The translations under genes were made by a program, and so were the position numbers. From Fidelibacterota bacterium (lineage in GTDB: Bacteria; Fidelibacterota; UBA2242): a DNA stretch of 42,075 bases. The notes beneath the pieces were generated by a model. The model saw only the letters and a program-made list of their open reading frames with translations. It was not told the origin of the DNA and made no database searches. Below, piece by piece: positions 1 to 42,075 of this stretch (its first letter is position 1; the number at the start of each line of letters is the position of its first letter). The stretch covers positions 1 to 42,075 of the forward strand of contig JBNGDF010000020.1 of assembly GCA_049975265.1 (NCBI GenBank), in the 5' to 3' direction.

Positions 1-358
1 TCGTTGAAATATTCTCCGTCCTTCTCAGATAGACTACTTCGCAGTATTCCTTCAGAAAATCAAATTTTCCTTTCCAGTCATCCCCCATGACAAAAACATC
101 AACCCTGTGTTTTTTTACATCATCAATTTTCTGTTCCCAGCGTGTCTCCGGGATGACTTTATCCACATATTTGATCGCGGCGACAATTTTCGCCCGATGC
201 TCATAGGGATAGGTACACTTTTTTCCTTTGACGGCATTGAATTCATCTGTGGAAACCGCCACAATCAGATAGTCGCCCAGTGCTTTCGCCCGCTCCAGCA
301 GACGCAAATGTCCGTAGTGAAACAGATCAAAGGTTCCGTATGTCAGCACTTTTTTCAT
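1..358 (-). CDS. tagD: Glycerol-3-phosphate cytidylyltransferase (3' end runs off the window)
   Basis: Absent from the ORF track; translated by hand on the minus strand from ATG at 358: MKKVLTYGTFDLFHYGHLRLLERAKALGDYLIVAVSTDEFN...VDVFVMGDDWKGKFDFLKEYCEVVYLRRTENIST. Contains the HxGH and RTxxIST motifs. Confidence 0.9.
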   Translation of the reverse strand, partial: MKKVLTYGTFDLFHYGHLRLLERAKALGDYLIVAVSTDEFNAVKGKKCTYPYEHRAKIVAAIKYVDKVIPETRWEQKIDDVKKHRVDVFVMGDDWKGKFDFLKEYCEVVYLRRTENIST

Positions 359-466
359 GTTGCTTGCTCTCCGGCTTTCCCGATTATTCGTTGAATACTA
401 TCTTCCAAATCCCGTTGTAACTGATAAAAATCACCGATAATTTAAAAAACAGACTGAGATTTTGAA

Positions 467-1036
467 TCATAGATTGTGATAATATTCGATTATGCCGGGC
501 AATATCTTCGTAAAATTCAAAAACACATGCCCGCCGGCGGGATGAATCACCAGTTTCGCCGGAGTATTCCGAAAATAATCTTCAGCGATCCGGTAATCCA
601 AAATTTCATCATCCCGATTCAGATGGACAGTGAGATTATCGGTTTTGAGATTCTCCGGAGGATAATATAGCCGCATCAGTTGCTCCAGTACTTCGGCATC
701 TTCCTCCGAATGCAGCGACCGCTGAAATTCTTTATCAGATTCCATTCTTCTTTTTACATCATGCATCGGTTGAATAGTCGGATTGAGTAAAATCGCCGGA
801 ATATTCAGAGCGGCATTTAGATGCAGCGCATAAAAACCGCCGAGGCTGCTCCCGATCAGGAGACATTTTTTCCGATCCGGCAATGTTTCAACATAATCAG
901 TCACCCGCCGCAGCGCCTTCTCCGGCTCCCGGGGCAAGTCCGGCGAAAATAGCGGCACTTCTGGGTAAAGGCGGCGGATCAGGCGCGCCTTGAACGCATT
1001 TCCATTACTACCGAATCCATGCAGATAAATAATCAC
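467..1036 (-). CDS. YqiA/YcfP-family (UPF0227) alpha/beta hydrolase esterase
   Basis: IIYLHGFGS, GSSLGG nucleophile elbow, DEILDY, GGH. Probable GTG start at 1036 with GGGAG upstream. Confidence 0.85.
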   Translation of the reverse strand: MIIYLHGFGSNGNAFKARLIRRLYPEVPLFSPDLPREPEKALRRVTDYVETLPDRKKCLLIGSSLGGFYALHLNAALNIPAILLNPTIQPMHDVKRRMESDKEFQRSLHSEEDAEVLEQLMRLYYPPENLKTDNLTVHLNRDDEILDYRIAEDYFRNTPAKLVIHPAGGHVFLNFTKILPGIIEYYHNL

Positions 1037-1142
1037 CTGGAATCTCCCATCTGATGGAAATTTACCCCGAAATAGGCACAGTCCCAAAATTAAATCGATA
1101 AGCGGTTGCAAAAATGAACACATGCTCTTACTTTATAACAAG

Positions 1143-1886
1143 ATGAAGCGTAAATGGGGTAACACATTCCGTAACATTTTGTATCCGGTGCTGCTGTTGA
1201 CGCCGCTTACCGTGGCTTCCTGTCGACCCACCGCAGATACAGAAACCCACTGGAAAAAACAGCGGGAAATCATGGTGGAGACTCAGATTGAAGCCCGGGG
1301 AATTCGGAATGCAAATGTTCTGAAAGCCCTCCGCACAGTTCCCCGGCACCGCTTTGTGCCGGAAAAATACCGGCGCTATGCCTATGCCGATTCACCGCTG
1401 CCAATTGGCGCTGACCAGACCATTTCCCAGCCCTATATCGTCGCGTTAATGACCGAATTAGCGGCTTTGAAGAAATCCGCCAAAGTCCTGGAAATCGGGA
1501 CCGGCTCGGGGTATCAGGCGGCGGTCCTGGCGGAAATTTGCGATTCTGTTTTCACGGTCGAAATCAATGCCACCCTATCTCAAACGGCACAGAGGGTAAC
1601 TGCTGAGCTGGGTTACCGCAATATCTGTTTTCGAATCGGTGACGGCTATGCCGGCTGGGCGGAACATGCACCTTACGATGCAATAATTATTACCTGCGCT
1701 CCGTCGGAATTACCGGAAACGCTGGTATTCCAATTGTGTGATGGTGGCACAATTGTCGTCCCCCTGGGGCAGACTTACGAGCAAAATCTGTATGTCTATA
1801 AAAAAGCAGGCAACAATATTCTGGTAGACCGCATTATTCCTGTCCGGTTCGTGCCTATGATCGATTCTACCGGTAGTCTCTATTGA
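1143..1886 (+). CDS. pcm: Protein-L-isoaspartate(D-aspartate) O-methyltransferase with an N-terminal signal/lipobox-like extension
   Basis: VPRHRFVP, QTISQPYIVA, VLEIGTGSGYQAA, GDGYAGW, YDAII, VRFVPM. Confidence 0.93.
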   Translation: MKRKWGNTFRNILYPVLLLTPLTVASCRPTADTETHWKKQREIMVETQIEARGIRNANVLKALRTVPRHRFVPEKYRRYAYADSPLPIGADQTISQPYIVALMTELAALKKSAKVLEIGTGSGYQAAVLAEICDSVFTVEINATLSQTAQRVTAELGYRNICFRIGDGYAGWAEHAPYDAIIITCAPSELPETLVFQLCDGGTIVVPLGQTYEQNLYVYKKAGNNILVDRIIPVRFVPMIDSTGSLY

Positions 1887-1991
1887 TTGACAAATTATTT
1901 CTTGCCGATTCCAAATATTTTAATTAGTCTTAGCCATAGGAATGCGAAATGCTGACTACGAAATGTAAATCCGTAACAAAAATATAGAATA

Positions 1992-2615
1992 ATGGTGATG
2001 CAATTGCCGACTCCGCCAAAATATCTGCCACTTTCGATACTGTTGAGTGTTCTATGCATAGCTGTGATGTGTTCGAAGTCCCGTCCCGAAAGCAAACAAA
2101 CGACGACTGAAAAGACGGATACGATCACGACTATTCCGGAAAAATTTATACCGGAGAGCAGCGGTACCAACCGGACGATTCAGCAAATGTGGAACGATTT
2201 CTATGCCGCTAAGGATTCGGTCGATTCGGCACTTGTGCGCTCGGATTTTCAAACGGTTAAGCACTTTCTGAAAAAAGCCGCTTTTCATGCCGTGGAAGTC
2301 TCGCGCAAAGACATCGCCGCCTGGCAATTAAATAATATCGGGTACTATTCGATCGTGGAATTCAAGCGCAAAACCGACTATGATCAGCGCATGCGCACCA
2401 TTGAAAATATGCGGCGCGGTCCCGAAAAGATCGTCTATATCAAAGAGACCAAAGAGCTCTTTAAAAAACACCTGCCTCTGCTTCTCGAAGCCTCTCAATA
2501 CCTTGAAGACGCCTATGAACTGGATAAAGACTTTAACAACGAGGATCGAACCCAAAAAATCTATAGCAATCTCACCTTTATCGACTGGGTTCGCAATTTC
2601 ACCAATGCACAATAA
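1992..2615 (+). CDS. Hypothetical exported or lipoprotein, helical (TPR-like)
   Basis: Hydrophobic N-terminus ending in a Cys, low-complexity linker, and helical AWQLNNIGY segment. Confidence 0.6.
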   Translation: MVMQLPTPPKYLPLSILLSVLCIAVMCSKSRPESKQTTTEKTDTITTIPEKFIPESSGTNRTIQQMWNDFYAAKDSVDSALVRSDFQTVKHFLKKAAFHAVEVSRKDIAAWQLNNIGYYSIVEFKRKTDYDQRMRTIENMRRGPEKIVYIKETKELFKKHLPLLLEASQYLEDAYELDKDFNNEDRTQKIYSNLTFIDWVRNFTNAQ

Positions 2616-2624
2616 ACGGCACCG

Positions 2625-3134
2625 TTAGCGGGCAATCATCACCAGCATCGCAACGGCACCAAAAATCTTGAGCAACTTCCCCCCAGCCGTTCCTGTAAAA
2701 GCACCAATTCCGGAATGGAGCGCTCCGCTTTGGTCGCCTGTCCGGAGAAAATCAACAAGATAGGCTCCGCAGAAGGCTCCGCCAAAAGCACCCAACAGCG
2801 AACCAAACAGTGGCACGATCCCGGTTCCCAGCACGGCGCCGACAATACTGCCGATAACCGCTCCCACCATCCCCGCCCGCGAGGCTCCGTAATGCCAGCT
2901 GCTCCAGGCGGTGATAATAAACTCAGCCAGTTCCAGCGCAATCGATATTCCCAGAAGAATTCCGATAATGCGCCAATCGATCCCGGGAGCCGAATCAACG
3001 AGTTGAAAAAGAAAATGAAACAGGACAATCAGGAAGGTCCCCGGCAGACTGAAAATAATTGAGACGACCGCAGTAAGCAGCAAAATCCAGTATATTATGG
3101 TCAAAAATATTGTCATTACGCTGCCTATATCCAT
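2625..3134 (-). CDS. DUF456-family membrane protein
   Basis: LPGT motif, YGASRAG and Gly-rich transmembrane helices. Confidence 0.75.
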   Translation of the reverse strand: MDIGSVMTIFLTIIYWILLLTAVVSIIFSLPGTFLIVLFHFLFQLVDSAPGIDWRIIGILLGISIALELAEFIITAWSSWHYGASRAGMVGAVIGSIVGAVLGTGIVPLFGSLLGAFGGAFCGAYLVDFLRTGDQSGALHSGIGAFTGTAGGKLLKIFGAVAMLVMIAR

Positions 3135-3760
3135 TTCAGAATAAAACCAAACAGAATGATTGCCGCCAGATCAACACCGTAGATCAAGCCGACTACTCTG
3201 ATTTTTCGTGAAAGCGATTCCATATCGAACACCCAGAATGAGACCAGAAAGAAATGCAGATAGCCGAACAGGACAATCAGGAACGGAAATTTTGCGCTCC
3301 ACCAGGCATATTCCCATGTCAGAGCATCGGCGGCATTCAACAGGATTTCCACAACGACGCAAAATATCGCAAATCCCACAGCATAAAACAGACGATTCGG
3401 CATTCCGAGAATTTTGACATCCCTGTCCGCCGGCAACAATTTCGCAAAAGTAATTCCGGCAACTGCAAACATGAAACAAATTTCAATATTCAAACCGATC
3501 AGAATCAGATAGGCGGTTTTCCCGGGCGCACCCCAAACCGGCGCATAATTGGTGAAGTGAAAGACCAGCCCGTTCCAGATTTCATTAAACCAGTCCATCC
3601 CCCAAAAAGCCAGTCCCGCCAAGACCAGATTCCAGTTCTTCCGTTCAATTTCCACCGCATAAACATACACGACGAATGCAAACAGCGGTATCACATACCA
3701 CTGAAACAGCGCCGGGTTGCGCAGATTGTCCAACGCCTGGGCAGCAAATTCGGTCGGCAT
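3125..3760 (-). CDS. Hypothetical multi-pass membrane protein
   Basis: About 6-7 hydrophobic segments, DWFNEIWN motif, GAGGGG RBS before MPTE. Confidence 0.7.
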   Translation of the reverse strand: MPTEFAAQALDNLRNPALFQWYVIPLFAFVVYVYAVEIERKNWNLVLAGLAFWGMDWFNEIWNGLVFHFTNYAPVWGAPGKTAYLILIGLNIEICFMFAVAGITFAKLLPADRDVKILGMPNRLFYAVGFAIFCVVVEILLNAADALTWEYAWWSAKFPFLIVLFGYLHFFLVSFWVFDMESLSRKIRVVGLIYGVDLAAIILFGFILKWI

Positions 3761-3808
3761 AGTAATTCCCCTCATCTTTTTTATAAATTTAACCGGTTTG
3801 ACGAAAAA

Positions 3809-4423
3809 CTAAAGATTATTTCCCGGGAATTTGACCGCTTCGATAAAAAAGCGATCGGCTTCATCCAGCGCTTTCCGTACCTGAAACCCGTTGATTTCCA
3901 GCATAACGGTTACCGATTCAAGGGGTTCAATAAGATCAAAGCAGACCGGTACGCCGATTCGGTTGTGCAGAGCATTCACTGCCTGGCGTCCTTCGGGATG
4001 AATGATATAGTAGCGTCCGCCGGGTTTTAAAATCCGGTGAAATTCCTGCAGCGCAATCTGTTTGTATTGCAGGTGAGGATACAGGCAGTAATTCATGACA
4101 ATGTCGACACTGGCGGACCGAATCGGGAGCTGTTCCGCCAGCGATTGAATCACATGCAGAGGTTCCCTGACCTGAGCCTGACAGCGGACAAGCATTTGCT
4201 CGGCAAAATCAATCCCGATAACCAAACCCCGCGGTACAAACGTCTGCAGATATTTCAATAAATGACCGGTTCCGCAGCCGATGTCGAGAATCGTCTCGGC
4301 ACCGTTAAAGCCGATTAATTTGTCCATTCCGGCAATAAATTGAATCTGCTGCTCGGATATAGACCAGTCTCCCGCTTTGTGATTGAAAAAGTCCTGGTGT
4401 CGCCTGTAAATGGATAGATTCAT
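3809..4423 (-). CDS. Class I SAM-dependent methyltransferase
   Basis: ILDIGCGTG, GIDFAEQML, EFHRILKPGG. Confidence 0.88.
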   Translation of the reverse strand: MNLSIYRRHQDFFNHKAGDWSISEQQIQFIAGMDKLIGFNGAETILDIGCGTGHLLKYLQTFVPRGLVIGIDFAEQMLVRCQAQVREPLHVIQSLAEQLPIRSASVDIVMNYCLYPHLQYKQIALQEFHRILKPGGRYYIIHPEGRQAVNALHNRIGVPVCFDLIEPLESVTVMLEINGFQVRKALDEADRFFIEAVKFPGNNL

Positions 4424-4441
4424 CAGTTTCCTGGGGTGTAT

Positions 4442-6340
4442 TTAATATCTGGCAGTGATTCCAAAGGTGAAATTTCTTCCGGGCATGGGAAATCCCGCCA
4501 TGGTTTCATACTGCCGATCCAGCAAATTTTTCACTTCGGCAAAAAGGCTCAGATGTCTCTTCAAATCGTATGTGCCCCGAAAATCCAACAGGAAATAATC
4601 CGGCAAGCGGACCGGATTCACCGTATAATCGTAAGGATTGTCATCGCTGTACAGACCGTCAATGTATTCCACCTGCAGAGTCAGACGCAACGGCTGAAGC
4701 GGTTGATACCGAATTCCGAGATTCATCTTGAGCGCCGGGCTGCCCAGTAAAATCCTGGAATTATCGGCGTATCCGGCTAACCAGTTGATTGCAACGCCAG
4801 GCGGCAGCAGGAGCTGTCCTTCGATTTCGGCGCCCCTAATCTCAGCCGTTCCGCTATTCTGATTAAGCGGTCTGCCCAGAGAAGGTACAAAGGCTGGTGC
4901 GATTAAATTTGTCACTTTTGTGTTATATATCGTCAGTGCCGTATTCAAAAAGCCCCGGTAGCGATTTTCCACAGTCAGTTCAATATTTTGCGAGGTCTCC
5001 GGCAACAGCTCTTCATTGGCGGGATTGAACAGATAAAGGTCTTTGATCGTGGGATTGCGGTAACCTTCGGCGTACTGGAACTTTACCGTCCAGCGGCGGG
5101 GCAGCAGCCAGGAGAATCCAGCCGCTGGAATCCACTGCTCTCCGGCGGTTGTATGCGTGGTATAGCGCAAACCGCCGTTCATGAAAAGGGACTTCAGCAA
5201 TTGATGCTGTACATTGATCAGTCCGCCGATTTCTTTTACATTGTTGCGGTAAATCGTACTGCTGTCAGCGGTTTCCAAAATAGTAGCTTCACCACCGTAT
5301 TTCCGAAAATCAAAACCGGCTGTCAGACGGCTCTTGTCGGCATAACGCCAGGTTTCATTCAGAACCAATCCAAGTGTGTAGTCCAAGGATGTATAATTAA
5401 CTGTATCCGCCGAAAATTTATCGCTGTCGTGAATCGTGTGATCACCGGCATTGTAATGCACCTTCAGTTCGGACTCCAGCGGGCTACCAGCATGGTTAAA
5501 CGTAAAATCACCGCCATATCGCAGAATGTCATACCAATGGTCACTGATCGGTGCATGAATCTGTCCCGGATCGTAAACCAGATAATCGGAGAAGTAGCTG
5601 TTCAGGGTTATTTCCGCTGCAGGACTCAGGAAATAGCGGGCTTCGAGATTACCGTTTTTCGAGATATAATCATCACACCCTTCTGTACGATAGCCATCAC
5701 TGCTGCGGTAGCCGGTCGACAGTGAACCATTCCATTTATCGGCACCGTAGCTCTGATGTAACGTGACCTGACCGGTATTGAAGCTGCCGTAACGTAGCGG
5801 CAGATGAACATGATACCCCTTTTCATGTTCATGATCAGTGATAATGTTAATTGCGCCTCCCATGGCGTTGGATCCATAAAGCAGTGATGCCGGACCACGC
5901 ATCACCTCAATCTCTTTGACATCATAAAACAGATAGGCGTCACTCAGCGGATGACCAAAGACCCCCATTATGTCCGGTCGCCCGTCAATCAGCACCAGAA
6001 CACCGGTGGTCGGATTACCGCCGACACCGCGGATGGAAATACCACCGGCGGCACCGCTGGCAACTCCATAGCCGATATTTGTTCGTCTCGTAACAAAAAG
6101 TCCCGGCACATTCTCGGAAATCAGGTCCAGCAGAGGAACATGCGCCTGCTCTTCAATTACCCGTTCCGAAATCTGGGAAATATTGAACGGCAATTCCCGT
6201 AGCGGCATCTCCACCCGTGTCCCGGTTACCACCACCGGATCGAAGGGAAAAACCTTCAGGGTGTCCTTAAATACCGGCTGACTGGCATTGGTGGCGATCG
6301 ATAAAATCAATATCAATAAATAGTGTTGTCCTTTGATCAT
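4442..6340 (-). CDS. TonB-dependent receptor (BtuB/CirA-like, possibly for nickel)
   Basis: Signal peptide, VVVTGTR TonB-box region, plug motifs LVLIDGRP and IEVMRGPASLLYGSNAMGGAINIIT, NLLDRQY, C-terminal GRNFTFGITARY. Confidence 0.93.
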   Translation of the reverse strand: MIKGQHYLLILILSIATNASQPVFKDTLKVFPFDPVVVTGTRVEMPLRELPFNISQISERVIEEQAHVPLLDLISENVPGLFVTRRTNIGYGVASGAAGGISIRGVGGNPTTGVLVLIDGRPDIMGVFGHPLSDAYLFYDVKEIEVMRGPASLLYGSNAMGGAINIITDHEHEKGYHVHLPLRYGSFNTGQVTLHQSYGADKWNGSLSTGYRSSDGYRTEGCDDYISKNGNLEARYFLSPAAEITLNSYFSDYLVYDPGQIHAPISDHWYDILRYGGDFTFNHAGSPLESELKVHYNAGDHTIHDSDKFSADTVNYTSLDYTLGLVLNETWRYADKSRLTAGFDFRKYGGEATILETADSSTIYRNNVKEIGGLINVQHQLLKSLFMNGGLRYTTHTTAGEQWIPAAGFSWLLPRRWTVKFQYAEGYRNPTIKDLYLFNPANEELLPETSQNIELTVENRYRGFLNTALTIYNTKVTNLIAPAFVPSLGRPLNQNSGTAEIRGAEIEGQLLLPPGVAINWLAGYADNSRILLGSPALKMNLGIRYQPLQPLRLTLQVEYIDGLYSDDNPYDYTVNPVRLPDYFLLDFRGTYDLKRHLSLFAEVKNLLDRQYETMAGFPMPGRNFTFGITARY

Positions 6341-6353
6341 TATCAGACCCCTT

Positions 6354-6776
6354 CTATACTCCGGAGAGATTTTTACCGGTGGATGTAAAACTAAGATCAC
6401 CGTGTTTCACGCCCCGTGCGCCGATCAGTTGATCCGACAGCTGCCGAATCTCCTTGTAGCGCCCCTTTAAAATAATCACCTCAAGACAGTTATGATGATC
6501 CAGATGAATGTGCGTACTGGATAAAATACTGGTGTAGTGTTCATGCTGTATATCGTTTAGTTTATCGGAAAGATGGGGAACATGATGATCGTACACCAGA
6601 TTCAGGACACCCACCATCGGGGCGTTTTTGTCGATATCTCTCTCCACCAGATAGTTGCGGATCATATCCCGAAAGGCTTCCGAACGGTTCCTGTAACCCC
6701 TGTGGGCAATTGCGGCATCGAAGCGTTTCAGAAGGTCAGCGGGAACCGATACCCCAAATCGTTTTAGTGCAGACAT
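6354..6776 (-). CDS. nikR: Nickel-responsive transcriptional regulator NikR
   Basis: RHH N-terminus RFGVSV...NRSEAFRD, YDHH, QHEH and the THIHLDHHNCLEV nickel site. Confidence 0.95.
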   Translation of the reverse strand: MSALKRFGVSVPADLLKRFDAAIAHRGYRNRSEAFRDMIRNYLVERDIDKNAPMVGVLNLVYDHHVPHLSDKLNDIQHEHYTSILSSTHIHLDHHNCLEVIILKGRYKEIRQLSDQLIGARGVKHGDLSFTSTGKNLSGV

Positions 6777-6789
6777 TTGCAGACTCCTT

Positions 6790-6816
6790 GTAGCACGTTA
6801 TTATTTTTCGTGTTAT
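6790..6816. promoter_or_regulatory. Putative NikR operator upstream of nikR
   Basis: GTAGCAC-N13-GTGTTAT imperfect inverted repeat with an AT-rich spacer. Equivalent to TAGCA-N15-TGTTA, one mismatch from the H. pylori TRWYA-N15-TRWYA consensus. Adjacent to the AAGGAG RBS and overlapping a TATAAC -10-like hexamer. Confidence 0.7.
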
Positions 6817-6835
6817 ATACAATTTAAAAAAATAT

Positions 6836-8194
6836 TCACGATTGTCCAGGACTTTTTAACGGAATTTCCACCGTGAAGGTACTGCCCTTCCCCAGCTCGC
6901 TTTCCACATAAATCTTGCCATTATACTGCTCCACGATCTGTTTGATGAGGGACAGTCCTAAGCCGGTGCCGAGACGTTCCATTTCGCGGGCGTTTTTACT
7001 TCGGTAAAATTCATCGAATATTTTCGGAAAATCCGATTCGGCAATGCCGATTCCGGTATCACTGACAGCAAAGCCGAATCTGGAGCGCTTGACAAACGGG
7101 GTAATCCGCACGGACGCCCCTTCGGGACTATACCGAATAGCGTTGTTGGTCAGATTGATCAATACCTTTTCCAGCGCCCGTCCGTCAAACTCAATGGTCG
7201 GGTTGGAATCGATTTTATCCACCTGAATCACGATCGCTTTGCGTTTGGCGTAATCCCGCAGCTGGTTGACAATTTTTTCCACCCAGCTGTTCAGGTGGAT
7301 TTTTTCAATCACTGCATCAGTGGCACCATGCCGATAGTGGGTCACATCGATCATGTCTTTGACCATATCCAGAACCTGATCGGTTCTGACCACCGCCCGC
7401 CGGATCATTCCGGCAATTTCAACATCCATTTTCGGGGTATAAACCTCTTCGATGACTGCCAGCATACTGCGCAGCGTTGTCAAGGGTGATTTGAGTTCAT
7501 GTGCCGTAAACCGGAAAATCTTATCCCGCTCTTTGATCGTATTTTCCAACTGAGCACTTTTTTCGTCAATAAGCTTTTTCAATTGGCGATAACCGGAAAT
7601 AAAATCCTTGATGACATAGGTAGCTGCGAATACCAGAACATAAAATGCGCACAACGACGTAATTAACACCGATAACCGGACCGGTTCGGCGCGGATTGTG
7701 TAGTTTTGTACAATTCCTTTATACTCAAGTATGCTCCAGAATGTCAGCAACAGCGCCGCAATGACGGCATTGATATAGGGAACATTGCCCAGAAACAGGA
7801 TTCCGGAAATAATTATTATAACAATATATATAAAGAAAAACGGATTGCCGATACCACCGATATAATGCACTGTAAAGGAGATGAGGATCATGTCGATGAT
7901 AACCTGTATCTCCGTAAAAATCAGCTCCTGCCGGAAATTATTGAATGGAAAATAGCGATAGAGAAAAAAATAGACCAGATTCAGACCCACCAGGATTCCG
8001 GCAATGATGTAGAGCTCCGAATAGGCGATCCGAAAATCCAGAATACGCTGACTGATGGGAATTGCCGCCAGCAATCCAAACAGAGCTACCCAGCGCAGAT
8101 TGATAATCCAGCCAATCCGAATCCGCAACGTATCCAGAGTATGGAATGGCAGAATCAGTTTGACCGTTTTATGCTCTTTTCCGTTGATAGCCAT
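6836..8194 (-). CDS. Membrane sensor histidine kinase (HisKA/HATPase)
   Basis: Multiple transmembrane helices, AHELKSPL H-box, NLTNNAIRYS, DTGIGI, GTGLGL, GKGSTF. Confidence 0.92.
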   Translation of the reverse strand: MAINGKEHKTVKLILPFHTLDTLRIRIGWIINLRWVALFGLLAAIPISQRILDFRIAYSELYIIAGILVGLNLVYFFLYRYFPFNNFRQELIFTEIQVIIDMILISFTVHYIGGIGNPFFFIYIVIIIISGILFLGNVPYINAVIAALLLTFWSILEYKGIVQNYTIRAEPVRLSVLITSLCAFYVLVFAATYVIKDFISGYRQLKKLIDEKSAQLENTIKERDKIFRFTAHELKSPLTTLRSMLAVIEEVYTPKMDVEIAGMIRRAVVRTDQVLDMVKDMIDVTHYRHGATDAVIEKIHLNSWVEKIVNQLRDYAKRKAIVIQVDKIDSNPTIEFDGRALEKVLINLTNNAIRYSPEGASVRITPFVKRSRFGFAVSDTGIGIAESDFPKIFDEFYRSKNAREMERLGTGLGLSLIKQIVEQYNGKIYVESELGKGSTFTVEIPLKSPGQS

Positions 8195-8197
8195 AAC

Positions 8198-8659
8198 CTA
8201 TTGAAAAAATGCGTTGATCTCTTTCTGTACCACCGGACTCAGTGACCTCCCCATCTCCATATTTTCAGGCTCAATACCGATATACAGGAATTGTTCAACC
8301 CCTTCATGGCGCAGATACTCTTCGATTAGTTTGATTGAATAGCTATGCGTACTGAATCCTCTGGTTGCGACCACATCCTGCCCAATTTCCCCGATATTGC
8401 CGGGTTTTTCATTCCGGCGGGCGGTATCGAAAAATACAACCAGCTTCGGCTTATGGCGGATAATCGCGGCGAGATGGTTCTCCGGTGTTGTTCCGGCAAA
8501 GATAAAGTGTGCCCCATGTACGATTCTCCGCTGTTCAATCTCTTTCATCAATCTTAATCCGGCACCATCATCCCGCCGGATGGGATTGCCCAATCCGACC
8601 ATCACGATATCGTTATACTGAAAGACAGATATTCTCTCCTGCAACTCCTTAGAATTCAT
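8198..8659 (-). CDS. Hydrogenase maturation protease (HycI-like)
   Basis: GLGNPIRRDDGAG, TPEN, FSTH, IGIEP. Confidence 0.88.
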   Translation of the reverse strand: MNSKELQERISVFQYNDIVMVGLGNPIRRDDGAGLRLMKEIEQRRIVHGAHFIFAGTTPENHLAAIIRHKPKLVVFFDTARRNEKPGNIGEIGQDVVATRGFSTHSYSIKLIEEYLRHEGVEQFLYIGIEPENMEMGRSLSPVVQKEINAFFQ

Positions 8660-9251
8660 CCGCAACAACGGTCTTGTGCCGGCAGACCGGACACATCATT
8701 TTGATAATATCTTCCCGGCGGATACGCTCCTTGACAGAAGATGGGTTCAACTTTGTAAACTGCCGCTGTGTTTCGATCAGCAGGTTCGGATGGGCATAGG
8801 CTTTGGCGCCCAGCCGCTCCCTGACAAACAGCAGATGATCGTGGCAGGCAAAGGCGTTACCGCAGGATTCACAAATCGCCAGCTCCTTTTCTACGGTTTC
8901 ATACACCTCCGGCGCTTTCAGGTTCGGAGTAGAAAGTACATACTCGCTGGATAATTTTATTCCTTTGCCCGTAATACACTTTTCTTCGCACTGACCGCAC
9001 TGGGAACAGGAGCCGTAGTCAAGCACCAGTTTGCGGGTACCGGTTTTGAGGTCGTCGATGATTTCAATTGCATTCGTCGGACATACCTGGGCGCAAGTGC
9101 CACAGCCGACACAATCCTCTTCGTAATATTTTGGATAACCGCGGTACTCTTCAGGTGCGACATAGGGTTTGAACGGGTATTTTGTGGTGTATGCCGGTGA
9201 AAAGAGTGATTTCAGCGCTTCGGCGACTTCGCGTAATTTTGGCAGAAACAT
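8649..9251 (-). CDS. Hydrogenase 4Fe-4S subunit (NuoI/HycF/MbhN-like)
   Basis: CVGCGTCAQVCP and CSQCGQCEEKC, plus extra C-terminal CESC and CPVC pairs. Confidence 0.88.
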   Translation of the reverse strand: MFLPKLREVAEALKSLFSPAYTTKYPFKPYVAPEEYRGYPKYYEEDCVGCGTCAQVCPTNAIEIIDDLKTGTRKLVLDYGSCSQCGQCEEKCITGKGIKLSSEYVLSTPNLKAPEVYETVEKELAICESCGNAFACHDHLLFVRERLGAKAYAHPNLLIETQRQFTKLNPSSVKERIRREDIIKMMCPVCRHKTVVADEF

Positions 9252-9253
9252 GG

Positions 9254-9592
9254 TTAATCCTTCAATTCGTTATCTTCTTGATATTGGTCTACGACGGACT
9301 CTTTCGCCAGCGGAATCTTACTGCGGTGGGCGGCACGTGATATGGCATGGGCGGATACCGGAGATGTCAGAAATATAAAGACGATTCCGATGAGAACCTT
9401 GAATCCGAAATTATTGAATCCCTGAATGATAAATACTCCGAACAGAATACCGGCGGAACCGAAGGTTACGCATTTTGTCGCAGCCTGAAGCCGGTTATAG
9501 ACATCGGGCAAACGGACCAATCCCAGGACACCAAAAAAATCGAACATGATGCCGATCAGTATGAACAACATTCCGATCAATTCTCTATTCAT
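9254..9592 (-). CDS. Mrp/Mnh antiporter subunit G (MbhC-like)
   Basis: RLPDVYNRLQAATK, TSPVSAHAI. Confidence 0.9.
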   Translation of the reverse strand: MNRELIGMLFILIGIMFDFFGVLGLVRLPDVYNRLQAATKCVTFGSAGILFGVFIIQGFNNFGFKVLIGIVFIFLTSPVSAHAISRAAHRSKIPLAKESVVDQYQEDNELKD

Positions 9593-9923
9593 CCAGGTGC
9601 CTCCCTTCCAGAATTTTGGCAAAAGCCAGCGATGCAATAAAACTCAGCAATGCCCAGATCAGGCCGATATCCAGAAAAAAGGATTGATCATATACCAATC
9701 CAAGCAGCGCCAGTAATCCAATAATCAGGATGCCCATAATATCAACGGCGACGATCCGATCTGCCGGCGACGGTCCGAATAAAACCCGATACAGCACAAA
9801 CAGTACGCAAAACAGGATTACATTTATCAATTTATAGAGAATCTCTCCGGAATAAATGAAAAAGTTGCCGTATAGAAACATCCCGATAATAAGCAAGCCT
9901 ATAAACCAGCGTAAATGTCTCAT
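9585..9923 (-). CDS. Mrp/Mnh antiporter subunit F (MbhB-like)
   Basis: GPSPADRIVAVD, ALLSFIASLAFAK. Confidence 0.9.
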   Translation of the reverse strand: MRHLRWFIGLLIIGMFLYGNFFIYSGEILYKLINVILFCVLFVLYRVLFGPSPADRIVAVDIMGILIIGLLALLGLVYDQSFFLDIGLIWALLSFIASLAFAKILEGRHLDE

Positions 9924-10426
9924 TCGAAAACCTCCGTCAATAGTGGTTCAAATTTTCTGCCGATGGTTTTTGTATTTTCGGTAACGTTTTTGGACAAGAC
10001 ATCGATCCAGTGAATATATAGTTCTTTCGTTTCCGGATTGACATCCACGGTCAATGTGCCCGGTGTCAGGGTAATCGAATTCGTTAATACGGTAATGGCA
10101 GAATCTTTGGTAAGTTTGGTCTTGATTTTCACAATTCCCGGGCGAATCGGCAGATTCGGATGAATGACGATATAGGCGACATGCAGATTGGCTTTTGCCA
10201 TTTCCCAGAGAAATTTAAACAGATATTTTATTGACGAGATGATCCGTTTGACAATATGTTCGCTTTTTTGTGATGTGATCAGAAATTTGCCTGCGACCAG
10301 ACTGACCAGCGCCGCCACGCAGATACCGGCGATAACCTCCTGAAGATCCGTGAAGCTGGTTAATGCACACCATACCAGCAAGGAAAAGATAAATACAAAT
10401 AAACGACTACGTTGCTCTATCCTCAT
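9920..10426 (-). CDS. Mrp/Mnh antiporter subunit E (MbhA-like)
   Basis: RPGIV, NSITLTPGTLTVD, LYIHWID. Confidence 0.92.
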   Translation of the reverse strand: MRIEQRSRLFVFIFSLLVWCALTSFTDLQEVIAGICVAALVSLVAGKFLITSQKSEHIVKRIISSIKYLFKFLWEMAKANLHVAYIVIHPNLPIRPGIVKIKTKLTKDSAITVLTNSITLTPGTLTVDVNPETKELYIHWIDVLSKNVTENTKTIGRKFEPLLTEVFE

Positions 10427-10427
10427 A

Positions 10428-11903
10428 CTACCTCCCTAGCACCGCCTGGATATACCCGGTTTTATTCATAATGACATCCACCACCGGATCCAACGTTATC
10501 TCCCGCACACCCGGCAGGATTAACAGACTGGTAACAACACACAGAACAGCGAGAATGATCATGGCGGACTTCATACCGGGACTGATCGTATCTCTGAATT
10601 CCGTAATTTCAGTTTCCCCGTGAAAACCGTAACGTTGTGCCTTAATAAAGTACGCCAGGGTCAACAGGCTGCCGATGACCGCAATGACGGCATACACAAT
10701 GTGGTTTGCCTGAACGGCGGCAAGGATGATGATTAATTTACTAAAAAATCCGTTGAACGGTGGCAGACCGGAAACAGCCAGGCTGGCGATCATGGATGTT
10801 CCGGTGGTAACCGGCATGGCGCCCCGCAGACTGCCCATTTTCCGCAGATCACGTGTGCCCAGGGCAAGTTCGACCGCACCGGCGTTGTAAAACAGCAACG
10901 ACTTGAATATTGCATGATTCAGAATATGAAATACCGCTCCGAGCAGCGCCAGCTTCGTCCCGATTCCAATTGCCAGCAGGATAAAACCGATCTGACTGAT
11001 GCTGCTGTACGCCAGCAGACGTTTGAAATCCCACTGCCCCAATGCAAGATAGGAAGCGACAATGATGGAGATACTGCCCAGCACCATGAAAATCGTTAAA
11101 AATACCGACGGTGTTCCGAATACATTGTAAAATATCCGGATAATGGTATAGATTCCCAGAGCTTTGATCAGAACACCCGAAAGCATCGACGATATTGGTG
11201 CCGGTGCCGATGAATGCGCATCTGGCAGCCAGGCATGAAAGGGCATGACCGCCGATTTCAATCCAAATCCAACCAGAAAAATCGCCGCCACCCAGTAAGT
11301 CACCGACGAATTTACGGTCTGTAACTGCTCAGCAATATGAGCCATTGTCAGGGTTGAGGTACTTGCGTATACAATCCCGATTCCCACCAGAATCAGCGTT
11401 GAGGATATGGAGCCCATCACCGCATATTTAAAAGCGGCTTCGTACTCCTCGGCTTTTGAGCCGAACGCCACCAGGGCATAGGCGGCAAAAAGCGCAATCT
11501 CCATAAAAACAAAGAGATTGAAAATATCACCGGTGGCGACGACGCCGTTCATGCCGGTAATCAGCAGCATAAACAGCGCATAATATTTCCAGGGACTCGA
11601 ATACTGCCGGATATACCGGATGGAAAACATCAGTGACGTCAATGCGATCAGATTGACAATCACCAGCATAAAACTGGAGAGAGCATCCTGCACCAGGCAG
11701 ATTGTCAACGGAATTTTCCAGCCGCTCATCTCATACACATACGTCTCGTTCCCGGTACTGAAAAAACAGAACAATGCCAATATTAGCAGCGATAAAACCG
11801 CCAAAATCGATAAAACGATCGCCCAGTTATCCTTTTCACCGGAAATCAACGTAATGAGAAAGGCAGCCAGCAACGGAATAATGATGATAAATGGGAGGAT
11901 CAT
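10428..11903 (-). CDS. Antiporter-like subunit MrpD/MbhH
   Basis: DIFNLFVFMEI, PFHAWLPDAH, LLAYSSISQIG, PPFNGFFSK. Confidence 0.92.
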   Translation of the reverse strand: MILPFIIIIPLLAAFLITLISGEKDNWAIVLSILAVLSLLILALFCFFSTGNETYVYEMSGWKIPLTICLVQDALSSFMLVIVNLIALTSLMFSIRYIRQYSSPWKYYALFMLLITGMNGVVATGDIFNLFVFMEIALFAAYALVAFGSKAEEYEAAFKYAVMGSISSTLILVGIGIVYASTSTLTMAHIAEQLQTVNSSVTYWVAAIFLVGFGLKSAVMPFHAWLPDAHSSAPAPISSMLSGVLIKALGIYTIIRIFYNVFGTPSVFLTIFMVLGSISIIVASYLALGQWDFKRLLAYSSISQIGFILLAIGIGTKLALLGAVFHILNHAIFKSLLFYNAGAVELALGTRDLRKMGSLRGAMPVTTGTSMIASLAVSGLPPFNGFFSKLIIILAAVQANHIVYAVIAVIGSLLTLAYFIKAQRYGFHGETEITEFRDTISPGMKSAMIILAVLCVVTSLLILPGVREITLDPVVDVIMNKTGYIQAVLGR

Positions 11904-12238
11904 CCTGACAACCTCCTGATTTTAGTAATATCGAATGTCTTGTATTTCTGAAACAATCTGATCGACAGCGCCACCAGCATTGCCGTAATCCCCAGCTCAA
12001 TAACAATGGATGTGAGGATCAACGCCTGAGGCAATGGATCAACCATATTGGGATTGCCCCCCTCTTTTATCAAGATAGCAAAACTGCCGCCGGCGCGGTA
12101 GGCAAACAGAATGATCATCAGGTTCGCCGCATATCCCATGATGCCAAGGGAAAGGATGATTTTAATCAGGTCCCGTTTGGTCAGCGCACCGTAAATGCCG
12201 ACCAGCAACAGGATAAAACAGAGTACATAAACCGTCAT
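11900..12238 (-). CDS. MrpC/MbhG-like subunit
   Basis: DPLPQALILTSIVI. Confidence 0.92.
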   Translation of the reverse strand: MTVYVLCFILLLVGIYGALTKRDLIKIILSLGIMGYAANLMIILFAYRAGGSFAILIKEGGNPNMVDPLPQALILTSIVIELGITAMLVALSIRLFQKYKTFDITKIRRLSG

Positions 12239-12687
12239 TCTTCCTTCCCTCCTTTATCTAAATGAAAAACCGACAGCGTCCAGACAACCACAAAAAGCCC
12301 CATACTGACCTTGATGCTGATGATAATGTTCAGCAGCGGAATTGTCCCGGCACTCAGCAGATGAAACAGTTTCCCATGACTGATAAAATTCGCCAGAAAG
12401 CCGCCGCCGATCGCCATCCCCAGAATCCCCATTGCCAGAAACAGCGCCGCACTGGACGATTCCAAATCGTGTAAAAAACCGATATTCACCCAGCGATCAA
12501 TGAACTTACGACCATAGGCAAGCATGACATTTAATAATGCCAGTGCAATAATGACGCCCCCGGCGAAGCCACCCCCCGGGCTCAGATGCCCATGCAGGAT
12601 AATGTAAATCCCGTAAAGCAGTATCAGCCAGACGCTGATGCGGGTAACTGTCTTAACAATCAACGTCATCCCTTCATGCTGTTTCAT
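12235..12687 (-). CDS. MrpB/MbhF-like subunit
   Basis: HGHLSPGGGFAGG. Confidence 0.9.
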   Translation of the reverse strand: MKQHEGMTLIVKTVTRISVWLILLYGIYIILHGHLSPGGGFAGGVIIALALLNVMLAYGRKFIDRWVNIGFLHDLESSSAALFLAMGILGMAIGGGFLANFISHGKLFHLLSAGTIPLLNIIISIKVSMGLFVVVWTLSVFHLDKGGKEE

Positions 12688-13231
12688 TGTCACCTCCCGT
12701 TGCACCGTCGGATTTTTTCGTTCTCAAAATCGCCAGTGCGCCCAGAATCGCCGTAAACAGCACCGTCACTTCCCCCAGAGTATCGTAAGCCCGGTAATCC
12801 AGAATAATCGCCGTGACGATATTGGCGGAACCGGTTTCCTGTCCGGCGTTTTCAACATAATGTTTTGCCGTCGAGAAAATCGGCTCGCCAAAAGCCGGTA
12901 TTGCCCGGAATACATGGATGCTCAGTACCAGAATCAGCGATAGCGCAAAAACGGTAACCACCACCTGGACGATATGCCCCCGGGACGGTTCCTGAATATG
13001 GTATTCCTTCCCGTTGAACGCCCGGATCAGAATAATCAACGCAAATATCTCAAACAGAAATTGGACAATCGCCAAATCCAACGCCTGTAACAGCAGAAAG
13101 GCGATGGAAACGCCAAGTCCGACGATTCCAATGGAAATAACCGCCGACAGCAGGTCTTTCAGTTCGAGGGCGATGATCGATCCGATAATCATAAATCCCA
13201 AAATAAATATTAACCATGTTTCAACAGGCAT
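12674..13231 (-). CDS. MbhD/MbhE-like (DUF4040) fused membrane subunit
   Basis: DLAIVQ and NIVTAIILDYRAYDTLGE motifs. Confidence 0.85.
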   Translation of the reverse strand: MPVETWLIFILGFMIIGSIIALELKDLLSAVISIGIVGLGVSIAFLLLQALDLAIVQFLFEIFALIILIRAFNGKEYHIQEPSRGHIVQVVVTVFALSLILVLSIHVFRAIPAFGEPIFSTAKHYVENAGQETGSANIVTAIILDYRAYDTLGEVTVLFTAILGALAILRTKKSDGATGGDNETA

Positions 13232-13267
13232 TTAATCCTCCGGATATGCTAATTCATTATGTTTCAT

Positions 13268-15088
13268 CTATAATACAACCCATATCAGGATCAGCATCCC
13301 CAGCACAATCCAAAGATTGTACAGCTGCAGTTGACCGTTATGCAGGGCTTTGAACCAGCGGGTAATCGCAAAAGAGCATTTGCCGCTGACATCGTACAGA
13401 TCGAAATATTTTTTCTCTGCACCATCGTAAATCGCCGCCAGTGGTTTCATCCGGCGGATCTCATTGTAGAATTCCGTACCGAGAACCCTGAAATGCTCCA
13501 GGGCATCCATACCGCCCAGATAGATATCATCAAACCGCACTTTGCGCACACCCCAGTAGATAATCAATCCCAGGACAAGCGTAACACCAAACAGTAGAAC
13601 TACCAAAACGGGATTGTAATACCCCAAAAGGGCGGGCGCCCGTAATCCGAGTTCGTGGATCACCGGTAGAATCAAATGTTTAATAGGAATATGAATTGCC
13701 CACAAACCGAAGATGACACACAGTGCCGCCAAAATTCCGGTGGCAAGCCACTGATTCAACGGTGCCCGGGAAATATTATCCCACTTTTCCGGTCTCCGCC
13801 CGAGGAATATGGCATGAATAAATTTCATAAAACTTGCCAGCGTCAGTGCACTGCCGAAAACCGCCAGAATCAGACAGACCAGCAACCAGATCTGAAATCC
13901 GGAATTGCCGGTACTCTTAACCAAATCGAGCATTCCCTGATAAATCATCCATTTGGAAAAAAATCCATTAAATGGAGGTATTCCTGAAATTGCCAAAGCT
14001 CCGACGAGGGCTGTCAGAAATGTCACCGGCATAACGCCACCCAAGCCTCCCAATTCATCCAGGTTATTGGTTCCGGTCTTTTTCTCCACCGACCCCAGCG
14101 ACAGGAACAGATTTGACTTATAGATTGTATTATTAATCATATGAAACAGACCACCGATAATCGCCAATACACTGCCGCTTCCGATACCCATAATCATATA
14201 ACCGACCTGACTGACGGCGTGATAGCCTAGCAGTTTGCGACCGTTATGCTGGATCATCGCCATCATGACCGCGGTAATAACAGTCAGTGCACCAAGTGTA
14301 ATAATCAGCAGATAAACCAGCTGCGGTAATTGAAAGATGGATAGCATAATTCTGGTAAAAAGATAGATCCCCAGCAATTTGTCGAGTGTGGCTGGCAAAA
14401 AAGCAGCACTTTCGACAGGTGCATTTTTGCTGTAATCCGGCACCCAGCTATGCAGCGGAAAAACACCGGCTTTGGCAAAGGCAGCAATCATTAGCCCGAT
14501 AAAAGCGATATATGCTACCGAGCCCTTTAATGGTATAACCGTATTAAATAGCTGCCAGCTCCCGGTCGGATTCATGAACCAGACTAGAATCAAACCCAAA
14601 ATCAGAAATACGTCGCTACCCCCAACAATAATCATGGTCTTTTTTGCTGAATTGGGGGTATCGGATGTATTCCCAAGAAGAGCAAACAGATAAAGTGTAA
14701 TCCCGGTCAATCCCCAAAAAATTAAAAGGCTGATTGAATTTGTACTAAGAACGACTCCATTACAGAACCCAACTGTCAGCGGGTAAAGCACAAAGAACGC
14801 CTTTTCGGCACTTTTATCCACTCCCTTTAGCGAAAAAATCAGAATAATAAAACTCAATATCTGAATGAACAAACTGATAAACGCACTCAGCGCATCAACT
14901 TGCAGGATTGTTTGTCTGAAAAGTACCACTGCACCAAATCCGACTTGCAGCATCTGAAAATTCAGCACAAGCAGGTAAATCAAAGCCAGAATATTTAGTA
15001 TTTTCCGTAATACAACCGGGAGAAACATGTTCACAATTGCGACGATTATCGGAACTGAAACGAGTAAAGTTAGGTCATTAATCTGCAT
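13268..15088 (-). CDS. Large antiporter-like subunit (NuoL/MrpA/HyfB-like)
   Basis: AKAGVFPLHSWVPD, LLGYHAVSQVG, PPFNGFFSKW, C-terminal HNGQLQLY. Confidence 0.88.
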   Translation of the reverse strand: MQINDLTLLVSVPIIVAIVNMFLPVVLRKILNILALIYLLVLNFQMLQVGFGAVVLFRQTILQVDALSAFISLFIQILSFIILIFSLKGVDKSAEKAFFVLYPLTVGFCNGVVLSTNSISLLIFWGLTGITLYLFALLGNTSDTPNSAKKTMIIVGGSDVFLILGLILVWFMNPTGSWQLFNTVIPLKGSVAYIAFIGLMIAAFAKAGVFPLHSWVPDYSKNAPVESAAFLPATLDKLLGIYLFTRIMLSIFQLPQLVYLLIITLGALTVITAVMMAMIQHNGRKLLGYHAVSQVGYMIMGIGSGSVLAIIGGLFHMINNTIYKSNLFLSLGSVEKKTGTNNLDELGGLGGVMPVTFLTALVGALAISGIPPFNGFFSKWMIYQGMLDLVKSTGNSGFQIWLLVCLILAVFGSALTLASFMKFIHAIFLGRRPEKWDNISRAPLNQWLATGILAALCVIFGLWAIHIPIKHLILPVIHELGLRAPALLGYYNPVLVVLLFGVTLVLGLIIYWGVRKVRFDDIYLGGMDALEHFRVLGTEFYNEIRRMKPLAAIYDGAEKKYFDLYDVSGKCSFAITRWFKALHNGQLQLYNLWIVLGMLILIWVVL

Positions 15089-16265
15089 CTATTTCCCTCC
15101 GGATTCGTTCGGTTTTTTCCTGTGACAATTTGAGTAGATCGATCTCCTCTGGATCACGGTCTTTATTGATAATTTTCAGCGAGCGTTCGGTGCAGCAATA
15201 GCAGGGATCGACCGAAGCCAGGGTAATCAAGGCATCCGCGACGGGAATCCCTTTGCAGGATGCCTTGAAGCTGGGAATATTGACGTAACTGGGAGCCCTG
15301 ACTTTGTGCCGTATCGGACGGTTCGTGCCATCGGACCGAATATAATGAAAGACCTCTCCACGCGGCGCTTCGTAGCGTCCAATTCCCTCCCCCGGAGAGA
15401 TCTCCTTCACATTATTCAGCACCGGACCGGTCACCGTTTTTAATTTCTCGAGACATTGACGACATATTTTTACCGATTCAATAATTTCCAGAACTCTGAC
15501 AACCAATTTGTCGTAAACATCGCCATTGGGCAGTACAATCCGCTCGAAATCAAGCAGATCGTAGGCATCGGTTGGCTCGTCTTTGCGGACATCGCCGGGC
15601 ACACCCGAAGCTCGGGAAGTCGGTCCCGTAGTGCAATAGGCAATCGCATCTTCTTTGGTCAACACGCCAACGCCCTTCAATCGGGATTTCAGCACCGGAT
15701 CATCTTTGGCTGCTCTGGCAATCATTCCCATTTTCTTTTCGATCATATCCAGATGTTTATACAATTCAACAAGCTTTTCCGGATCCACATCTCTGGCAAC
15801 ACCGCCAACCCGCATCATGCCGTAGTGGTTACGGTTCCCGGAAATAATCTCAAACATCTGCAGAACCGGCTCACGGTATTTCCACGCCCACATCCAGAGG
15901 GTGTCGTACCCGATAAAATGTCCCGCCAGCCCCAGCCACAACAGATGGCTGTGAATGCGCTCCAGCTCTCCGACCAACGATCGGATATAGCGGGCACGGA
16001 TGGGAATTTCGATATTGTCAATATCTTCAATGGCATGGACACAGGCAATTGGATGGGACGTCGAGCAGATTCCGCAGATTCGTTCCACCAGGTAAATGGA
16101 TTGCGTGAAGGTTTTCATTTCGGAAATGTATTCATGACCACGGTGCATCCAGCCGATTTCCATGTCAATATCGACCACCGTTTCACCATCGACCGTCAAT
16201 TCAAAGTACTCAGCCTCTTCCAGCAGCGGATGGAACGGACCAACGGGAATCTTGTTTGCTTTCAT
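15078..16265 (-). CDS. Group 4 [NiFe]-hydrogenase large subunit
   Basis: L1 ERICGICSTSH, EAPRGE, L2 DPCYCCTER followed by a 34-aa extension that is probably cleaved. Confidence 0.93.
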   Translation of the reverse strand: MKANKIPVGPFHPLLEEAEYFELTVDGETVVDIDMEIGWMHRGHEYISEMKTFTQSIYLVERICGICSTSHPIACVHAIEDIDNIEIPIRARYIRSLVGELERIHSHLLWLGLAGHFIGYDTLWMWAWKYREPVLQMFEIISGNRNHYGMMRVGGVARDVDPEKLVELYKHLDMIEKKMGMIARAAKDDPVLKSRLKGVGVLTKEDAIAYCTTGPTSRASGVPGDVRKDEPTDAYDLLDFERIVLPNGDVYDKLVVRVLEIIESVKICRQCLEKLKTVTGPVLNNVKEISPGEGIGRYEAPRGEVFHYIRSDGTNRPIRHKVRAPSYVNIPSFKASCKGIPVADALITLASVDPCYCCTERSLKIINKDRDPEEIDLLKLSQEKTERIRREIDAD

Positions 16266-16693
16266 GCACCCTCCTTAAATCTCAGCGGCTGTTTGACATT
16301 CCCCGGATTATGAAGTGTCAACAATTCCTCCATGCGTGGATGCCCGATAAATTCAATACCCCACAAATCAAACATCTCCCGCTCAATCCAGATCGCCCCG
16401 GTGATGATCGGGGTAATGGAATTTACCTTGGGATTTTTCTTATCCGTAATAACCACACGCGGGCAGAAATATTGTCCCGTCTTGTCGTGCGAAAAGTGGT
16501 ATAGTATTTCGATCCCGTGATACATCTCCATCGCGGTTGCCGTGGACAGCCGACAGCCCATTTTATTAAAGAGATAATCGGCGATTTCTCGCAGATTGTC
16601 ATTGCTGACATTGAAATAAAAACGCCGCTTTTTCTCTATCTTGGCGTGAATTTTATCGCCCATATCCATGATAAACTGTTCAACTTCAGCCAT
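16262..16693 (-). CDS. NuoC/MbhK-like (30 kDa) subunit
   Basis: WIEREMFDLWGIEFIGHP. Confidence 0.9.
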   Translation of the reverse strand: MAEVEQFIMDMGDKIHAKIEKKRRFYFNVSNDNLREIADYLFNKMGCRLSTATAMEMYHGIEILYHFSHDKTGQYFCPRVVITDKKNPKVNSITPIITGAIWIEREMFDLWGIEFIGHPRMEELLTLHNPGNVKQPLRFKEGA

Positions 16694-17105
16694 TTAGTAC
16701 TCCTACCAGTTTTGCCACCGCTTCGATCATTGCTTCGGGTTTCGGCGGACACCCCGGCACATACATATCAATGGGAATCACCGCTTCCCGATTCTCCGTA
16801 ATGTTGTAGCTGTCTTTAAAACAACACCCCGAGCTCACGCAGGTGCCTATTGCCACCACAAAAATCGGCTTCGGCGCCTGCTCGTAAATTTTCTTGATCC
16901 GCGGCGCAATTTTCTGATTGAAAATGCCGGTTACCAGCATCACATCGGCGTGCCGAATCGAACCCACCAGTTTGATGCCAAGCCGCTCCAGATCATAACG
17001 CGGCGTCAGCAGATCAAGAATCTCAATATCGCAATTGTTACAGGGCGACCCACTGGCGTGAAAAACCCAGAGCGATTTTGCCAAGCGCTTGTTATACCAT
17101 CCCAT
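16686..17105 (-). CDS. Group 4 hydrogenase small subunit (NuoB/MbhJ-like)
   Basis: CNNCDIE, RHADVMLVTG, AIGTC, VPGCPPKPE. Confidence 0.93.
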   Translation of the reverse strand: MGWYNKRLAKSLWVFHASGSPCNNCDIEILDLLTPRYDLERLGIKLVGSIRHADVMLVTGIFNQKIAPRIKKIYEQAPKPIFVVAIGTCVSSGCCFKDSYNITENREAVIPIDMYVPGCPPKPEAMIEAVAKLVGVLNG

Positions 17106-17106
17106 A

Positions 17107-18036
17107 CTATACTCCCAATACGGCTAAAATGACCCCGACAAATGCCAACGGCGAGGCGTATTTCCAGAAAAAGTTCAGCGCGGTATCGATGCGCACCCGC
17201 GGATTCGTGTTTTTAATAATTATCATTACCAGCACAATTGCCAGATATTTGAGTACCGCCCAGAGGATACCGAGCCCGCTGAGATTGAAACCACCCAGGA
17301 AAAGCAAAACCAGTAAAAATGGGAAAATCACATACATCATATAATGGTCCAGTTTCCAGAAAGCCAGCAACGGGCCGGAATATTCCATAAAGGGACCCTC
17401 CACAATTTCCGTTTCGGCTTCGGGAATATGAAAGGGCGGCAACGTCATTTTTGCCTGGATACAGAGAATCCCAACAATAAATGCAATAATTCCCGACGGC
17501 GAACCAATCAACGCACCCGCCTCCTGCTGATAACTCAGGATATGCTCGAAACGGATTGAATACCCTGATTTTACAATGGGTACCAGAAAGACCAGAATAA
17601 AGGCGAGTTCATCCGCCAGCAGCAGCTTCATCTCTCGTCCAGCGCCGGTGCTGGAATAGACATTTCCCGTCGCTGAACCGCCCAGGATAACCATGACCGA
17701 AAAGGTCATCGTCAGATACATTACAACGAACATGTCACCGGCAAATCCCTGCTGGTAAAACAGCGCCACCCCGATGATTGTGGCGATCAGTGTCAGCACG
17801 GCAAACGCTGCCAGGGGTGCAATGACAAAGACCGACTTCACCGCATTTTTCACAATGATGGTCTCTTTACCAAGCAATTTGAAAAAATCGTTGAAATTCT
17901 GCAGCAGTGGCGGTCCGACCCGAAACTGAAACCAGGCGCTGATTTTACGGTCCAGCCAACCCACCAGCAATCCCGCCACGGCGGTAAAAAGCATCCCCGG
18001 AAATACAAGAAGGTGAAACAGAATCATGCCAATCAT
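17107..18036 (-). CDS. NuoH/MbhM-like membrane subunit
   Basis: RVGPPLLQ, KLLGKE, PFHIPEAETEIVEG..EYSG, PRVRID. Confidence 0.92.
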   Translation of the reverse strand: MIGMILFHLLVFPGMLFTAVAGLLVGWLDRKISAWFQFRVGPPLLQNFNDFFKLLGKETIIVKNAVKSVFVIAPLAAFAVLTLIATIIGVALFYQQGFAGDMFVVMYLTMTFSVMVILGGSATGNVYSSTGAGREMKLLLADELAFILVFLVPIVKSGYSIRFEHILSYQQEAGALIGSPSGIIAFIVGILCIQAKMTLPPFHIPEAETEIVEGPFMEYSGPLLAFWKLDHYMMYVIFPFLLVLLFLGGFNLSGLGILWAVLKYLAIVLVMIIIKNTNPRVRIDTALNFFWKYASPLAFVGVILAVLGV

Positions 18037-18536
18037 ACCTTGTCCTCCTTTTTCCGCCAGTGGTGACTCTTTATCGCCAGGTGATCGCCGAAAAGATAGA
18101 TATCATTTTCCGGATCGTCGGCGTTAATCGATTGCATGGTGATCGTTCCTGCCGGAGCCGTGCGGGCACAAGCCGGTATATAATCGGGATTCGCTTCCAG
18201 CTGCTTCAGGCAGAAATCGCATTTTGCCGTAATATAATTCATCACTTCGGGGAAAATCGTTCCAAACGGACACGCCAGAATACAGCTCTTACAACCGACA
18301 CAGCGCATGTTGTACCGCTTGATCAGACCGTCCTCCTGGCGTTCAAGCGCCTCTTTGGGGCAGGCGGTCACACAGAAAGCATCGCTGCATTGCCGGCAAT
18401 ACACCGCAAATTCGGCAACTTCCAGCAGACTAAACTGACCGTTGTTTTTCCTGTGATAAAAATATTCACACTGGATTCTGCTCAAATCCTGAGCAGAATC
18501 AATCAGCGCCGGTATATCAATTAAAAGACGTTTCAT
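18033..18536 (-). CDS. DmsB/CooF-type polyferredoxin
   Basis: CRQCSDAFCVTACP, CVGCKSCILACP, KCDFC...PAC. Confidence 0.85.
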   Translation of the reverse strand: MKRLLIDIPALIDSAQDLSRIQCEYFYHRKNNGQFSLLEVAEFAVYCRQCSDAFCVTACPKEALERQEDGLIKRYNMRCVGCKSCILACPFGTIFPEVMNYITAKCDFCLKQLEANPDYIPACARTAPAGTITMQSINADDPENDIYLFGDHLAIKSHHWRKKEDKV

Positions 18537-19360
18537 TCCCAGATACTCTCCTCGTTTTTGATGGTATCATACGTAAACACAGGACCATCTTTGCAGGCAT
18601 AGTACTGCCCGATCACGCAATGCCGGCAATGTCCGATACCACAATACATTTTCTTTTCCATCGAAAGATATATATTCGAATCTGCGTAGCCGTATTTCAG
18701 CAGGTCAAAGGTGGCAAACTTCATCATAATCGGCGGACCGCAGACTACGACAGGGTTACCCTGGGGATCTATGTCAATTTTATCGAGTAGTTTGGTGATA
18801 AGGCAAACTTCCTCGTCCCATTTTTGGCCGTCCGGAACACGGTCAACCGAGCGCAGGAAGTTTACCTTATCGACTTTCCTCCATCCATCAATATGCTGTT
18901 TATAAATCATGTCATTTGGTGTACGGGCACCCGCCAGAAAGGTGATGCTGTTATAATCCTCAATCCGGTCCAGCAGCGAGAGAAACAAGGAACGTGTCGG
19001 CGCCATCCCGACACCGCCACCCATGATTAATATATCTCTGCCTTTCCATTGGTCAATCGGGTAATGGGTACCGTAAGGTCCGCGAACGCCAACCCGGTCA
19101 CCGACTTTGGTCTTATGCACATATTCGGTCACAAACCCGGTCTTCATGATTGTTACATCCATTTCATCGGCAATCTTGTGAGAAGACGATGGCGTAAACG
19201 GTCCCTCTCCAATATTGGGAATCGTCAACTCGATAAATTGACCCGTTTTGAAGGGAATCGGCTTTTCCGGTCTGATCCGGATCGTCCGAATCGTCGGGGA
19301 TTCTTCGATAATTTCATAAATATCAGCGGATGTCACTTCATAGGGATTCGTCGCCACCAT
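18533..19360 (-). CDS. FAD/NAD(P)-binding 2Fe-2S subunit (HydG/AsrB/PyrK-like)
   Basis: GQF, RGPYG, GGGVGMAP, CGPPIMM, MYCGIGHCRHC..CKDGPVF. Confidence 0.9.
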   Translation of the reverse strand: MVATNPYEVTSADIYEIIEESPTIRTIRIRPEKPIPFKTGQFIELTIPNIGEGPFTPSSSHKIADEMDVTIMKTGFVTEYVHKTKVGDRVGVRGPYGTHYPIDQWKGRDILIMGGGVGMAPTRSLFLSLLDRIEDYNSITFLAGARTPNDMIYKQHIDGWRKVDKVNFLRSVDRVPDGQKWDEEVCLITKLLDKIDIDPQGNPVVVCGPPIMMKFATFDLLKYGYADSNIYLSMEKKMYCGIGHCRHCVIGQYYACKDGPVFTYDTIKNEESIWE

Positions 19361-19363
19361 CGA

Positions 19364-20398
19364 TTACTCCTGACCTTTGGCTAATTGCAGATTTTTTTGC
19401 ACCACGGCTCTGAATTCAATTTCCCCCGCACAGACATCGATGCATCTGCCACAGCCGGTGCAACCGATCTGTCCGAAATTGCTGAGCATATAATCAAATT
19501 TACACAGGTAGCGGTTCCGAAATCGCTGATACATTTTCGGGCGGGGTGTATCACCACCGGCAACCCGGGCATAGCCGTTCAACTGACAGGAATCCTGACT
19601 CCGCACTTTCACAAATTCGGCGCCAGTGGTTTCATCATTGACAATTATACAGTAGCAGGTCGGACAGATGTTGGTGCAGCCGCCGCAACCGACACAATTC
19701 TTCGCATCCTCAATCCAGTTTTCCAGGTCCGTTTTCCGCAAATTTTCATACCGGTTCGGACGTTCGTACTGCCTGTTCTGTTTATTTAGTTTCAACTCGA
19801 TCTCTTTGCGGTTCTTCTTTACTTTTTCCTTATCATCGCCCTGAGGTTGAGATAGTGTGACCTCCTTTTTCAGCAGGTTCAGCAGGTCCTCCCCTTTTTT
19901 GGAACCGATGGTGATCAGGTAGCTCTGCCCGATTTTTGACAAATTTAGATCGTAATGCTGATCGGCGTAGGGTTTTCCGCCCACCAGCGTGCAGTGACAG
20001 CTGGGACTGATATCCGTACAATCGGTACTTATGATTGTTGTCATCTCCCGCCAGTTTTGGTACATGGGGTCTACAAAGTCGTCATTGATCAGCGCCCTGT
20101 CCAGGATTTGGAGTGCCGCCATATCGCAGGCTTTGGCACCGACAATCAGACGTTTCTGCGCTTTGTCCACGGGGATCAGATTTTCCCGTGTAAAATAGAA
20201 CAGCGACCGGAGCGGATCAATCGTCCGGAAAGCATCGAGTACCGGCTGCGAATTCTCTGTAATTTCCTCAAACAGATACTGCCTGTCATCTTCCGGATTG
20301 GTCGATCGGCGTGGTACGATTACCTGCTGGAATCCACCCAGGGATTCTTTTTGACATTTTTTCAGGAACGTAATGAAATCCTGCACATTTACGATCAT
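19364..20398 (-). CDS. 4Fe-4S dicluster subunit (HydB/AsrA-like)
   Basis: KACD, CVGCGGCTNICPTCYC, RFRNRYLCK, GCTGCGRCIDVC. Confidence 0.88.
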   Translation of the reverse strand: MIVNVQDFITFLKKCQKESLGGFQQVIVPRRSTNPEDDRQYLFEEITENSQPVLDAFRTIDPLRSLFYFTRENLIPVDKAQKRLIVGAKACDMAALQILDRALINDDFVDPMYQNWREMTTIISTDCTDISPSCHCTLVGGKPYADQHYDLNLSKIGQSYLITIGSKKGEDLLNLLKKEVTLSQPQGDDKEKVKKNRKEIELKLNKQNRQYERPNRYENLRKTDLENWIEDAKNCVGCGGCTNICPTCYCIIVNDETTGAEFVKVRSQDSCQLNGYARVAGGDTPRPKMYQRFRNRYLCKFDYMLSNFGQIGCTGCGRCIDVCAGEIEFRAVVQKNLQLAKGQE

Positions 20399-20426
20399 TA
20401 TTAAACTCCCACACACTCGCGTTTCT

Positions 20427-20801
20427 TCATCTCTCACCTGTCTGCCGGGCTAATTGCCTGATTTTATCGATCATTTTTTCCGTCTCCGTGGATTTATCGA
20501 AAAAGTAGTCCGCTCCCAGCTCCATGCATTTCACCCGGTACTGCGGATAGGGATAATCGGTGTAAATAATTACCCGCAGAGCCGGATATTTATCTTTGGC
20601 TATCTTCAGTACATGAATACCGCCTTCACCGGGCATGCGGATATCCAGGATTACCAGATCGGGGAGCTTCTCCTGCAAAGCCTGAATCGCTGATTCCGTA
20701 TCCGTACTCTCCCCGATGACAGTCACATGCTCAATCTCAGACAGGATGGTCATCAGGTGATTTCGCAGAATTTCCGAATCATCAACCAGCAGGACGTTCA
20801 T
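20427..20801 (-). CDS. Single-domain response regulator
   Basis: LLVDD, LDIRMP, GADYFFDK. Confidence 0.9.
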   Translation of the reverse strand: MNVLLVDDSEILRNHLMTILSEIEHVTVIGESTDTESAIQALQEKLPDLVILDIRMPGEGGIHVLKIAKDKYPALRVIIYTDYPYPQYRVKCMELGADYFFDKSTETEKMIDKIRQLARQTGER

Positions 20802-20838
20802 AAGAGTTTTTTATAATTGGTATTAGCCATATGGTTAA

Positions 20839-20867
20839 AATCTAATCATCGAAATCCCGGCATTCAA
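20839..20867 (-). promoter_or_regulatory. Candidate sigma70 promoter for the regulator-hydrogenase operon
   Basis: Minus strand TTGAAT-N17-TAGATT. Confidence 0.35.
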
Positions 20868-20959
20868 TCGGACGAATCCTGAAAATCTTGTCAGACATTT
20901 GGAGCCATTTCTGTAGGTGTTTGTCCTACAAAAATATTGCATGTAATTGGCCTGACTTG

Positions 20960-21125
20960 TTTCCCACTCGGGACGTCGTTCCTCGCCTGCGTGACGCAAT
21001 CGGGCAAGCTACGACGTCATGTCGATTAGTAGTTTTTCCCACTCGTGACGTCGTTCCTACGACGTCACGCAGATCAGCTTACGACGTGGCTTGACCACCT
21101 GAATGACACCCTCGGGCAGGCTGCA
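20960..21125 (+). repeat. Cluster of REP-like hairpins (family CTCGTGACGTCGT-TCCT-ACGACGTCACG)
   Basis: Two tandem copies. The copy at 21044-21069 is a perfect 11-bp stem with a TCCT loop; the first copy has a 27-bp insert in its loop. Confidence 0.8.
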
Positions 21126-21203
21126 GAGTGATGTAACTATTGACGCAGCAATTGTAGTTTACTCAAATTGATGGAAAATATCCTACGCTCACTCCGAATC
21201 CGA

Positions 21204-22022
21204 TTAATCAACCTCATATACCATGATCCGCTGGGCGTTGCGGGCGACAGGAAAGCAATGTGCCAGCTTGTAGATCAATCTGGTTGCCGGTCCCAGATTA
21301 TTCAGTTCATCATTTTTTGTAAAGTAAATTTCCCTGACGAAGCGGATTCCCGGAAACCATCCCGACATTTCCCGTGGATCGTCAATCCCCCAATAGGTTT
21401 TTGCACCGGTTTTTTTCAGGGAAGGGTGCTTTCTGACCCGCCTGGCAGTATATTTACTAAAAGCGTCAAAAATCAGGGTATAATGACCAACATGCTGATG
21501 TAACAATTTCAAAAGCTGTTGGATATCCGCTTCCCGCAAATACATCAAAAGTCCTTCCGCAATCACCAGACACGCCGGTTTCCCGATGGGGATCGCATCG
21601 ATCCAGCCGTACTCCGTTACCGATGAAGCAACCAGGTGATAATATTCACTTTCCGGGAAAAATTGTCGCCGAATGTCAATTACCTCCGGATAATCCAGAT
21701 CATACCACTCAACGGCAGGACATTTCAGGCGGTCATAGCGACTGTCCAGACCGCAGCCCAGATGCAGTACCAGGGCATCCGGATTCGCCATTACAAAATC
21801 GCGTGCAAAATTGTCAATCAGTTTTGCCCGTAAACTGATCAGAGTATTTGTCTTGCCGGGAATTTTCAAAGAATCAAAATCGTAGTCAATACTGTTTACG
21901 ATTTCCATGGCTTTTTTATCATAAAGTACAGGATGCTTTTTCCGACTCTCGAGGGCTTTCCCGTAGAGTGGAACCAGCAGGGTCTCTTTTTCTCTGTCAA
22001 GCTTGACTTTGTTATCCATCAA
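21204..22022 (-). CDS. Class I SAM-dependent O-methyltransferase (LCM/TcmP-like)
   Basis: ETLLVPLY, LHLGCGLDSR, YDLDYPEVI, IAEGLLMYL. Confidence 0.88.
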   Translation of the reverse strand: MMDNKVKLDREKETLLVPLYGKALESRKKHPVLYDKKAMEIVNSIDYDFDSLKIPGKTNTLISLRAKLIDNFARDFVMANPDALVLHLGCGLDSRYDRLKCPAVEWYDLDYPEVIDIRRQFFPESEYYHLVASSVTEYGWIDAIPIGKPACLVIAEGLLMYLREADIQQLLKLLHQHVGHYTLIFDAFSKYTARRVRKHPSLKKTGAKTYWGIDDPREMSGWFPGIRFVREIYFTKNDELNNLGPATRLIYKLAHCFPVARNAQRIMVYEVD

Positions 22023-22040
22023 AGCAGCTTACCCTTTTCC

Positions 22041-22967
22041 TCAATTCAAATCCTGCGATTGCCTGTAGAAATTAAATAGAAATTTTAACGCCTTGGGAAA
22101 AGCAAGCCACATGGGAAGGGTTGATTCAACGTAGTGATAGGCTTCGTCCTCGTCGCCAAAGGAATAGTAATCACTCAATTTCTCCGGAAATTCCCGGTCT
22201 GAACAAAGGACTTCGATTATGTGGGGATTGTGGGAGACGGCTTCCAGCAATATCTCCTGTGTTCGCCGGACTCCTCCGTACTTTATGAATGAGTAAAGAA
22301 AATAGGTATACAACCAGCCGAACGTGACATCTTTTTCAAATTGAGTAAATAATTGATAATATTCTTTATAGCGATGACATAAAAGCAGCAGAGGCGCAAG
22401 TTCGAAGCGGATTCCCTGGTTGTCACCGGGATTCAGTCGCAACATATCCTGATATTCGGCAATCGCTTCAGCGTCGTGACCCATTCTATGCAAAGCATAG
22501 GCGTATTTATCACGTGCCCGCATATAGGGACGTGTAACGTTGATGCCCCAGAAATGACCGACGCTCTCTCTAAAATGTTGCTCCCCTACATCCCGTTCCC
22601 CGGCTTTCACGGCTTTCTGATACCAGGCTGTCGCCTCCCCAGCATCTTCACTGATGTCACCGTAATAAATATACGCATCCACACAATCGGGGTAGATTTC
22701 CAACGCTTTCTGTGCCAGTTTGCGCCCCTCTTGTTCCGGTTCCTCGTAAGCACGATACATTAACTGTTTTGCTTCAAGACGGGGCGTCATTTTAACCTTT
22801 TTCCGTATTTTTTCAATCGGGAGATGCATGACCGTATCAATTATGCGTTTGATCTCTTTTTCATCCCTGTCTTCACTCGATTCGAGGATAGCATTGACAT
22901 AGTCAAATATCTCTTCACTGAGCAGTGCATGGTACGTGTCAGGTTTTTTCTTTCTACTCGTAGACAT
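22041..22967 (-). CDS. TPR-like hypothetical protein
   Basis: Helical repeats (ALEIYPDCVDAY, WYQKAV), RPYMRAR and LNPGDNQGIR. Confidence 0.7.
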   Translation of the reverse strand: MSTSRKKKPDTYHALLSEEIFDYVNAILESSEDRDEKEIKRIIDTVMHLPIEKIRKKVKMTPRLEAKQLMYRAYEEPEQEGRKLAQKALEIYPDCVDAYIYYGDISEDAGEATAWYQKAVKAGERDVGEQHFRESVGHFWGINVTRPYMRARDKYAYALHRMGHDAEAIAEYQDMLRLNPGDNQGIRFELAPLLLLCHRYKEYYQLFTQFEKDVTFGWLYTYFLYSFIKYGGVRRTQEILLEAVSHNPHIIEVLCSDREFPEKLSDYYSFGDEDEAYHYVESTLPMWLAFPKALKFLFNFYRQSQDLN

Positions 22968-22984
22968 ACAATTGATCCTCGGTT

Positions 22985-23626
22985 TTAGCCCGGTTCCTTT
23001 ACTAGATTATGCCGAATTGCATAGCAGATCAATTCGGCGTTGTTTTTCATCCCCATTTTCTCGAGAATTCGGGAACGATTGGTGCTGATGGTCTTGACGC
23101 TGAGGGAGAGCTCTTCGGCAATCTCACCGACAGTCATTCCCGAACCGAGCAGACGGAGTACCTGAAATTCACGGTCGGAAAGTGCCTCATGTCCGACTTT
23201 GCGATGGTTTTCATCCAGCGAATCCGCCAGTTTTTCGGCAAGATTGGGGCTGACATATTTCCGTCCTTCCGAAATACGCCGCACAGCCGAGATCAACTGA
23301 TCCGCCGCCGATTCCTTGGTCAAATACCCCGCCGCACCGGCTTTGAGGACGCGGATTGCATACTGGTCTTCAGAATACATGCTGAGCACCAGCACCGGCA
23401 GGGTCGGATTGTGCAGTTTGATATATTTTAAAACATCCAGACCGCTGCGTCCGGGCATGGAGATATCCAGCACAACCAGGTCGTATTTCTCAAATTTTAT
23501 CTTCTCAATGACCTCCGTTCCGCTGGCGGCTTCTCCGGCAACGACAATATCGGCAGTCTCTTTGAATATCTGCTTCAGTCCGTCACGGACAATTGCATGA
23601 TCGTCGGCAATCAGTACCCGAATCAT
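22985..23626 (-). CDS. NarL/LuxR-family response regulator
   Basis: MIRVLIADDH, LDISMPG, LSDREFQV...IAEELSLSVKTI. Confidence 0.94.
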   Translation of the reverse strand: MIRVLIADDHAIVRDGLKQIFKETADIVVAGEAASGTEVIEKIKFEKYDLVVLDISMPGRSGLDVLKYIKLHNPTLPVLVLSMYSEDQYAIRVLKAGAAGYLTKESAADQLISAVRRISEGRKYVSPNLAEKLADSLDENHRKVGHEALSDREFQVLRLLGSGMTVGEIAEELSLSVKTISTNRSRILEKMGMKNNAELICYAIRHNLVKEPG

Positions 23627-24786
23627 TTTTTCCCGTCCTGAATTGGCAGGGTGACTTTCACCGTGGTCCCCACATTTCTGGCACCACTGATGACGACCCT
23701 GCCGCCCCATGGATTGACCCTCTCCCGCAGACCCACCAGACCCAGCGATTTTGGACTGTGAATCTGATCTTCGGTAATGCCGATACCATTGTCTTTGATC
23801 TCCATGGTAAGCAGGTCCGAATTGCGGTGCAAACTGATAAATATTTTTGTGGCTTTGGCATGCCGGACAACATTCGTCAGGGCTTCCTGAAAAATACGGA
23901 ATACGGCAATGACCCGATCCTGTTCGAGATGAAATTCATCATTATCCAGTTCCATTTTACAGTCAATGCCTGTACGTCCACAGAACTCCCCGCAATACCA
24001 CTCCATTGCCGCCTGGAGTCCCAGATCGTCGATCAAACCGGGACGCAATTCGGTGGAGATTCGCCGCACCGTCTGAATTGTCGAGTCCACCAGTTCGGAC
24101 ATGGAGTGCACTTTTTCCAACGGCTCAGGCTGATCAGGCGCGAGACGTTTTTGCAGCCAGATCAGGTCCATTTTCAAAGCGGTCAATGCCTGTCCCAGTT
24201 CGTCATGAATTTCCCGGGCAATGATCAGGCGCTCTTCTTCCCGGATCGTCTGAAGGTGGGCTGCCAGATTACGCAACTGATCGCGGGACTCTTTCAGATC
24301 ACTCTCAGCTCTCTTGCGATCATCAATATCAATCACGACCCCGCGCAAGCCGACCGGTTTATCGTTTTGAATGATGGCATTGGAATAAAAAAGAGACTGA
24401 AAGGTCGTCCCGTCTTTCCGCAGCGAAATGTACTCATTCCCGCGACTCGGATTGCCCTGCAGAATGGAGCGAATATTTTCCCGAACCCGCTGCCGCTCGG
24501 AAGGAATAAACAGCTGCAGCAGATCAATTCCCTTGTTAAGGTCTTCCTGGCTATAGCCGAGACTTCGAATTCCGTATTTATTGGTAAAGGTCAGACGCCC
24601 CTTGAGGTCCATTTCATAGACGGTTTGCGGCAGCAGATCAACCAGTTCGCGAAAGCGCTTTTCATTCTTGATCAGCTCGCGTTCGGTCTTTTTCAACTCC
24701 GCTTCCGCCTTTTCCAGCTCTTTTATCCGTGTCTTCAGTGACCGGATTTCCTTTTTCAGTGAAATGATTTCCTGTGATTGGGTCAT
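23623..24786 (-). CDS. Cytoplasmic PAS sensor histidine kinase (HisKA_3)
   Basis: PAS/PAC region, EERLIIAREIHDELGQ, QEALTNVVRHA, DNGIG. Confidence 0.93.
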   Translation of the reverse strand: MTQSQEIISLKKEIRSLKTRIKELEKAEAELKKTERELIKNEKRFRELVDLLPQTVYEMDLKGRLTFTNKYGIRSLGYSQEDLNKGIDLLQLFIPSERQRVRENIRSILQGNPSRGNEYISLRKDGTTFQSLFYSNAIIQNDKPVGLRGVVIDIDDRKRAESDLKESRDQLRNLAAHLQTIREEERLIIAREIHDELGQALTALKMDLIWLQKRLAPDQPEPLEKVHSMSELVDSTIQTVRRISTELRPGLIDDLGLQAAMEWYCGEFCGRTGIDCKMELDNDEFHLEQDRVIAVFRIFQEALTNVVRHAKATKIFISLHRNSDLLTMEIKDNGIGITEDQIHSPKSLGLVGLRERVNPWGGRVVISGARNVGTTVKVTLPIQDGKK

Positions 24787-24795
24787 AATCGTCGC

Positions 24796-25275
24796 TTATT
24801 CAGGGAGGTCAAACGCCTCCAATAAGGCAATTTTGGAATTCTCCAGGTCTTCTTCCCGGATAACGCAGCTGATACTGGAAATACTGGTCGAGATACCCAG
24901 AATATTGATATCATATTTCCCCAGTTGTTCACACATTTTACCGGCAATCGTCGGCTTTTCCCGAAAATGGGGACCGTAAACCACGAGAATGGCAATATTG
25001 TCATACCACTTGTCACCCCGTGCCCGGACAATTCCCCGCATCCCGTCCAGAAGCTGCCGCACCTTTTCCCGCTGGGTGGAGGCGAAACAGAAGGTAATGT
25101 CCGCAGTTCCCTCAAGATTTTCACTTTCTGTGATAAATTCGATGTTAATCTGATTTTTCCCCAGTACCATTAATACTTTTCCGGCGACGCCCGGTTGATT
25201 GGGTGCCGACAGGATGGAGACCATGGTCAGTCTGGAGGTTTCCAGAATACCGCCTATTTTGATCTTTTCCACCAT
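24796..25275 (-). CDS. Tandem ACT-domain protein (aspartokinase regulatory-like)
   Basis: PNQPGVAGKV..LGKNQINIEFI; INILGISTSISSISCVI. Confidence 0.82.
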   Translation of the reverse strand: MVEKIKIGGILETSRLTMVSILSAPNQPGVAGKVLMVLGKNQINIEFITESENLEGTADITFCFASTQREKVRQLLDGMRGIVRARGDKWYDNIAILVVYGPHFREKPTIAGKMCEQLGKYDINILGISTSISSISCVIREEDLENSKIALLEAFDLPE

Positions 25276-25281
25276 TGGTTT

Positions 25282-25668
25282 TTACCGGTTCTTTCCCAAA
25301 TATTTTTCAATATAATTAATTAGTGTATCGGGCATGACCGGTTTTTCAATAAACTCATCCACCGGCAGGGTTTCGTCATCTTTATTGTATTGATATCCGG
25401 TCTGCTGTACTACAGCGGTCAGCATAATGATCGGAATATTGGCAATTTCAGGCATGGATCGGATTTTTTCTGCAATCACAAAACCTTCGTCTTCCGTCCT
25501 CATCATTACATCCAGAATGACCAAATCCGGCTTTTCCCGTTCGATCAGCGTAAATCCGCGCTCACCGTCCTGCGCATCAATTACACTGTATCCATGTTTT
25601 TCAAGAACGATTCGCAACACCTCAACAAGGTCGATATCATCGTCAATAATGAGAATTTTATGTGCCAT
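25282..25668 (-). CDS. Single-domain response regulator
   Basis: LIIDDD, LDVMM, IMLTA, EKP. Confidence 0.9.
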   Translation of the reverse strand: MAHKILIIDDDIDLVEVLRIVLEKHGYSVIDAQDGERGFTLIEREKPDLVILDVMMRTEDEGFVIAEKIRSMPEIANIPIIMLTAVVQQTGYQYNKDDETLPVDEFIEKPVMPDTLINYIEKYLGKNR

Positions 25669-25750
25669 TTCAATACCTTTCCCGTCTCTTTCCAGATGCT
25701 GAAATTAGAATATTTTACCGGAATATCCGCATCTTTTCGTAACGTTTATT

Positions 25751-26410
25751 CTATCCATTTAAAAGTGTCAGGATATGAGTTGCTGTATCCTCAATATTTT
25801 CACCGGTCTTTGCCGAACATTTGAGAATCCGGCTGTCTGGATTAATGCGACGTATGTTTTTCTCAAGAATGCCTACATTAAGGTCCAGATAGGGCTCCAG
25901 ATCAATTTTATTAATAATTGCCGTATCGCAGACCCGGAACATCAGGGGATATTTGAGCGGTTTATCCTCACCTTCAGGGATGCTGATAATTACAAAATTG
26001 TGATTGGCGCCCGTATCAAATTCCGCCGGACAGACCAGATTTCCGACATTTTCAATAAAAACAAGATCGAGATTTTTCAGGTCAAACTGCCGTAATGCCG
26101 GCATAATCACCTCGGATCCCAGATGACAATCACCGCCGAAAGGCTCGGTATTTATCTGGGAAACCGGAATCTCAAGTTGCGCAATCCGCTCTGCATCGGC
26201 TGTCGTGGTTATATCCCCTTCGATGACGCCGATACGTAAATTGTGGCGCTGCAGAATCGGAATCACCTGCTCCAGCAGACTGGTTTTCCCCGATCCCGGT
26301 GAACTCATAATATTAATCAGAGTTACATTCTGTTGCTTGGATAGTTCGCGGATTTGATCGGCTAGTTGATCATTGGCTTCAAGTACATCTCTGACGATTT
26401 GGATATTCAT
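25751..26410 (-). CDS. hypB: Hydrogenase nickel-insertion GTPase HypB
   Basis: SSPGSGKT, IEGD, CH, ENVGNLVCPAEF, EGEDKPLKYP, NKID. Confidence 0.96.
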   Translation of the reverse strand: MNIQIVRDVLEANDQLADQIRELSKQQNVTLINIMSSPGSGKTSLLEQVIPILQRHNLRIGVIEGDITTTADAERIAQLEIPVSQINTEPFGGDCHLGSEVIMPALRQFDLKNLDLVFIENVGNLVCPAEFDTGANHNFVIISIPEGEDKPLKYPLMFRVCDTAIINKIDLEPYLDLNVGILEKNIRRINPDSRILKCSAKTGENIEDTATHILTLLNG

Positions 26411-26424
26411 GGGATCATCTCTTT

Positions 26425-26775
26425 CTAATCTGCTAATTCAATGCTTTCGATGTAGAGTTCATTGCCGCTGAGAATCTCGATATTTGCGGAATGACATTTT
26501 TCACAATAAAATTGCGGTCCCTGTATACGAAACTGATGCTGACAAACGTTGCATTTTATGATAATTTGGTTCTCTTTTATAAGCAGTTTTGATTCGTCTA
26601 ATTGAGCATGGCTTTTTTTCTGAACATCAAAACTAAACCGCAGGGTTTCAGGGATAATTGCCCGCATCTGTCCGACGACAAGAGCAACCTCCCGGACCTT
26701 TTTGACCACCTGCCGCCGGGTAAGTTCTTCATTCACAATCATAAGGATATTTTGAGCGATCTGGAGTTCGTGCAT
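26425..26775 (-). CDS. hypA: Hydrogenase nickel chaperone HypA
   Basis: MHE N-terminus, CNVC and CEKC, GNELYIESIE. Confidence 0.95.
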   Translation of the reverse strand: MHELQIAQNILMIVNEELTRRQVVKKVREVALVVGQMRAIIPETLRFSFDVQKKSHAQLDESKLLIKENQIIIKCNVCQHQFRIQGPQFYCEKCHSANIEILSGNELYIESIELAD

Positions 26776-26784
26776 ACAGGGAAA

Positions 26785-26812
26785 AATTTAGCAGAATGCG
26801 GTAAAGAATCAA
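26785..26812 (-). promoter_or_regulatory. Candidate promoter for hypAB
   Basis: Minus strand TTGATT-N16-TAAATT with an extended -10 TG. Confidence 0.35.
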
Positions 26813-26891
26813 TGTTTATCATCTGAATTATCGTCACTCACGGTTCGCTCACTCTCATATCAGCCCTTAATTAAAAGGGTGTTTGTCACAC

Positions 26892-27899
26892 TCAACAGAT
26901 TCTGGGCAGCATCTCACCGGATAGCATGTCCACAATCCGCGAACTACCGATGCGGGTTTTAAGAACCACTCTGCCGGGCACATCCCGGATAACTTCACCG
27001 ATCGCGGTTGCATCCCGATTCCCGGGCATGGATTTCAGAATTTCAAGGGCACTATCGGCTTCCTGCGGATCGATAATTAGTAAAAACTTCCCTTCGTTGG
27101 CAAGATAAAGCGGATCGAAACCCAGCGGCTCACAAAGACCCTGTACCTCCGCCCGGATCGGCAATAATTCTTCATGAATCCGAATTCCCAATGATTGTCT
27201 GTCGGTAAATTCATTCAGCGTCGTGGCGATACCGCCCCGCGTCGGGTCCCGCATAATGCGGATTCCGTCCAGTTTTGATAACAACGCAATAATCTCTCTG
27301 TGAACCGGACGGCAGTCGCTGCTAATCTCGAAAGAGACCGGAAATTCTTCCCGGGCTTTAATTATCGCCGCACCGTGATCGCCAATAAAACCGTTGATAA
27401 TGACAATATCACCGGGCTGAATCCGGGCTACGCCCAATTCGACCCCTTCGATCCGATCGCCGATACCGGCGGTATTGATAAAAATCCCATCCGCAGCGCC
27501 CTTTTCCACCACTTTTATGTCGCCTGTAACTATCTGAACACCAGCGTAATCCGCCGTTTCTTTCATGGATATTACGATCTTTTCCAGAGCGGCGATGGAA
27601 AAACCCTCTTCGATGATCATACTGCAGGAAAGCCAGTGCGGAATCGCCCCGCAAACCGCTACATCATTGACCGTTCCTGAAACAGCCAGTTTCCCTATAT
27701 CGCCGCCCGGATAAAAGAGCGGTTTGATGACATGGGAATCGGTGGTAAAGACAAGGTTTTGTGAATTCGCCCTGACAAGCGCACCGTCACTCAACGGGTT
27801 CAACGCCGAATTACCAAAATATTCAACGATTAACTCACGAATCAGTGCATGCGACTGCAAGCCACCATTGCCATGGGCGAGGGAAATGACGTTATTCAT
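26892..27899 (-). CDS. hypE: Hydrogenase maturation protein HypE
   Basis: LAHGNGG, TTDSH, RDPTRGG, C-terminal LPRIC. Confidence 0.96.
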   Translation of the reverse strand: MNNVISLAHGNGGLQSHALIRELIVEYFGNSALNPLSDGALVRANSQNLVFTTDSHVIKPLFYPGGDIGKLAVSGTVNDVAVCGAIPHWLSCSMIIEEGFSIAALEKIVISMKETADYAGVQIVTGDIKVVEKGAADGIFINTAGIGDRIEGVELGVARIQPGDIVIINGFIGDHGAAIIKAREEFPVSFEISSDCRPVHREIIALLSKLDGIRIMRDPTRGGIATTLNEFTDRQSLGIRIHEELLPIRAEVQGLCEPLGFDPLYLANEGKFLLIIDPQEADSALEILKSMPGNRDATAIGEVIRDVPGRVVLKTRIGSSRIVDMLSGEMLPRIC

Positions 27900-28999
27900 G
27901 CCTTCAGCTCACTTTCGGCATATTTATACCAAGTCGCGCAGGTACCCTCGTTGCTGACCATACAGGAGCCTTTCGGGTCGTCTGGATTGCAGAGGATTTT
28001 GAACAATTTGCAATCCGTTGGAATCTTTACACCGCGCATAATATCTCCGCATATGCAGCCGGTATATTCCTGTGCCGGCGATATATCAAAAGTAAATTTG
28101 TTATTGGCGTCGAAATCGCGATATTTTTCACGAATACAGAGTCCGCTACCGGGGATTAATCCCAATCCGCGCCATTCGGTATCCGCCTCATTAAAAACTT
28201 CCCGCATCAGCGCCAGTGCCCGGGGATTGCCATCTTCCCTGACGCTGCGATCATACTGATTTTCCACAACCGCCCTCTGTTCACTTATCTGCCTCAGGAT
28301 CATCAAAATCGCCTGCAGCATATCCAGCGGCTCAAAACCGGAAACGATACAGGGAATGTGATAATCCCTGGCTATAAAATCATAAATGTGAATACCGGTT
28401 ATCGATGAGACATGTCCCGGACAGATAAATCCCTGCAGATCAATATCCCCCGAATCCAGCAGCGCTTTCATCGCCCGCGGCATGGTTTTATGCGCCGAAA
28501 GAACGGAGAAATTGCTTATTCTCTGTTCATACGCAATTTTGATCGCCGCCGCCACAGTCGGCGCGGTCGTCTCAAAACCGATTCCCAGAAACACGATCTC
28601 TTTTCCGGGATTCTTTTCCGCAATGCGCACGGCATCCAGCGGTGAATAGCAAACCCGAATATCGGCTCCGGCGCCTTTTGCCTTCTGCAGTGAGCTACGG
28701 CTGCCCGGCACCCGAATCATATCGCCAAAGCTGGCAACAATGACATTCGTCTGATGGGCAATTTGAATGGCTTTATCAATAAATTCCATTCCCGTAACAC
28801 AGACCGGACAACCCGGACCGCTGATCAATTGGATATTATTGGGTAACAATTTTTGAATGCCGTACCTAAAAATCGTGATGGTATGACCACCGCATACCTC
28901 CATTAATTTTACCGGATTGTCGGAACATACAGCATCAATATTTGCGACGATGGTGTTGACTAATTCGGGATTGCGGAATTCGTCAATATATTTCAGCAC
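27896..28999 (-). CDS. hypD: Hydrogenase maturation protein HypD
   Basis: MEVCGGH, GPGCPVC, GFETT, PGHV, CMVSNEGTC. Confidence 0.96.
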   Translation of the reverse strand: MLKYIDEFRNPELVNTIVANIDAVCSDNPVKLMEVCGGHTITIFRYGIQKLLPNNIQLISGPGCPVCVTGMEFIDKAIQIAHQTNVIVASFGDMIRVPGSRSSLQKAKGAGADIRVCYSPLDAVRIAEKNPGKEIVFLGIGFETTAPTVAAAIKIAYEQRISNFSVLSAHKTMPRAMKALLDSGDIDLQGFICPGHVSSITGIHIYDFIARDYHIPCIVSGFEPLDMLQAILMILRQISEQRAVVENQYDRSVREDGNPRALALMREVFNEADTEWRGLGLIPGSGLCIREKYRDFDANNKFTFDISPAQEYTGCICGDIMRGVKIPTDCKLFKILCNPDDPKGSCMVSNEGTCATWYKYAESELKA

Positions 29000-29001
29000 A
29001 A

Positions 29002-29247
29002 CTAATTGTTCTTCTGGTTTTGTTTTGCTTCGTCAAATTCAGCAATATCCTGCCAGATCTGTAATGTTTCCAGCGCCGCCGCCTCATCCAGCTTCTCAAT
29101 CGCAAATCCGGCATGCACAATGATATAGTCACCGACTTTTATGTCGGAAAGAATCATCAGATTCGCCCCGTATTCGACACCACCAACCTCCGCAACCGCT
29201 TCGTTTCCGTTGATCCGAATCACCTTCATCGGAATTGCTAAACACAT
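29002..29247 (-). CDS. hypC: Hydrogenase chaperone HypC
   Basis: MCLAIP, VGDYIIVHAGFAI. Confidence 0.96.
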   Translation of the reverse strand: MCLAIPMKVIRINGNEAVAEVGGVEYGANLMILSDIKVGDYIIVHAGFAIEKLDEAAALETLQIWQDIAEFDEAKQNQKNN

Positions 29248-29253
29248 CGAATG

Positions 29254-31584
29254 CTATCCTGCTGTTTTTTCGTACATTAATATTGCATCGGCAACGCCAA
29301 CCTGCCCCAGTGAAATACCGCCGTCATTACAAGGAACTGCGCTATGAGTATAAACATTAAATCCCTTTTTCTCAAGAGACTTTTTCAAATGCCGCAACAA
29401 ATAAATATTCATGAAAACCCCACCGCTCAAAACAACATCCCTGATTCCGGTTTTGGCACCGGCAATCTCTGCCCACATCGTCAAGCCGCGCCAAAGTCCG
29501 TTATGAAATTTTAATGAAATCTGATCAATTGCCGTTCCCGAGCGTATGTCGCTGACGAGCTGCCGAATCATCTCCGACCAGTCAAGTATCAATAATTTTT
29601 GGCTTTCAACAACCCTAAACTCGTAGGCGTAATTTTCCGGCTGCTGAATCAGTTGCTCAAACTCCACCGCCGGCTGACCTTCATAATTGGCAACGCCTCG
29701 AAGCCCGGCAATCGCCGCAACACCGTCGAATAACCTTCCGCAACTGCTGGTTGTCGGTGAATTAAAATTTTTCCTGAGCATAGTCGTAATCATTTCAATT
29801 TTTTCCGGTCCTGAATTCCGGACAAAAGGAATATCGGCAAGCCGGTCACCAAACACTTCATAAAGGTAACCGACACCCATCTGCCAGGGATTTTTGATTG
29901 CCGCCGAACCTCCCGGCATCCGGCATGTTTTGAAACAGCCGAGGCGTTCAAATTGATAACATTCTGCCAGTAGCAGCTCGCCACCCCAGATCGTTCCGTC
30001 GCTGCCGTAGCCGGTTCCATCCAGAACAATCGCCAACACTGGCTTGTTAATCTCGTTATCAAGCATACAAGATACGGCGTGAGCATGGTGATGCTGGACG
30101 CCGATTTTTCGAAGATTTTGTTCCCTTGAATAGACCAGCGCAAACTTTGTGCTGAGATAATCGGGATGCAAGTCACAGGCAACGATTTCCGGCTGAACGT
30201 CAAAAATATTCCGAAAGTGTGCAATGCCCGCTTCATAGGACTCAAGTACCGCCAGGTTTTCCATATCACCGATGTGATGTGAAATGTAAACCGTGTTGTC
30301 TTTGACAAGTGCAAAGGTATTTTTCTGCTCCGCACCGCAGGCGAGTATAGGCTGATTAAATTCCCGGTTCATAATCAATCTATCCGGCACATATCCCCTT
30401 GACCGTCGGAGCGGGTAAATTTTTCGCTGAAATTCCCTGACAACCGAATCGTCACAGCGAATATGGATTTCGCGGTCGTGCACGAGGAAATAATCGGCAA
30501 TCGAAATCAAGCGTGTAAGTGCATCATCATCTCTGTATGCAATCGGTTCTTCACTGACATTACCGCTGGTCATGACAAGCGGTTTCTTACAATATCGGAA
30601 CAGTATAAAATGCAGCGGTGCATACGGCAGCATAGCACCCAGATAGTGGTTGTCTGGAGCGACGCTGTCCGCCAGATTATACGATTTCTTTTTCTTTAAT
30701 AAAACAATCGGATGCGCCACCGATTCCAGCAATTCCGCTTCGCCGGCTTTTACCCGGCAAATCCGCTTGACGGCACTCAAATCGGGAAACATCACCGCAA
30801 ACGGTTTATCCTCGCGATATTTGCGTTTGCGCAATTCTGAAACCGCTTTTTCGCTGGTTGCATCACAAGCCAGATGATACCCCCCAACACCCTTTATTGC
30901 GATGATCTGATCATCAGTAAACAGTCGTTTCAGGTACTTAAACAATTCCTCGTATTCCGCTGATTTATAAGCCGTTACGATCGTCTTTCCGGTTTTTTCC
31001 TTCAATTCCAGATGGGGTCCGCAAACCGGACAGGCATTGGGTTGCGCGTGAAAACGCCGGTTGGTCGGATCATCGTATTCCGCCTGACAATCCGGACACA
31101 TCGAAAAGGCAGACATCGTCGTTTTAGGACGGTCATAGGGAATATCCTGTATGATTGTATAACGTGGTCCGCAATCGGTGCAGTTGATAAAAGGATATAA
31201 ATAGCGTCGGTTCTTCGGATCAAATAATTCTTTTCGGCAATCATGACAAACATCTAGGTCCGGTGAAACAGCGGCGGATTTTTCACCTTGCTGAGGACTC
31301 TGAAGTATTCGGAATTCTGCAAACTCTTTTCCCGAAGGAATCGTTGTCGCTGAATAACTGACGATTTTACTTCTTGGAGGAGGACTATCTTTTATCGTCG
31401 CCTCAAATAATTCAAGTTGCCTGTTATCGCCCTGAACGACGATTTTAACACCGGAACTATCGTTATGCACATATCCTTTGAGACTGTATTTCAGCGCCAG
31501 ATTGTAAATAAATGGGCGAAAACCGACTCCCTGAACGATTCCCCTAATGATGATTTCTTTGGTAGTATCCGTTATATTGCTCAT
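29254..31584 (-). CDS. hypF: Carbamoyltransferase HypF
   Basis: GIVQGVGFRPF, two zinc fingers, HHHAH, DGTGYG, NDGGISLGQ. Confidence 0.96.
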   Translation of the reverse strand: MSNITDTTKEIIIRGIVQGVGFRPFIYNLALKYSLKGYVHNDSSGVKIVVQGDNRQLELFEATIKDSPPPRSKIVSYSATTIPSGKEFAEFRILQSPQQGEKSAAVSPDLDVCHDCRKELFDPKNRRYLYPFINCTDCGPRYTIIQDIPYDRPKTTMSAFSMCPDCQAEYDDPTNRRFHAQPNACPVCGPHLELKEKTGKTIVTAYKSAEYEELFKYLKRLFTDDQIIAIKGVGGYHLACDATSEKAVSELRKRKYREDKPFAVMFPDLSAVKRICRVKAGEAELLESVAHPIVLLKKKKSYNLADSVAPDNHYLGAMLPYAPLHFILFRYCKKPLVMTSGNVSEEPIAYRDDDALTRLISIADYFLVHDREIHIRCDDSVVREFQRKIYPLRRSRGYVPDRLIMNREFNQPILACGAEQKNTFALVKDNTVYISHHIGDMENLAVLESYEAGIAHFRNIFDVQPEIVACDLHPDYLSTKFALVYSREQNLRKIGVQHHHAHAVSCMLDNEINKPVLAIVLDGTGYGSDGTIWGGELLLAECYQFERLGCFKTCRMPGGSAAIKNPWQMGVGYLYEVFGDRLADIPFVRNSGPEKIEMITTMLRKNFNSPTTSSCGRLFDGVAAIAGLRGVANYEGQPAVEFEQLIQQPENYAYEFRVVESQKLLILDWSEMIRQLVSDIRSGTAIDQISLKFHNGLWRGLTMWAEIAGAKTGIRDVVLSGGVFMNIYLLRHLKKSLEKKGFNVYTHSAVPCNDGGISLGQVGVADAILMYEKTAG

Positions 31585-31597
31585 AAAAATCAAGCCA

Positions 31598-31626
31598 ATT
31601 ATACACAATCTTCGGCAATTGCACAA
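31598..31626 (-). promoter_or_regulatory. Candidate promoter for hypFCDE
   Basis: Minus strand TTGTGC-N17-TATAAT with an extended -10 (TGTGTATAAT). Confidence 0.5.
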
Positions 31627-31677
31627 AATAATCCGGTATTTCGTTTTATTCGTGACGTCGCTCATTGCCAATCCCAG

Positions 31678-31730
31678 CACTCGTGACATCGTTCCCATGA
31701 CGTCACGTTTAGGTTAGATTACGGCATAGC
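31678..31730 (+). repeat. REP-like hairpin, same family as 21044-21069
   Basis: CACTCGTGACATCGT-TCCC-ATGACGTCACG...TTACGGCATAGC. Confidence 0.75.
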
Positions 31731-31866
31731 CTGTCGGGTGTAGCGGAGACCGGGAACGACCTAACCAATGGGTTGAATTTGGATTCAATAGTACCCATCT
31801 ATGCATCGCCACTGTAATATCCACCGATAATGGAAATTTTCCTGAGTTGCTGGTAAATTATCTATT

Positions 31867-32625
31867 ATGGAAAGAATTCATGCTCCCAAAAAACATACTG
31901 CCTGTTTTCGCTTTTATGAAGAATTGAATGACTTCCTTGGTGATGAACAAAAGAAAAAATCATTTCCGGTTACGTTCATTGGAAATCCATCGATCAAAGA
32001 TACGATTGAAGCGATTGGTGTTCCTCATACAGAAATCGATTTGATTCTTGTCAATTCAGTCTCAGTAGGCTTCGACTACCGACTAAAAGGTGAAGAACGA
32101 GTATCGGTCTACCCGGTATTTGAATCCCTGGACATCACACCCCTGCTTCACCTGCGCCCAGAACCGCTGCGAAATACAAAATTTATTGCCGATGTCAATC
32201 TGGGCAGGCTGGCGCGAAAACTCAGGCTGGGCGGTTTTGACACTCTCTACAAAAATAACTATTCTGACAATGAGATCATTTGCCTGTCCCTGAATGAAAA
32301 GCGCATCATTCTGACCCGGGACAGAGGCATTCTGAAACACAATACTGTTACCCACGGTTACTGGATTCGTAATACAAATTCCAGCAAACAATTGCAAGAG
32401 GTCATCCGTTATTTTCAGTTACAAAACAGTATGTTGCCTTTCACACGATGCCCGTGCTGTAACGGACTTTTGGAAGAAGTTGATAAGACAGAGATCACAA
32501 ACCGAATACCAGAAAAAACCGCTTACCATTTTAATAACTTTAAGAAGTGCCCTGATTGTGGAAAAATTTACTGGCAGGGATCGCATTTCACAAAAATCCG
32601 GAAAATGATTGAGCAATTGCGGTAA
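31867..32625 (+). CDS. Mut7-C RNase-domain protein with N-terminal ubiquitin-like domain
   Basis: RFYEELNDFL, GVPHTEID, FIADVNLGRLARKLR, LTRDRG, RCPCCN, CPDCGKIYWQGSH. Confidence 0.9.
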   Translation: MERIHAPKKHTACFRFYEELNDFLGDEQKKKSFPVTFIGNPSIKDTIEAIGVPHTEIDLILVNSVSVGFDYRLKGEERVSVYPVFESLDITPLLHLRPEPLRNTKFIADVNLGRLARKLRLGGFDTLYKNNYSDNEIICLSLNEKRIILTRDRGILKHNTVTHGYWIRNTNSSKQLQEVIRYFQLQNSMLPFTRCPCCNGLLEEVDKTEITNRIPEKTAYHFNNFKKCPDCGKIYWQGSHFTKIRKMIEQLR

Positions 32626-32632
32626 TGTTCCT

Positions 32633-32679
32633 CTCGTCATGTTGCTCCTGCGACGTGATGAATGAACTTACGGCGTAGG
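32633..32679 (+). repeat. REP-like hairpin, divergent copy of the same family
   Basis: CTCGTCATGTTGC-TCCT-GCGACGTGATG...TTACGGCGTAGG. Confidence 0.6.
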
Positions 32680-32838
32680 AACGCTGTAACCAGTGGATTA
32701 ACGAAGATTACTCCGTTTGTGAAGTCGCTCCTCCCTGAATGACTCCGATTAATCGAGGTCGGAATTCGGCGGACTGCATCGTCATGTTGTTTTCCGGTTC
32801 TGGGCGTCCCCGTCCGGAACCTATGTACGCTGCGACAT

Positions 32839-33822
32839 CTACTGCCGCTGCATCCTTCCGAGGACCTGATCGATCACCTGGTTGGTCTGCGCGGCTGTCC
32901 TGCCGGTGCTGGGGCATCTCCTCCGCCCGCTGAGTTCATCAACGATCGTCTGGATCAACGGCTGTTGGATATGTTTCGGAGAATCAATTTTGTATTCTTT
33001 ATAGCGATGTTTTGTATGCACGATAAACGGAGAATCACCAAAGGTTGCATACCTGATTCTGCCCTTAGATCCGATAATATCCGTCTGATCAAGGTTTTCA
33101 CTTGAAGTAAAACACCAAATACCCGAACCCAATACACCATTTTCAAATCTATAGTTGGCGCTGACAATGTCTTCGGCTTCGTACAAACCGGCTTGGTTTT
33201 TGGAAATACCGTTTACCTCGGAAATAGAGCCCAGCAGATATTGCATCAGATCAATCATATGTGAACCAAGGTCGCAGAAGTACCCGCAACCGGCAATTTT
33301 CGGATCAATGCGCCAGTGATACTCCTTTTGACGGTCTTTGTCGGATATTTCCCGTAAAAATGTGACATTGACTGCCCGAATATCACCGATATCGCCCCTT
33401 TCGATAATTCGTTTAATTTTTAAAAACCGCGGCAGTGCCCGACGGTAATAAGCAACAAAAAGCGGCACTCCGGCTTTTTCGCAGGCATCAATCATCTGCT
33501 GACATTGGACGTAGCTGCAAGCCATCGGTTTTTCTACATAAACCGGCTTTCCCGCCTGAGCGACTTTGAACGTGTATTCTTTATGAGACGATGGCGGCGT
33601 AGCAATGTAAACGGCATCCACTTCAGGATCGTTGATCAATAAATCGGCATCATCATACCATTTGGGAACCCCGTGACGTCGGGCATAATCCCGTGCTAAT
33701 TGACCGTTCCGGCGCATGACTGCAACCAGTTCGGAATTTTTCGCTTTCTGAAAACCCGGACCGCTTTTACGCTCCGTCACATCGCCGCAGCCGATGATTC
33801 CCCAGCGAATATTACGCATCAA
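32839..33822 (-). CDS. Gfo/Idh/MocA-family oxidoreductase
   Basis: WGIIGCG, YIATPP..H, VEKP, DLGSHMID. Confidence 0.92.
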   Translation of the reverse strand: MMRNIRWGIIGCGDVTERKSGPGFQKAKNSELVAVMRRNGQLARDYARRHGVPKWYDDADLLINDPEVDAVYIATPPSSHKEYTFKVAQAGKPVYVEKPMACSYVQCQQMIDACEKAGVPLFVAYYRRALPRFLKIKRIIERGDIGDIRAVNVTFLREISDKDRQKEYHWRIDPKIAGCGYFCDLGSHMIDLMQYLLGSISEVNGISKNQAGLYEAEDIVSANYRFENGVLGSGIWCFTSSENLDQTDIIGSKGRIRYATFGDSPFIVHTKHRYKEYKIDSPKHIQQPLIQTIVDELSGRRRCPSTGRTAAQTNQVIDQVLGRMQRQ

Positions 33823-33853
33823 ACCTCACCATTAATCCAAAACAACCGCCGCC

Positions 33854-35491
33854 TTACTGATTCTGACGCACATCATCCTTGATACGCTGAATATGACCGC
33901 GTCCCAACCCCTTGACTTCACATTCCAGTTCAAAGTATCTGCGGATTTTGTCATCATCCAAAATTCCAAAGCAGTCAATAATTGCCGCCGGTTGACCGAT
34001 TTTTCCAACTACATATTCGGGATCAAGATCAAGGTAAGCCGCATGCCGGACCGCCAATATAACGGCTTTTACGCCGTTGAGGGCTTTGTCCAGATTCTGT
34101 TCAATACGCAGCTCTTTCAATTTTTCCTGATTTCTGAAAAACCGCGCCTTGCTGTGATCGGGACTGGGATAGCTGTCCTGCAATTCAAATTCCCACCAAT
34201 GCTGAACATAGGGATCGTGGACGCGAATTTCGGCGCCCATTTCCGTCAGTTTACGGACGATAATTTCCGAGCCGCTGTAACGGGTGTCGCCCACATCCTC
34301 CCGGTACGCTGCACCCAGTACCAGTACTTGCGCAGCGGCGATTTGCTCACCCATGTTCCGCAGTGCATCTCTAGTCAATTCGGCAGCATGCAAACCCCGG
34401 GTATCGTTAATATCAATCGCCACCGGGGTCATTTTAAAAATATCGTCATTCCAGCCGAGAATATGTCGATACGCCCAGATACCCAAACCACCGTCTTTCG
34501 GCAGACAGTAACCGCCGATGCCGGGACCGGGGAAAATCATATTGCTGTGCGTCGGACGAACCTTAATCGCATTGATGACTTTGATTAAATCGACGCCGTT
34601 TCGCTCTGCAAACAGACTCCACTCATCCAGAAACGCTAGAATCGTTGCACGGTAGCTGTTTTCCACAATCTTGGCTGTCTCCGATTCAATCGGGCGATCC
34701 ATAACCGTCAGTGGGAATTTATCCGTATTTAAAACCTCATTCAGAAACTTTACAACCTTTTCACGGGCTTTGTCATTAATCCCGCTGCAAACGCGCCAGA
34801 AATCGCGAATACTTGCCACGTAATGCCGACCGGGCATCACCCGTTCGTAACTATGAGCTAAAAGCGGATCAGACTTAATACCGCGTTTTTTAAAAATATC
34901 TTTCATAATTGGAAACGCTACATGCTCCGTTGTGCCCGGCGCCACCGTCGTTTCAATCAGCACCAGCGTTTCCGGCGAAATATGTTCGGCAATTACGCCA
35001 ATCGATTTTTCCAGTGCCGCCATATCGGTCTGACCGGTACGGACATTTCCCAGATCATCTTTCAAATAATCGCATTGCACATCGACGACAACCACATCCG
35101 CCAGTTTCAGTACGTCGTAAGTATAAGTGGCGATCAGGGTCTTTTTCGTCTTCACACACCGCTTGATCATCGGGTCCACTTCAGGGTCTTCGGCTTTGAC
35201 CGGCGAAACGCCCCGATTCAGCAGTGGAATTTTCCAAAAACTACGCACGCTGGGGCGCTGCATCCCGATTACAAACTTCGAAGGATTACCCTTTTTATCC
35301 ACGGTGTCCGCCACAATTGCCGCCATTACAGCACCCACAAAACCAACCCCCATAACCACGACAATTTCACGCCCTTTTTCACGCTCACTTTGTACCCGCT
35401 CTTTCAGCCTCAAAAACTCAGACTGGTACTCGTTTTCATTCGGAATTCTGAATTTCTCACCCGCCGGACTAATCGAATATTTTTCCTGCAT
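33854..35491 (-). CDS. Nucleotide-sugar dehydrogenase (UDP-glucose/GDP-mannose dehydrogenase family)
   Basis: GVGFVG, ETTVAPGTT, KIVENSYR, GPGIGGYCLPKD, DVGDTRYS. Confidence 0.9.
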   Translation of the reverse strand: MQEKYSISPAGEKFRIPNENEYQSEFLRLKERVQSEREKGREIVVVMGVGFVGAVMAAIVADTVDKKGNPSKFVIGMQRPSVRSFWKIPLLNRGVSPVKAEDPEVDPMIKRCVKTKKTLIATYTYDVLKLADVVVVDVQCDYLKDDLGNVRTGQTDMAALEKSIGVIAEHISPETLVLIETTVAPGTTEHVAFPIMKDIFKKRGIKSDPLLAHSYERVMPGRHYVASIRDFWRVCSGINDKAREKVVKFLNEVLNTDKFPLTVMDRPIESETAKIVENSYRATILAFLDEWSLFAERNGVDLIKVINAIKVRPTHSNMIFPGPGIGGYCLPKDGGLGIWAYRHILGWNDDIFKMTPVAIDINDTRGLHAAELTRDALRNMGEQIAAAQVLVLGAAYREDVGDTRYSGSEIIVRKLTEMGAEIRVHDPYVQHWWEFELQDSYPSPDHSKARFFRNQEKLKELRIEQNLDKALNGVKAVILAVRHAAYLDLDPEYVVGKIGQPAAIIDCFGILDDDKIRRYFELECEVKGLGRGHIQRIKDDVRQNQ

Positions 35492-35614
35492 TGCTTCTCC
35501 TTAAAAATGGATAAACTGTAGTTCTTTCTTAATTTTTCAATACTACGTCTGAAAACCGACCAAATATTGGCAGAATATCTGTCAAATTCAATGTTTTTGT
35601 CGGAAAATGTGATT

Positions 35615-36307
35615 TTATTGGAAAAGGTTCGTCGGTGCGGTGTTTAGCGGTTCGATACAGCGTGGCGAGTTGTTTTGAACATTATTGACATACGTTGATA
35701 CAGGATAAGCTTCCAATTCACCGGAACAGGGTTTCAGGATTTTCAGAGCCTCATGGAGGCGGTTACCGTCACACTGCAACCAGACATCCAGCTGATCCGG
35801 CTGTAAAACTGCCGGCATTCGCGGATGAATAAATTCCAGTTCTTGGCTTGCCGCACTTGTGATGACAGTATAGGTAAATACCGGATTTCCCTGATTATCA
35901 GATACTTGTGACCAGAGACCAGCCATCGGTAAAATCCGCCGATCCGGCTTTGTGATGTAATACGGCTGCTTCCCTGTAGATATTTTTTGCCATTCATAAT
36001 AACCATCAGTAATGACAACACAGCGGTTATTCGCAAGCAAGTCAGAAAAACTCCGCTTTTCCGTCAGCGTCTCGGAACGGGCATTGATAAAGATGGGCGG
36101 ATTCGGTTTATCCTGTGCCCAGATGGGAACCAATCCCCACCGCATCGGTTTGACAATTCGCTGACCGTCATATATCAAAATCGGCATGGTTGCCGTCGGT
36201 GCTACGTTGTAATTGGGCTGATGATCAAAGGAATCGTCCCATATCTGGATGGACAGCTCCTCGATGATCTCCATCTTACCTTTGGTTAATGTCTTTCGCC
36301 CGCACAC
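35615..36307 (-). CDS. SOS response-associated peptidase (SRAP/YedK/HMCES-like)
   Basis: N-terminal MCGR (GTG start), YNVAPT, WGL, NARSET, GYYEW, HPRMP. Confidence 0.94.
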   Translation of the reverse strand: MCGRKTLTKGKMEIIEELSIQIWDDSFDHQPNYNVAPTATMPILIYDGQRIVKPMRWGLVPIWAQDKPNPPIFINARSETLTEKRSFSDLLANNRCVVITDGYYEWQKISTGKQPYYITKPDRRILPMAGLWSQVSDNQGNPVFTYTVITSAASQELEFIHPRMPAVLQPDQLDVWLQCDGNRLHEALKILKPCSGELEAYPVSTYVNNVQNNSPRCIEPLNTAPTNLFQ

Positions 36308-36319
36308 GGTTCTAATTTA

Positions 36320-36485
36320 CACGGAGTTTCACAGAGAATCCACTGAGATGCACAGAGATTTTATTAATATTTCACTTCAAATGCCTAGATCACAAAGAAT
36401 CAGCAAAGAACAGCACTTATTGCAATTTAATTTCAACATAAACATTTCTCCGTGTTTCCCTGTGTTAACTCTGTGAACCTCTGTG
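36320..36485. repeat. Heptamer-array palindrome E1 (solo)
   Basis: CAC(G/A/T)GAG at 36320, 36330, 36341, 36351; inverted heptamers at 36448, 36458, 36469, 36479; 90-bp AT-rich centre. Confidence 0.85.
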
Positions 36486-36497
36486 TCAAAAAATCTC

Positions 36498-39400
36498 TCA
36501 CCATTCCGTCGCATAGCGGGTTTCCGTCATAACCGGTTTACGAATAATCCCTTCTTTCTTCGGCATCAGTTTCTCCGTAATCCGCCGCAAACTGCCCAGT
36601 TTCTCCACCGTAATTGTATGAACACCAAATGCGACCTCCACCTTTCCCCGAATTACAAACAGGCTTTCCCAGTTCAGCAGATCGCCGAATTCTTTATAAA
36701 TCTCCGGAAACATCACGCATTCAAATATATCGGTTTCATCTTCAAAGGTCACAAACTCCATGGGTTCGCGCTGCCGGGTTGAGGTTACTTTGCGGGTAAT
36801 GTAAACCCCCGCCAGGTTAATCGTCTGCCCCACGAGTTGCGGGATATCCCTCGCTTTACGGACCCGATCGCCTAAAACCGGCAGATAGCGTTCCAGCGGA
36901 TGCTCGGAAATCGGGAATCCGAAAGATTCAATCTCCAGCGTAATGCGTTCCTGATGCGTCAGGGGCTCCCGGGAATAGGGAATCTGCACCGGTTCTCCCA
37001 CCCCGTCCTGCAGGTAATAGCTGGCGACCTGAAATGCGATTTCCTTGTGATTCATTTCCGGCTCCAGCTCCGCAAAACAGCCGGCGTTGGTCAGTGCCAT
37101 GGCATCCGCCAGATCAATATCCACCCGCACCAGGAAATCTTTCAATGACTTGAACTCACCGGCTTTGCGCTCCGCCAGAATCGCAGCTACCGCCTTGCTT
37201 TGCAGGTTTTTGATTGCCATGAATCCTATCCGAATCCGGTCCTTACGCCCGCGGTATTCCCGCCAACTGGTATTGACATAAGGCGGCAGAATTTTGATAC
37301 CAAAGCGCCGGGCTTCACTCAAATAAGCAAACGCCGAATAATAACCGCCCTGATTGGAGATCACCGCCGCCAGGAATTCCGCCGGGTAATGGGCTTTCAG
37401 ATAGGCGCAGGTAAAGGACAGCATGGCGTAAGACGCCGAGTGCGGTTTGCAAAAGGAATAACCGGAAAAGGACTCAATCATGCTCCAGAGCGTCTCCGCC
37501 AATTCCCGGGTATAGCCGCGATGCACGGACCCGTCGATGAACTTCTGTCTCCAGATTGGAACTAAATGCGCCAGCGCCGGACGGGAAATAACCTTGCGCA
37601 CGTAGTCGGATTCCGCATAGCCGAAACCGGCAATGTCCCGCGCCACCATGGAGACCTGCTCCTCGTACACCATAATTCCGTAGCTCTCTGACAGGCATTT
37701 CAAATCGGGATGCAGCAATTTCCAGGGTTTACCATGAATCCGCTCCAGCATAATATTGATAAAACGGTTCGCCGCCGGGCGAATAATCGACGAGTAAATC
37801 ACCACATGCTCAAAATCCACTTTGCCCGCCTTTTGCAGTAGTTGCCGGGTCGCCGGGCTTTCGATATAAAACACGCCCATGGTGCGCCCGGCTTTCATCA
37901 ACGCTTCGGTTTTTGGATCGCCGATGGGCTGGATTTTGTGATAATCCATATATTCGCTGCGATACAGCCCAATCTGCTTCAACGTGTCCCGCACCACCGC
38001 CAGCGAGCGGTTACCGAGGATATCAATCTTCAACAATCCCGAATCTTCGACCTGATCTTTTTCCCACTCCACAATCTGAACACCCTTTGGTGCAACCAGC
38101 ACCGGCACGTACTTGCGGATTTCATCGGGCGCAATAATAATGCCGCCGGGATGTACCGACGACGTGCGAAACGCACCAACGATCTTTTCACTTTGCTGAA
38201 TAATCTGAAGCAATGTATCATCAAGATCAATGTTTTTGAAGCGGGGATCATTGCGAATCCATTCCAGCAATTGAGTTTTGCGGGCAAAATACCCGATCCG
38301 CTTTGTGACCGACTTTATCTCTTCATTTGACAAACCATACACTTTGCTCACTTCTCTGATTGCCGACCGCGGCTGCATAAATACCTGGCTGGACACCATA
38401 GCAGTCCGTTCATTGCCATATTTTTTAAAAATGTAATCCAGAATGTCGTCGCGCTCATCCCAGGGAAAATCCACATCAATATCAGGCATGTCAACCCGTT
38501 CCGGATGAATAAACCGCTCAAAAACCAGGTTGTACTTAATCGGGTCCACCTGAGTAATGAACAGGCAGTAGCTGACCACCGACGCTGCTCCGGAACCGCG
38601 CCCAATCGTAGAGTTTGTCTGCCGAACAATGTCCCAGACTACCAGGAAATAGGGTGCAAAACCCTTCTGCGTGATCAGCTTCAATTCGTACTCGATCCGG
38701 TCTCTGATTTTTTCACTGATCGCACCGTAACGCCGTTTGGCGCCTTCGTACACCAGCTTACGCAACTGCCGGTTGGCTTTATAGGTTTCCTTCAGTGACA
38801 TGTTCGGGAAAATCGTATTCACATAATTCCAGTCGGTCTTGCAGCGTTCCGCCAGATATTGGGAGTTGTTGATCGCCGCCAGGCTGTTGGGAAAGAGCCT
38901 GATCATCTCCTTTTCGGAACGAAAGAAATGGCGTTCACTCTTATAATCGCCGGACTCCAATTGCGATAATGTCTTGTTTCTATCAATGGCTCGCAGGATT
39001 TTATGGGTTTTCTGATCATTGGGATTCAGAAAACAGACATCGCCGGTGGCGACAATCTCCAGATGAAACAGGCGACTCAGCTGCCAGGCATGCCGTTCCG
39101 TAACACCGGGGCGCAATTCCACAAACAGGTGCGTCTCCGGCACGAAACACGCCAGTTTTGCCAGAACCGTCTCCTGGTGACTCAGGACAAACAGCCCGGA
39201 CTTCCGCTTTGCCAGCAAATCTGTAACGGACCGTTCCGGATCATCGTGGACTGCCGAAATAATCCGGCACAGGTTTTCGTAGCCCTGCCGGCTTTCCGCC
39301 AGCAAAATGGTATCCTCACCCGCACTGAGGATATTTGTGCCCGCTATGGGCTTAATAGCCGCCTCCTTCGCCAATTGGACAAATCGGATAAACCCCCAGA

Positions 39401-39527
39401 GTCCGTTGACTTCGGTCAATGCCAGATATTGCTGACCATGGGCTTGCGCCCGGGCAAGCAGCTCCTGAGGCGAAGCGGTGCCGCGCATTTTGGAAAATGT
39501 CGAGTGTGTATTCAGATGGACAAACAT
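36498..39527 (-). CDS. dnaE2: C-family DNA polymerase III alpha subunit, error-prone DnaE2-type by context
   Basis: Degenerate PHP domain (HLNTHS, LTEV), GRGSGAAS, PDIDVDF, LKIDILG, YSFCKPHS, OB fold; lies in an operon with lexA and imuB. Confidence 0.85.
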   Translation of the reverse strand: MFVHLNTHSTFSKMRGTASPQELLARAQAHGQQYLALTEVNGLWGFIRFVQLAKEAAIKPIAGTNILSAGEDTILLAESRQGYENLCRIISAVHDDPERSVTDLLAKRKSGLFVLSHQETVLAKLACFVPETHLFVELRPGVTERHAWQLSRLFHLEIVATGDVCFLNPNDQKTHKILRAIDRNKTLSQLESGDYKSERHFFRSEKEMIRLFPNSLAAINNSQYLAERCKTDWNYVNTIFPNMSLKETYKANRQLRKLVYEGAKRRYGAISEKIRDRIEYELKLITQKGFAPYFLVVWDIVRQTNSTIGRGSGAASVVSYCLFITQVDPIKYNLVFERFIHPERVDMPDIDVDFPWDERDDILDYIFKKYGNERTAMVSSQVFMQPRSAIREVSKVYGLSNEEIKSVTKRIGYFARKTQLLEWIRNDPRFKNIDLDDTLLQIIQQSEKIVGAFRTSSVHPGGIIIAPDEIRKYVPVLVAPKGVQIVEWEKDQVEDSGLLKIDILGNRSLAVVRDTLKQIGLYRSEYMDYHKIQPIGDPKTEALMKAGRTMGVFYIESPATRQLLQKAGKVDFEHVVIYSSIIRPAANRFINIMLERIHGKPWKLLHPDLKCLSESYGIMVYEEQVSMVARDIAGFGYAESDYVRKVISRPALAHLVPIWRQKFIDGSVHRGYTRELAETLWSMIESFSGYSFCKPHSASYAMLSFTCAYLKAHYPAEFLAAVISNQGGYYSAFAYLSEARRFGIKILPPYVNTSWREYRGRKDRIRIGFMAIKNLQSKAVAAILAERKAGEFKSLKDFLVRVDIDLADAMALTNAGCFAELEPEMNHKEIAFQVASYYLQDGVGEPVQIPYSREPLTHQERITLEIESFGFPISEHPLERYLPVLGDRVRKARDIPQLVGQTINLAGVYITRKVTSTRQREPMEFVTFEDETDIFECVMFPEIYKEFGDLLNWESLFVIRGKVEVAFGVHTITVEKLGSLRRITEKLMPKKEGIIRKPVMTETRYATEW

Positions 39528-39540
39528 GGTTTTTTAGCTA

Positions 39541-39646
39541 CACGGAGATACACAGAGGTAACACGGAGTTACACTGAGCACTATTTAAAAAAGAAAAAAT
39601 CTCCGTGGCTTTCCGTGAATCCTTCGTGTTGCTCCGTGTCATAATC
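39541..39646. repeat. Heptamer-array palindrome E2
   Basis: Heptamers at 39541, 39551, 39562, 39572 and inverted at 39601, 39611, 39622, 39632. 39561-39646 is identical to 40061-40146. Confidence 0.95.
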
Positions 39647-39649
39647 CTC

Positions 39650-40021
39650 TCACATTACAAAACGTTTAAGACCGTTTTTTAACTGTTTGACATTGAAATT
39701 GATTAATAACCCAACTTCTTTTTTCGCCAGTTTCAGATAAGTCAGTATCTGGGCTTCATGAACCGGTGAGATTTCATCGATCGATTTCAACTCAACGATC
39801 ACTTTATTATCGACCAGAATATCAATCCGGTATCCACATTCCAACTGAATTTCTTTGTAAACCAGCGGTATCGGTTTCTGGCGCTCGGTATACAATCCCA
39901 TCTTCTGTAATTCATAAACCAGACACTCTTCATAAGTCGATTCGAGCAAACCAGGACCCAACTGGCTATGGACTTCCAGCGCAACTTTGATAATTTTCTC
40001 CGTCAGATCAGCGAATTTCAC
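39650..40021 (-). CDS. GxxExxY protein (PD-(D/E)XK-like nuclease fold)
   Basis: LGPGLLESTYE, RIDILVDNKVIVELKS, QILTYLK, GLLINF; GTG start after AAGGAG. Confidence 0.93.
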   Translation of the reverse strand: MKFADLTEKIIKVALEVHSQLGPGLLESTYEECLVYELQKMGLYTERQKPIPLVYKEIQLECGYRIDILVDNKVIVELKSIDEISPVHEAQILTYLKLAKKEVGLLINFNVKQLKNGLKRFVM

Positions 40022-40037
40022 AAAAGCTCCTTTATAG

Positions 40038-41309
40038 TTACACAGAGGTGCACAGAGAAGACACGGAGTTACACTGAGCACTATTTAAAAAAGAAAAAAT
40101 CTCCGTGGCTTTCCGTGAATCCTTCGTGTTGCTCCGTGTCATAATCTCTTTCTTCTTCGGTATCAGCAGGCTTGCCGCCGAACAGATGCTCCCGAATCCG
40201 TATTTATCCCGAATTTTATCCAGCGTCACCGAAAGCCTATCGGGTCGGTTATCTCTGAACAATTCCATCTGCTCATTGACAGCCTTGAAATTTGTAGCAT
40301 CCAGCAAGAGTGACCGGATGCGATTGCGCCGGTAATTGGCCCGGATAAACAGCGCAATCGCTTCGCTAATCACGGTTTCGTCATCATTGTAGCGCACCGC
40401 ACCGCTGCAAGATTTCTTGAATCCATCGGTGTAATGGACTTCCAACCGCAGTGATCGGGCAACCTGACAACGACGGCGCAGCCGATAGGCAAGCTGCTCA
40501 GCTAAATTCCGAACCGTGGCAATTAAAATATCTTCATCGTTGGTATCCTCCTCCAAAACAGTCTGCCTGATAATATGATCCCGCAGCTGCGGCGGCTTAA
40601 CTGCGGAATTATCGCGACCGTGGGCTTCCATAGCCAACCTGCGGTAATGCTGACCAAACAGCGTCTTCCCGGATTCCGATTGATTGATAATCGTCTGGAT
40701 ATTTTTCACCTGGTAAAGAAACAGAAATTTGATCATCCGGCTGACGGCTTTTTCATTGGTGGCAGGCAAAACCTGCGATGGCAGCGGTGCCAGGAAACGG
40801 GGTTCGTTGCCCCATTCCACACGGTATATTTTATCGGGAACGACTGCCGTGGAAATGCTGCTCACCAGTTTATTGGCGCTGATACCGATCTGGCTGCTCA
40901 TGCTCATACGATTGCGTATGTCTGTTATAATCAGTCCGCCGGTTCTCAGATCATCCTTGTAAATATTGCGCATCCCGTTCATATCGAGATAATATTGCCC
41001 GAATGCTGCGGGTTCGGCGACGGGCGAATAGCTCGCCACCATCTGGTAAAGATGATGATGCAGCCTGGCATACAGGGTTGCATTGTAAGGCAGAAGTCGT
41101 ACACTGTGCGACATTTTCCGGGCTACCGAAACCTTCAAGCCCTGACAGAGCCCCTCCTCTTTGGCTTCCGGTGACAATGCCACAATACTGCCATTCTGAT
41201 GATGAGAGGAAATGACGGCAATCGGTCGCGTCCGCAGACTGCTGTCCAGAATGCGCTCCGCCTGGAGTTCAAAATCTTCTAACCTGATATGATAAATCCC
41301 GTCGTACAT
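40038..41309 (-). CDS. Inactive Y-family polymerase homologue (ImuB/DinB-like)
   Basis: IMS-like layout (RPIAVI, LSPEAKEEGL, YYLDM, GISANKLVS, LDKIRDKYG) with the catalytic acidic residues degenerate. Confidence 0.8.
   Translation of the reverse strand: MYDGIYHIRLEDFELQAERILDSSLRTRPIAVISSHHQNGSIVALSPEAKEEGLCQGLKVSVARKMSHSVRLLPYNATLYARLHHHLYQMVASYSPVAEPAAFGQYYLDMNGMRNIYKDDLRTGGLIITDIRNRMSMSSQIGISANKLVSSISTAVVPDKIYRVEWGNEPRFLAPLPSQVLPATNEKAVSRMIKFLFLYQVKNIQTIINQSESGKTLFGQHYRRLAMEAHGRDNSAVKPPQLRDHIIRQTVLEEDTNDEDILIATVRNLAEQLAYRLRRRCQVARSLRLEVHYTDGFKKSCSGAVRYNDDETVISEAIALFIRANYRRNRIRSLLLDATNFKAVNEQMELFRDNRPDRLSVTLDKIRDKYGFGSICSAASLLIPKKKEIMTRSNTKDSRKATEIFSFLNSAQCNSVSSLCTSV
40041..40146. repeat. 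Heptamer-array palindrome E3
   Basis: Direct repeat of E2 exactly 500 bp away; overlapped by the imuB C-terminus. Confidence 0.95.
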
Positions 41310-41320
41310 GGTTTTTTTAG

Positions 41321-41439
41321 TTACACGGAGGTTCACTGAGATGACACAGAGCTACACTGGGCACCATTATTAAATACATAAAATATCTCCGTGGCTCTCC
41401 GTGTCCATCTCCGCGCAACTCCGTGTCACAATCTCTCAC
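41321..41439. repeat. Heptamer-array palindrome E4
   Basis: 41328-41439 is identical to 41503-41614 (112 bp, offset 175). Confidence 0.95.
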
Positions 41440-41495
41440 ATTGCAAACAGTTTCCCGAATACTCACATTAAATTTCATTAGCAAACCAGCTCCTT
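41436..41495 (-). pseudogene. Probable internally deleted GxxExxY gene remnant
   Basis: AAGGAGCT RBS plus ATG AAA TTT start (intact gene: AAGGAGCT..GTG AAA TTC). End AAACTGTTTGCAATGTGAGAG matches the intact gene end AAACGTTTTGTAATGTGAGAG at 18/21. Confidence 0.6.
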
Positions 41496-41614
41496 TTACA
41501 CAGAGGTTCACTGAGATGACACAGAGCTACACTGGGCACCATTATTAAATACATAAAATATCTCCGTGGCTCTCCGTGTCCATCTCCGCGCAACTCCGTG
41601 TCACAATCTCTCAC
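41496..41614. repeat. Heptamer-array palindrome E5
   Basis: Direct repeat of E4; includes the lexA stop codon. Confidence 0.95.
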
Positions 41615-42075
41615 TCATACTGCCGCAGGATTGCCAGAACCACTCCACCAATGCGAAATTCGTCTTCCGGAGATACCCGAATCACTTCATAATCCGGGTT
41701 GCGGGGATGTAACTCGACGCCACCGGATTTCGGATAATAGCGTTTCAGTGTGGCTTCACCATTGACAAAAGCCACCACGGTTTGTCCCGGCGACGCCTCG
41801 GGTTTCCGGCGGACAATCACATAATCACCATCCTCAATATGGTCATCAATCATGGAATCGCCCTTGACCCTCAAAACGTAGTTGTCAGGATGAATGTACG
41901 AAAGTGGTACCTCGATGGTTTCGCGATTCTCCACCGCTTCCAGCGGATAGCCTGCCGCAATCAGACCAAGCAGTGGCAATTCATTATACCCCGGCTGGTC
42001 CGACACCGTCAGCGCCCGCTTGGCATTGTATTTCCCGCGCTCCAGAACACCGAGTTTTTCCAGCTCCCGCACATA
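41611..42075 (-). CDS. lexA: LexA repressor (5' end outside the window)
   Basis: End of the winged HTH (LEKLGVLER), IAAG cleavage site, VKGDSM serine and ATLKR lysine. Confidence 0.92.
   Translation of the reverse strand, partial: YVRELEKLGVLERGKYNAKRALTVSDQPGYNELPLLGLIAAGYPLEAVENRETIEVPLSYIHPDNYVLRVKGDSMIDDHIEDGDYVIVRRKPEASPGQTVVAFVNGEATLKRYYPKSGGVELHPRNPDYEVIRVSPEDEFRIGGVVLAILRQYE

Follow-up and report, generated by a model that had tools for sequence, protein, structure and literature searches.

A GxxExxY-family gene and its heptamer palindromes at operon gene junctions in a Fidelibacterota bacterium: a candidate selfish unit

How did a small gene of the GxxExxY family come to lie among five related palindromes in a lexA-imuB-dnaE2 operon, and does anything tie the gene to these palindromes? 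The window, the whole stretch of 42,075 nucleotides that was analyzed, contains the following features at this locus:

35615..36307, minus strand, SRAP family gene (Pfam-level match)
36320..36485, no strand, E1, solo heptamer palindrome with 4+4 arms and a 90-nt loop, between dnaE2 and the SRAP gene
36498..39527, minus strand, DNA polymerase III alpha gene, dnaE2-like; second copy in genome
39541..39638, no strand, E2, palindrome in the gap from the GxxExxY stop to the start of dnaE2
39650..40021, minus strand, intact GxxExxY gene (TIGR04256/PF13366), 123 aa, likely start GTG at 40021, stop at 39650
40027..40033, minus strand, RBS-like purine run that E3 carries at its end, just before the start of GxxExxY
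40038..41309, minus strand, Y-family/IMS polymerase-like (imuB-like) gene
40041..40138, no strand, E3, palindrome upstream of the GxxExxY gene
41324..41425, no strand, E4, palindrome ahead of the imuB start
41433..41497, minus strand, likely decayed GxxExxY 3' end, aligned with gaps, as nucleotides, to the end of the gene
41499..41600, no strand, E5, palindrome directly after the lexA stop
41611..42075, minus strand, lexA, cut by the contig end, with the sequence upstream of lexA off the contig

An earlier note on this DNA had placed related palindromes at the gene junctions of the operon, and all five were found there, occupying the lexA-imuB-dnaE2-SRAP junctions. Each consists of an arm of four CACNGAG-type heptamers, an A/T-rich loop and an inverted arm. 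The 4+4 arrangement was present as described, but its symmetry is imperfect, with only 19-27 of 38 positions matching between the arms. The heptamers are spaced 10-12 nt apart in the window; family-wide, the modal spacing was 9 nt and helical phasing was rejected. E2 and E3, 500 apart and bracketing the intact GxxExxY gene, share a longest identical run of exactly 86 bp, and that of E4 and E5, 175 apart, is exactly 112 bp, both as reported before. E1 is indeed solo, a single palindrome with orthologous solo elements in the relatives G002, G014, G001 and G010. The imuB frame runs through E3 to its stop at 40038, thereby replacing the native tail found in element-free relatives.

These duplications are real rather than artefacts of assembly: in runs X4 and X7 the GxxExxY gene had the depth of its flanks and the shared element piece about twice as much (64 and 121; 8 and 20), a single X2 contig spans 38870-40070 and crosses both E2 and the gene, and the piece between E4 and E5 was present in runs X3 and X11. 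Public contigs of relatives showed the same palindrome and gene layout. No excision joints were seen in these contigs, a kind of data that would not reveal circles. Strict CACNGAG arms numbered 15 in the 2.86-Mb genome, a draft in which repeats were possibly lost at contig ends, and 0 in two shuffles, so they did not arise by chance. Thirteen of the 15 lie on contigs C20, C33 and C49, each of which carries a full GxxExxY gene.

The window protein scored 156.8 bits with TIGR04256 (cut-off 35) and 149.4 bits with PF13366, and the GxxExxY motif is conserved (G24, E27, Y30). Its active-site residues are D67, E77-x-K79 and Q91-xxx-Y95, conserved among 271 proteins in 270 (D67), 267 (E77), 270 (K79), 268 (Q91) and 266 (Y95). 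An acidic motif II, an E-x-K motif III and QxxxY are given as the PD-(D/E)XK RecB/Cas4-type signature in the part of the source consulted (PMC8610317), and the window protein has all three; its sequence places it in GxxExxY/PDDEXK_3, with the RecB-type site intact. A Pfam scan to E 0.1 returned only PDDEXK_3, Cas4 and Tox-REase-9. A single-sequence structure prediction (pLDDT 47) was replaced by an alignment-based model (pLDDT 96), which matched Cas4 SSO0001 (Z 7.9, rmsd 3.6, 99 residues aligned) and BpuSI (Z 7.8), and Hjc at E 0.005. The top fold matches were nearly all PD-(D/E)XK, all with Z below 8 and with no single relative prominent; the sequence search against solved structures gave nothing useful. 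The model thus has the restriction-endonuclease-like fold, and profile, motif and model fold agree with the previous assignment of GxxExxY to the PD-(D/E)XK-like nucleases.

The stretch between E4 and E5 had been described as a GxxExxY remnant. Its alignment to the final ~75 nt of the gene needs three gaps, and its translation is GLLMKFNV where the intact gene has GLLINFNV, but it was not recovered by genome-wide blastn at E 0.05. Position and weak similarity make it a likely decayed 3' end of the gene.

If gene and palindromes belong together, their states should be visible at the same junctions in relatives, and filled, empty and remnant sites were found at the orthologous lexA-imuB-dnaE2 junctions, read by eye from printed junctions. 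A GxxExxY gene follows lexA in G001, G014, G010, G029, G020, G028 and G025, lies between imuB and dnaE2 in G000 and G011, and occupies both junctions in G005, where the two copies differ at 10 of 390 nt. G002 (91% DnaE2) has solo elements only, and the junctions of G008, G023, G018, G031, G030 and G051 contained no such elements. At some junctions the occupant comes from a different GxxExxY clade and its heptamer differs too; here the whole intergenic stretch was exchanged. In 9 of 10 gene-bearing operons every junction element seen belonged to the heptamer class of the resident gene, while in G001 the element at one of the junctions does not match. Gene and arrays jointly occupy, vacate and replace gene junctions across relatives.

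The earlier note proposed that the gene inserts at a resident palindrome and duplicates it, and the comparisons did not support this. In an insertion sequence with target-site duplication, the flanking direct repeats would derive from the empty target. The element that follows the G014 gene, at another junction, gave 144 with E3 and 145 with E2, against 102.5 and 114 with the empty orthologous site of G002; E2 and E3 are thus nearer to the gene-borne element, with some resident features, the empty sites being those of other species and not of the ancestor. The lexA-side arm of E4 and E5 resembles that of G001. Nor is simple duplication supported by the replacement of whole stretches by other clades or by the layout of the family, in which a gene inside inverted arms (73/178) is commoner than a gene between two elements (21/178).

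For the family-wide comparison 204 matches gave 192 distinct genes, and 188 after short or broken ones were dropped. Six or more linked heptamers were found at 104 of 178 GxxExxY genes and at 16 of 1961 other ORFs of the window's genome, whereas 18 of the 178 genes had no arm on either side. A first, pattern-free motif finder was too noisy and we used a fixed heptamer pattern; since this pattern was derived from GxxExxY flanks, held-out phyla provide the fair test, and there 43 of 77 genes had linked heptamers. The two flanks of a gene shared at least 20 nt of locus-specific sequence at 36 of 177 loci, compared to 4 of 176 tree-neighbor controls, and pieces of the gene were duplicated in its own flanks at 11 of 241 loci. 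Both neighbors were co-oriented with the gene at 172 of 227 loci, and the neighbors had unrelated functions (57 of 435 neighbor ORFs scanned). A general SOS link was rejected, as SOS neighbors occurred at 11 of 262 genes, all in the window's family. The earlier proposal was supported in part, by enrichment, by filled, empty and remnant states, by duplications that are no artefacts and by shared flanks, but not in its form of resident duplication.

Additionally, the protein and the heptamer were found to covary. A heptamer class could be assigned for 139 genes with enough heptamers and base 5 called for 126; the class follows the protein tree, with 35 changes on 110 rows compared to 72.5 when shuffled (minimum 65). 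Residue 7 against base 5 was the strongest column among 123, which makes Thr7 the candidate specificity residue of the window protein. Using all branches, 10-11 of 20 independent pairs were concordant and none discordant; using strongly supported branches only, five independent pairs were left and the test was not significant. The rule was fixed before it was applied to new phyla, where 57 of 83 genes had a base-5 call. G accompanied Thr in 24 of 26 cases, and A accompanied Ala, Val or Cys in 12 of 12 (the Fisher test ignores kinship), whereas Ser was split 8/8, against the prediction that Ser7 goes with A. As one amino acid tracks one heptamer base, the protein likely reads the repeats. No description of a repeat partner or of this residue-base link for GxxExxY was found in the literature searched, subscription journals and supplements lying outside it. 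Base 2 also showed a weak link to residue 123, where Asn accompanies G, and base 7 one to residues 110-117, which marks one deep split.

We consider it probable, judging from these sequence patterns, that the GxxExxY gene forms, with its heptamer arrays, a selfish unit that spreads by cut-and-repair between junctions. Besides the association and the covariation, the conserved catalytic residues and purifying selection on the gene (dN/dS ~0.05-0.06) favor this reading. The protein would recognize its own heptamer, with an N-terminal helix (residues 7-8) reading base 5, and would cut DNA at or beside the arrays, either double-stranded or exposed as single strand or cruciform. Host recombination could then repair the break from another nearby element, rewriting neighboring elements to the motif of the resident enzyme and yielding near-identical pairs and tandem copies; at times it would delete the gene, leaving a solo element or a remnant. 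An arrival after a stop codon and before an RBS, in the direction of the host genes, would allow a promoterless gene to be expressed, and purine runs similar to that in the window precede the gene in relatives. The lexA operon would drive GxxExxY expression on DNA damage in this lineage, and the window may represent one copy decayed at lexA-imuB and another persisting at imuB-dnaE2. Against a selfish unit, RecA-type duplication or deletion between repeats could move the gene by one junction without a nuclease, the elements in the window's genome are few, matches numbered 0 among 50,697 phage records and 8 among 72,556 plasmid records, and synonymous divergence of the gene (1.05 and 1.44) is like that of dnaE2 (1.26 and 1.27), which indicates a long resident of the operon and no fast mover. 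A wider reading is possible, although we lean somewhat away from it: GxxExxY would be a large family whose members, 120 residues long, are site-specific nucleases with a readable recognition code in which residue 7 sets base 5, mobilizing themselves without a transposase by cutting their own arrays, walking from junction to junction, rewriting neighboring elements and evicting rival clades.

The long vertical residence could instead reflect domestication, with a repeat-specific single-strand nuclease kept for a host benefit, for example the modulation of recombination, or of DNA coming in, at operons marked by repeats, and with the rearrangements as by-products of host recombination. The model for this is Ssn with its NTS/SRM repeats, described in the part of Chenal et al. 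2025 consulted (PMC11893778) as a GIY-YIG nuclease with a 20-50 nt hairpin and demonstrated single-strand cleavage. The likeness to that description includes a small gene for a single-domain nuclease that has its own palindromic repeats on both sides and occurs in many phyla, the repeat-gene-repeat layout, and homologs paired with repeat variants. The RecB-type QxxxY motif and a spacing of 8-11 nt without a tie to one helical face would also suit such a system, as does purifying selection equal to that of dnaE2. We nevertheless find domestication unlikely: at a given junction the genes are often lost, or other clades take their place, the number of matches in a genome varies from 1 to 32 across the family, and the genes lie in functionally unrelated operons where SOS neighbors are rare. 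Compared to Ssn as described there, the enzyme is of PD-(D/E)XK/RecB type, the GIY-YIG domain (cd10448) being absent from the window protein in the Pfam scan to E 0.1, each element has 3-4 heptamers in either of its two arms, with a variable loop in between, and the repeats are few and local, with junction replacement documented.

Passive co-inheritance alone would also make motifs follow the protein tree: an outside agent would bring gene and repeats as a block, the protein being blind to the repeats, which host recombination homogenizes, duplicates and deletes. The strongly supported independent pairs are just five, and an integron integrase (on another contig) and other tyrosine recombinases are present elsewhere in the genome. 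However, the codon of residue 7 lies outside the arrays and still predicts the base, none of the 20 pairs being opposed, and the prediction held in new phyla. G028 has a Ser7 gene, and each of the four junction elements seen there has A as its base 5, an operon-wide switch with the resident variant. The core boxes of attC sites have the consensus RYYYAAC and GTTRRRY, and they were absent from all five elements on either strand, which also removes the analogy with integron cassettes drawn before. Co-inheritance of this kind appears distinctly improbable.

Very improbable is an RNA-level element, in which the palindromes fold in mRNA, are processed in an RNase III-like manner and present a hairpin to the protein: E1-E5 fold as RNA at a predicted -32 to -42 kcal/mol, both neighbors are co-oriented with the gene at 172 of 227 loci, the gene-in-loop layout is the commonest and the 23S intervening sequence of Coxiella is described as excised by RNase III (PMC4990558, in part), but the heptamer spacers are unpaired across the arms, forward and reverse arms have the same substitution spectrum with no coding-strand G-U pair bias, and replacement at the DNA level is left unexplained. 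ORF-bearing 23S intervening sequences resemble the commonest family layout in having a small gene enclosed by complementary arms; in the part of that source consulted their place is the rRNA, their proteins are of the S23 type and RNase III excises them (PMC4990558), whereas the window elements are situated between protein genes, as direct repeats on either side of the GxxExxY gene. An rRNA intervening sequence was rejected for the window elements on this position and on the Rfam scan, in which the only two matches were far below the gathering scores.

Free-standing homing endonucleases are intergenic nuclease genes thought to spread by cutting and recombinational repair, and they cut one long target in alleles lacking them. 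The selfish unit proposed here would differ in that its target is the repeat carried with the gene, at many unrelated junctions. REP/RAYT partnerships, with which a comparison was made previously, share some features: in the portion of Bertels and Rainey 2011 consulted (PMC3116915), REP/REPIN-RAYT systems likewise have extragenic inverted doublets, gene-less copies and repeat groups tied to enzymes. RAYT is a tyrosine transposase and REPs are over-represented genome-wide (PMC3116915, same portion), whereas here the enzyme is a PDDEXK_3 restriction-fold nuclease, the gene itself changes junction and the genome holds ~15 arms of the CACNGAG class.

If the selfish unit is real, it would add a third enzyme fold to RAYT and Ssn, each of them paired with dispersed repeats of its own, and would be a transposase-free mobile unit that reshapes operon junctions and host protein C-termini. 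A widespread family, whose function is given as Unknown in the part of PMC3424549 consulted, gains a candidate substrate and a residue-level prediction, and such very small nucleases with natural specificity variants are possible tools. GxxExxY matches occurred in 48 of the 61 related genomes, and each of three other phyla had them in 13-23 of its 51 genomes.

The lexA, imuB-like, GxxExxY, dnaE2-like and SRAP genes all lie on the minus strand of the window, and every junction holds an element composed of four heptamers of the CACNGAG type, an A/T-rich loop and an inverted arm. Within an element the arms match at only 19-27 of 38 positions. E2 and E3, which bracket the GxxExxY gene, are identical over 86 bp and E4 and E5 over 112 bp; the piece between E4 and E5 gave a gapped alignment to the last ~75 nt of the GxxExxY gene and was missed by a genome-wide blastn search at E 0.05. 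In independent public sequencing runs, contigs ended at the elements, with single depth for the gene and double depth for the shared element (64 and 121 in run X4, 8 and 20 in X7), and one contig of run X2 bridged E2 and the GxxExxY gene. Together with the comparison within the window, these contigs confirm the palindromes and near-identical pairs described in the earlier note as a real structure. The imuB frame passes through E3 (window 40038-40166), which replaces the native C-terminal tail of element-free relatives, and ImuB tails differ among all lineages carrying an element. At a loose end (window 40153) a low-depth X7 contig runs out of imuB into a CACCAAG/CACAAAG-class arm; this is a co-occurring relative with a rival element at the imuB-dnaE2 junction.

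At least six linked heptamers within 180 nt were found beside 104 of 178 GxxExxY genes with full flanks, compared to 16 of 1961 ORFs of the draft genome and 5 of 1780 shuffles, the heptamer pattern being derived from the same 178-gene flank set. New GxxExxY genes from three other phyla had at least six linked heptamers in 43 of 77 cases, which supports the suspected enrichment of palindromic heptamers beside such genes. Among the 178 genes, 73 lie inside inverted arms, 21 between outward arms, as in the window, and 18 have no arms. Both neighbours were co-oriented with the gene at 172 of 227 loci and had unrelated functions (57 of 435 neighbour ORFs scanned), with SOS genes beside 11 of 262 GxxExxY genes, all within the window's family. 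GxxExxY matches were absent from phage records and numbered eight in plasmid records. G008, G021 and G025 are candidate expansions, with 32, 25 and 27 matches against 1-11 in other family members. One GxxExxY domain (L263, G089:C7 20120-20467) is part of an open frame of 1062 aa and may be a fusion.

We compared the operon in 20 relatives and 15 further loci, reading junction states by eye. The GxxExxY gene follows lexA in G001, G014, G010, G029, G020, G028 and G025, imuB in G000 (the window's genome) and G011, and is found at both places in G005. Solo elements occupy all three junctions of G002 (DnaE2 91% identical), G014, G011 and G029 have remnant-like pieces, and palindromic heptamer elements were absent at the compared junctions of G008, G023, G018, G031, G030 and G051. 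Filled and empty sites, as foreseen in the earlier note, are therefore present at orthologous junctions. G005, G020 and G025 carry another GxxExxY clade (44-47% identical) with CACAAAG/CACCAAG arms occupying the whole intergenic stretch; such arms are also found in G003 and G019, gene-free in the part examined. In G028 the gene is closer (69%) and has Ser7; the four junction elements seen all have the window architecture but A at base 5, the fifth heptamer position. All observed elements belong to the resident gene's class in 9 of 10 gene-bearing operons (two flanks seen in G025), G001 being the mixed one. The elements, which are read through in frame, cut the ImuB tail at varying points, indicating that insertion is imprecise.

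At lexA-imuB or imuB-dnaE2 junctions of L037, L046, L047, L048 and L361, two or three heptamer classes adjoin, an arrangement suggesting that different clades visited repeatedly. The imuB-dnaE2 junction of G008, G023 and G018 (L041, L042, L043) carries a tandem heptamer repeat of another, A/T-rich kind, and a further one lies at G000:C42 150-200; these are possibly elements of another small-gene family. Relatives (L032, L036, L037, L039-L044, L046, L047, L049) share a conserved direct repeat with consensus TTACTTACGAGTAACTTACGAGTA directly upstream of lexA, in a region that the window's contig does not cover. It was found in 12 of 15 relatives' stretches, the remaining three being placed at a wrong start, and is a candidate LexA operator of this lineage, for which a literature search found nothing.

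E3 scored 144 and E2 145 when compared with the element lying downstream of the gene in G014; with the empty site at the orthologous G002 junction their scores were 102.5 and 114, respectively. The outer ends of E2/E3 resemble lexA-imuB junction ends, with one heptamer variant shared with the resident, and on the lexA side E5 has an arm, repeated in E4, that is similar to that of G001. From the scores and this arm likeness, the pairs appear to be homogenised mosaics. The earlier proposal that gene insertion duplicates a resident palindrome is unsupported as plain duplication, since E2 and E3 score higher against the gene-borne element than against the empty site. Family-wide, at least 20 nt were common to both flanks at 36 of 177 loci and 4 of 176 controls, and own-gene pieces, mostly 3' ends, occurred in a flank at 11 of 241 loci. 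Depths in run X11 (gene contig 97, element 114, neighbours 20-26) weakly hint at tandem or circular units and also fit extra loci or other strains.

Each of the residues D67, E77, K79, Q91 and Y95 is shared by 266-270 of 271 proteins, and together they fit RecB motifs II, III and QxxxY as PMC8610317 defines them. The structure model (pLDDT 96) matched Cas4, restriction enzymes and Hjc, all with Z < 8; these matches settle the superfamily, not the reaction. PMC3424549 lists the function of PF13366 as unknown, and one of two papers indexed for GxxExxY touches on it only briefly. With dN/dS of ~0.05-0.06 and dS similar to that of dnaE2, the gene is old in the operon and was kept functional, though often lost or replaced. 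A host-useful nuclease resembling Ssn is an unlikely explanation; selection on a constantly self-recopying gene could conserve its sequence despite losses. Ssn/NTS is closest in mode of working, with REPIN/RAYT among the closest (PMC11893778 and PMC3116915), and both differ in the enzyme, which sets the GxxExxY system outside them. The suggested analogy to integron gene cassettes fails, as the window elements lack attC boxes. The literature searched gave no description of a GxxExxY-repeat partnership.

On the tree of 110 classified rows the motif class changed 35 times, compared to 72.5 with shuffled labels; co-inheritance alone can suffice for such tracking of the protein tree. Residue 7 was the best predictor of base 5 among 123 columns tried. 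On a tree built without residues 6-9, the Thr rule was concordant in 10-11 of 20 independent pairs and opposed in none when all branches were used; strongly supported branches left 5 pairs, not significant. As the column had been chosen from 123, the rule was fixed in writing before new genes were tested, of which 57 of 83 were callable. Thr went with G in 24 of 26 and Ala/Val/Cys with A in 12 of 12, Gly gave 1 G and 2 A, and Ser, contrary to prediction, split 8 to 8 (Fisher 1.4e-6, in a test that ignores the tree). Pooled counts were 75 G and 3 A for Thr, 36 A and 1 G for Ala/Val/Cys, and 38 A and 15 G for Ser; post hoc, all 6 Ser-Gly cases had G, and 27 of 28 with Lys/Arg/Asn/His after Ser had A. 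Passive co-inheritance of gene and repeats is improbable as the whole explanation. Heptamer spacing peaked at 9 nt and substitutions were alike in both arm directions, evidence against both helical phasing and selection for an RNA stem on the coding strand; a role at the RNA level is highly improbable.

With association, junction turnover, covariation, an intact active site and selection established, we propose that the N-terminal helix would read the heptamer and the protein would cut at arrays, neighbouring elements serving as repair template, so that the unit may spread in cis.

G000, a draft genome of 2.86 Mb that has the window as its contig C20, encodes four complete GxxExxY genes. CACAGAG-type arms accompany two of them, on C49 and C33, and arms of a different word the one on C28. 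Two shuffles yielded no strict arm of the window's class and the genome itself 15, of which 13 are on contigs with a full gene; these repeats are few and local. The operon around the C49 gene (G000:C49 92-9013) is cas-like and holds three elements besides that gene, and a gene-less element is found several genes downstream of the gene. From their translations, we take its ORFs to resemble cas4, type III effector genes and cas1. Between arms at the C42 end, 60 nt are identical to the 3' end of the C33 gene (G000:C42 16700-16872; C33 1-500), and the C42 end nearly matches the C33 start; this is probably a tandem copy, one decayed. G000:C52 761-1705 encodes an integron integrase that scores over the curated cut-off and is unlinked to the GxxExxY finding.

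What the first reader, a model, noticed from the sequence alone, without database searches (positions are those of the whole stretch)
41436..41495. The spacer between E4 and E5 looks like a GxxExxY gene with its middle deleted
Seen: on the minus strand it reads AAGGAGCT-N9-ATG AAA TTT (MKF, as in the intact gene) and ends ...AAA CTG TTT GCA ATG TGA GAG (KLFAM*). The intact gene ends ...AAA CGT TTT GTA ATG TGA GAG (KRFVM*). Start and end are in different frames, with only about 43 bp from start codon to stop. Inference: a non-autonomous, MITE-like derivative that kept both ends.
Basis: partly seen in the sequence, partly recalled or inferred. Interest (0 to 1): 0.75.

Follow-up and report, generated by a model that had tools for sequence, protein, structure and literature searches.

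The report
Tail remnant of hairpin-flanked nuclease gene
The 56 bases between two hairpin repeats in this DNA-repair operon match only the tail of a small predicted nuclease gene that relatives still carry intact at the same spot, so they are most likely a deletion scar rather than a mobile mini-element, although they may now act as a short reading frame that would carry ribosomes across the hairpin.

Summary
But it did not keep both ends. Spacer bases 1-31, including the supposed RBS and 'ATG AAA TTT', match codons 101-111 (KEVGLLINFNV) at 21-24/31 in 7 of 7 homologues, against 12-14/31 in the start register. It is the last ~23 codons. A 14/17-base match between the RBS and codons 98-103 marks a likely deletion junction. 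It is single-copy, has no inverted ends of its own, and sits between the same repeats in runs from three studies, so it is not a MITE. Similar scars occur in other cassettes. The new ATG opens a 53-codon frame through the second hairpin to just before imuB, which has no Shine-Dalgarno; a ribosome-relay role is possible but weakly supported. This scan has noted hairpin-flanked GxxExxY cassettes and relay frames before on other DNA; I found no paper on the cassettes.

The parts
41440..41495 (-). 56-bp unique spacer: remnant of the last ~23 codons of a GxxExxY gene
41465..41495 (-). block matching gene nt 302-332 (codons 101-111, K-E-V-G-L-L-I-N-F-N-V); holds the apparent RBS and the apparent ATG AAA TTT
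   Evidence: 21-24/31 ungapped in 7 of 7 homologues; a profile of 139 other genes aligns here, positions 287-334, 3.2 bits, E 0.0019 in a 320-nt search
41436..41453 (-). block matching the gene's last codons and stop (K-R-F-V-M-stop); the last four bases belong to the repeat
   Evidence: 8-11/14 anchored
41317..41478 (-). 53-codon open frame from the new ATG through E5, ending 7 nt before the imuB ATG; possible ribosome relay; no Pfam match
41496..41614 (-). E4, 119-bp word-hairpin repeat overlapping the lexA stop; 118/119 identical to E5; predicted -42 kcal/mol
41321..41439 (-). E5, second copy of the hairpin repeat, directly before imuB
41611..42075 (-). lexA, 3' part (cut by the contig end)
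   Evidence: TIGR00498 above cut-off
40038..41309 (-). Y-family polymerase-like gene, called imuB here from its place between lexA and dnaE2; no Shine-Dalgarno motif; reads through E3
   Evidence: DNA polymerase IV models, all below cut-off
40031..40146 (-). E3 hairpin repeat (76-79% to E4/E5, 93% to E2)
39650..40021 (-). intact GxxExxY gene, 123 aa, at the next junction
   Evidence: TIGR04256, PF13366
39531..39646 (-). E2 hairpin repeat with its own 34-codon ATG frame ending before dnaE2
36498..39527 (-). DnaE-type polymerase (dnaE2 by context)
   Evidence: TIGR00594 above cut-off, error-prone polymerase model below cut-off

Best explanation
The spacer matches the last ~23 codons of a GxxExxY nuclease gene that relatives carry intact between the same two hairpin repeats, and it is most likely an immobile scar left when a deletion between the gene's ribosome-binding site and a look-alike sequence at codons 98-103 removed the start and the predicted catalytic core. 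Shown: the homology and its register; the intact gene at this junction in relatives; the 14/17-base microhomology in two of them; single copy; presence in strains from three studies. Inferred: (1) the ancestor read lexA-hairpin-RBS-gene-hairpin-imuB; (2) replication slippage or recombination across the microhomology, perhaps helped by the hairpin just upstream, deleted about 310 bp; (3) about 12 more bases were lost and point changes turned I-N-F codons into ATG AAA TTT; (4) the loss was tolerated because a second copy sits one junction downstream; (5) the two flanking hairpins have since been homogenised by gene conversion.
For: Best local alignment of the spacer to RBS+CDS falls at nt 301/302-332 in 6 of 7 homologues and 309-332 in the seventh. 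Profile model with the 3' end only scores 19.8 bits against 11.3 for a both-ends model, and an unconstrained model picks the 3'-only path. The 30 nt before the start match their own CDS best at nt 293-309 (14/17) in G014 and G010, both resident at this junction. GGAG-to-ATG spacing is 11 nt in the spacer, 5-7 nt in the six homologues that have GGAG, and 11 nt in 7 of 246 genome genes. The scar fits the gene resident at this junction in G014 better than the window's own downstream copy (score 37 vs 30; the same GTGAGAGATT exit). G014 shows the mirror state: full gene at lexA-imuB, 3' scar (nt 312-368, 6/1000 shuffles) at imuB-dnaE2. Other 3' scars: G000 contig C42 (nt 310-369, 60/60), G011 (340-375), L214 (300-393).
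Against: The microhomology is the best self-match in only 2 of 7 homologues. The nine bases ATGAAATTT alone score better as the gene start (11.0 bits) than as codons 107-109 (2.0 bits), so a small conversion from the start cannot be excluded. The middle 11 bases align to nothing clearly. A broad profile gives only 3.2 bits and misses the spacer in a whole-genome scan, so the call depends on knowing where to look. The spacer differs from strain contigs at 7 of 168 positions where the neighbouring genes differ by about 8-9% (binomial p 0.02, strains not independent), which is less change than a pure scar should show. No intermediate with the clean deletion was found. The tree of the genes is unresolved among G000, G014, G001 and G010.
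Confidence: 0.75

Rival explanations
1. Domesticated scar (compatible with the best explanation, adds a function): the K-E codons now serve as a Shine-Dalgarno and the new ATG starts a throw-away 53-codon frame that melts hairpin E5 and hands ribosomes to imuB, as proposed for mycobacterial MIRU repeats.
For: Frame open from 41478 to a stop 10 nt before the imuB ATG in G000, X1 and X7, and 26 nt before in X3 (from the differences listed). 7 of 8 substitutions change the residue, so frame, not peptide, would matter. imuB has no SD in a genome where 481 of 1083 genes have one (control 78). In G029 an independent 5' scar also reads through the last hairpin to a stop 12 nt before imuB. Hairpins (fold below -25 kcal/mol) before dnaE2, imuB and GxxExxY carry an 80-nt open frame ending near the start in 10/11, 5/8 and 5/6 cases against 2.3, 1.7 and 2.0 from shuffles. 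Coupling by short upstream ORFs and MIRUs is described in PMC12548453 (passages read).
Against: The antisense control is much closer: open frame in 26 of 30 junctions on the sense strand and 19 of 30 on the antisense (8 vs 1 discordant; kin not independent). SD-ATG spacing of 11 nt is rare (7 of 246) and X7 has a weaker SD. E5 holds its own in-frame ATG 7 nt after a GGAG, so the spacer start is not needed. G002 has a solo hairpin before imuB with no open frame. The +7 nt spacing is outside the -4 to +3 range that the review gives as most efficient. X3's E5 middle was inferred from a collapsed repeat contig.
Confidence: 0.25
2. Abortive local copying: the scar never was a whole gene at this site but a partial duplicate (gene tail plus hairpin) copied into a solo hairpin during repair of a nick made by the GxxExxY protein, which would also explain why E4 and E5 are nearly identical.
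For: Partial copies of 30-90 nt of either gene end lie next to intact genes in 7 of 140 distinct loci, five lineages. The gene's position swaps between the two junctions in two pairs (G000/G014, G011/G029) and G005 has near-identical copies at both. E4 and E5 share strain-specific changes.
Against: The scar resembles the lexA-imuB resident of G014 more than the neighbouring copy; E4/E5 are only 76-79% like E2/E3; the junction falls on a microhomology expected of a deletion. No nuclease activity has been shown.
Confidence: 0.15
3. One reading: a non-autonomous MITE-like derivative that kept RBS, start and end and can be moved by the intact GxxExxY protein.
For: AAGGAGCT is 8/8 with the window gene's upstream region and ATGAAATTT is 7/9 with its start; the both-ends profile model beats shuffles (1 of 300 reach it), though it shares the 3' block. 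L092 holds a true both-ends derivative (nt 1-63 plus 376-412).
Against: Worse register fit; needs a 6-nt insertion between RBS and start; single copy in every search; same neighbours in three studies.
Confidence: 0.05
4. Chance resemblance of an AT-rich spacer, or constant parts of the hairpin element.
For: 'G TGA GAG' is element sequence; the broad-profile score is low.
Against: Two separate blocks, in the right order and place, each far beyond shuffles, at a junction where relatives hold the gene.
Confidence: 0.02

Closest known systems
GxxExxY / PDDEXK_3 family (TIGR04256, PF13366)
   Same: The neighbouring gene is a member above both cut-offs; the spacer is homologous to its C-terminal motif. 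PMC3424549 (one table passage read) lists the family as function unknown, with multiple transfers.
   Different: The spacer encodes no domain; it lacks the GxxExxY motif and the predicted D...ExK core. No solved structure matched the intact protein.
Type I MITEs (internal-deletion derivatives of insertion sequences; PMC6382973, passages read)
   Same: Arises by internal deletion of a parent gene; small and AT-rich. The E hairpins themselves (about 115 bp with inverted arms) look more MITE-like than the spacer.
   Different: No terminal inverted repeats of its own (it is flanked by direct repeats of a hairpin), no target duplication, one copy, and the parent is not a known transposase.
REPIN/RAYT systems (PMC3116915, PMC3337134; search listing and abstract starts only) and Ssn/SRM systems (PMC11893778; abstract and section 7 read)
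   Same: A small nuclease-fold gene flanked on both sides by hairpin repeats that also occur without the gene.
   Different: Different fold (PD-(D/E)XK, not HUH or GIY-YIG); only about 10 hairpins of this word type in the genome, not hundreds; several word types go with different gene subfamilies; no activity shown.
MIRU repeats of mycobacteria (as described in the review PMC12548453, passage read; the original paper not seen)
   Same: A repeat between operon genes that carries a short frame ending next to the downstream start.
   Different: MIRU frames couple at -4 nt; here the spacing is +7 nt, the frame starts in a gene scar outside the repeat, and coupling is untested.

Membership tests
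GxxExxY gene remnant (pseudogene) | Significant homology to the family, in order and at a syntenic site | tested here: met
   synteny
GxxExxY gene remnant (pseudogene) | Loss of start, motif and catalytic core | tested here: met
   only nt ~300-368 of 369 align; no Pfam hit on the 53-codon frame
MITE (type I) | Both ends of the parent retained | tested here: not met
   5' block belongs to codons 101-111; at most the RBS survives at the junction
MITE (type I) | Terminal inverted repeats | tested here: not met
   no inverted repeat with arms in the spacer among the 25 longest listed; flanks are direct repeats, each a hairpin
MITE (type I) | Target-site duplication | tested here: inconclusive
   none evident on comparing with the solo (G002) and empty (G008) junctions by eye; no close empty allele available
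MITE (type I) | Several copies or new insertion sites | tested here: not met
   the genomes are incomplete and exact patterns miss diverged copies
MITE (type I) | Mobilisation in trans by a parent transposase | not testable with these tools
   GxxExxY has no shown activity
REPIN/RAYT or Ssn/SRM system | Cognate enzyme is a HUH tyrosine transposase or a GIY-YIG nuclease | tested here: not met
   PF13366 PD-(D/E)XK
REPIN/RAYT or Ssn/SRM system | Enzyme gene flanked by the hairpin repeat | tested here: met
MIRU-like translational relay | Open frame across the repeat ending near the downstream start | tested here: met
MIRU-like translational relay | Frame kept more often than composition explains | tested here: inconclusive
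   above shuffles but 26 vs 19 of 30 against the antisense control
MIRU-like translational relay | Translation of the frame raises downstream expression | not testable with these tools
   needs a reporter or ribosome profiling

The most novel reading that the evidence does not exclude
GxxExxY genes and their word-hairpins form an undescribed nuclease-and-repeat system that moves the gene between neighbouring hairpins of an operon and leaves end fragments behind; here the dead gene's tail was turned into a new SD plus start codon whose frame carries ribosomes through the hairpin to the SD-less SOS polymerase gene imuB, a solution reached independently from a 5' fragment in G029.
Probability: 0.25. 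Interest if true: 0.65.

Novelty: new variant of a known kind. Interest (0 to 1): 0.36.

Why it matters
The spacer itself is a small pseudogene scar, an ordinary kind of object. Its value is as a record of how GxxExxY cassettes turn over: the same two junctions of one SOS-mutagenesis operon are found empty, with a solo hairpin, with a full gene, with a scar, with a distant GxxExxY subfamily, or with a four-helix-bundle gene. That gives a natural series for working out what this widespread, uncharacterised nuclease family does and names a candidate substrate (its own hairpin). If the relay reading holds, it would be a case of a gene's tail being recoded into a translation start that keeps a DNA-damage polymerase expressed.

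Tried and rejected
Both-ends model: tested three ways and rejected. Mis-assembly of near-identical repeats: rejected, since single contigs in X1, X3 and X7 cross the spacer; X2 covers only part and X13 stops at E4, which says nothing. No RNA holder was listed, so expression is untested. Copy searches: BLAST of the genome gave only chance-level hits outside the locus; in 29 family genomes the best non-self hit was the 3' end of G014's intact gene; exact patterns found 0 stretches in JGI metagenomes and viral contigs, which may leave out the window's own kin, and 3 of 235 loci, all the window itself. Rfam: two matches far below gathering score. PDB by sequence: none. Remnant survey: of 190 loci, 170 had a full gene with flanks and 140 were distinct; 14 sense against 5 antisense flanks of 280 passed the threshold; I dropped L108 and L121 (contig edge) and L193 (gene tail is part of a long tandem repeat) before counting 7 loci. 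A family-wide profile search for diverged scars was not run, so their frequency is a lower bound. Literature: 'GxxExxY' listed 2 papers, on reverse transcriptases and an algal virus (listing only); PF13366 listed 2; searches gave nothing on these cassettes. The library lacks most subscription journals, and supplements were not searched. Trees: the imuB tree groups G000 with G014, G002, G003, G005 and L072 without resolving them, so the order of gains and losses is not fixed.

Full report
Setting. The window is a whole contig of an uncultured bacterium (G000). A named record with a close relative of the gene in the same operon is titled Candidatus Neomarinimicrobiota (L156). On the minus strand the end of the window reads lexA, E4, spacer, E5, a Y-family polymerase-like gene (imuB by position), E3, GxxExxY, E2, dnaE2. 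E4 and E5 are 119-bp direct repeats, 118/119 identical; E2 and E3 are 93% alike and 76-79% like E4/E5. Each folds as a long hairpin built from CACGGAG-type words. The unique spacer is 41440-41495, 56 bp.

The observation. The quoted letters are correct. The repeat begins at the G before TGA, so 'G TGA GAG' also follows lexA and is not evidence. The 14 bases before it are: 11/14 against three homologues (p=0.0001), 8-10/14 against four more. The spacer is real: single contigs of three runs from three studies cross it with 1-4 differences.

Relatives. Of 29 family genomes, 17 hold a close imuB and 14 let the lexA-imuB junction be read. Six carry a full GxxExxY gene there: G014, G001, G010 and G029 (89-75% identical to the window's protein) and G005 and G020 (44-46%, with another repeat word). 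Five have hairpin-type sequence without the gene (G002, G026, G016, G009, G012, judged by eye) and three have none (G008, G018, G023). G027 and G028 have lexA-hairpin-gene with the imuB side missing; G003, G011 and G019 are split at the junction. So the spacer lies where the gene lies in relatives.

What was kept. Aligning the spacer to RBS plus coding sequence of seven close homologues puts its first 31 bases on gene nt 301-332 every time (309-332 in the most distant), never on the start. Ungapped, they match 21-24/31 in that register and 12-14/31 with the ATG on the gene start. Read in that frame the spacer gives L-L-M-K-F-N-V, the family's G-L-L-I-N-F-N-V motif with two third-position changes. 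A position-specific model scores 19.8 bits using only the last 75 nt and 11.3 bits when forced to use both ends; a free model chooses the 3' path. A profile of 139 other GxxExxY genes independently aligns the block to positions 287-334, though weakly (3.2 bits; E 0.0019 in 320 nt; missed genome-wide). The SD-to-ATG spacing, 11 nt, is unlike the 5-7 nt of real copies and rare in the genome (7 of 246). Against this, the nine bases ATGAAATTT alone fit the start better (11.0 vs 2.0 bits), and about 11 middle bases are unexplained.

How it arose (inferred). In G014 and G010 the 30 nt before the start match the gene's own nt 293-309 at 14/17, the A-K-K-E-V codons, which is where the scar begins (not the best self-match in the other five). 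A deletion across this repeat removes about 310 bp, joins RBS to K-E and explains why the scar seems to begin with an RBS. The junction is 305 nt here and 615 nt in G014. The scar fits G014's resident gene better than the window's downstream copy, so it descends from a gene at this site. G014 is the mirror image, with a 3' scar at imuB-dnaE2. The genome has a second, perfect 60-nt 3' fragment at the end of contig C42. In 140 distinct loci from many phyla, 7 loci (five lineages) have partial self-copies within 700 nt after three were dropped: 5' pieces (L036, L140, L142, L213, L214), 3' pieces (L035, L213, L214) and a both-ends derivative (L092). Scars are thus a recurring product of these cassettes.

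Not a MITE. One copy in the genome; none in 29 relatives, JGI metagenomes or viral contigs; no inverted ends; same flanks in all strains seen. By the features given in PMC6382973 (passages read) it fails on ends, inverted repeats and spread. The solo hairpins are the better candidates for a non-autonomous form.

A possible second life. The new ATG opens 53 codons through E5 to a stop 10 nt before the imuB ATG. imuB has no SD although the genome uses SD motifs (481 of 1083 genes, control 78). With the strain differences the frame stays open (stop at -10 in X1 and X7, -26 in X3), and 7 of 8 substitutions change the residue. G029's independent 5' scar also reads through the last hairpin to -12, and imuB itself reads through its downstream hairpin in G000, G002, G010, G011, G026 and G029. 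Open frames exceed shuffles, but the antisense control is close (26 vs 19 of 30), the SD spacing is poor, E5 has its own in-frame ATG, and G002 manages without such a frame. I give the relay about 25%. The idea is known from MIRU repeats (PMC12548453, passage read).

Comparison and novelty. The cassette works like REPIN/RAYT or Ssn/SRM in layout (a small nuclease-fold gene between hairpin repeats; PMC11893778 section 7 read) but is a member of neither, as the enzyme is PD-(D/E)XK and its function is listed as unknown (PMC3424549, table passage). My nine paper searches, of which bear on this, listed nothing on GxxExxY cassettes. Earlier notes of this scan describe such cassettes, gutted copies and relay frames in other genomes; they are unchecked notes and I used them for comparison only. 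What this locus adds is the corrected anatomy, a likely deletion junction and a syntenic series of states.

Verdict. Real, gene-derived, misread in detail, not mobile. Interest 0.36.

Noticed in passing
window 41321-41439 and 41496-41614: E4 and E5 share strain-specific changes at matching positions (41333/41508, 41360/41535 and the 3-nt loss in X1; 41352/41527 and 41360/41535 in X7), which points to gene conversion between the two repeats.
   Followed up: partly
window 40038-40146: imuB has no stop before hairpin E3 and gains about 35 repeat-encoded residues; the same read-through occurs in G002, G010, G011, G026 and G029.
   Followed up: partly
G000 contigs C42 16716-16872 and C33 1-500: A left arm joined to a perfect copy of the last 60 nt of the C33 GxxExxY gene, then its tail and right arm, at a contig end.
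   Followed up: partly
L023 2900-3280 (G040, same order): The lexA-imuB junction holds a four-helix-bundle gene (TIGR02436) between repeats of another word type, so a second cassette family uses the same site.
   Followed up: partly
L005 (G005): Near-identical copies of a distant GxxExxY subfamily at both junctions of the operon, with a CACAAAG-type repeat.
   Followed up: no
L213, L214, L140: An intact cassette nested between a 5' fragment and a 3' fragment of the same gene, as if inserted into an older copy of itself.
   Followed up: partly
window 36310-36495 and 35615-36307: A larger related hairpin follows dnaE2, before a 230-aa gene matching PRK09951 below cut-off; I recall this family as SOS-associated SRAP proteins (not tested).
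   Followed up: no
window 40117-42075 in run X1: imuB differs from the window at 8 of 845 bases but lexA at 39 of 491, suggesting recombination near the hairpins.
   Followed up: no
G000 contigs C49 480-1160 and C28 13990-14650: Two more GxxExxY genes with their own word repeats (CACAGAG and CATCCTGT types); the C49 copy lies between genes that look, from recall, like cas4 and a CRISPR RAMP gene (not tested).
   Followed up: no
window 21040-21069, 31678-31707, 32631-32696: Another short repeat family (D7, I8), unrelated to the E hairpins.
   Followed up: no
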